This document shows positions 1-64,000 of a stretch of DNA of 64,000 nucleotides, one piece after another. A program made the translations under genes and the position numbers. The notes below the pieces were generated by a model that was not told where the DNA came from, made no database searches, and was given only the letters and a program-made list of their open reading frames with translations. This DNA is from Isurus oxyrinchus (lineage: Eukaryota): contig JANJGN010000523.1 of the NCBI GenBank assembly GCA_026770705.1, positions 248,001 through 312,000 on the forward strand, read 5' to 3'. Positions within the stretch are counted from its first letter, which is position 1; each line of letters starts with the position of its first letter.

Positions 1-2169
1 TTTACGTGCATTGTGTGGATTACGGGAATGATACATCGAAGTTTGGCTGTATTATTATCAAGGGGAGGCTCCGAAAATGGCGCCAAATTGCCAGGGCTAC
101 ATTAATTATTAAAAATAAAACTGCTGTTGGAATGTGGGTGGATATTTAAACTCCGGAGTCCTGCTTTAGTGATGTTGCACTCCAATTTTTATTACCGATA
201 TGAGTACCCGGATAGTGCTTGAACATTTTTAAGCTGCCCACTTATAAATATATCATGTGAAATACACGTTTAGAACAGAAGAGCTTTTACATCGTGCAAA
301 CATAATCACAAACATGGAAATCTTACACGGGTGTAGATATAAGAGCACATTCTTATAAATTGTTGATCATCTTAATGTATTAAAAATAATATAATGTATT
401 TGTCCAGAAGTTTATGGAATGATTTGGTTAATTTAAGAAGTGTCACCTTAATTTAATTAAGCCTATTATTAACAAGAGACAAATCAGAAGAAGAATAAAA
501 TTATTAACAAATTTGGCATAATGGAGTTAAATATCACCAATATGAAAATACAGTCTAAGATCACTACGAATTAATTACAAAAACATCTCTCAAATGTGCT
601 GCGCTGGGTCCAGGATTAAAGTTAAAACTCATTGTTGGAGAATTTTTAAAATTATTTTCAATTAACTTGGAAAGCAACATGTTTCTCACTCAACTACCTT
701 TAGCTCCATTGGATATTGCTCTACAATTTAATTAATTATCTTCGTGCTTTGCCTCAGCAGTTTCAATGATTATATATTATTCTGAAATTATGTCAGTGAA
801 TAATAGGAGTTCAGTGTAAATATCTCCCGATTTGTTAAATTTTTGCTCTGTTACAATGTCCCTGTTATAGACATAAATTACCATGAATGTAAATTATTTT
901 GATGTACCTGTTCTCAGCCAAACTTACTCCAAGGCTGTTGTGAAAGCTGTACACAGACAGGGAGAAATTGAGGCCCGTCAAATGGAGTTTTTTCCATTTA
1001 GAAGCAAAATAATTTCATAGAAGTGACATGGTCATAAATTTACAAACGTTTTAATCTATTCAAACGGATTAATGGATACTGGAGAAATCTATCTTTAATA
1101 GACTGATTTTTGCATTGTTTATGTCTGTTCTGTTTCTATGCGCGTGGTCACTGTGTGAGAATCAGGAGCCTTCTGGCTGTTTGTGAACTTTCTGGTTCAT
1201 TCTCCTGTAATTCAGGGAATTAATTTCGGACCATTTATTTAAGAAGTTTGTATATCCGAGAAAGGTGCAAATCTGTTCTTAAGTTTGAGAATATGCCTCA
1301 GAAATAAGATCAGTTTCCCAGTTTGTGGAATTCAGAAGGAATGCAAAGTGTAGAAAGATATTTTTCCTGTTCAGTGTTTGCTGTATCAGAGCCTGTGGTT
1401 TGATGATGGTCCAGTCTAAACGCAAGTTTTAACTAACAATGCGGAATAGAGGGCGTTTTAGAATGCATCCCACCATTTATATTCCTGAAATACAGCGCTT
1501 CACAGGACTGTGCAAAGAGAGTTTTAGTATAATTCACCTGTTCTGTATCTGACATGAGAGTGTTGGCACTCTCAATTTTCAAGGAACTTTAATCAGTATC
1601 AAACGCATTGGGCGTGAGTGCTCCAAATTAGATATGTAAAAGTAAATGATTCAATTCCTTCAATGAAGTAGCAGATCGTTAATTTAACATACGTTTCATT
1701 CTAAAAAAAAGCCAAGTTTGTGATTAAGGGATGATGATTAAACATTTTCAATAGCAGATAATACTTGAATCAGATTGGCCTGATCTAAAGCTTAATTTCA
1801 GGACAGTTACAGGAAGTCACTGTAATGTTACCGTCTGCGATATGATCGAATCTGAAAATAACTTGTGCAACGTAAATAGACAGTATGGTGCCTTACTCCT
1901 TGTTAAACGGAAACTACGGTGGGAATGAGAGCTGGAAAAATATGAATTTAACTTAACTCAATGCACAACCTGATTCCAACTGCCCGAAGGACATTTGATG
2001 AACTATCAGAGAGGCAATTTTACTCTTGTTCCAAGGCCTTACTAGGGCTGTGGGTTTTATGTGGAACTTCAATGTTCTTCTCTCTTGTATCTAATCAGTG
2101 CAGTCTGTGAACTGTGAACGTTTGATTGTGCAGGGCAGATGGAACTCCTTTTTCTGAACATTTATCTAT

Positions 2170-3090
2170 TCATGCATCCATTTTCCATCCATCGATGCAA
2201 AGATGGATGNNNNNNNNNNNNNNNNNNNNNNNNNNNNNNNNNNNNNNNNNNNNNNNNNNNNNNNNNNNNNNNNNNNNNNNNNNNNNNNNNNNNNNNNNNN
2301 NNNNNNNNNNNNNNNNNNNNNNNNNNNNNNNNNNNNNNNNNNNNNNNNNNNNNNNNNNNNNNNNNNNNNNNNNNNNNNNNNNNNNNNNNNNNNNNNNNNN
2401 NNNNNNNNNNNNNNNNNNNNNNNNNNNNNNNNNNNNNNNNNNNNNNNNNNNNNNNNNNNNNNNNNNNNNNNNNNNNNTGTCTATCTATGTATCTATAGAT
2501 CTGTCTATCTATGTATCTATAGATCTGTCTATCTAGGTATCTATAGATCTGTCTATCTATGTATCTATAGATCTGTCTATCTATGTATCTATAGATCTGT
2601 CTATCTATGTATCTATAGATCTGTCTTTCTATGTATCTATAGATCTGTCTATCTATGTATCTATAGATCTGTTTATCTATGTATCTGTCTGTCTCTATCT
2701 TCTATCATTCTCTATCGCTCTTTTTCTATCGCTCTCTCTCTCTATCCATCCANNNNNNNNNNNNNNNNNNNNNNNNNNNNNNNNNNNNNNNNNNNNNNNN
2801 NNNNNNNNNNNNNNNNNNNNNNNNNNNNNNNNNNNNNNNNNNNNNNNNNNNNNNNNNNNNNNNNNNNNNNNNNNNNNNNNNNNNNNNNNNNNNNNNNNNN
2901 NNNNNNNNNNNNNNNNNNNNNNNNNNNNNNNNNNNNNNNNNNNNNNNNNNNNNNNNNNNNNNNNNNNNNNNNNNNNNNNNNNNNNNNNNNNNNNNNNNNN
3001 NNNNNNNNNNNNNNNNNNNNNNNNNNNNNNNNNNNNNNNNNTACTGATCTCTTTAACTCTCTGTCTATCTATCTATCTGTTTATCTAACC
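2170..3090. repeat. (TCTA)-derived simple repeat with a 24-bp higher-order unit (TGTCTATCTATGTATCTATAGATC), broken by N gaps at 2210-2477 and 2753-3041
   Basis: The unit is directly visible about 8 times at 2478-2690; the flanks are TCTA/TCCA-rich. Confidence 0.95.
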
Positions 3091-3558
3091 AAGATAGCTG
3101 AAATAATTGATTATTTGTAAACATCATTGAGAATTGGCAAATTTGGAGAGTTAATTCAAAATTGTGATTGGCCGAAAACCAACAGTCCATGCTATCAAAT
3201 AGTCTCATTGATCAACTCTGGGTCATGCTTTATAAAAGTGCTAAAACATTGTCTGTAAGTAATGAAGCTAGTCGATCCACCGGTCAGAGTTACATAATCT
3301 TTAGAGTAAATGCTGCCAAGCATCATCCACGTTTATCCTCTAAAAACGACAACATGTTGATAATGAAACTACAATAAATTAGCATAAAAACCCCTCTGGC
3401 CCACTGATGTCCGTCATGGAAGATAATCGGCCATCCTGGCCCAGAGATAGGTAAATGTTAGTGCATTAAATTAGTCATTTGCTGGTGAGAAGAGGTTGAT
3501 AGTAAAATACTTTAAGCGAGAGCTCAGTGAAAATAATGTGGAAGGGTCTAAAGTGAAA

Positions 3559-3755
3559 GTAAAAACAAAAAAACTGCGGATGCTGGAAATCCAAAACAAA
3601 AACAGAATTACCTGGAAAAACTCAGCAGGTCCGGCAGCATCAGCAGAGAAGAAAAGAGTTGACGTTTCGAGTCCTCATGACCCTTCGACAGAACTTGAGT
3701 TCGAGTCCAAGAAAGAGTTGAAATATAAGCTGGTTTAAGGTGTGTGTGGGGGGCG

Positions 3756-3788
<33 letters not shown>

Positions 3789-5405
3789 GTTGGGGTTGTG
3801 GGGGGTTGGGGGGGGGGGATGTGGCTGTGTGGACAAACAAGCAGTGATAGAAGCAGATCATCAAAAGATGTCAACGACAATGGTACAATAGAACACATAG
3901 GTGTTAAAATTAAAGTTGGTGATATTATCTAAACGAATGTGCTAATTAAGAATGGATGGTAGGGCACTCAAAGTATAGCTCTAGTGGGTTTTTTTTTTAT
4001 ATAATAGAAATAGGTGGGAAAAGGAAAATCTTTATAATTTATTGGGAAAAAAAGGAAGGGGGAAACAGAAAGGGGGTGGGGATGGGGGAGGGAGCTCACG
4101 ACCTAAAGTTGTTGAATTCAATATTCAGTCCGGAAGGCTGTAAGGTGCCTAGTCGGAAGATGAGCTGTTGTTCCTCCAGTTTGCGTTGGGCTTCACTGGA
4201 ACAATGCAGCAAGCCAAGGACAGACATGTGGGCAAGAGAGCAGGGTGGAGTGTTAAAATGGCAAGCGACAGGGAGGTTTGGGACATTCTTGCGGACAGAC
4301 CACAGGTGTTCTGCAAAGCAGTCGCCCAGTTTACGTTTGGTCTCTTCAATGTAGAGGAGACCATATTGGGAGCAACGAATGCAGTAGACCAAGTTGGGGG
4401 AAATGCAAGTGAAATACTGCTTCACTTGAAAGGAGTGTTTGGGCCCTTGGACGGTGAGGAGAGAGGAAGTGAAGGGGCAGGTGTTACATCTTTTGCGTGG
4501 GCATGGGGTGGTGCCATAGGAGGGGGTTGAGGAGTAGGGGGTGATGGAGGAGTGGACCAGGGTGTCCCGGAGGGAGCAATCCCTACGGATTGCAGATAAG
4601 GGGGGTGAAGGGAAGATGTGTTTGGTGGTGGCATCATGCTGGAGTTGGCGGAAATGGCGAAGGATGATCCTTTGAATGCAGAGGCTGGTGGGGTGATAAG
4701 TGAGGACAAGGGGGACCCTATCATGTTTCTGGGAGGGAGGAGAAGGCGTGAGTGCGGATGCGCGGGAGATGGGCTGGACACGGTTGAGGGCCCTGTCAAC
4801 GACCATGGGTGGAAAACCTCGGTTAAGGAAGAAGGAGGACATGTCAGAGGAACCATTTTTGAAGGTAGCATCATCAGAACAGATGCGACGGAGGCGAAGG
4901 AACTGAGAGAATGGGATGGAGTCCTTACAGGAAGCGGGGTGTGAGGAGCTGTAGTCGAGGTAGCTGTGGGAGTCAGTGGGTTTGTAATGGATATTGGTGG
5001 ACAGTCTATCACCAGAGATTGAGACAGAGAGGTCAAGGAAGGGAAGGGAAGTGTCAGAGATGGACCACGTGAAAATGATGGAGGGGTGGAGATTGGAAGC
5101 AAAATTAATAAATTTTTCCAAGTCCCGACGAGAGCATGAAGCAGCACCGAAGTAATCATCGATGTACCGGAGAAAAAGTTGTGGAAGGGGGCCGGAGTAG
5201 GACTGCAACAAGGAATGTTCCACATACCCCATAAAGAGACAGGCATAGCTGGGGACCATGTGGGTACCCATAGCCACACCTTTTATTTGGAGGAAGTGAG
5301 AGGAGTTGAAGGAGAAATTGTTCAGTGTGAGAACAAGTTCAGCCAGACGGAGGAGAGTAGTGGTGGATGGGGATTGTTCGGGCCTCCGTTCGAGGAAGAA
5401 GCTAA
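3559..5405 (-). mobile_element. Penelope-like retroelement (Neptune-type), 5'-truncated; left arm of a fold-back insertion
   Basis: ORF 4096..5436(-) has RT motifs GVAMG and RYIDD, a Cys-rich linker CPRKRCNTC and a GIY-YIG-type endonuclease (LVYCIRC...LYIEET). The 3' noncoding end runs to 3559. Confidence 0.93.
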
Positions 5406-7577
5406 AGTACCTCTCCCTGGACCATGACCCCACCACTGAACATCAAGCCATTGTTCCTAGGACTGTCACTGACCTCATCTCCTCTGGGGATCTCCGTCCC
5501 ACAGCTTCCAACCTGATAGTCGCCCAACCTCGGACAGCCCGCTTCTATCTCCTACCCAAAATCCACAAACAGAACTGCCCCGGTAGACCGATCATCTCAG
5601 CTTGCTCCTGCCCCACAGAACTCATCTCTCGTTATCTTGACTCCATTCTCTCTCCCCTTGTCCAGTCCCTTCCCACCTACATCCGTGATTCCTCAGACAC
5701 CTTATGTCACATCAACAATTTCCAGTTCCATGGCCCCAACCGCTTCCTCTTCACCATGGACGTCGAATCCCTCTACATCTCCATCCCTCACCAGGATGGT
5801 CTAAGGGCCCTTAGCTTCTTCCTCGAACAGAGGCCCGAACAATCCCCATCCACCACTACTCTCCTCCGTCTGGCTGAACTTGTTCTCACGTTGAACAATT
5901 TCTCCTTCAACTCCTCTCACTTCCTCCAAATAGAAGGTGTGGCTATGGGTACTCGCATGGGCCCCAGCTATGCCTGTCTCTTTATGGGGTATGTGGAACA
6001 TTCCTTGTTACAGTCCTACTCCGGCCCCCTTCCACAACTCTTTCTCCGGTACATCGATGATTACTTAATGCTGCTTCATGCTCTCGTCGGGACTTGGAAA
6101 AATTTATTAATTTTGCTTCCAATCTCCACCCCTGCATCATTTTCACGTGGTCCATCTCTGACACTTCCCTTCCCTTCCTTGACCTCTCTGTCTCAATCTC
6201 TGGTGATAGACTGTCCACCAATATCCATTACAAACCCACTGACTCCCACAGCTACCTCGACTACAGCTCCTCACACCCCGCTTCCTGTAAGGGCTCCATC
6301 CCATTCTCCCAGTTCCTTCGCCTCTGTCGCATCTGTTCCGATGATGCTACCTTCAAAAACGGTTCCTCTGACATGTCCTCTTTCTTCCTTAACCGAGGTT
6401 TTCCACCCACGGTCGTTGACAGGGCCCTCAACCGTGTCCGGCCCATCTCCCGCGCATCCGCCCTCACGCCTTCTCCTCCCTCCCAGAAACATGATAGGGT
6501 CCCCCTTGTCCTCACTTATCAACCCACCAGCCTTCGCATTCAAAGGATCATCCTTCGCCATTTCCGCCAACTCCAGCATGATGCCACCACCAAACAGATC
6601 TTCCCTTCACCCCCCTTATCGGCATTCCGTAGGGAACACTCCCTCCGGGACACCCTGGTCCACTCCTCCATCACCCCCTACTCTTCAACCCCCTCCTATG
6701 GCACCACCCCATGCCCACGCAAAAGATGTAACACCTGCCCCTTCACTTCCTCTCTCCTCACCGTCCAAGGGCCCAAACATTCCTTTCAAGTGAAGCAGCA
6801 TTTCACTTGCATTTCCCCCAACTTAGTCTACTGCATTCGTTGCTCCCAGTGTTGTCTCCTCTACATTGGAGAGACCAAACGTAAACTGGGCGACCGCTTT
6901 GCAGAACACCTGCGGTCTGTCCGCAAGAATGACCCAAACCTCCCTGTCGCTTGCCATTTTAACACTCCACCCTGCTCTCTTGCCCACATGTCTGTCCTTG
7001 GCTTGCTGCATTGTTCCAGTGAAGCCCAACGCAAACTGGAGGAACAACACCTCATCTTCCGATTAGGCACCTTACAGCCTTCCGGTCTGAATATTGAATT
7101 CAACAACTTTAGGTTGTGAGCTCCCTCCCCCATCCCCACCCCCTTTCTGTTTCCACCTTCCTTTTTTTTCCCAATAAATTATAAAGATTTTCCTTTTCCC
7201 ACCTATTTCTATTGTATAAAAAAACCCCACTAGAGCTATACCTTGAGTGCCCTACCATCCATTCTTAATTAGCACATTCGTTTAGATAATATCACCAACT
7301 TTAATTTTAACACCGATGTGTTCTTTTGTACCATTGTCACTGACATCTTTTGATGATCTGCTTCTATCACTGCTTGTCTGTCTACACAAGCACCTCTCTC
7401 TCTCTCTATCTCTCCGCCCCCCCACACACACACCTTAAACCAGCTTATATTTCAACTCTTTCTTGGACTCGAACTCAAGTTCTGTCGAAGGGTCATGAGG
7501 ACTCGAAACGTCAACTCTTTTCTTCTCCGCCGATGCTGCCAGACCTGCTGAGTTTTTCCAGGTAATTCTGGTTTTGT
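5406..7577 (+). mobile_element. Penelope-like retroelement (Neptune-type), 5'-truncated and frameshifted near 6065; right arm of the fold-back insertion
   Basis: ORFs 5306..6793 and 6094..7119 join into RT (YLLPKIHK, PGRPIIS, FTMDVESLY, GVAMG, YIDD) plus GIY-YIG (VYCIRC...LYIGET). 5811-7577 is the inverted copy of the left arm. TSD TCTAAAGTGAAA at 3547-3558 and 7578-7589. Confidence 0.94.
7478..7516 (+). ncRNA. Minimal type I hammerhead-ribozyme-like motif in the Penelope terminal repeat (mirror copy at 3657-3695, minus strand)
   Basis: AGTT-CTGTCGA-A-GGGTC-ATGAG-GACTC-GAAA-CGTC-AACT: helix I AGTT/AACT, CUGANGA-like core with one deviation, helix II, GAAA, palindromic ACGT in place of helix III. 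Confidence 0.7.
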
Positions 7578-7905
7578 TCTAAAGTGAAACTGTTTGAGGA
7601 ATGATTGACATTTTCCTCAACAGAGGAGTAAGGGCTGGAGGAAGCCCAGGTTACAATATCCCTTATTTAACTCGCAGTTATGTGGCCTCTTGGGCAGTAT
7701 TTCCCTTTTCCGACTTGTGCCTCATCTTGTGTACAAGACTGGCCATCATGGCGGCGTGTCCCGTCGGGCATATCAACTCCTAAGTGCAATTTATGACCAG
7801 GATATTTTGGAAATAAATTATCCCAATATTAAACTTCGAACAATTTGCTTATTTTATACTCACGAATCACATTTTTAACTTGTTCCACTGACTTTTCATT
7901 CGCAG

Positions 7906-8205
7906 TGACACCGTCTCCCCCCACCCTCTACGCTCTGCTCTCCTCCTGTGAACAAGCAAACACTGCCGGCTCCATCACCTCCGGCTGCTTAGCTGTGGAC
8001 TACTCCCTCGAAATCACCAGCGTTTCCTGGAAGAAAGGTCAAGAGACGATCACAGCTGGATTGAAGACTTACCCATCAGTACTGAACAAGAAGGGAACCC
8101 ACACCCTGACCAGCCAGTTAACCATCACCGAATCCGAGGTGGGAAGCAGCACAATCTACTGCGAGGTTCGATGGAGTGACTCGGTCTGGCTGAAGGAAAT
8201 GCCAG
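7906..8205 (+). pseudogene. IGHM: IgM heavy chain constant exon Cmu1 (CH1)
   Basis: Acceptor ttttcattcgcag, donor AG|gttcgt, 300 bp. Translates [16 protein letters not shown]...GCLAVDY...SWKK...[12 protein letters not shown]...[20 protein letters not shown], a C1-set Ig domain resembling elasmobranch Cmu1. Confidence 0.95.
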
Positions 8206-8319
8206 GTTCGTGTTGTGGGATGCACAGGGCGGCAGTGGCGGGGCTGGGTGAAGGGGGAACGTGGTCAGCAAATGAGTTATGTTCAAATTCTGCATCACAT
8301 GGGTTAGAATGGAGTTAGA

Positions 8320-8610
8320 GTTTTGTGTATAGTTCAGGTGCTTATATGACACTTAGTGTGGATACCTGTATTCTCCACAGCACACTTAATGGTTTGTGTA
8401 GAGTTCTGGCCTCCATATCACACTTAGTGTGATATGCACAGCTCTGGTCTCCACATCATAGTTATTGTACTGTGGATAGTTTTGTTCTCCACTTCACAAA
8501 GTAGTGTACTGTGTATAATTAAGGCCTCCACATCACAATAGGTGTACTGTGTGCAGTTATCCCCCTCCAAATCACATCGAGTACACTGTATGTAGTTCTC
8601 GTTTCCACGT
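8320..8610 (+). repeat. Degenerate 38-39-bp tandem repeat (about 7-8 copies) derived from CR1 ORF2
   Basis: CTCCA anchor recurs at 8373, 8411, 8449, 8487, 8526, 8565 and (TTCCA) 8603; consensus approximately CACTTAGTGTACTGTGTATAGTTCTGGTCTCCACATCA. Confidence 0.8.
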
Positions 8611-9075
8611 AAGAAGAATGCTACAGGGGCATTGCAATAGGAGCTAAACTACGTACAAGGACAATACCAGAGCTGATAGATTACTTCTGTTAAGTAACAG
8701 CGGGTTGGTGCTCTATTCTCTACAAAATAAAAAGTTGTGTTGTGACCGAATAAAGGTCCTCAAACTTCCGAAATAATTTGATAGATTAGACAAGAATTAG
8801 AGCTCATGTTAACAACAGAATGTTAAAAAAAAACAATTGGCAAATCTGAATCTTCTTTACACAAAGAGTAAGCGGAATATGGGAATTTCTGGAGGTGAGA
8901 TGTTACTGAGACCCTATTGAGGGGAATCTTAATAGGTACATGAGGGAGATTGTAATGGAGGTGGTTTTTAAACTGCGAGGTGAAATAGGGCGAGAGGATG
9001 TTCGTGTGGATCCTAAACTCCAGCAATGAACTATGGGGCCGCCTGGCCTGGTTCTGTCCTGTGGATTTTATGTAA
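8610..9075 (+). mobile_element. Highly decayed CR1 LINE 3' fragment
   Basis: Continues from the EYCVQFWSP-like repeat and ends in a CR1-type tail (atggggccgcctggcctggttctgtcctgt...ttttatgt) like other CR1 tails in the window. Confidence 0.55.
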
Positions 9076-9145
9076 ATTGTTTTAGAGTTTTTAATTGTTT
9101 GGCTTGAAGCAAAATTAATTCCTAATAATATGTATTTTCTTGCAG

Positions 9146-9457
9146 ATATTGTGCTGCATCATCCGACTGTTCTGCTTACCGTGAGCCCCAGTGAAGAAAT
9201 CACAAGCAGCAGATCTGCAACCATCGTCTGTTCAATCGTTGATTTCCGTCCAAATTCAATCAAGGTGAAATGGCTGAAGAATGGACAGGCCATGGCCTCG
9301 GGCTTCGTCACCTCTCCCAGCTTTGAAGTGAACAGGAACTTCTCGGCAACCAGTCGGTTGACAGTCCCCGCTGGGGACTGGTTCAGTCACACGCTCTATA
9401 CCTGCTAGGTGACTCATAAAGGGGTCACTCAAAGCCGAAACATCACCAAACCTGAGG
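9146..9457 (+). pseudogene. IGHM: IgM heavy chain constant exon Cmu2 with premature stop (TAG at 9406-9408)
   Basis: Acceptor ttttcttgcag, donor G|gtaaga, 312 bp. [14 protein letters not shown]...[12 protein letters not shown]...VKWLKNG...[10 protein letters not shown]...LYTC*VTHKGVTQSRNITKPE; the frame continues as Ig sequence after the stop. Confidence 0.95.
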
Positions 9458-9939
9458 GTAAGAGACACAACCCGAGAAAGCTCAAGGCCATTCTTGGTGC
9501 CAATCTCTGTCCAAACCAAGAAATAGTTTGGAATGATTGAAAGTCAGAGAATGTGTCCCATTTGCCAATTTTCCCGTTTGAGTATCCTTCCAAAGGAAAC
9601 AAAAACACACTGAAGGTAACCTTTCATTTATATAGCGTCGTCCCCAGCATCAGATTCTCCCAAAACACTTAGCAGCCAATGAATGATCGTGGAAATGTTC
9701 TCATTGTCGTAAAGTAGAATATTCAGCAGCGATTTGCTGTACAACAGTTTCCAAGAAACTGGGACATGATGCTGACAGGAGTTATTTATTTATTTATTGA
9801 TTTCATTCTGTTTGTTCAGGGACACATGTTGTCCAGGAAACAGACAAACTTCAGCTAAGCATTTCGAACGTTTTCTTTTCATTTTTATTTCAAGTTTCCA
9901 GCAATATTTGGCTTTTAGAACTAAAGAACATTATTGGAT

Positions 9940-11990
9940 TTGCTGTTGGGGAGAGTTAAATTAACTCAGGAGGAGCGTGGGAACAACGAGAGAATTTCAG
10001 CATGTAATAGCATGGATTCTGGGAGCGGCAGCTAACTCTAAAAGAGGGAATATTCAGTTAATAGATGGAGTCAGGATAAGGGAGCAAGCAATGAATTCTA
10101 AATCAGCGTTGCAATGCATGTATATGCATGCATGGAAAATAGCTAATAAAATTTGGGAGTTACAGGCACAGATTGCCTTTTGGGATTATTATGATGGGGC
10201 GATAACGGAGACCTAATTTAAGGAATGACAGAATTGAGTGTTAATTATTCCTAGTTACAAGATGTTCATAAAAGACAGGAAATGGCATAAAATGGGGGCG
10301 AAGCCGTGGTGGCATTTTTGTTTAAGGAGAGTATTGCAGCACTGGTGAAAAATAATGTCTCAGGCGATTCAAGGACAGAACCAATTTGGCTGGAGCAAAG
10401 GAATAAGAAGGGTGCAATTACATTGCTGGGTGTAATGTATAGACCACAATAGTTAGTGGGGAGATAGAGAGGAGCAAGGAAATAACAGAGGTGTAAAGAT
10501 CATCGAGTAGTTATAATGGAGGGAGGAGGGGTTCATTACCCGAATATATACTGGGATAGTGGGACCGTAAGGGACAGTGAGGGAGCAGCATTCCAGGATT
10601 ATACCCTGGACAATTTGCTACAGCAGTGTGTGCCCATTGCAAGATGAAAGGAGGCACTGCTAGACCTGGTTCTTGGAATGAGGTGGGCCAAGTAAACAAA
10701 TTGATCGGAGGGAAGCATTTAGGGGACAGTGATCATTGTGTCATAAGGTTTAGGATAACGCTGGAAAATGACATTGATCAAGCCAGGGTAAGAGTTGCCA
10801 ACTGGCAGAGAGCGGGCTTCAATGGGGCAATAATGGGGCTGGGCCTGATGGACTGGAACCAAAAGTTGGTGGGAAAAACATTAGCTGAACAATGAGCTCC
10901 TTCAAAGAGGAGATGGTTTTGAAAGTATGTTCCCTCAAAAGGGAAGGCCAGGCGAAAAAAATCCGGAGCTCCCTGGATGGCAAAGGAAGTAGAAATTAAG
11001 TTAAGGAAGAAAAAATGTGCTTACAACACGTGTCGGGTAGCAGATACATTTGAGAATCCAAGCTGAATACAGCAGGTTCAGAAAGGATGTGCAAAAGCAA
11101 ATACAAGAAGCAAAGAGAGATTATAAAAAAAGACGGACAGCTAACAAGAAAGGAAATCCCAAAGTATTCTATAAGCATATCAATCGTAAAAAGGTTGTAA
11201 AAGGAGGAATAGGCCGATTAAGGATCGAAAACGGGATTTACACATGTAGGCAAGAGGCATGGCTGAAGTGTTAAATGAATATTTTCCATCAGTCTTTACC
11301 TTTAGGTAGATGCTGCCCAGGCCATGGTGACAGAAGAGGAAACTCAGTCACTATAAAGGGTTTGAAATTGCTAAGGATGAGGTATTGCATCAACTGTTGG
11401 CTCTTAAAGTTGATAAGGCAAGGGACAGGGTGAGATGCGTCCAAGAGTATTGAAGGGAGTGAGAGTGGAAATTGCAGAAACAGTGACAATAATCTTTCAG
11501 CGTTCCCTACATTTGGGGGAGGTGCTGGAGGACTGGAGAATTGCAAATATTACGCCCTTATTAAAAAAAAGTTTGAAAAGTGATCCCTGCAAATACAGAC
11601 GAGTCAGTTTAACTTCGGGGGTGGGGAAACTTCTAGAAACAATTATTCCAGATGGAATTAATATCATGTGTGATAATGTAGATTGTTTAGGAAGAGTCAT
11701 CATGGATTTATTAAAGGAAAATCCTGTATAACTAACTTGCTAGAGTTTTTTCAAGAGGTAACAGAGATGATTAATGAGGGCAAGGCCGTTGATATGGGCT
11801 ATATGGACTTCCAAAAGGTGTTCGATACAGTTCCACACAACAGACCTGTGAGGAAAGTTATAGATCATGGAATTAAAGGGACAATAGCTAAGTGGATAAA
11901 TATTTATATATATAAATGATCTAGATCTTGGTTTGCAGGGGACAGTTTAAAGGTTTGTGGACGACCCAAAACTTGGGAGAATTTGGGGAA
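9940..11990 (+). mobile_element. Decayed CR1-type LINE ORF2 fragment in the Cmu2-Cmu3 intron
   Basis: Broken ORFs with AP-endonuclease remnants (GAITET, LGDSDH) and RT remnants (WRIANITPL, RVSLTSGVGKLLE, HHGF, YMDFQKVFDTVPH). Confidence 0.9.
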
Positions 11991-12019
11991 ATGTGACATC
12001 ACGCTGACAAAGCAGGTAT

Positions 12020-38512: not shown

Positions 38513-40543
38513 ACGCTCCCCTTCAGCTTTCCCTAATTCCCTTCATTGGTATTATCATCGAAATAGAACAGGAGCAAAGGAGAAGGGATCGGTCATTGGG
38601 AAACTCGAACCAGCTCCTCCAGTTAATCAGATCATCCTGAACTTTGTAACATACAGAAATCATCTTCACTATTAACTTCATTATTTCAATTTTTCACTAT
38701 TTCAATGTTTCAAATTATGTGTTTTTTTCCTATCGTGACTGTGCGTGTTTGCTCAATGAAATGTTGGTAAAAGGTATGGACTGAGGAAAATGAGGAGATG
38801 ATTGTTCAGAATGGACATTTGTTTTCTGAAAATTCGATTAGAAAACAAATATTTTAAAAATTTGAATAATTGTAAAAGAATTCAGAATCCAACCCTCCAT
38901 CTCAATGTGTCAGGGAATCTTTGTTAACTTTCACACACTGAGCATGGACACGGCAGCAGCTCCTGCACCTCTTTCAATATTGTTTCTCTTAACTCAGAGT
39001 TTTCGAAAGGGAATTGGACAATGACTTGAAAGGGGGAAAAATATCAGAGCTATGGAAAGAGACAAAGAAACTGAGATTAACTCGAAAGCTCTTTGTGGAA
39101 CACTGACATCGATACTATGGGCCTCTTGTAGAGCTGTGCCTTTTGATGATGACATTATTGGATCAGTCTGTCTCCCAGCATTCCCAAAGAGAACAGCCGA
39201 ATTCCATTTCTTCAAAATAAAGACTCAAAGTGTTGCTGCATAACGTCACCATTTAACATTTTAGTGAGGCCCATTGAGCTTTTCTCCTGTCCCCTGTTTC
39301 TGCAGGGCAGTGGTTGTCATGTTTATCTAATATGTGAAGAGTTTCCTCGTGCGAAACTGGCCAGAACCATTATCATGACTTGCAGATTGCAGTTTGCTGA
39401 AGATAGCAGGATGTGGTCATGTGTCCTGGTCACTGTTTATCCTTCAACCAAGATTATAAGCTCTGTGCATTGTCAAGTCCCTGGCTTTGGGTGTTTGTCA
39501 AGCAGTGATTGGCTGCCTTGTTCCCTGCATGAAAACAATGACTCTGCTTCAGAAAGTACTTCAATAAAACCAAAATACTGGAAATCTGAAATAAAACCAT
39601 TAAATGCAGGTCGAACTCAACTGGTCTGACAGCGTCTGTGGAAAGCAAAACCTGCTCAGTTTCTCCAGCATTTTCTGTTTTTATTTCAAAAAGTGCTTAA
39701 TTGGCTTGAAAGTGGTTTCAGACAACCGCTGGTCAGGAAAAGCCCTGTATAAAGGCAAGACTGTCTTTCCTTAACTATCTTTAAATCCCAATCCTGTGGT
39801 TACTGACCCCCGTCAATGGAAACAGTTCCTCCCTACCTGCACCATCCAGCCACCTGTCCCCACTGCCCCCACCCACCTCATTTTGAACAGCTCCATGAAA
39901 TCTCCACTTAAACTTGTTTGCTCTAAAGAGGAGACTTCCGGTCTCTATTATCTCCACAAAACTGAATTTCTTCATCTCTGGATATGATGCAAGGCAGAAG
40001 ATTGAGATGAGATTTTGGAAAATATTGTCAGTTGGCAGGTGGGAAAATGGAGAAGGAACCAAAACAGAAAACCCATTCTGCAGCTTTGTGAATCTTCAGA
40101 AAGACTTTGGGAACCGGAATCAGAGGAGAATGAAGGGTGAACTGCCCAACTGACCAGAGACAGTCAATGCACCTTTACCTTCTTTAAGACGCTGGAACAT
40201 TGACTCTGATATTATCAGTGAAATTAACTGATCTGAGACATTGAAATGATTCTCTTTACTGCACATTAGGAATTCAAACCTAATTTCAGCTTCAGAACAA
40301 TCAGAATACTTGGTAACAGCCAAGGTGCTGAAAGGTTCGAAGAGAGATGGCACCGGTTGTAGGAGAGCTGGTTCCCGGTGACAGGGATATGTCTGCAGTG
40401 GGTGGAATCAGACTGTTTCCATGTATCCACAATGAATGTCCCACCCTTTATTTTGGAAGAGTAAAAATGATAGAGACAATTGTCATTCTGGTAGCAGCAA
40501 TCTGATGGTTTAACTCGCTGACACCCTGTTAAAGTTTTCATCT

Positions 40544-40612
40544 GTTTCTGTGGCACCACTAGTCAGCATACTCAGCTGTTGACTGAAAGCTCAGTGGTTC
40601 GAGACCACTCAC
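40544..40612 (+). pseudogene. tRNA-Asn(GTT) relic
   Basis: gtttctgtggcac...gctgttgactgaaag...gtggttcgagaccac; lies in an inverted duplicate of the 29343-29960 module. Confidence 0.6.
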
Positions 40613-41214
40613 CTGCTGACAGCAGAAAGTGCAGATTGCAGCTTCCATTAGCGGGTTATTGCCCATCACTGGGACGCAAGATACTCCAACCCTGCCCCAA
40701 TACACCGAGCACAGGCTCAGGAAAATGCAGGTAGGTTATATACCAGTCACTAAACCTCTGAGCAGCATTTACAGAATGCCCAAGTCAATGAGTCACAAAT
40801 AAAAGTCACGCAAACTTTCTAAATCGTTTCACTCTAAAATTCCTTCATTTCATTGAAAAGTTAACTGTTGTGAATCTGAAAATGTGCACCATGGGATTTG
40901 TATTAGCGAGTGACATTTTTCCATTGTTTGTCCGTCAGGTTTGTCATTCAAATTGTGTTGGATATTGAAGCGATTCTGATGTCAAAATGAGGTCACAAAG
41001 CAGCTAAACATTAAATCCAGAAACAAATGCTGAGGAAAATGGATCACAATGTTTGGAAGGAGGTGCAGCTGAGAAGTGGAAGCTGTGAATGGTGTTATTG
41101 ATGGATGAATGAAAAGCATTGGATCCTTGGTCAGTCACTGTAGCCGAGTGGTTAAATGGATGGTTCTAATTTCCATTGGAGTCTCCGCAGGTAAATTCAA
41201 ACCTTACTGAATGT

Positions 41215-41875
41215 TCTTCTTATTATTGCTGATTTCAACCAGGTGTCCACAGAACTCCCGGATCAATGGAAGAAGAAACATCCAAAAATTCTCCTGATTT
41301 TTGGACTCTAAGGGAATGAAGGGGGATCGGGATCGGGTGGGAATTTGGTGTTGAGGCGGGAGATTCGCCATGATCTTATTAAGTGATGGAGGAGGCTTGT
41401 AGGGCCTTATGAAGTATCTCTGCTGCTTTGCTCCAGTTCTATTTGAGTAGCAATACCAGCCAAGGTGATGGGCACTAATAGCCTGAGTTTGGTAGATTGG
41501 CTATAGATGGTTGAAGGTGTCACTCTTCATTGAGTGGTGAAAACGATGCTTTTAAAATCCTTTGGGGTTTCCCCAGGAAAGTTCCAATCTTACCGACTGT
41601 GCTTCTTATTATTGCTGATTTCACCCTGGTATCCACAGAACTCTCGGATTGATGGAAGAAAAAACATCCAAAAATTCTCCTGATTTTTGGACTCTAAGGG
41701 AATGAAGGGTGATTGGGTTTGGGTGAGAAATTGGTGTTAAGGTTGGGGATCCGCCATGATCTTATTAAGTGACGGAGGAGGCTTGTGGTGCCTTATGACG
41801 TATTGTTGCTGCTTTGATTCTGTTCTGTCTCAGTAGCAACAACAGACAATGCAATGGGCAATAGCATCCTGAGCT
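41215..41875 (+). repeat. Direct duplication (about 290-bp shared segment, about 386-bp spacing) containing a CR1-type tail
   Basis: cttcttattattgctgatttca...ggaagaa.aaacatccaaaaattctcctgattttt.ggactctaagggaatgaaggg occurs at about 41215 and 41603. Confidence 0.85.
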
Positions 41876-42744
41876 CAGTAATTCAGCTGAGTTATTGTAG
41901 GTGCTGGTTTAAGGTCTCATTCTTTAATGAGGTGCGGTTTGTAATCCCACTGCTGCTAAAATTGTGCTCTTGGTCGAAAAGCTGCCAGCTCAAAGTTAAA
42001 GCAGGTGTGTGCGGTGTTTCACTTTAACAGTAACACTGAGGAGAGACAATAAAAATATAAATGGCTGCGGAAAAAAGGCTGGATTGCTCAATTCCTCTTC
42101 CATAAGCTGGCACGGACACGATGGGCTGAATGTCGTCCTTCTCGGCTGTGGCCGCCTACAACTTTATACCAACAAAATTACCCTGTGCATAGGGGCAGTC
42201 AGCATAGCTGAGTGTTTTAGGCGATGGAGTCCAAATCCATAGGAGTTTCCTGCTTCTCATTATTCCTGGTTTTATTCTGTGTCCACAGAGTTGATTATCG
42301 GCTACATTGAATAAAATCCATCAAAACAAGCGGACATTTTCCTATTTCTGTTCATTCACGAAACCTGCAGTGGAAATGGAGAGAAACCTGGTGTCAGGCT
42401 TGCTTTCTGGGAGTTTTGTCTCTCCTTAGAGACAAACCCTTGCCCTCTGTCACTCCCGATGTATATCCCTGTGTGTGTTCCTCTGTGTGTGTCAATGTGA
42501 TTCAGTTTCCCGAGCAGGTGAACACATTTTTACCATCACAAACTTTATTCACATAAGTTGTGCAGCTAAGAAGTGGAAGGTGTGAATGATGTTATTGATG
42601 ATTGAAAGGAATGCATTGCAACCGTGGGGCTTGTGTAGTTCGTTTAAGTTCTACACTATGAAATTCAGAACAAGCTGAGGTTCCAAGTGGAAAACAACAG
42701 TTGTCTCCATGAATGTTGGGATATGGGATACATATGTTATGTGT

Positions 42745-42813
42745 GCCCGGCTAGTTCAACTGGTAGATCAAAGGCTCTTAATCTCAGGTCATGGGCTCGC
42801 CGCACGTTTAGTG
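42745..42813 (+). pseudogene. tRNA-Lys(CTT) pseudogene
   Basis: gcccggctagttcaactggtaga...ctcttaatctcagg.tcatggg.tcg..cacgtt. Confidence 0.7.
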
Positions 42814-43596
42814 CAGCTTCTTTCAAACAAATAACAACCAACCTCTGTTCCTTTGAAACTGGCACATGACGGATATTCATCACTGATTCAAAGCACTTCC
42901 ATGTCACATCTCTTTCTGTCTCACCTCCAGCTCTCTCCGCCCTTCCAGGAGTTGTTTGACCACACACAGTCGGTTAGTGCAAACGTAATACACAACGTGA
43001 TGGGTTTAGAGATAACAGGCTAAAGAGACACCAGGATCTTCCTGATTCTCCCAGGTACTGATTACAGGAATGTGCACATTCCACAGTCACACTCCCCTTC
43101 CAGTCTTGTCTACTTGTTCAGCTTTGAAATTTCTCGTATTTTTGCACTGGATTTCAATGTGCAGACAGCAGAGCTGTGATAAGCTTATATTGTTCAGCAC
43201 ATGTACTGCAAGAAGGTACATAACAGGCTGATGGTAACAGTGTTGTTTGGTCACGGTGAGCTCCATTGAAGGATTGGCACCATTAATGTGTCGTTCAATT
43301 CGTCTTGTGATTGGTTGATCCATCAAGAGTAATATTTTTGTCAATGCAAACTGTAGGCACCAGAATTTGCCCTTCTCCCACTCATATTTTGCCTGGCACC
43401 ACCATCCCTCTGGCCAATGCTTTGCAACCAGCCCTTCTTTTACTCCGCTTCTGTCTTTGTTCACGGCCTGTTCTAAGTGTCACATATCCAGCTCTGAGGC
43501 GAAACTTCAACTGATTCTGGTGGAGCTGCTAAATATTTTCAATCAATGAGTAATGAACACTCATTTTGACAATTTCACATAATCAATAAACCAACA

Positions 43597-43668
43597 TCCC
43601 CTGACCAGGAATCGAACCCGGGTCACAGCAATCAAAGCACCAAAGCCTGAACACTCGACCACCAGTGA
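43597..43668 (-). pseudogene. tRNA-Glu-derived pseudogene
   Basis: Plus strand ccctgaccaggaatcgaacccggg...gaccaccag; anticodon arm mutated. Confidence 0.7.
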
Positions 43669-44609
43669 AACTAGCAGACCCGCTTTCAGTTTGGTTTATT
43701 GATGCTGCTTTTATCCATGTTTCCATTTTAAATGGAATGAATTCTTCAGTCAATTACAGCAACAGTTGTTGTGAGCTGGAACATGAAATTGACAGTGAGG
43801 TGAAATATCCCCACAAGCTGCTCATGTGTAACTGTCAATTTCCTAAACCCACCACCCTCAGCACTGCGGCTGTTGTGAAACTGACAAGGGGACACATGGC
43901 AGACATTCATCACTGAAAGTAACTGACACACTTCTAAACACTTTCATGTCGCATCTGTTTCTGCTTCTGTCCCTGCCTCGCCTCCAGCTCCCTCTGCCCG
44001 TCCAGCTACCAGGTCAATTAACTGCTTGATGCAGACACAGTCAGTTCATGAACCCAAGCTTCCCCTAGAAAGCAGGGACAGAGAATGTGGGACCCAAGGA
44101 TTTTAGAAAGAAGGGGTTTGCAGATGACATGGTAAAGATAATCTGGGATCTCATCTTCCTGATTCTCCCAGACACTGATGACAGGAATGTGCAGAATGCC
44201 GATTACCCACAGTCGCAGACTCCTTCCAGTCTTGTGCACATAGTTGAGCTTTGAACCCACTCGCAAAAGTGGATTATAAAATGGCAGAATGACTGTGAAA
44301 GAAGTGGTGTTGGGAAATATCAAATTACAGAAAGTTACAGCAAAGAAAGAGGCCATTCGGTCCTGTGTGCTCCTTTCAAAGAACTCCAAAGAAGAGTCAC
44401 ATGGTATTGAAACATTAACTATATTTCTCTCTCCAGAAATATTGCCAGACATGCTGAATTTTTCCAGCATTTTCTGTTTTTCACTTCAGATTTCCCGCAC
44501 CCACAGTATTTTGCTTTAACTCTGGATTTCTAGGCCAGTGACAATATCAATACGCCACCTCCTGAATGCTCTGATTTGATATGAACATGCTTTCCCGAAA
44601 GAGGGACTG

Positions 44610-44686
44610 TTAGTCGCGGACGAGTGTTGAGGGCGATGGTGCTGGCATCCATCAGAGTTTCCCCAATGTTATTTTGCTGACTGCGG
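44610..44686 (+). pseudogene. tRNA-Ser relic (further Ser/Leu relics at about 41135-41212, 41876-41958, 42194-42250 and 49106-49187)
   Basis: tagtcgcggacgagtgttgagggcgatgg...atccat...gtttcccc...tgctgactgcg. Confidence 0.55.
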
Positions 44687-45396
44687 TTCTCATTATTCCC
44701 GATTTTGACCAACAGAATTAGTTATCGGGTAAATAGAATCAAACAAAAACTCCCGCGCTTTCTTATTTCCATTCATCTGCAAGGATTTGCGAAATCTGCA
44801 GATGGAAATGGAGCAAAACTGAGCGAGTTTGGTGATATTCTTTCTTTCTGGGTGTTTGTCTCTCCTTAGCCCTCTGTCCCTCTCGATGTACATGTCTGTG
44901 TGTGTTCCGCTGTGTATGTCAATGTGCTTCAGTTCCTCATTTTTAGCAATCCCCACTTTATTCACCTTAGTTGTGTGACTTCATTTTAAAATCGTACAGA
45001 GAGAATAAAAACCGGTTTAGGAGGAATTTTCTTCCTGTATTTCAGAGTGGAGACTGTTCAGTTACTAAGTGTCCGTATGTTACAAAGCGGAGGGCGATTG
45101 AAATTTTCACTGAGCAACATTTAAACAGACACCGAGTCCTTGTGGTGGATTAGTTAAGGCAATGGACACATCGAGAGAATTAATTTGTAAATACAAATAG
45201 TCCAAACTGAAATCTCTCGGACATTAGGAACTGTATTTCTTCTCGAAGCTGTTGCACGTGTGACATTTGCAACTCTGATGTGAAATTTCAACTCTCACTC
45301 CACTGATTCGAGCGGAGCTGTTGTGCGTTTTCCGTTTTCAATCAATAAGTAAATCAGGCCTGTTTTAACAGTTTGTACCAGATCAATAAACCTTCA

Positions 45397-45468
45397 TTGC
45401 CTGGCCGGGAATCGAGCCTGGGCCACGGCGGTGAAAGGGCCGAATCCTCACTTCTAAATCACGAGGAC
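45397..45468 (-). pseudogene. tRNA-Glu(TTC) pseudogene (further Glu fragments at about 30858-30908, 31770-31800 and 47360-47410)
   Basis: Plus strand cctggccgggaatcgagcctgggccacggcggtgaaagggccgaatcct; 5' end decayed. Confidence 0.75.
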
Positions 45469-46060
45469 AGCTGTCTATAACTCTTGCAACGTGCTTTATC
45501 TAGGCCACATTTGCCCTTTTTCAGACACTTTCACCAAACGTGTTTTTAAGGGGTAGCTGCAGTGAAGGATTGGCACCAATACAGTGTCGTTCAACTTGTC
45601 TGGTTCCAAATCCTGCTCAGGAATTTAAGAAAAACTCTGAGTTTGCTCAATGTCTTGACTTAAAAAGCGAGAATGTAAGAAAGTACATTCCCCCAAGCGT
45701 TAATAAAATGTCGGAATGACCGGGAAATTATGCTGGGAAACATAAATTATAGACAGTTCCAGCAAAGAAAGAGGCCATTCGGCCTGGAGCGCTGCTTTCA
45801 AAGAGCAGTTGTGCTTGATTGGTCAGGAGTGATATTTGTGTCAGTGTACACATGCGGCAGTAACATCTCTCACATCAGCGCGGCCGACATTCATCACTGG
45901 AAGCAACTGACACACGTCAATTTCTGCCGCTTTCATGTCGCATCTCGATCTTCCTGTTGTACCTTTCAGACATTTCCAGGTCCATCAAATATAATCCATG
46001 CAGAACGTTGTCCTGTTCCTCGTTCCACTAGAGACTTACTGTGAGGAGGTAATAGTAAGT

Positions 46061-46134
46061 GGTTCCATACCTCAGTGGTTTAGAGCACTGGTCTTGTAAA
46101 CCAGGGGTCGTGAGTTCAATTCTCACTGGGGCCT
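46061..46134 (+). tRNA. tRNA-Thr(TGT), near-intact
   Basis: GGTTCCATACCTCAGTGGTTTAGAGCACTGGTCTTGTAAACCAGGGGTCGTGAGTTCAATTCTCACTGGGGCCT, with a TTTTT terminator about 10 bp downstream; G10>C in the D stem. Confidence 0.85.
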
Positions 46135-46359
46135 AGGGCATAATTTTTATGCAATTTGGTAGCAACCTTTCAGGAGAGCACTTAAAAAAAAGCTGGAAAT
46201 CCAAAACAACAATAAAAATACCTGGAAAAACTCAGCAGGTCAGACAGCATCTGCGGAGAGGAACACAGTTAACGTTTCGATCCCGTATGGCTCTTCAACA
46301 GAACCTGTTGTTTCACAGTGTTTACAACACTGTATAAAGATATCGGAAGATCATGTCAG

Positions 46360-47190
46360 TGGGCAACAAGATGGCAGATGGAATATAATGTAGGCAGGTG
46401 CGATTATGTTCACTTGGTTATAAAAATGAGAACAACAGAATGCTTTTAAAATGTGAGAAATTTGTAAGTGCTGATGTTCAAAGAAACTTGGGTGTGCTTG
46501 TACAAGCAAAGTAGAAAGTTAGCATGCAGGATCAGCAAGCCATTAGGAAGGCCAATGGCACTTCGGCCTTTATTACAAGGGGATTGGAGAGCAGGAATAA
46601 AGAAGTCTTGCTACAGGGTTTTGGTGAGACGGCATCTAGAATCCCGTGTGCTGTTTTCATCTCCACATTTATAAAAGAATCGACTTGCATTGGAGACGGT
46701 GCAGGGAAAGCTCATTAAATTAGTCCCTGGAATAAGCTGGTTGTCCTAAAATGAAAGGCTGAATGAATTGGGCTTTTATTCTCTGGAGTTTAGAAGAATG
46801 AAAGACAACCTCATTGAAACCTGTAAAATTCTGAGAGGGCTTGATAGGGTGGACACAGGGATTGTTTCCACTCGTCAGGGAGTCTAAAACACTGGGGCAC
46901 AGTCTCAGGGTAAAGGGTCGATAATTTAGGGCTGAGATGAGGAGAAATTACTTCATCCAAAGGGTTGTGAATCTTTGAATTCTCCACCCAGAGGCTTGTG
47001 GATGTTCCATCATTGAATACATTTAAGGTCGGGATGGACAGATGTTTGATCTCTCGGGGATCTAAGGGATATGGGGAACGGGCAGGATAATGGAGTTGAA
47101 GCCCGAGATCAGACATGATCGAATGGACTGATGGAACAAGCTCGATGGGCCGTGTGATCTACTCTTGCTCCCATTTCTTGTGTTCATGTG
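46360..47190 (+). mobile_element. CR1-type LINE 3' fragment
   Basis: QQAIRKANG..AFITRGLE motif, gaaattacttcatccaaagggttgtgaatct and a CR1 tail. Confidence 0.88.
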
Positions 47191-47599
47191 TATGATAAAG
47201 ACAGTAATTCATGTTGTAATAAAAAAAAGTGTTGGAAGTTCTCAGCAGGTCTGAAAGTAAATATGAATGGAGAAACGGAGTGAAGCTTTCGAGTCTAAGT
47301 TGACACTTTTTCAAACCATAAATTGGCTGCTAGTTACGATATTTTGCACAACATCAAGACACAGAATTGAACCCAGGCGGTGAAAGCACCAAGGCCAAAC
47401 CACTAGAGTGTTAGCTTCCAACAGCGGGTTTAATGGTTTAAGACAACCCAGGGTCAAGTAGACTCCCTCTCTTCCTGCTTCTACTTATATTACCGACATA
47501 ATTCTGCTTTATGTCCTTTGGCTACAAGGAAATATTGTCCAAACTTTGCCAGCACTGCTATTATTTGGTAAGTTCTCACACAAATATTGCGTGTCTCCA

Positions 47600-48147
47600 A
47601 ATATTGCATGCAGTTCTGGAATCCGCATCATAGGAAGGGTGTGATTGCACTGGAGAGAGTGCAGAGGAGATTTATCAAGATGTTGCCTGGGCTGGAGAGT
47701 TTTAGTTATGAGGAGAGATTAGATAGGCTGGGGTTATTTTCTTTGGAGCAGAGGAGATTGAGCGGGGACATGATTGAGGTATATAGGATTATGAGGGACA
47801 TAGATAGAGTAGACAGGAAGGAACATCTCCTCTTGGTGGAGGGATCAATAACCAGGGGGCATAGATTTAAGATAAGGGAAAGGAGATTTAGAGGGGATGT
47901 GAGGAAGAATTTTTTCACCCAGAGGGTGGTGGGAATCTGGAACTCACTGCCTGAAAGGGTGGTAGAGGCAGAAACCCTCATAACATTCATGAAGTATTTG
48001 AATGTGCACTTGCAATGCCATGGCATACAAGGCTATGGGCCTAGTGCCAGGAAATGGGAAAAAACAGTTAGGTACTTGTTTGATGGCGCAGATTCGGTGG
48101 GGCCGTAGGGCCTGTTTCTGTGCTGTAGACCTCTATGATTCTATGAC
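47600..48147 (+). mobile_element. CR1-type LINE 3' fragment (ORF 47587..48108)
   Basis: YCMQFWNPH...LERVQRRF...YEERLDRLGLFSLEQRRL...NFFTQRVVGIWNSLP; tail CTCTATGATTCTATGA. Confidence 0.93.
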
Positions 48148-48809
48148 TAAATAGATTTATGAATATTCATTTCGAATAACGCGAGAAACTGAAAAAAAAT
48201 TGTGCATAACATCCAACCAATCAGAAAGATTGGGTTCAAAGCAACGAATAGAAATTGACTGTCAAACTGCAAATAGAGAACAGGAACACACCATCACGAA
48301 TGAATCCATTGTCTGTTAAAATGTTGCTCAGTGAAAATTTCAATCACCCTCCGCTGTGTAACATACAGGCACTGAGTCAATAAGCAGTCTCCACTCAAAT
48401 CAACACCAAGGGTCAATCTCCTCTTGCAACTTTTTAACCTGTTGTTATTCTCTGTACCATTTACCATGAAGATATAATCCGAAAGTGAATAAGGTTTGTG
48501 ATTGTAAAAAATGTGTTCACCCCTCGGGGAACTGAACCACACTGACACACACAGAAATATACAACGTGAGTGGTAGCGAGCAAGGGTTTATCTCTAAGGT
48601 GAGAAAAACTCTCAGATCGCAAGTATGGCACAAATTAGTTCCGTTTTGTATCATTTCTGACTGCAAATTTCGTGAATGCTAATGGATCAACAGAAATGAA
48701 GCAACACGGAAGTGAAGCAGGAAAACCGCATGGGAGTGTTTGGAAGCTGCTGACTCCATTTAACCAATAGTTAATTCTGGAGGCAGCAAAACGAAAGAAC
48801 AGCGAGAAG

Positions 48810-48891
48810 CACAGTCAGCAGGACTCTAACCCACGTGGGGAGGCCCCAGTGGATTTTAAACCCATCCCTTTAACCACTCAGTCACGGCTGC
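48810..48891 (-). pseudogene. tRNA-Ser pseudogene
   Basis: Plus strand cagtcagcagga...ccccagtggatttt..cccatcc.ttaaccactcagtcacggctgc is colinear with the Ser gene at 23511. Confidence 0.65.
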
Positions 48892-50489
48892 AAGCCTTAT
48901 TCTAGCGCCATTGTTGTTCCTGTAAAATCCTGGAATGGTTACAGCAGAGAATGAGGGCATTCATCCCCACCTATTCCCAGTCACCCTGCAATTCCTATAG
49001 CCTCCCCTGTTCTACCTACCAAGAAGAACTACATCATGTGTCAAATCCCCCGAGCCTATTCTAAGGGATTTGATGAAACGTCTGGAAGACAAACCAACTG
49101 AACTTTGGCAATGGTGGGATTAAAATCGAAAACTTAATAGGAACTGCTTCTTAAATCCAGAGCCTGAGACCATTTGCATACGCTACTGCTGGCAATATGA
49201 AAATAACCATTGCCTTGATAGGTAACGGTACTGAATTAGAACATAACAAATAGCAACAGGAATAGACCATTTTGTCTTTCGAGCCCCTCACAGTACCATC
49301 AAATCAGACCCAAAAACAACATATAGAGACCATTCAGCCGGGTCAGAGGAACATAGCCCATTCAGCCCTTTGACCCTGTTCCACCACTCAATAAGATCAA
49401 GGCTGATCTGATTGTGGTCTCAACTCCACTTTCCTGTCTGTCTGTCTGTCCCCCCACCCAACGCCCTCACAACCCCCCATAACCCTTGACTCCCTTGACC
49501 ATCAAAAATCTGTCTAAATCAGCCTTGAATAAATTCAGTGACCCAGCCTCCACTACTTTCCTCAGGCTAACGACCCTCTGAAAAAAAAAATCTTCTCATC
49601 CTCGTCTTACTCTTCTGGAACTAACTCACCAGGTCCCTCTCCCCCGCCTTTTCCCTGGACATGCTGCAGCTTTTAGTCCAATTCCCCTTTGAATTCCATG
49701 ACTGAATCTGCCATCCCCACACTCTCTATCTAACCCAGCCGCCAGATCCATCCCTCCCAGGTCGCCATGTGGAAATGCATGGTGACCCTGCACTAAAGAA
49801 CAGGTCCCAGACATACTCAGCTACTTAACATAAGAACAACATGAAGTGATTATTGTGGAAAATTGAATGAGACAACATTTTAAATCATCAAGACATTGAC
49901 ACACACTCCTTAGATAAACTGACTTTCAAACTATCAGGGTAGAATTAAACAAGCTGGTACCTTTCAGAAGGAGTAAAATTAAAGTGATGAGGGGAATAGA
50001 ATCTGGATTTAGAAAATATCCACAAGGTGGATGCAGGTGAACAGAGAGTTGGAGAATCTTTAAAGTTCATGCATGAACTTTTGTTTGACCCAGATGTATT
50101 TACAACATGCCAATAATTTAGAATTGTGAGAGATGATCGGAAGGTGGCAGCTCAAGGGTTTGTGTTGCTGATTCTGATAATTCTAGTAGCTTTAGTATGT
50201 TATCCACGGTTTGCCATCAAAAAATTAGGAAAACAAGCTGGTAGCTTAGAAGTAGTGAGCTTAGCCAAAAATCAGTTGTGAGAAGTCAATAAGAATATTC
50301 CCTTCTCAAGGTGGGGCGATCTGTAAGAAATCACTACCTAATAACATTATAAAATCTTCAGAAATGTATTGAATATTATAGGAATGGCTCTTCCTCCCCC
50401 TCTCTCTCTCTCAGTTAGGAACAAAGATTCCTGGCTTGACAAACATAGGGCAACACATCCCAATGTTACCTCATAGGGATGGGCTCAGG

Positions 50490-51110
50490 AGTTAAGAAAT
50501 TGAACTTGTACTGGTGAGTGAAGACAATGGTTTTGATTTTCTCAGTTCTTAAAAGGAGCAAGTTTCTACTCATCCAGCACTTGATGTGGAATAAGCAGCT
50601 TGATAATTTAGGAACAGTGGAGGAATGGAGAGGGATAGTGCTGAGGTTGAGCTGAGCATTGTCAGTTTCCATGTGAAAATTAATACAGTGCTTTTGGATG
50701 ATGTCGCCTAGTGGTAGCATGTCGATAAGAAATAGGAGGGATCAAGTATAGATCCTGTTTTTAGGATGGATGATGACAGTGGATTTAAAGGTGTGAGGAA
50801 CAGTACTAGAAGAGAGAAAAAAAATGAACAATATCAACCAACATGCCGAAGTTGAATGGTCAACAGTTCAGTGGAAATAGGCTGACTGGAGCAGAAGGCA
50901 AGTCTCATGGGCAAGATGAGCACAGGGAGGCTGTGAAGGGAAATAGGAAACTGGAGAAAGATCTGAGTTCAGAGCACAGACATGGGGGATCTTTAGAGAC
51001 AGTTGACATGGCGGGCTAGTGGAAGGGAGCAAAGCAGCTGATCGGATTGACTTAATCTTAGTGACAAAGAAGCTCCATGAGTTCCTTATGCTTGCTGTTG
51101 GACATGAGAA
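50490..51110 (-). mobile_element. L2/CR1-clade LINE fragment; paralogous copy at about 58040-59050 and another fragment at about 53735-54420
   Basis: Minus ORFs MLPLGDII.KH.INFHM..D.AQL.LS...LS.CL..IK.WMSRNLL.L..EK and RIYFKIL-like 3' ORF2 sequence, typical of L2 RT. Confidence 0.75.
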
Positions 51111-51524
51111 CAGAACAGACAAGGGAGAGGGTGAGCATTTTAAAAGGAACTAACTTCTGTAGAGAAATGAACAAGAGTCGACACACATTGTGTTTTGCAC
51201 AAAGCTGATTTATTTGACTTTTATCCAATATTTTAACCCCTATAACTGAGATGGAGTTTATTAACATCAGCAGAAACAGACCATTGAACATGGTTCAGTC
51301 CAAAATGTGATTAACAGCAAAATCCAATCACTGCAGTTACTTGTCAACTTGAGTTAATGTTTTGAGTCCATGTAACTTTTCTGAAGACGAGTCCATACAG
51401 ACTCGAAACGTTTAACTTTGTTTCCCTGTTCACAGCTGCTGCCAGACCTGTTGAATCTTTCCACGTTTTGTTTTTACTTGAGATTTCCAGCATCTGCAGC
51501 ATTTTGCCTTTATATTTGTGAACT

Positions 51525-52215
51525 GGTTGGTGTCTCTGCAATGTAGTGAACAACAAAATCCGTTCCCACACTTGGAGCATGAGAACAGCCTCTCCCCACT
51601 GTGAATTCACTGGTGTACAGTGAGGTCAGATGATTGCCTGAACCCAGACCCGCAGTGAGACCACCTTAATGGCCTTTTGTCAGTACAAACACGTTTGACA
51701 TCAGTTCCCTGGAACATTTACAGCAGTTCCAGCAATCTGGGCATTTAACAGGCCTGATCAGTGTGATCTTGCTGGTGTGCCTGCAAATGGGGCAACTGAG
51801 TGAATATCTTTCCACACTTGGAGCAGGTGAATTATCTCTCCCAAGTGTAACTGCACTTGTCGAATACGGTCCCTTGACTGCCTGCACCCAGTCCCACAGT
51901 GAGAACATCTGAATGGTCTCTGGTCAGTGTGGGCACATTGATGAGACATCAATTCCCCACACCTTTGAAATCACTTATAACACTCTGAGCATTAAAAAAA
52001 GTCTCTCGTCAGTGTGAATGCGCTGGTATCTCAGCAGGTGGAATGATGTCCTGAACCTCTTACCACACTGTGAGCGATTGAACAGCCTCTCCCAATGTGT
52101 GAATTCACTGTTTCAGCAGGTCAGCCCAGGATAGAAATTGAGAAGAGACAAACAAATCTCTTGGTTTGAGTTTGCTGAATGTAAATCCTCCCCTTCTAAA
52201 CCCTTGTAAAAGGAG
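51525..52215 (-). pseudogene. Decayed C2H2 zinc-finger gene, divergent from the 55-kb ZNF
   Basis: Minus-strand fragments HQCAHTDQRPFRCSHCG and attcacagtggggagaggctgttc..tgctccaagtgtgggaa, with many frameshifts; shares 5' and 3' flanks with the 55-kb ZNF. Confidence 0.8.
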
Positions 52216-52257
52216 TTTCCAAACACTCGGTGTAAACTCGGCTCCGGGAGTTTCTAA

Positions 52258-52391
52258 GATAAAGGCAAAATAGTGCGGATGCTGGAAATCTGAAACAAAA
52301 ACAAAAAATGCTGGTAAAACTCAGCAGGTCTGACAGCATCTGTGCAGAGAAAGACAGAGTTAATGTTTCAAGTCCGTATGACTCTTCTGCA
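52258..52391 (-). mobile_element. Short Penelope terminal-repeat insertion with a hammerhead-like motif
   Basis: TSD GAGTTTCTAA at 52248-52257 and 52392-52401; minus strand CTGCAGA-A-GAGTC-ATACG-GACTT-GAAA-CATTAACT. Confidence 0.8.
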
Positions 52392-52399
52392 GAGTTTCT

Positions 52400-53260
52400 A
52401 ATCCGGGTTTGGAGTCCTACACCGGGTGGTTGTGAACCCTCCCAGTCCATAGTCCGGCTCCATTCTGCTCCTGCACTCGGCACTTTCTCACCGGCTGGAC
52501 TTTCCATTCCGGTTCCCCCGCTGTCACTGCGCATGCTCCATACTCACCCGGCTCCGCCCCCTATTCAAAACAAAAACAAGAAAAACTAGTTCTGTTGAAG
52601 GGTCATGAGGACTCGAAACGTCAACTCTTTTCTTCTCCGCCGATGCTGCCAGACCTGCTGAGTTTTTCCAGGTAATTCTGTTTTTGTTTTGGATTTCCAG
52701 CATCTGTAGTTTTTTTGTTTTTATTTCCGCCCCCTATTCACTCTGATTGGGTGGAGGACCAGCCTCACCCGCACCGTTCGTCAGCCGCGTCCCTTCTTGC
52801 TATTGGCCTGGAGCTGCCGTCAATCATTGTGAGCTGGCGCATGCGCAGTCCGTGGCAGCAGACGGGGAGACAACTCGAAGAACGGATTTAAAATGCGGAG
52901 TTTAGAAAGAACGAGTGCGGATCCAGAGCCGAAATTAAAACCGTAAATAGAGAGATGGCTGGCGGGTGAGTTGGGAAGATTCATAAACTCACGGTGTCGG
53001 CCCAAAATCCTCAATAAGGAGCCATCTGTCCCGCGTTCGCTCGGCGCTGCGAGAGAAAGGCCCCAGATTACAGCCGCCATCTTTATAGGGGCAATGTAAT
53101 GATGGGCGCATGCGCGACCACCATCTTCATAGCGGCAAGTGCAGCAATGCGCATGCGCCCACCATCCCAGGGAGGGAGGTGCAATGTGCTATAGGGCGCG
53201 TGCGCATTTTGCGTTAGGTGACAAGGCCTGAGGGATACATTCATAAAATGTGCGGTCACC
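52400..53260. promoter_or_regulatory. CpG-island, probably bidirectional promoter
   Basis: Local CpG enrichment; NRF1-type GCGCATGCGC at 52837, 53106 and 53149; YY1-type GCCGCCATCTT at 53073; GC boxes at 52554 and 52727; ATTGG at 52746 and 52802; outward-facing splice donors (GG|GTGAGT at 52966 on plus, about 52547 on minus). Confidence 0.8.
52568..52725 (+). mobile_element. 158-bp solo Penelope terminal-repeat insertion with hammerhead-like motif (52588-52626)
   Basis: Nearly identical to 7478-7577 and to the reverse complement of 3560-3695; perfect 15-bp TSD TCCGCCCCCTATTCA at 52553-52567 and 52726-52740. Confidence 0.9.
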
Positions 53261-55247
53261 GGGACCTTTAGATCAACAACAATAGAATTATAAACCCAAA
53301 GTCACTCAGTAGTACAGAATTTACTATTGCTTAAAAAAGGAACATGCTGTTGAAGGTTTTCATGTTGCACTCATCCGGACAGATGCAAGAAAGCCAAATG
53401 TCAAAGTGAACAACAATTGATGCTGCACGAGGAAAGGGTGATGACTGGTTTGGCCAGTCAGCTCTGATTGGTTAAGGCGTTGCCATGGAGAATACATCAA
53501 GGAGCGATCATCTCCTGTGCTTTTGTTTAATTCAACCAAAGGCCCCAAGCTTGGACATGTTCCTTCTGTTTGCAGAGGACAGGTCCTTGTGTATGAATAT
53601 ATTGCAGCTTCCAGCAAGGATAAGTGAGCCACATTACGAGGCTGACTGACTGAAATTTGGTGTTCTTGCGTCTTCCCTGATGTGCACACGATTAAAAAGT
53701 TTTGACAGAATGTCTACTTTTTAATCCATACTCAATTGTCTTAAAGGGGGAAAATTGTGGTAGAAGATGGAGAGATGTAGGGAGAGATTTTCAGAGCTTG
53801 GGGTCGAGGGAACTGAAGGCACCGACACTAATGGTGGAGCGGTTAAAATCAGGAATATACAAGACCAGAATTAGAGCAGTGCAGATATCTCAGAGGGTTG
53901 TGAGGCTGGAGGAGATGACAAAGATAGGGATGGGCGAGGCCATGGAGGAATTTGAAAACAAGGATGAGAATTTAAAAATCAATTTGTTGCTTGACCGGAA
54001 GCCAAGGCAGGTCAGGAAGCAGAGGGTGTTAGGGCAATGGGCCTCACTGCCAGTGAAGACACCAACAGCAATGGTGCCAAGTTTACGGAGCATAGAATGT
54101 GGGAGACCAGCCAGGAGTGTGTTGGAATAGTCGAGTCTGGAGGTAGCAATGGCAGGGATGAGGATGTCAGCAGCAGATGCACTGAGACAGGGTGAGGTTG
54201 GGTGATGTTATGGAGGTGGAAACGGGTGATCTTAGTGATGGCACAGATATGAGGTCAGGAGCTTATCCCGAGATCAAGTGTAACACCGAGTTTGTGAACA
54301 AACTAGTTTAATCTCAGACTGTTCCCCGGGGAGAGGGGTGGAGTTGGTATCTGGGAAATGGAGACTGGAGCAGGGACTGAAAACAGTGTCTTCAGCCTTC
54401 TCAGTGTTTAATTGGAGTTAATTAGTCATCAGGAAGAGAAGCAGGAACTGGAATGAACTATGAGACTGATTCTGGGTTTAACTTAGAGAGGGAGAGAAAG
54501 AAGGAAGGAAACCTTGGGAGGTTTGGAGAAACCATCTTCATGATCATTCATAAAATCTCCACACTGTGAGTTTTGGACACAAGGTTAACGTCTGCTATTC
54601 TGTTTAGTCGGTCAGGGGGGTTTCAGATTAATGTTTTGTCACGAGTAATAACTGAAGTGAATGATCAAACATATTGTCGCCTCTAGTTGTACAAGTTTGT
54701 TAAAAAGATACTGAAAGAGATGTCCAAAACTCTCACTGGATTTCAGCACAGGAAGGAGAGAGTGTGTGTAGGACAGGGATTTGAGGCTTTGGGGGAACAA
54801 GAGAGGAAAAAATGTTCCATAGGAACTGGAATTGTCTGTTCTGAGTTTCTATCCTGTTCTTACAGTAATGACTTTTGTAAACTCATTTTACTGAGATTTA
54901 GAAGGGGAGGATTTACTGACAGGAAACTCAAACCAAATATCACATCAAAATCTGACAGAGTCATTCGATTCATGAGGACTTGAGTGTCATCGGCCTTTGA
55001 ATGTGTCAGGAGAAATGGTCGTCTGTTCTGTCTGTGGGAGAAGATTTCAAACATCAGCGACTGGAAAAGCACCGAGACACACACACACACCCGAATGAAA
55101 GTGTTCCAGTGAATTGACTGTGGAAAGAGCTTTAGCCTGAAAAAACAAATCACAGCATTCACAGTGCGGAGAAACTGCACATGTTCTCTGTGTGGATGAG
55201 GCTTCAGCTGGTTATCCAACCTGGAGAGACACAGGCACACAGGCACC

Positions 55248-56285
55248 ATGGAGAAACCGTGGAAATGTGGGGACTGTGGGAAAGAATTCAATTCTCCATC
55301 CCAACTGGAAATTCATCAAGCAGTCAAACTGGGCAGAGACCATTTACTTGCTCTGAATGTGGGAAGGGATTCATTCAGTCAGCCTACCTGTTGAGACATC
55401 AGCGGGTTCACACTGGGGAGAGGCCATTCACCTGCACTGAGTGTGGGAAAGGATTCACTGGATCCTCTGATATGCTGAAGCACCAACGAATTCACACTGA
55501 GGAGAGGCCGTTCAGTTGGACTTCCTGTGGAAAGAGATTCCAGTCTTCGTTCAACCTCACCGTCCACCAGCGACTTCACACTGGAGAGAGGCCGTTCACC
55601 TGCTCTGAGTGTGGGAAGGGATTCACTCAATTATCTCACCTATTGACACATCAGCTAGTTCAGACTGGAAAGAGACCATTCACCTGCTCCGAGTGTGGGA
55701 AAGGATTCACTCAGTCAGCCTACCTGCTGAGACACCAGCGACATCACACTGGGGAGAGGCCGTTTACCTGCCCTGTATGTGGGAAAGGATTCACTGGGTC
55801 CTCTGAGCTGCAGAAGCACCAGCGAATTCACACTGAGGAGAGGCCGTTCAGCTGTACTTCCTGTGGAAAGAGATTCAGGTATTGCTTCCACCTCAAAGTA
55901 CACCAGCGAGTTCATACTAGGGAAAGGCCATTTACTTGCATTGAGTGTGGGAAGGGATTCACTCAGTCAGCCTACCTGTTGAGACACTGGAGAGAGGCTG
56001 TTCACTTGCCCTGAATGTGGGAAAAGATTCACTGGTTCTTCTGATCTCCTGAAGCACCAGCTAATTCACAGTGGCGAGAGACCATTCACCTGCTCTAACT
56101 GTGGGAAGAAATTCACTCAGTTATCTCACCTACTGACACACCAACGAATTCACACTGGGGAGAGGCCATTCACCTGCTCCGAGTGTGGGAAGGGATTCAC
56201 TAAGTCATCCCACCAGCGAGTTCACAAGCGACTGCACGGGTTGGATTTTGCTGTGATTGCTGCTGTTAATCACATCCAGGACTGA
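55248..56285 (+). pseudogene. Tandem C2H2 zinc-finger gene (about 12 fingers), frameshifted
   Basis: ATG at 55248 reads [12 protein letters not shown], then shifts frame near 55319 into ORF 55181..56014 (HTGERPF linkers). A deletion near 55985 removes a His-linker segment and fingers continue in another frame. Some Cys/His ligands are lost (FSWTSCG, QLVQTG). Confidence 0.9.
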
Positions 56286-56764
56286 ACCATGTTCATCCTG
56301 ACAGTTGGGGTTTGTTCCTGCTGATGTTCACAATCCATGTAACTGGGCTGGAGTTTAATATTCTGGATCTGTTGTGATTGTGTTCTTGGGGCTGCAGTGT
56401 CCCTTTAAGAACCGCTGTCTCTGATCTTTCCCCAGAATTCAGGAACTCGCATCAGAAACTAGTTTACAACAAGATTCTGAACTTGTACTTCAATCTCAAA
56501 TTGATCTTTGGTACGAATCCTTCAATTCATTTTAATGAGAGATTCCACTGATTAACATCTCCAATTAGCAAGTGCTGATTATTCCTTGCTGCCAATTCTT
56601 ACTGACTTGTACATTACTCACAGCGACATCTCCATTATCCATCAGAAAGAAGGGGAATGGAAATTGGTGGAGAATCGAGAATTCTCAAATTGTAACCCTC
56701 TCGCCTGGTACAGAAAAATCCCCTCGGCATCGGAATGGAGACAAGTTCAATCCAAGTAACGGAC

Positions 56765-57975
56765 CACAAGAAATCACTGCCTAATAACCTTATAAAATCT
56801 TCAGAAATTTATGGAATATTATAAGAATTGATCAGTCTATCTCTTATGAAACAAGGTCCATAGCAGCTTGCTGGCTGACACACACAGGACAGGCCTGTTA
56901 TCTCTGCCAAGGAGATGTCTCTAGCACAGACCCTGAAACAAGACATTTCTAACCCTGATACAATTGGATCTCATAACCCATCTGTAAACCAACTGCCTGT
57001 GTCAAGGTTAAAACAGACTCTCGAGAGCACAGAGATATTGACGTGATCCACACTGGCTTCAGCCCAACACCCACACTCTGGCTCACACCAGTAAACTGTT
57101 CAAAGGACACTGTCACCACCAGCTACAGAGACCAGCACTCACTCTGTATCATCCATCTGTTTGTCCTCTGGTACCGGTAAACCGTTCTCACCTGTCACAG
57201 GTCGTGTGTTTTTCGTATCTAGTTAGCTTACACATCATATTTAAACTGCTGCTTCTCAATAAACTATTTTAAAATCTCTTCTGAGCTCGATCCTCTTTTT
57301 GAGTAATCTGTGACTCCTGAACCTAAATCTTACAAGTGGTGTTAGGAGTGGGATCACAGTGATCGAGATCATAAACTTGAGACACAACAGTCATGGTTAA
57401 ACATGAATGGAGAAGTTCCTAAGTGAAGCCAGGAGTATACAATGGCATTGACACATTACAAGGAGCGACTGATAGATAGTCTCACAGAGAAAGCATGCGG
57501 GCTGGATGTGAGAGAGATCCTGGGGATTGGTGAAGAGTGTGACCGGGATTACGATTATATTCTCAATAGGATTTCTAAAGAGGGTCAGAAATGACAAATT
57601 AAGTTGAAGAAGGTCCAGATTCAGTTAGAAAATATCCACAAGGTGGATGCAGGTGAGCAGAGAGCTGGAGAATCTTTAAAGTCCCTGCATGAACTTCTGT
57701 TTGAACCAGATGTATTTACCACATGCTAATAATTTAGATTGTGTGAGATGATCAGCAGGTGGGGAGGATGAATCTAAGTTGATAGTTACCACATTTTAGT
57801 GGAAAGGTTTTGATGTTTATTCTTGGTGGCAGCTCAAGGGTCTGTGATTCTGATAGTTCCAGTAGCTTTAATACATTATCTATGGTTTCTCATCAAAAAA
57901 TTAGGAAAACAAGCTCGTAGCTTAGAAATAATGAGGTTAGTCAGAAATCCTGTTGTAAGAAGTCAATAAGGATAT
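56765..57975 (+). mobile_element. LTR retrotransposon remnant: LTR about 56765-57334, tRNA-Leu PBS at 57337-57354, short internal region
   Basis: LTR ends ...TCTTACA and contains AATAAA. PBS TGGTGTTAGGAGTGGGAT matches the tRNA-Leu(CAG) 3' end with one mismatch. The paralog at about 49870-50390 shows a purine-rich tract followed by the LTR start TGTAAGAAATC. Confidence 0.75.
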
Positions 57976-59139
57976 TTCTGGCTTGACAAACAAAGGAAAA
58001 TGTATCCCAATGTTACCTGATAGGGATGGACTCGGTAGTTAGAGAACGGAATTTGCAGTGGTGACTGAAGGCAACGATTTTGGTCTTCCCAATTTTTAAT
58101 TGGAGGAAATTTCTGCTCATCCAGTACTGGTGTAGGATAAGCAGTTTGAAAATTTAGCAACAGTGGAGGAATAGAGGCATGGTGGCGAGGTAGAGCTGGG
58201 CATTGTCAGTGTACATGTTTTTTTGATTCATTCATCAGATGTAGGCTTCGTTGGTTGGGCTGCAATTTTTGCCTATCCCTAATTGCCCTTGAGAAGGTGG
58301 TGGTGATCTGCCTTCTTGAACCACTGCAGTCCATGTGGTGTAGGTACACCCACAGTGCTGTTAGGGAGGCAGTTCCAGGATTTTGACCCAGCAGCAATGA
58401 AGAAATGGTGATATATTTCCAAGTCAGGATGGTGAGTGACTTGCAGGTGAACTTCCAGGTGGTTGTGTTCCTATCTATCTGCTACCCTTGTCTTTCTAGA
58501 TGGTAGTGGCCGTGGGTTTGGAAGATGCTGTCGAAGGAGCCTTGGTGAATTCCTGCAGTGCATCTTGTAGATGGTGCACACTGCTGCTACTGTGCATCGT
58601 GTGAAAACTAACATGGTGCTTTTGGATGATGCCGCCTAGTGGCAGCATGTAGCTGAGAAATAGGAGGGGTCAAAGATAGATCATTTTTTTAGGATGGGTG
58701 TTGACAGTGGAATTGAAGGTGAGAGGAACAGTACCAGGAGAGAGAACCATTAACAATATCAGCCAACATGGGGAAGTTGGGTGACCAGAAGTTCATTGAG
58801 AATAGAGTCAATACAGCAAAAGATGGGTCTCATGAGCAAGATAAGCACTGAGAGGGTCTGAGGGGAGATAGGAGAGAAACTGAAGAAAGATATGAGTTCA
58901 GGGCTCAGACATGGGGGATTTTTAGAGGTACTTTGGCCCGGTGGGGTAGTGGAAGGAAGGGAAGCAGCAGAGGCAGCTGACTGTATTATCTCAATCTTAG
59001 TGACAAAGAAGCTTCATGAGCTCCTCACACTTGTGTTTGGAGGTGAGGATGGAGGAAAAAGGGGAGAGAGAGAGCCTTTTGAATGGAACTAACCTGTGTT
59101 AGAGATAGACAATAAGAAATAAATAATTACAATTTAAAA

Positions 59140-61908
59140 CCATTACGGAGACATGGCTGCAGGACACATGGATTGGGACCTGAATATTGATGGGCACAGG
59201 ATATTTAGGAAGTACAGGAAGTGAGGAAAACTTGGAGGGGTGGATCTGTTAGTTAATGATGGTATTAGCACAATACAGAGGGAAGACCTACGTTCAGGAA
59301 ACCAGGATGTGGAAACGGTTTGGGTAGAGATGAGAAATGGTAAAGACAAGGAGTCACTTGTGGGAGTTGTGTACAGGCCCCTTAACAGTAACCACATGGT
59401 AGGGTTAAGCATAAAGGAAGAAATAAATGGAGCTTAACAGAAAGGCATGGTGATAATCATGGGAGATTTTAATTCACATATAGACTGGAAAAGTCAAATG
59501 GGCAAGGATAGCCTAGATGAGGAGTACATTGAATGCTTTTGAGATAGTTTCTTGGAACAGAGTGTTCTTGAGCCAACTGAGAGCAGGATATACTGGAGCT
59601 GTTATTGCGCAATGAGATCGGAGTAATTAATGATCTCGTAGTGAAGGTGCCCCTAGGTAGCAGCGACCATAATGTGATTGAATCTTACATTCAGTTTGAG
59701 GGGGAGCGGAGTGGGTCTGAGACTATGTTTTTAAACAAATAAGGGTAATTATGAGAGCATGAAAGCTGAGCTGGCAAAAATGAATTGGCAAATTAGGTTA
59801 AGGGATAAGTGAATAGAGATGCAGTGGCTAATATTTGAGGGGTATTTCAGAATGCACAGAATAGATACATTCCAACGAGTAAGAAAAAGCCCAAGGGATG
59901 GACACACCATCCATGGTTAACTAGAAATGTTAAAGATAACATCAAATTTAAACAAAAAGCAGATAATTGTGAAAAGGAAGGTGGAAGGCCAGAAGATTGG
60001 ACAGAATCTAAGGGACAGCAAAGAATAGTTAAAAGACTAATAAGATGGGAGTGGGGATTGAGTGAGAGAAAGCTAGCCAGAAATATAAAAGCAGATAAGA
60101 GTTTTTATGAATATTTTAAAAAGAAAAGAGTTAACAATGTGAAAGTTGGCTCTATAGAAAGTGAATCTGGAGAATTGATGATGGAAAACAAGGAGAGGGC
60201 AAATTTTGCCTCGCTTTTCGCTACAAAGGATACAATTAACATCCCAGAAGCAGCTATAAAGCAGGTAATGGAAGTGGGAAAGGAAGTCAGGAAAATTACA
60301 GTCACCAGAGAAGTTGTACTGAGTAAATTTTGGAGCTGTGGGCTGACAAGAGCCCAGGTCCTGATGGACTTCATCCTAGGGTCTTAAAAGAAGCATTCAG
60401 TCAAATAGTTGATGCATTGGCTATAATTTTCTAAAACTCCCTAGATTTGGCGAAGGTCCCAATAGATCGGAAGATAGCAAATGTAACTCCTTTATTCAAA
60501 AAGGGAAGGAAACAGAAAGCAGGAAACTGTAGGCCAGTTAGCTTAACATCTGTCATAGGGAAAATGTTAGAAGTTGTTATTAAAGAGGTTATAACAGGGC
60601 ACTTGGATAAGCGCAAGGTCACCAGGCAGAGTCAACATGGTTTTGTGAAAGGGAAATTGTGTGTAACCAAATTGGTTAAATTGGTGTTCTTTGTGGCAGT
60701 GACATGTGCTGTGGTAAAGGGGAACCAATGGATGTGTTGTACTTAGATTTCCAGAAGGTAGTTGATAAGGTGCCACATAAAAGGTTAGTGTGGAAAAGCT
60801 CATGGTATAGAGGGTAACATATTGGCATGGATAGAAGATTGGCTGGCTAACAGGAAGCAGAGAGTAGGCATAAATGGATCTTTCTCAGGTTGGCAAGATG
60901 TAATGAGTGGTGTGCCACAGGGATCAGTGCTGGGATCTCAGCTGTTTACAATTCATATAAATGATGTGGATGAAGGGATGGATTCCAAATTTTCTGATGA
61001 CACAAAAATAGGTAGGAAAGTAAGTTGTGAAGAGGACATAAGGAGGCTACAAACAGATAGGATAAGTGAGTGAGCAAAGATCTGGCAGATGGAGTTTAAT
61101 ATGTGAAAATGGAAATTGTCCACTTTGGCAGGAAGAATAAAAGAGAAGCATTTTATCTAAATAGTGAGAGATTGCAGAGCTCTGAGGTGCAGAGGGATCT
61201 GGATGTCCGAGTGTGTGAATCACAAAAGGCTAATATGCAAGTACAGCCAGTAATTAGGAAAGCTAATAGAAAGTTATCATTTATTGCGAGGAGAATTGAA
61301 TACAAAAGTAGGGAGGTTCTGCTTCAGTTGTACATGGCCCTAATGAGACCACATTTGGAGTATCGTGTACAGTATTGGTCACCCTGTTTAAAGAAGGATG
61401 TAAATGCTTTGGAACCAGTTCAGAGAAGTTTTACCAGACTAATACCAGGAATGGATGGGTTGTCTTGTGAGGAAAGGTTGGAAAGACTAGGCTTGTATCC
61501 GCTGGAGTTTAGAAGAGTAAGAGGTGACTTGACTGAAACATATTAGATCCTGAGGGGATCTTGGCAGGGTGGATGTGGAGTGGATGTTTCCTCTTGAGAG
61601 AGAATCGAGAATGAGGGATCACTCTTTAAAAACAAGGAGTCGCCCATTTAAAACAGAGATGAGGTGAAATTTTTTTCACTGAGGGTAGTGAGTCTTTGTA
61701 ATTCCTCCTGAAAAGGTAATGGAAGCAGAGTCTTTGAATATTTTTAAGGTAGAGCTGGATAGATTCTTGGTAAGCAATGGGGCGATAGGTTATCGACAGT
61801 AGGTGAGATGCAGATTTCAGGTTACTGTCAGTTCAGCCATGATCTTACTAAATGGCAAAACAGACCCGAGGGACGGAATGGCCTACTCCTGCTCCTTGTT
61901 GGTATGTT
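59140..61908 (+). mobile_element. Nearly full ORF2 of a decayed CR1-type LINE
   Basis: ITETWL, GVVYRP, GSSDHN, IANVTPLFKKG, QHGF, GVPQGSVLG, KFSDDTK, RPHLEY.VQYWSP and a CR1 tail; many stops and frameshifts. Confidence 0.94.
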
Positions 61909-61914
61909 AAAACA

Positions 61915-62250
61915 CTTCACAACAAAATCCAATCAGTGTAGTTACTTGTGAACTCGCTGGTGCCTGAGCAGGTTGGATCACTCAGTGAATCCCTTCCCAC
62001 ACTTGGAGCAGTGTGAGTGCATCAATGAGTTTCCAGCTCAGATGAATATCTAAATCCATTCCCACAATCCCCACATTTCCACAGTGTCTCCCCACTGTTA
62101 ACGGGGCTTTGTCCGTCCATGTTCAAAATCCAATGATATTCGGATTACGATAAATGGGCGACTCTGTCAGATCTTGATGTGATGTTTGGTTTCAGTTTCC
62201 TGCCTGCAAATCTTCCCCTTCTAATTACCTGAGAAAATGATTTAAAACAA
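61915..62250 (-). pseudogene. Small C2H2 zinc-finger gene remnant
   Basis: Minus strand gtggaaatgtggggattgtgggaa...ctggaaactcat and tgctccaagtgtgggaagggattcact...caccagcgagttcacaag; 5' part matches 54895-54990. Confidence 0.75.
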
Positions 62251-63284
62251 AGAAAGGGAGTGAGAGAGACCCCACACAAAGGCAGGTTGTGAAATTGAGC
62301 TGAATGAATCTGGGAATTTGTGGGGCCGGCACTAGGAAAAAGTGACCATGAAAACTGCTGGATTGTCATAAAAACCCAACTGGTTCACTAATGTCCTTCA
62401 GGGAAGGGAGTCTGCCACCCGGTCTGGACCTACACAAAACTCTCGCCTACAAGGCAAAAGAGGGAGGGAGAGGCAGGGGTGAAGTGATTTGTACAACACA
62501 ACAAGAACTTTGACAGAATCTCCCAAACCCTCAACCTCCACCACCTGGAAGGACCAGGGTAGCAGGTGTGTGTGAACACCATCACCTCCATGTTCCCCTC
62601 CCAAGTAACAGACTTGTCTGACACCCAGTGCTGGATGATCGGAAATTTCCTCTATTTAAATATTGGGAAGACTGAAGAGTCACACAATCTCGTGAAAACT
62701 CCATCTCCCCCACAAGGGTCTCCACTTTCAAGAATCTAGCCTCTGACATCCCTCATAGCTGCTCTGACTCGGATTGCCTCAATAACTGCACACCTCCCAA
62801 TGGTTCAATCTCTTCTCCTGAGCCCGCGCTGCCTGTCCCACTCTGGACACGTGCTGGAACTCCCAGGGAATGCTGGGCCTCCTAGTCCTCAGTCTGCAGC
62901 CAGAAAATATCACAGAGAGACAGGTAAGTTCATGTTTCTTAACATTGTTGTGATTTTGATAGTCAGATAGTGATTGTTTGTACAGATTCCTCCAGTTCTG
63001 TCACTGTGTGGGACCAAACTCCTCACGTATCATCTAGAAATCTGTAATAACATAATGGTAGCTTGGAACATCCTTTGAAAACACTCTCTTCCCATTCCCC
63101 CACACATTTATATATTAGCATGGGGGGAGGGGGGAGTGTGCAAATTTTTTGCCAGTGGCTATATCTTTAATTTGAAGATTGTATTCTCCACCTGAATTCA
63201 AAGTTGTTTTTTGTTAGTCCCAGATATAATAATCAGATTATGGCTTTGCCTGGTCTATGATATTGTGGAATTTATTCAAGATGT

Positions 63285-63540
63285 ACTGAGATGAGGAGAA
63301 ATTTCTTCACTCAGAGAGTGGTGAGCCTGTGGAATTCGCTACCACAGAAAGTAGTTGAGGCCAAAACATTGTATGTTTTCAAGCAGGAGTTAGATATAGC
63401 TCTTGGGATGAAAGGGATCAAAGGATATGGGGAAAAGCAGGAGCAGGCTATTGAGTTGGATGATCAGCCATGATCATAATGAATGGTGGAGCAGGCTCGA
63501 AGGGTCGAATGGCCTACTCCTGCTCCTAGTTTCTCTGTTT
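63285..63540 (+). mobile_element. CR1-type LINE 3' end
   Basis: MRRNFFTQRVVSLWNSLPQKVVEA plus tail gatcagccatgatcataatgaatggtggagcaggctcgaagggtcgaatggcctactcctgctcct. Confidence 0.9.
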
Positions 63541-64000
63541 TAGATGGCTAGAATCCCTCTGTTTCTATGTTGCTGCCCAAACTCTCAACATCCATTGTGA
63601 AGAGTAGGCTGTCGGGAGGGTACAGTGAGGGAGTTTACTGAATGGTAAGTATCCTTAATGTAATTGGGAAAATATTGAGCTGGGGTGGGGGTATTCAAAA
63701 TGAATCAATGTCTTCTGCCATTCTATTGGACTCTCTGTCACAGTCTGTAATAGAAATTTGGAGGATTTCTCATGATACCATCCAGGTGTCCAGCTGTTTA
63801 AGTATTTTGTAAAATGTCCTTGGCTGTGGCTGCTGTCCCTTTAGGTATTCCATCTGCTTTCGATTCATGTAGTTGGAATATTTAAGTTCTGTTAGTCTGT
63901 CCTTAACTTCTTTTTGTCTCTGTTGATACATGGACTTAGTTCACTTGGTGCAGTAATTTGTCTTGTTGAGTTGTCTGTTTGCTTCAATAAGGTTTTGTTG

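What the first reader, a model, noticed from the sequence alone, without database searches (positions are those of the whole stretch)
3547..7589. A 4-kb fold-back Penelope insertion, made in one event, inside the IgM transcription unit
Seen: two 5'-truncated copies of the same element are fused head-to-head at about 5405/5406, giving arms of about 1.8 kb (3559-5405 and 5811-7577) around a loop of about 400 bp. One perfect 12-bp duplication (TCTAAAGTGAAA) brackets the whole structure, so it is a single integration. Both arms contain the element's 3' end, unlike L1 twin-priming inversions, whose segments do not overlap. Known: Penelope-like elements do form inverted partial copies. Inference: both target DNA ends were primed at an RNA 3' end and the two cDNAs were joined. 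Because it ends about 330 bp before the Cmu1 acceptor, the IgH pre-mRNA would fold into a kilobase-scale hairpin (ADAR/Dicer substrate, possible cruciform in DNA), which may have silenced this cluster.
Basis: partly seen in the sequence, partly recalled or inferred. Interest (0 to 1): 0.7.

Follow-up and report, generated by a model that had tools for sequence, protein, structure and literature searches.

The report
Fold-back Penelope insertion in IgM pseudogenes
A jumping gene pasted two back-to-back partial copies of itself into an intron of a shark-type antibody gene, likely in one step; this mirror-image shape is the usual footprint of this element, the antibody gene and its seven sister copies are broken by ordinary mutations, and nothing shows that the insertion switched them off.

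Summary
The structure is real. Two 5'-truncated copies of a Neptune-like Penelope element (RT, then GIY-YIG) meet head to head at 5405/5408. The target duplication is 14 bp, not 12, and occurs once in empty paralogous IgM clusters. The same insertion lies in the J-Cmu1 intron of 8 IgM clusters.

The shape is routine: 33 of 63 sampled family insertions are fold-backs. It is described as typical for PLEs, and this scan has noted it repeatedly elsewhere in this genome.

The family data constrain the mechanism. In 29 of 30 intact fold-backs the 34-nt tail is at exactly one end. Paired arms share subfamily markers (10% discordant against 40% at random). Here neither arm contains the other, which excludes simple snap-back copying. 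Best reading: both target ends primed cDNA, at two start sites, on one RNA or on RNAs of one source.

Silencing is unsupported. All 8 clusters share a V frameshift, 6 carry the same Cmu2 stop allele, the order of events is unresolved, and no RNA data exist. The arms also show arm-to-arm gene conversion. Verdict: new member of a known kind.

The parts
3547..3560 (+). Left target-site duplication, 14 bp
   Evidence: Single copy at empty paralogous sites; same in the filled copies
3561..5405 (-). Left arm: 5'-truncated PLE copy (about unit positions 1479-3286 of a 3286-bp family copy), with tail
3561..3594 (-). 34-nt PLE 'tail', present only on this arm
   Evidence: compare PMC8557442 fig. 2 legend
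3657..3695 (-). Minimal type I hammerhead-like motif with U at core position 6; activity untested
   Evidence: Motif scan; Rfam gave no hammerhead match
4096..5405 (-). ORF fragment, RT C-terminal part to GIY-YIG, open to its stop
   Evidence: Translation
5406..5407 (.). Inverted junction: 2 bases that belong to neither arm
   Evidence: Identical in 8 of 8 copies; compared with a family copy
5408..5810 (+). Loop: element sequence present only in the right arm (RT N-terminal part)
5408..7577 (+). Right arm: longer 5'-truncated copy (unit positions 1076-3252), no tail; ORF fragment 5408-7119 with a 1-nt deletion near 6066
   Evidence: Pfam RVT_1 E=5.9e-8, GIY-YIG E=0.0019, below its curated cut-off
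6712..6738 (+). CX4CxxC linker motif between RT and endonuclease (Neptune/Nematis type)
   Evidence: Translation; motif definition in PMC8557442
6826..6870 (+). GIY-YIG core with two Cys between the motifs (CCHH type)
7173..7178 (+). AATAAA in the element's 3' UTR, sense to the IgM transcript; use untested
7478..7516 (+). Minimal hammerhead-like motif of the right arm, same U6 variant
7578..7591 (+). Right target-site duplication (13 of 14 matching in this copy)
7906..8205 (+). IgM Cmu1 exon, open, AG/GT intact
9146..9457 (+). IgM Cmu2 exon with premature TAG at 9406-9408
13056..19485 (+). Cmu3 (13056-13361), Cmu4 plus secretory tail (13830-14221) and TM1 (19358-19485), all open in this copy

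Best explanation
This is a dead, head-to-head insertion of a Neptune-like Penelope retrotransposon, likely made in one event by priming reverse transcription from both cut target strands, in the J-Cmu1 intron of an IgM cluster that is now a pseudogene. Shown: anatomy, 14-bp duplication, empty sites, 8 copies, coding lesions, and the family-wide pattern. Inferred: the endonuclease cut both strands 14 nt apart. One 3' end primed at the tail end of the RNA and the other about 34 nt further in, on the same RNA or on RNAs of the same source copy. The two cDNAs stopped at different points and were end-joined. The cluster was then duplicated as a non-functional clade, and its arms occasionally exchanged sequence by gene conversion. 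The insertion is most likely a passenger, not the cause of inactivation.
For: One duplication with empty sites. Neither arm contains the other: the left has the tail, the right has 400 bp more 5' sequence. Family: 33 of 63 insertions are fold-backs; 29 of 30 with both 3' ends intact have the tail at exactly one end and none at both; 10 of 28 direct insertions with a visible 3' end have it. The tail is on the shorter arm in 14 of 29; a duplication of 10 bp or more was found for 27 of 31; junction overlaps run from -6 to +13 nt. Arms share subfamily markers: 23 of 225 discordant in 26 pairs against a null of 40% (minimum 26% in 5000 draws), replicated in the second sample alone (14 of 126 against 42%). 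Locus-private alleles are mostly unshared (36 against 333), so later conversion does not explain this. The reconstructed IgM arm ancestors differ at 13 of 1500 non-CpG sites, none a common family variant. In vitro, a PLE protein cuts and extends both strands, starts at two adjacent sites bounding the tail, and is predicted to be a dimer (PMC11167929). The V frameshift is in exactly the 8 filled clusters, and 10 of 11 empty clusters read have an open V.
Against: The window's own arm pair is discordant at 5 of 16 markers, close to random; the range over the 8 copies is 0-5. The same-source reading therefore rests on the reconstructed ancestor and on the family. A few family pairs are clearly discordant (L107 4/9, L098 3/6, L032 4/15). 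One RNA cannot be told from two RNAs of one source. The family samples are top hits (40 scored of 13,673 and of 3,673 candidates) and lean to long, young copies. The in vitro work is on a Poseidon element, whereas this one is Neptune-like. The perfect association of fold-back and V frameshift also fits the insertion having killed the gene first.
Confidence: 0.72

Rival explanations
1. The fold-back itself inactivated a working IgM cluster, through pre-mRNA hairpin editing or decay, premature polyadenylation at the sense AATAAA, or heterochromatin. The V frameshift and Cmu2 stop came afterwards.
For: The insertion is inside the J-Cmu1 intron. The predicted fold is -3588 kcal/mol, with 1720 arm-to-arm pairs and a longest perfect run of 158 bp (no shuffle control). 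8 of 8 filled clusters are pseudogenes, against 1 of 11 empty ones read at V. No cluster with the exact frameshift motif lacks the insertion.
Against: The 8 copies descend from one ancestor, so this is one observation, not eight. Both arms lie within one intron and leave the acceptor free (328 bp away). Two coding lesions appear to sit on the same stem branch: the TAG allele is readable in 6 of 8. The post-insertion part of that stem looks short (13 arm differences per 2x1500 sites) beside 36 stem changes in about 2750 bp on the V side. That intronic inverted repeats are usually tolerated is recalled, not tested.
Confidence: 0.17
2. One target-primed cDNA (or an antisense RNA, as Arkhipova et al. 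2013 proposed) folded back and primed on itself, producing the inverted arm by self-copying.
For: Self-priming was proposed for PLE inverted junctions with palindromes (PMC3846280, passages). The shared haplotype of the arms fits it. Some family fold-backs have near-symmetric turn points (L096, L081).
Against: Here the shorter arm has the tail that the longer arm lacks, so neither could be copied from the other, and this holds for about half of the fold-backs (14 of 29). There is no palindrome or microhomology at this junction, only 2 extra bases. A variant with a longer intermediate trimmed afterwards is not excluded.
Confidence: 0.08
3. Two independent insertions at the same site, or a later recombination that brought two copies together.
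For: The window's arms differ by 3.5%, and their non-CpG distance (about 2.4%) is no smaller than that between random family copies (2.1%).
Against: One duplication brackets both arms, there is no second duplication at the junction, and empty sites are clean. Most arm differences arose after the clusters duplicated. The same layout recurs at half of the sampled loci.
Confidence: 0.03

Closest known systems
Canonical EN+ Penelope-like element insertions with an inverted 5'-truncated copy and a one-sided tail (Craig et al. 2021, PMC8557442; Adineta vaga Pen2a, Arkhipova et al. 2013, PMC3846280; passages read)
   Same: Head-to-head inverted truncated copy, a 30-40 bp tail at one end only, a single short target duplication around the whole unit, partial tandems, RT followed by GIY-YIG, hammerhead-like motif at the 3' end.
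   Different: The arms are long (1.8 kb, into the ORF) rather than pLTR-sized. The host site is an IgM J-Cmu intron, later copied into 8 clusters. The hammerhead core has U at position 6 throughout the family.
PAc (Poseidon, Anolis), Frangieh et al. 2024, PMC11167929 (parts 1-2 of 4 read)
   Same: Two RT start sites bounding the tail, cleavage and extension of both strands, and a predicted dimer; together these fit the one-tail rule seen here.
   Different: PAc is Poseidon, while this family has the CX2-5CxxC linker that Penelope/Poseidon lacks. In the parts read, the paper does not derive fold-back insertions from the two start sites.
L1 twin priming (PMC12016303, passages read)
   Same: Two cDNAs primed from the two target strands, joined at an inverted junction inside one duplication.
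   Different: In L1 the second primer anneals at variable internal sites and overlaps are short (median 12 bp). Here the second start is fixed about 34 nt from the first, so the overlap is the whole shorter arm. The frequency is about half of sampled insertions, against about 20% for L1.
Arm-to-arm gene conversion in Y-chromosome palindromes (PMC3723533; search listing and start of abstract only)
   Same: Exchange between inverted arms without inversion of the spacer (0 of 8 copies flipped).
   Different: The arms are 1.8 kb of dead transposon and conversion is sparse: they remain about 96.5% identical, against over 99.9% in the Y palindromes.
Shark IgM miniloci VH-D1-D2-JH-Cmu, including pseudogene groups (PMC2435157, passages read)
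   Same: Same gene order and spacing; the J-Cmu1 intron is about 6.0 kb without the insertion, against 6.3-6.8 kb in nurse shark; pseudogene clusters are known.
   Different: Here a clade of 8 pseudogene copies is marked by one PLE fold-back.

Membership tests
EN+ Penelope-like elements | Single ORF with RT followed by a C-terminal GIY-YIG endonuclease | tested here: met
   Pfam RVT_1 above cut-off; GIY-YIG E=0.0019, below cut-off; intact 912-aa ORF in family copy L032
EN+ Penelope-like elements | CCHH motif with two Cys between GIY and YIG | tested here: met
   Read from the translation against the definition in PMC8557442
EN+ Penelope-like elements | Partial tandem and inverted insertions with a 30-40 bp tail at one end | tested here: met
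EN+ Penelope-like elements | Hammerhead motif in the pLTR | tested here: inconclusive
   Minimal type I layout with the extra base between positions 9 and 10.1 and a palindromic loop 3 (features in PMC4209133), but core position 6 is U in 68 of 68 aligned copies; no Rfam match; cleavage untested
EN+ Penelope-like elements | RT phylogeny within PLEs | not tested
   No reference PLE set was on hand
Neptune/Nematis clades | CX2-5CxxC linker between RT and EN | tested here: met
   CX4CxxC at 6712-6738; Neptune rather than Nematis is assumed from the vertebrate host (recalled), not tested
Penelope/Poseidon clade | Absence of the CX2-5CxxC linker | tested here: not met
   The linker is present
L1-type twin-priming inversion | Poly(A)-primed cDNA plus an internally primed inverted cDNA with little or no overlap | tested here: not met
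   No poly(A); overlap about 1.8 kb; the element is not a LINE. It works like twin priming but is not an L1 product
Functional shark IgM minilocus | Open V and C exons | tested here: not met
   V 1-nt frameshift and Cmu2 stop
Hairpin-silenced gene (ADAR/Dicer substrate) | Transcribed duplex RNA, editing or small RNAs, loss of spliced mRNA | not testable with these tools
   Only a folding prediction; no RNA holder listed

The most novel reading that the evidence does not exclude
Penelope fold-backs are made by a fixed twin priming on one RNA. A dimeric PLE protein cuts both strands about 14 nt apart, one target end primes at the tail end and the other about 34 nt inside, and the trailing polymerase displaces the first cDNA, so the same RNA is copied twice. 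This would explain at once the one-tail rule (29 of 30), the shared arm haplotypes (10% against 40% discordance), the random arm lengths and the end-joined centres, and it would make the inverted form a default product of about half of all insertions.
Probability: 0.4. Interest if true: 0.62.

Novelty: new member of a known kind. Interest (0 to 1): 0.35.

Why it matters
The locus itself is ordinary. Its value is as a clean test case. PMC8557442 calls the origin of PLE tandem and inverted structures still undefined. The counts obtained here (tail at exactly one end, arms from one source lineage, arms that do not contain one another) narrow the models and give direct predictions for the in vitro system that now exists. 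The 8 duplicated copies also record arm-to-arm conversion in a transposon palindrome and mark a clade of dead IgM clusters, which is useful for annotating shark antibody loci. If the hairpin did silence the cluster, it would be a route to birth-and-death of Ig miniloci, but nothing here shows that.

Tried and rejected
RNA evidence: no RNA holder was listed for window 7590-9480, and the best runs share at most 0.34 of the words, so they are apparently related organisms. This is no evidence on expression.

Related organisms' contigs were laid on the left junction and on V. The listed contigs carry the in-frame V base and empty-type flank alleles, and one flank contig ends at 3560. Contigs show presence only and the first output was cut, so I did not use this to date or order the events.

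Rfam found no hammerhead or other credible family.

Ordering the insertion against the frameshift: no cluster with only one of the two was found, and branch-length arguments did not discriminate.

Assembly artefact was rejected for the structure. It is not excluded for conversion events private to one contig.

The fold was run without a shuffle control, because 96% complementary arms make the result trivial.

Literature searches found no paper counting tail asymmetry or arm haplotypes, and none on a PLE in shark IgM. The library lacks most subscription papers; Arkhipova 2006 and Evgen'ev and Arkhipova 2005 were not read, and no supplements were read, so such counts may be in print.
Full report
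OBSERVATION. The window holds an inverted repeat with arms 3595-5405 and 5811-7578. The arms align with 1703 matches, 61 mismatches and 51 gap columns. The window is G000:C523:248001-312000, and its right flank matches at least 40 paralogous IgM clusters (40 scored of 109 candidates). I fetched 18 of these: 6 carry the same insertion and 12 are empty, with the flanks joined through one copy of the motif (10 exact, 2 variant). The empty site continues with GT, as does the right side of 6 of the 8 filled copies, so the duplication is 14 bp and the window has a later G>C change. A search with the left junction gives 8 filled copies among 40 scored of 143 candidates. The inverted junction, with 2 bases that belong to neither arm, is identical in all 8. 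Three pairs are only 0.6-0.8% apart and could be alleles, so there are at least 5 loci.

THE ELEMENT. Both arms encode the C-terminal part of an RT followed by a GIY-YIG endonuclease. A family copy has an intact 912-aa ORF, and the tandem unit is 3286 bp. The two Cys inside GIY-YIG and a CX4CxxC linker point to the Neptune/Nematis side rather than Poseidon, by the definitions in PMC8557442 (passages); no tree was built. Each arm ends in a minimal hammerhead-like motif whose core position 6 is U in 68 of 68 aligned copies; Rfam found nothing. The left arm covers about unit positions 1479-3286 and includes the 34-nt tail. The right arm covers 1076-3252 and lacks it. Neither arm contains the other.

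HOW COMMON. I fetched 63 non-IgM loci from two searches: 34 and 29, after removing IgM copies and loci already held. 33 are fold-backs (32 by script, plus L025 classed by hand, because the script found no focal piece). I dropped L031 (cut by the locus edge) and L049 and L082 (left arm interrupted). Of the remaining 30, 29 have the tail at exactly one end, none at both and one at neither. Among direct insertions, 10 of 28 with a visible 3' end have the tail, so independent ends would give one tail in under half of cases. The script's binomial test on its own 29 of 31 against 0.5 gave p=2e-7. The tail is on the shorter arm in 14 of 29. Duplications of 10 bp or more were found for 27 of 31, and junction overlaps run from -6 to +13 nt. 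The samples are top hits and lean to long, young copies. The layout is published as typical of PLEs: an inverted 5'-truncated copy, a tail often at one end only, and a short duplication (PMC8557442; PMC3846280; passages). The scan has noted it several times on other DNA of this genome (unchecked notes).

SOURCE OF THE ARMS. At non-CpG family markers, paired arms disagree at 23 of 225 cells in 26 pairs, against 40% for random partners (lowest of 5000 draws, 26%). The second sample alone gives 14 of 126 against 42%; the first analysis gave 9 of 142 against 38%. Locus-private alleles are mostly on one arm only (333 unshared, 36 shared), so later homogenisation is not the main cause. Against this, three pairs are clearly discordant, and the window's own pair differs at 5 of 16 markers (range 0-5 over the 8 copies). 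Those differences vary among paralogs and so post-date the insertion. The reconstructed ancestral arms differ at 13 of 1500 sites, none a common family variant, and both carry the same non-majority alleles at two markers.

MECHANISM. Shown: one duplication, non-nested arms, the one-tail rule, shared lineage, end-joining-type centres. Published in vitro for a Poseidon element: cleavage and extension of both strands, two adjacent RT start sites that bound the tail, and a predicted dimer (PMC11167929, parts 1-2 of 4 read). Inferred: each target end primed one cDNA, one at each start site, on one RNA or on RNAs of one source, and the cDNAs were joined. Simple snap-back copying cannot give a shorter arm that has extra 3' sequence. 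L1 twin priming is the nearest analogue; its cDNAs overlap by a median of 12 bp when they overlap at all (PMC12016303, passages). The L1 'foldbacks' of bioRxiv 2024.12.14.628481 (passages) are chromosomal rearrangements and a different thing.

THE HOST GENE. V, two D and J with their recombination signals lie 2.1-3.9 kb upstream of the window, and Cmu1-4, the secretory tail and TM1 follow. The insertion is thus within the J-Cmu1 intron, 328 bp before the acceptor. The intron is about 6.0 kb without it, close to the 6.3-6.8 kb of nurse shark (PMC2435157, passages). All 8 filled clusters share a 1-nt deletion in V, and an exact search finds that motif in those 8 contigs only. 10 of 11 empty clusters read have an open V. 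The Cmu2 TAG is in frame in 4 filled copies and readable behind a 2-nt deletion in 2 more; C358 and C336 have the intact codon, probably restored from other clusters (inference). Further stops or frameshifts occur in Cmu3 or Cmu4 of 5 copies. The filled clusters form one clade, 0.6-2.1% apart and 3.7-6.5% from the empty ones. The clade is therefore dead on coding grounds alone. The predicted RNA hairpin is very stable (-3588 kcal/mol, 1720 arm-to-arm pairs), and a sense AATAAA sits at 7173. But insertion, frameshift and probably the stop all map to one stem branch, and their order could not be resolved. I put the silencing reading at about 0.17.

AFTER INSERTION. Of 53 left-arm and 62 right-arm derived alleles absent from all sampled family copies, 14 are shared between the arm sets (0.85 expected) and 11 of these within the same cluster (0.28 expected; 20,000 simulations). 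For the sites where nearly all left arms carry the allele, same-cluster overlap is automatic; a permutation of cluster labels gives p=0.0085. Three alleles are private to both arms of one cluster (unit positions 1664, 2734, 2793). This points to arm-to-arm gene conversion. Polishing errors could mimic contig-private cases but are less likely for changes shared by sister clusters. Both arms and the loop orientation are intact in 8 of 8 copies, so there is no sign of cruciform-driven loss. Conversion with rare inversion is known from Y palindromes (PMC3723533, listing only).

VERDICT. A real, single-event fold-back of a known kind in a dead IgM clade. The claimed rarity does not hold, and the silencing is unsupported. 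The useful yield is the family-level constraint on how PLE inverted insertions form. Interest 0.35.

Noticed in passing
G000 contigs C523, C358, C502, C336, C342, C544, C132, C506 (L001-L005, L016, L055): A clade of 8 IgM pseudogene clusters, each on a separate small contig, kept duplicating after it was dead. Changes fixed on its stem are concentrated on the V side (36 in about 2750 bp) against 4 in 2400 bp on the C side, which suggests recombination or conversion with intact clusters on the C side.
   Followed up: partly
L001 (C358) and L005 (C336), Cmu2 exon: These two filled clusters have the intact Gln codon where six sisters carry the TAG allele, possibly restored by conversion from working clusters.
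   Followed up: partly
window 7478-7516 and 3657-3695; family-wide: The hammerhead-like core has U at position 6 in 68 of 68 aligned copies of a recently active family; related motifs at 46309, 51373 and 52584 have other cores.
   Followed up: partly
L032:2203-4941 (-): Intact 912-aa ORF of this Neptune-like family inside another fold-back with 2.8-kb arms.
   Followed up: no
L051:5347-8051: A small fold-back of the family has inserted into an older copy of the same family, with a 14-bp duplication.
   Followed up: no
window about 10100-11900: Decayed LINE-like remnant in the Cmu2-Cmu3 intron, judged by eye from the sequence; not scanned.
   Followed up: no
window 2210-3080: (TCTA)n-type tandem repeat in the J-Cmu1 intron just upstream of the insertion; its length varies by kilobases among paralogs.
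   Followed up: no
window 15220-18060: Long degenerate CA-rich tract between the secretory tail and TM1.
   Followed up: no
window 46192-46312, 51380-51516, 52256-52726: Further short PLE 3'-end fragments of this and older families in both orientations.
   Followed up: no
L018 and L079 (C20): An empty IgM cluster that is independently a pseudogene (V frameshift, stops in Cmu1 and Cmu2), so such decay happens without the fold-back.
   Followed up: yes
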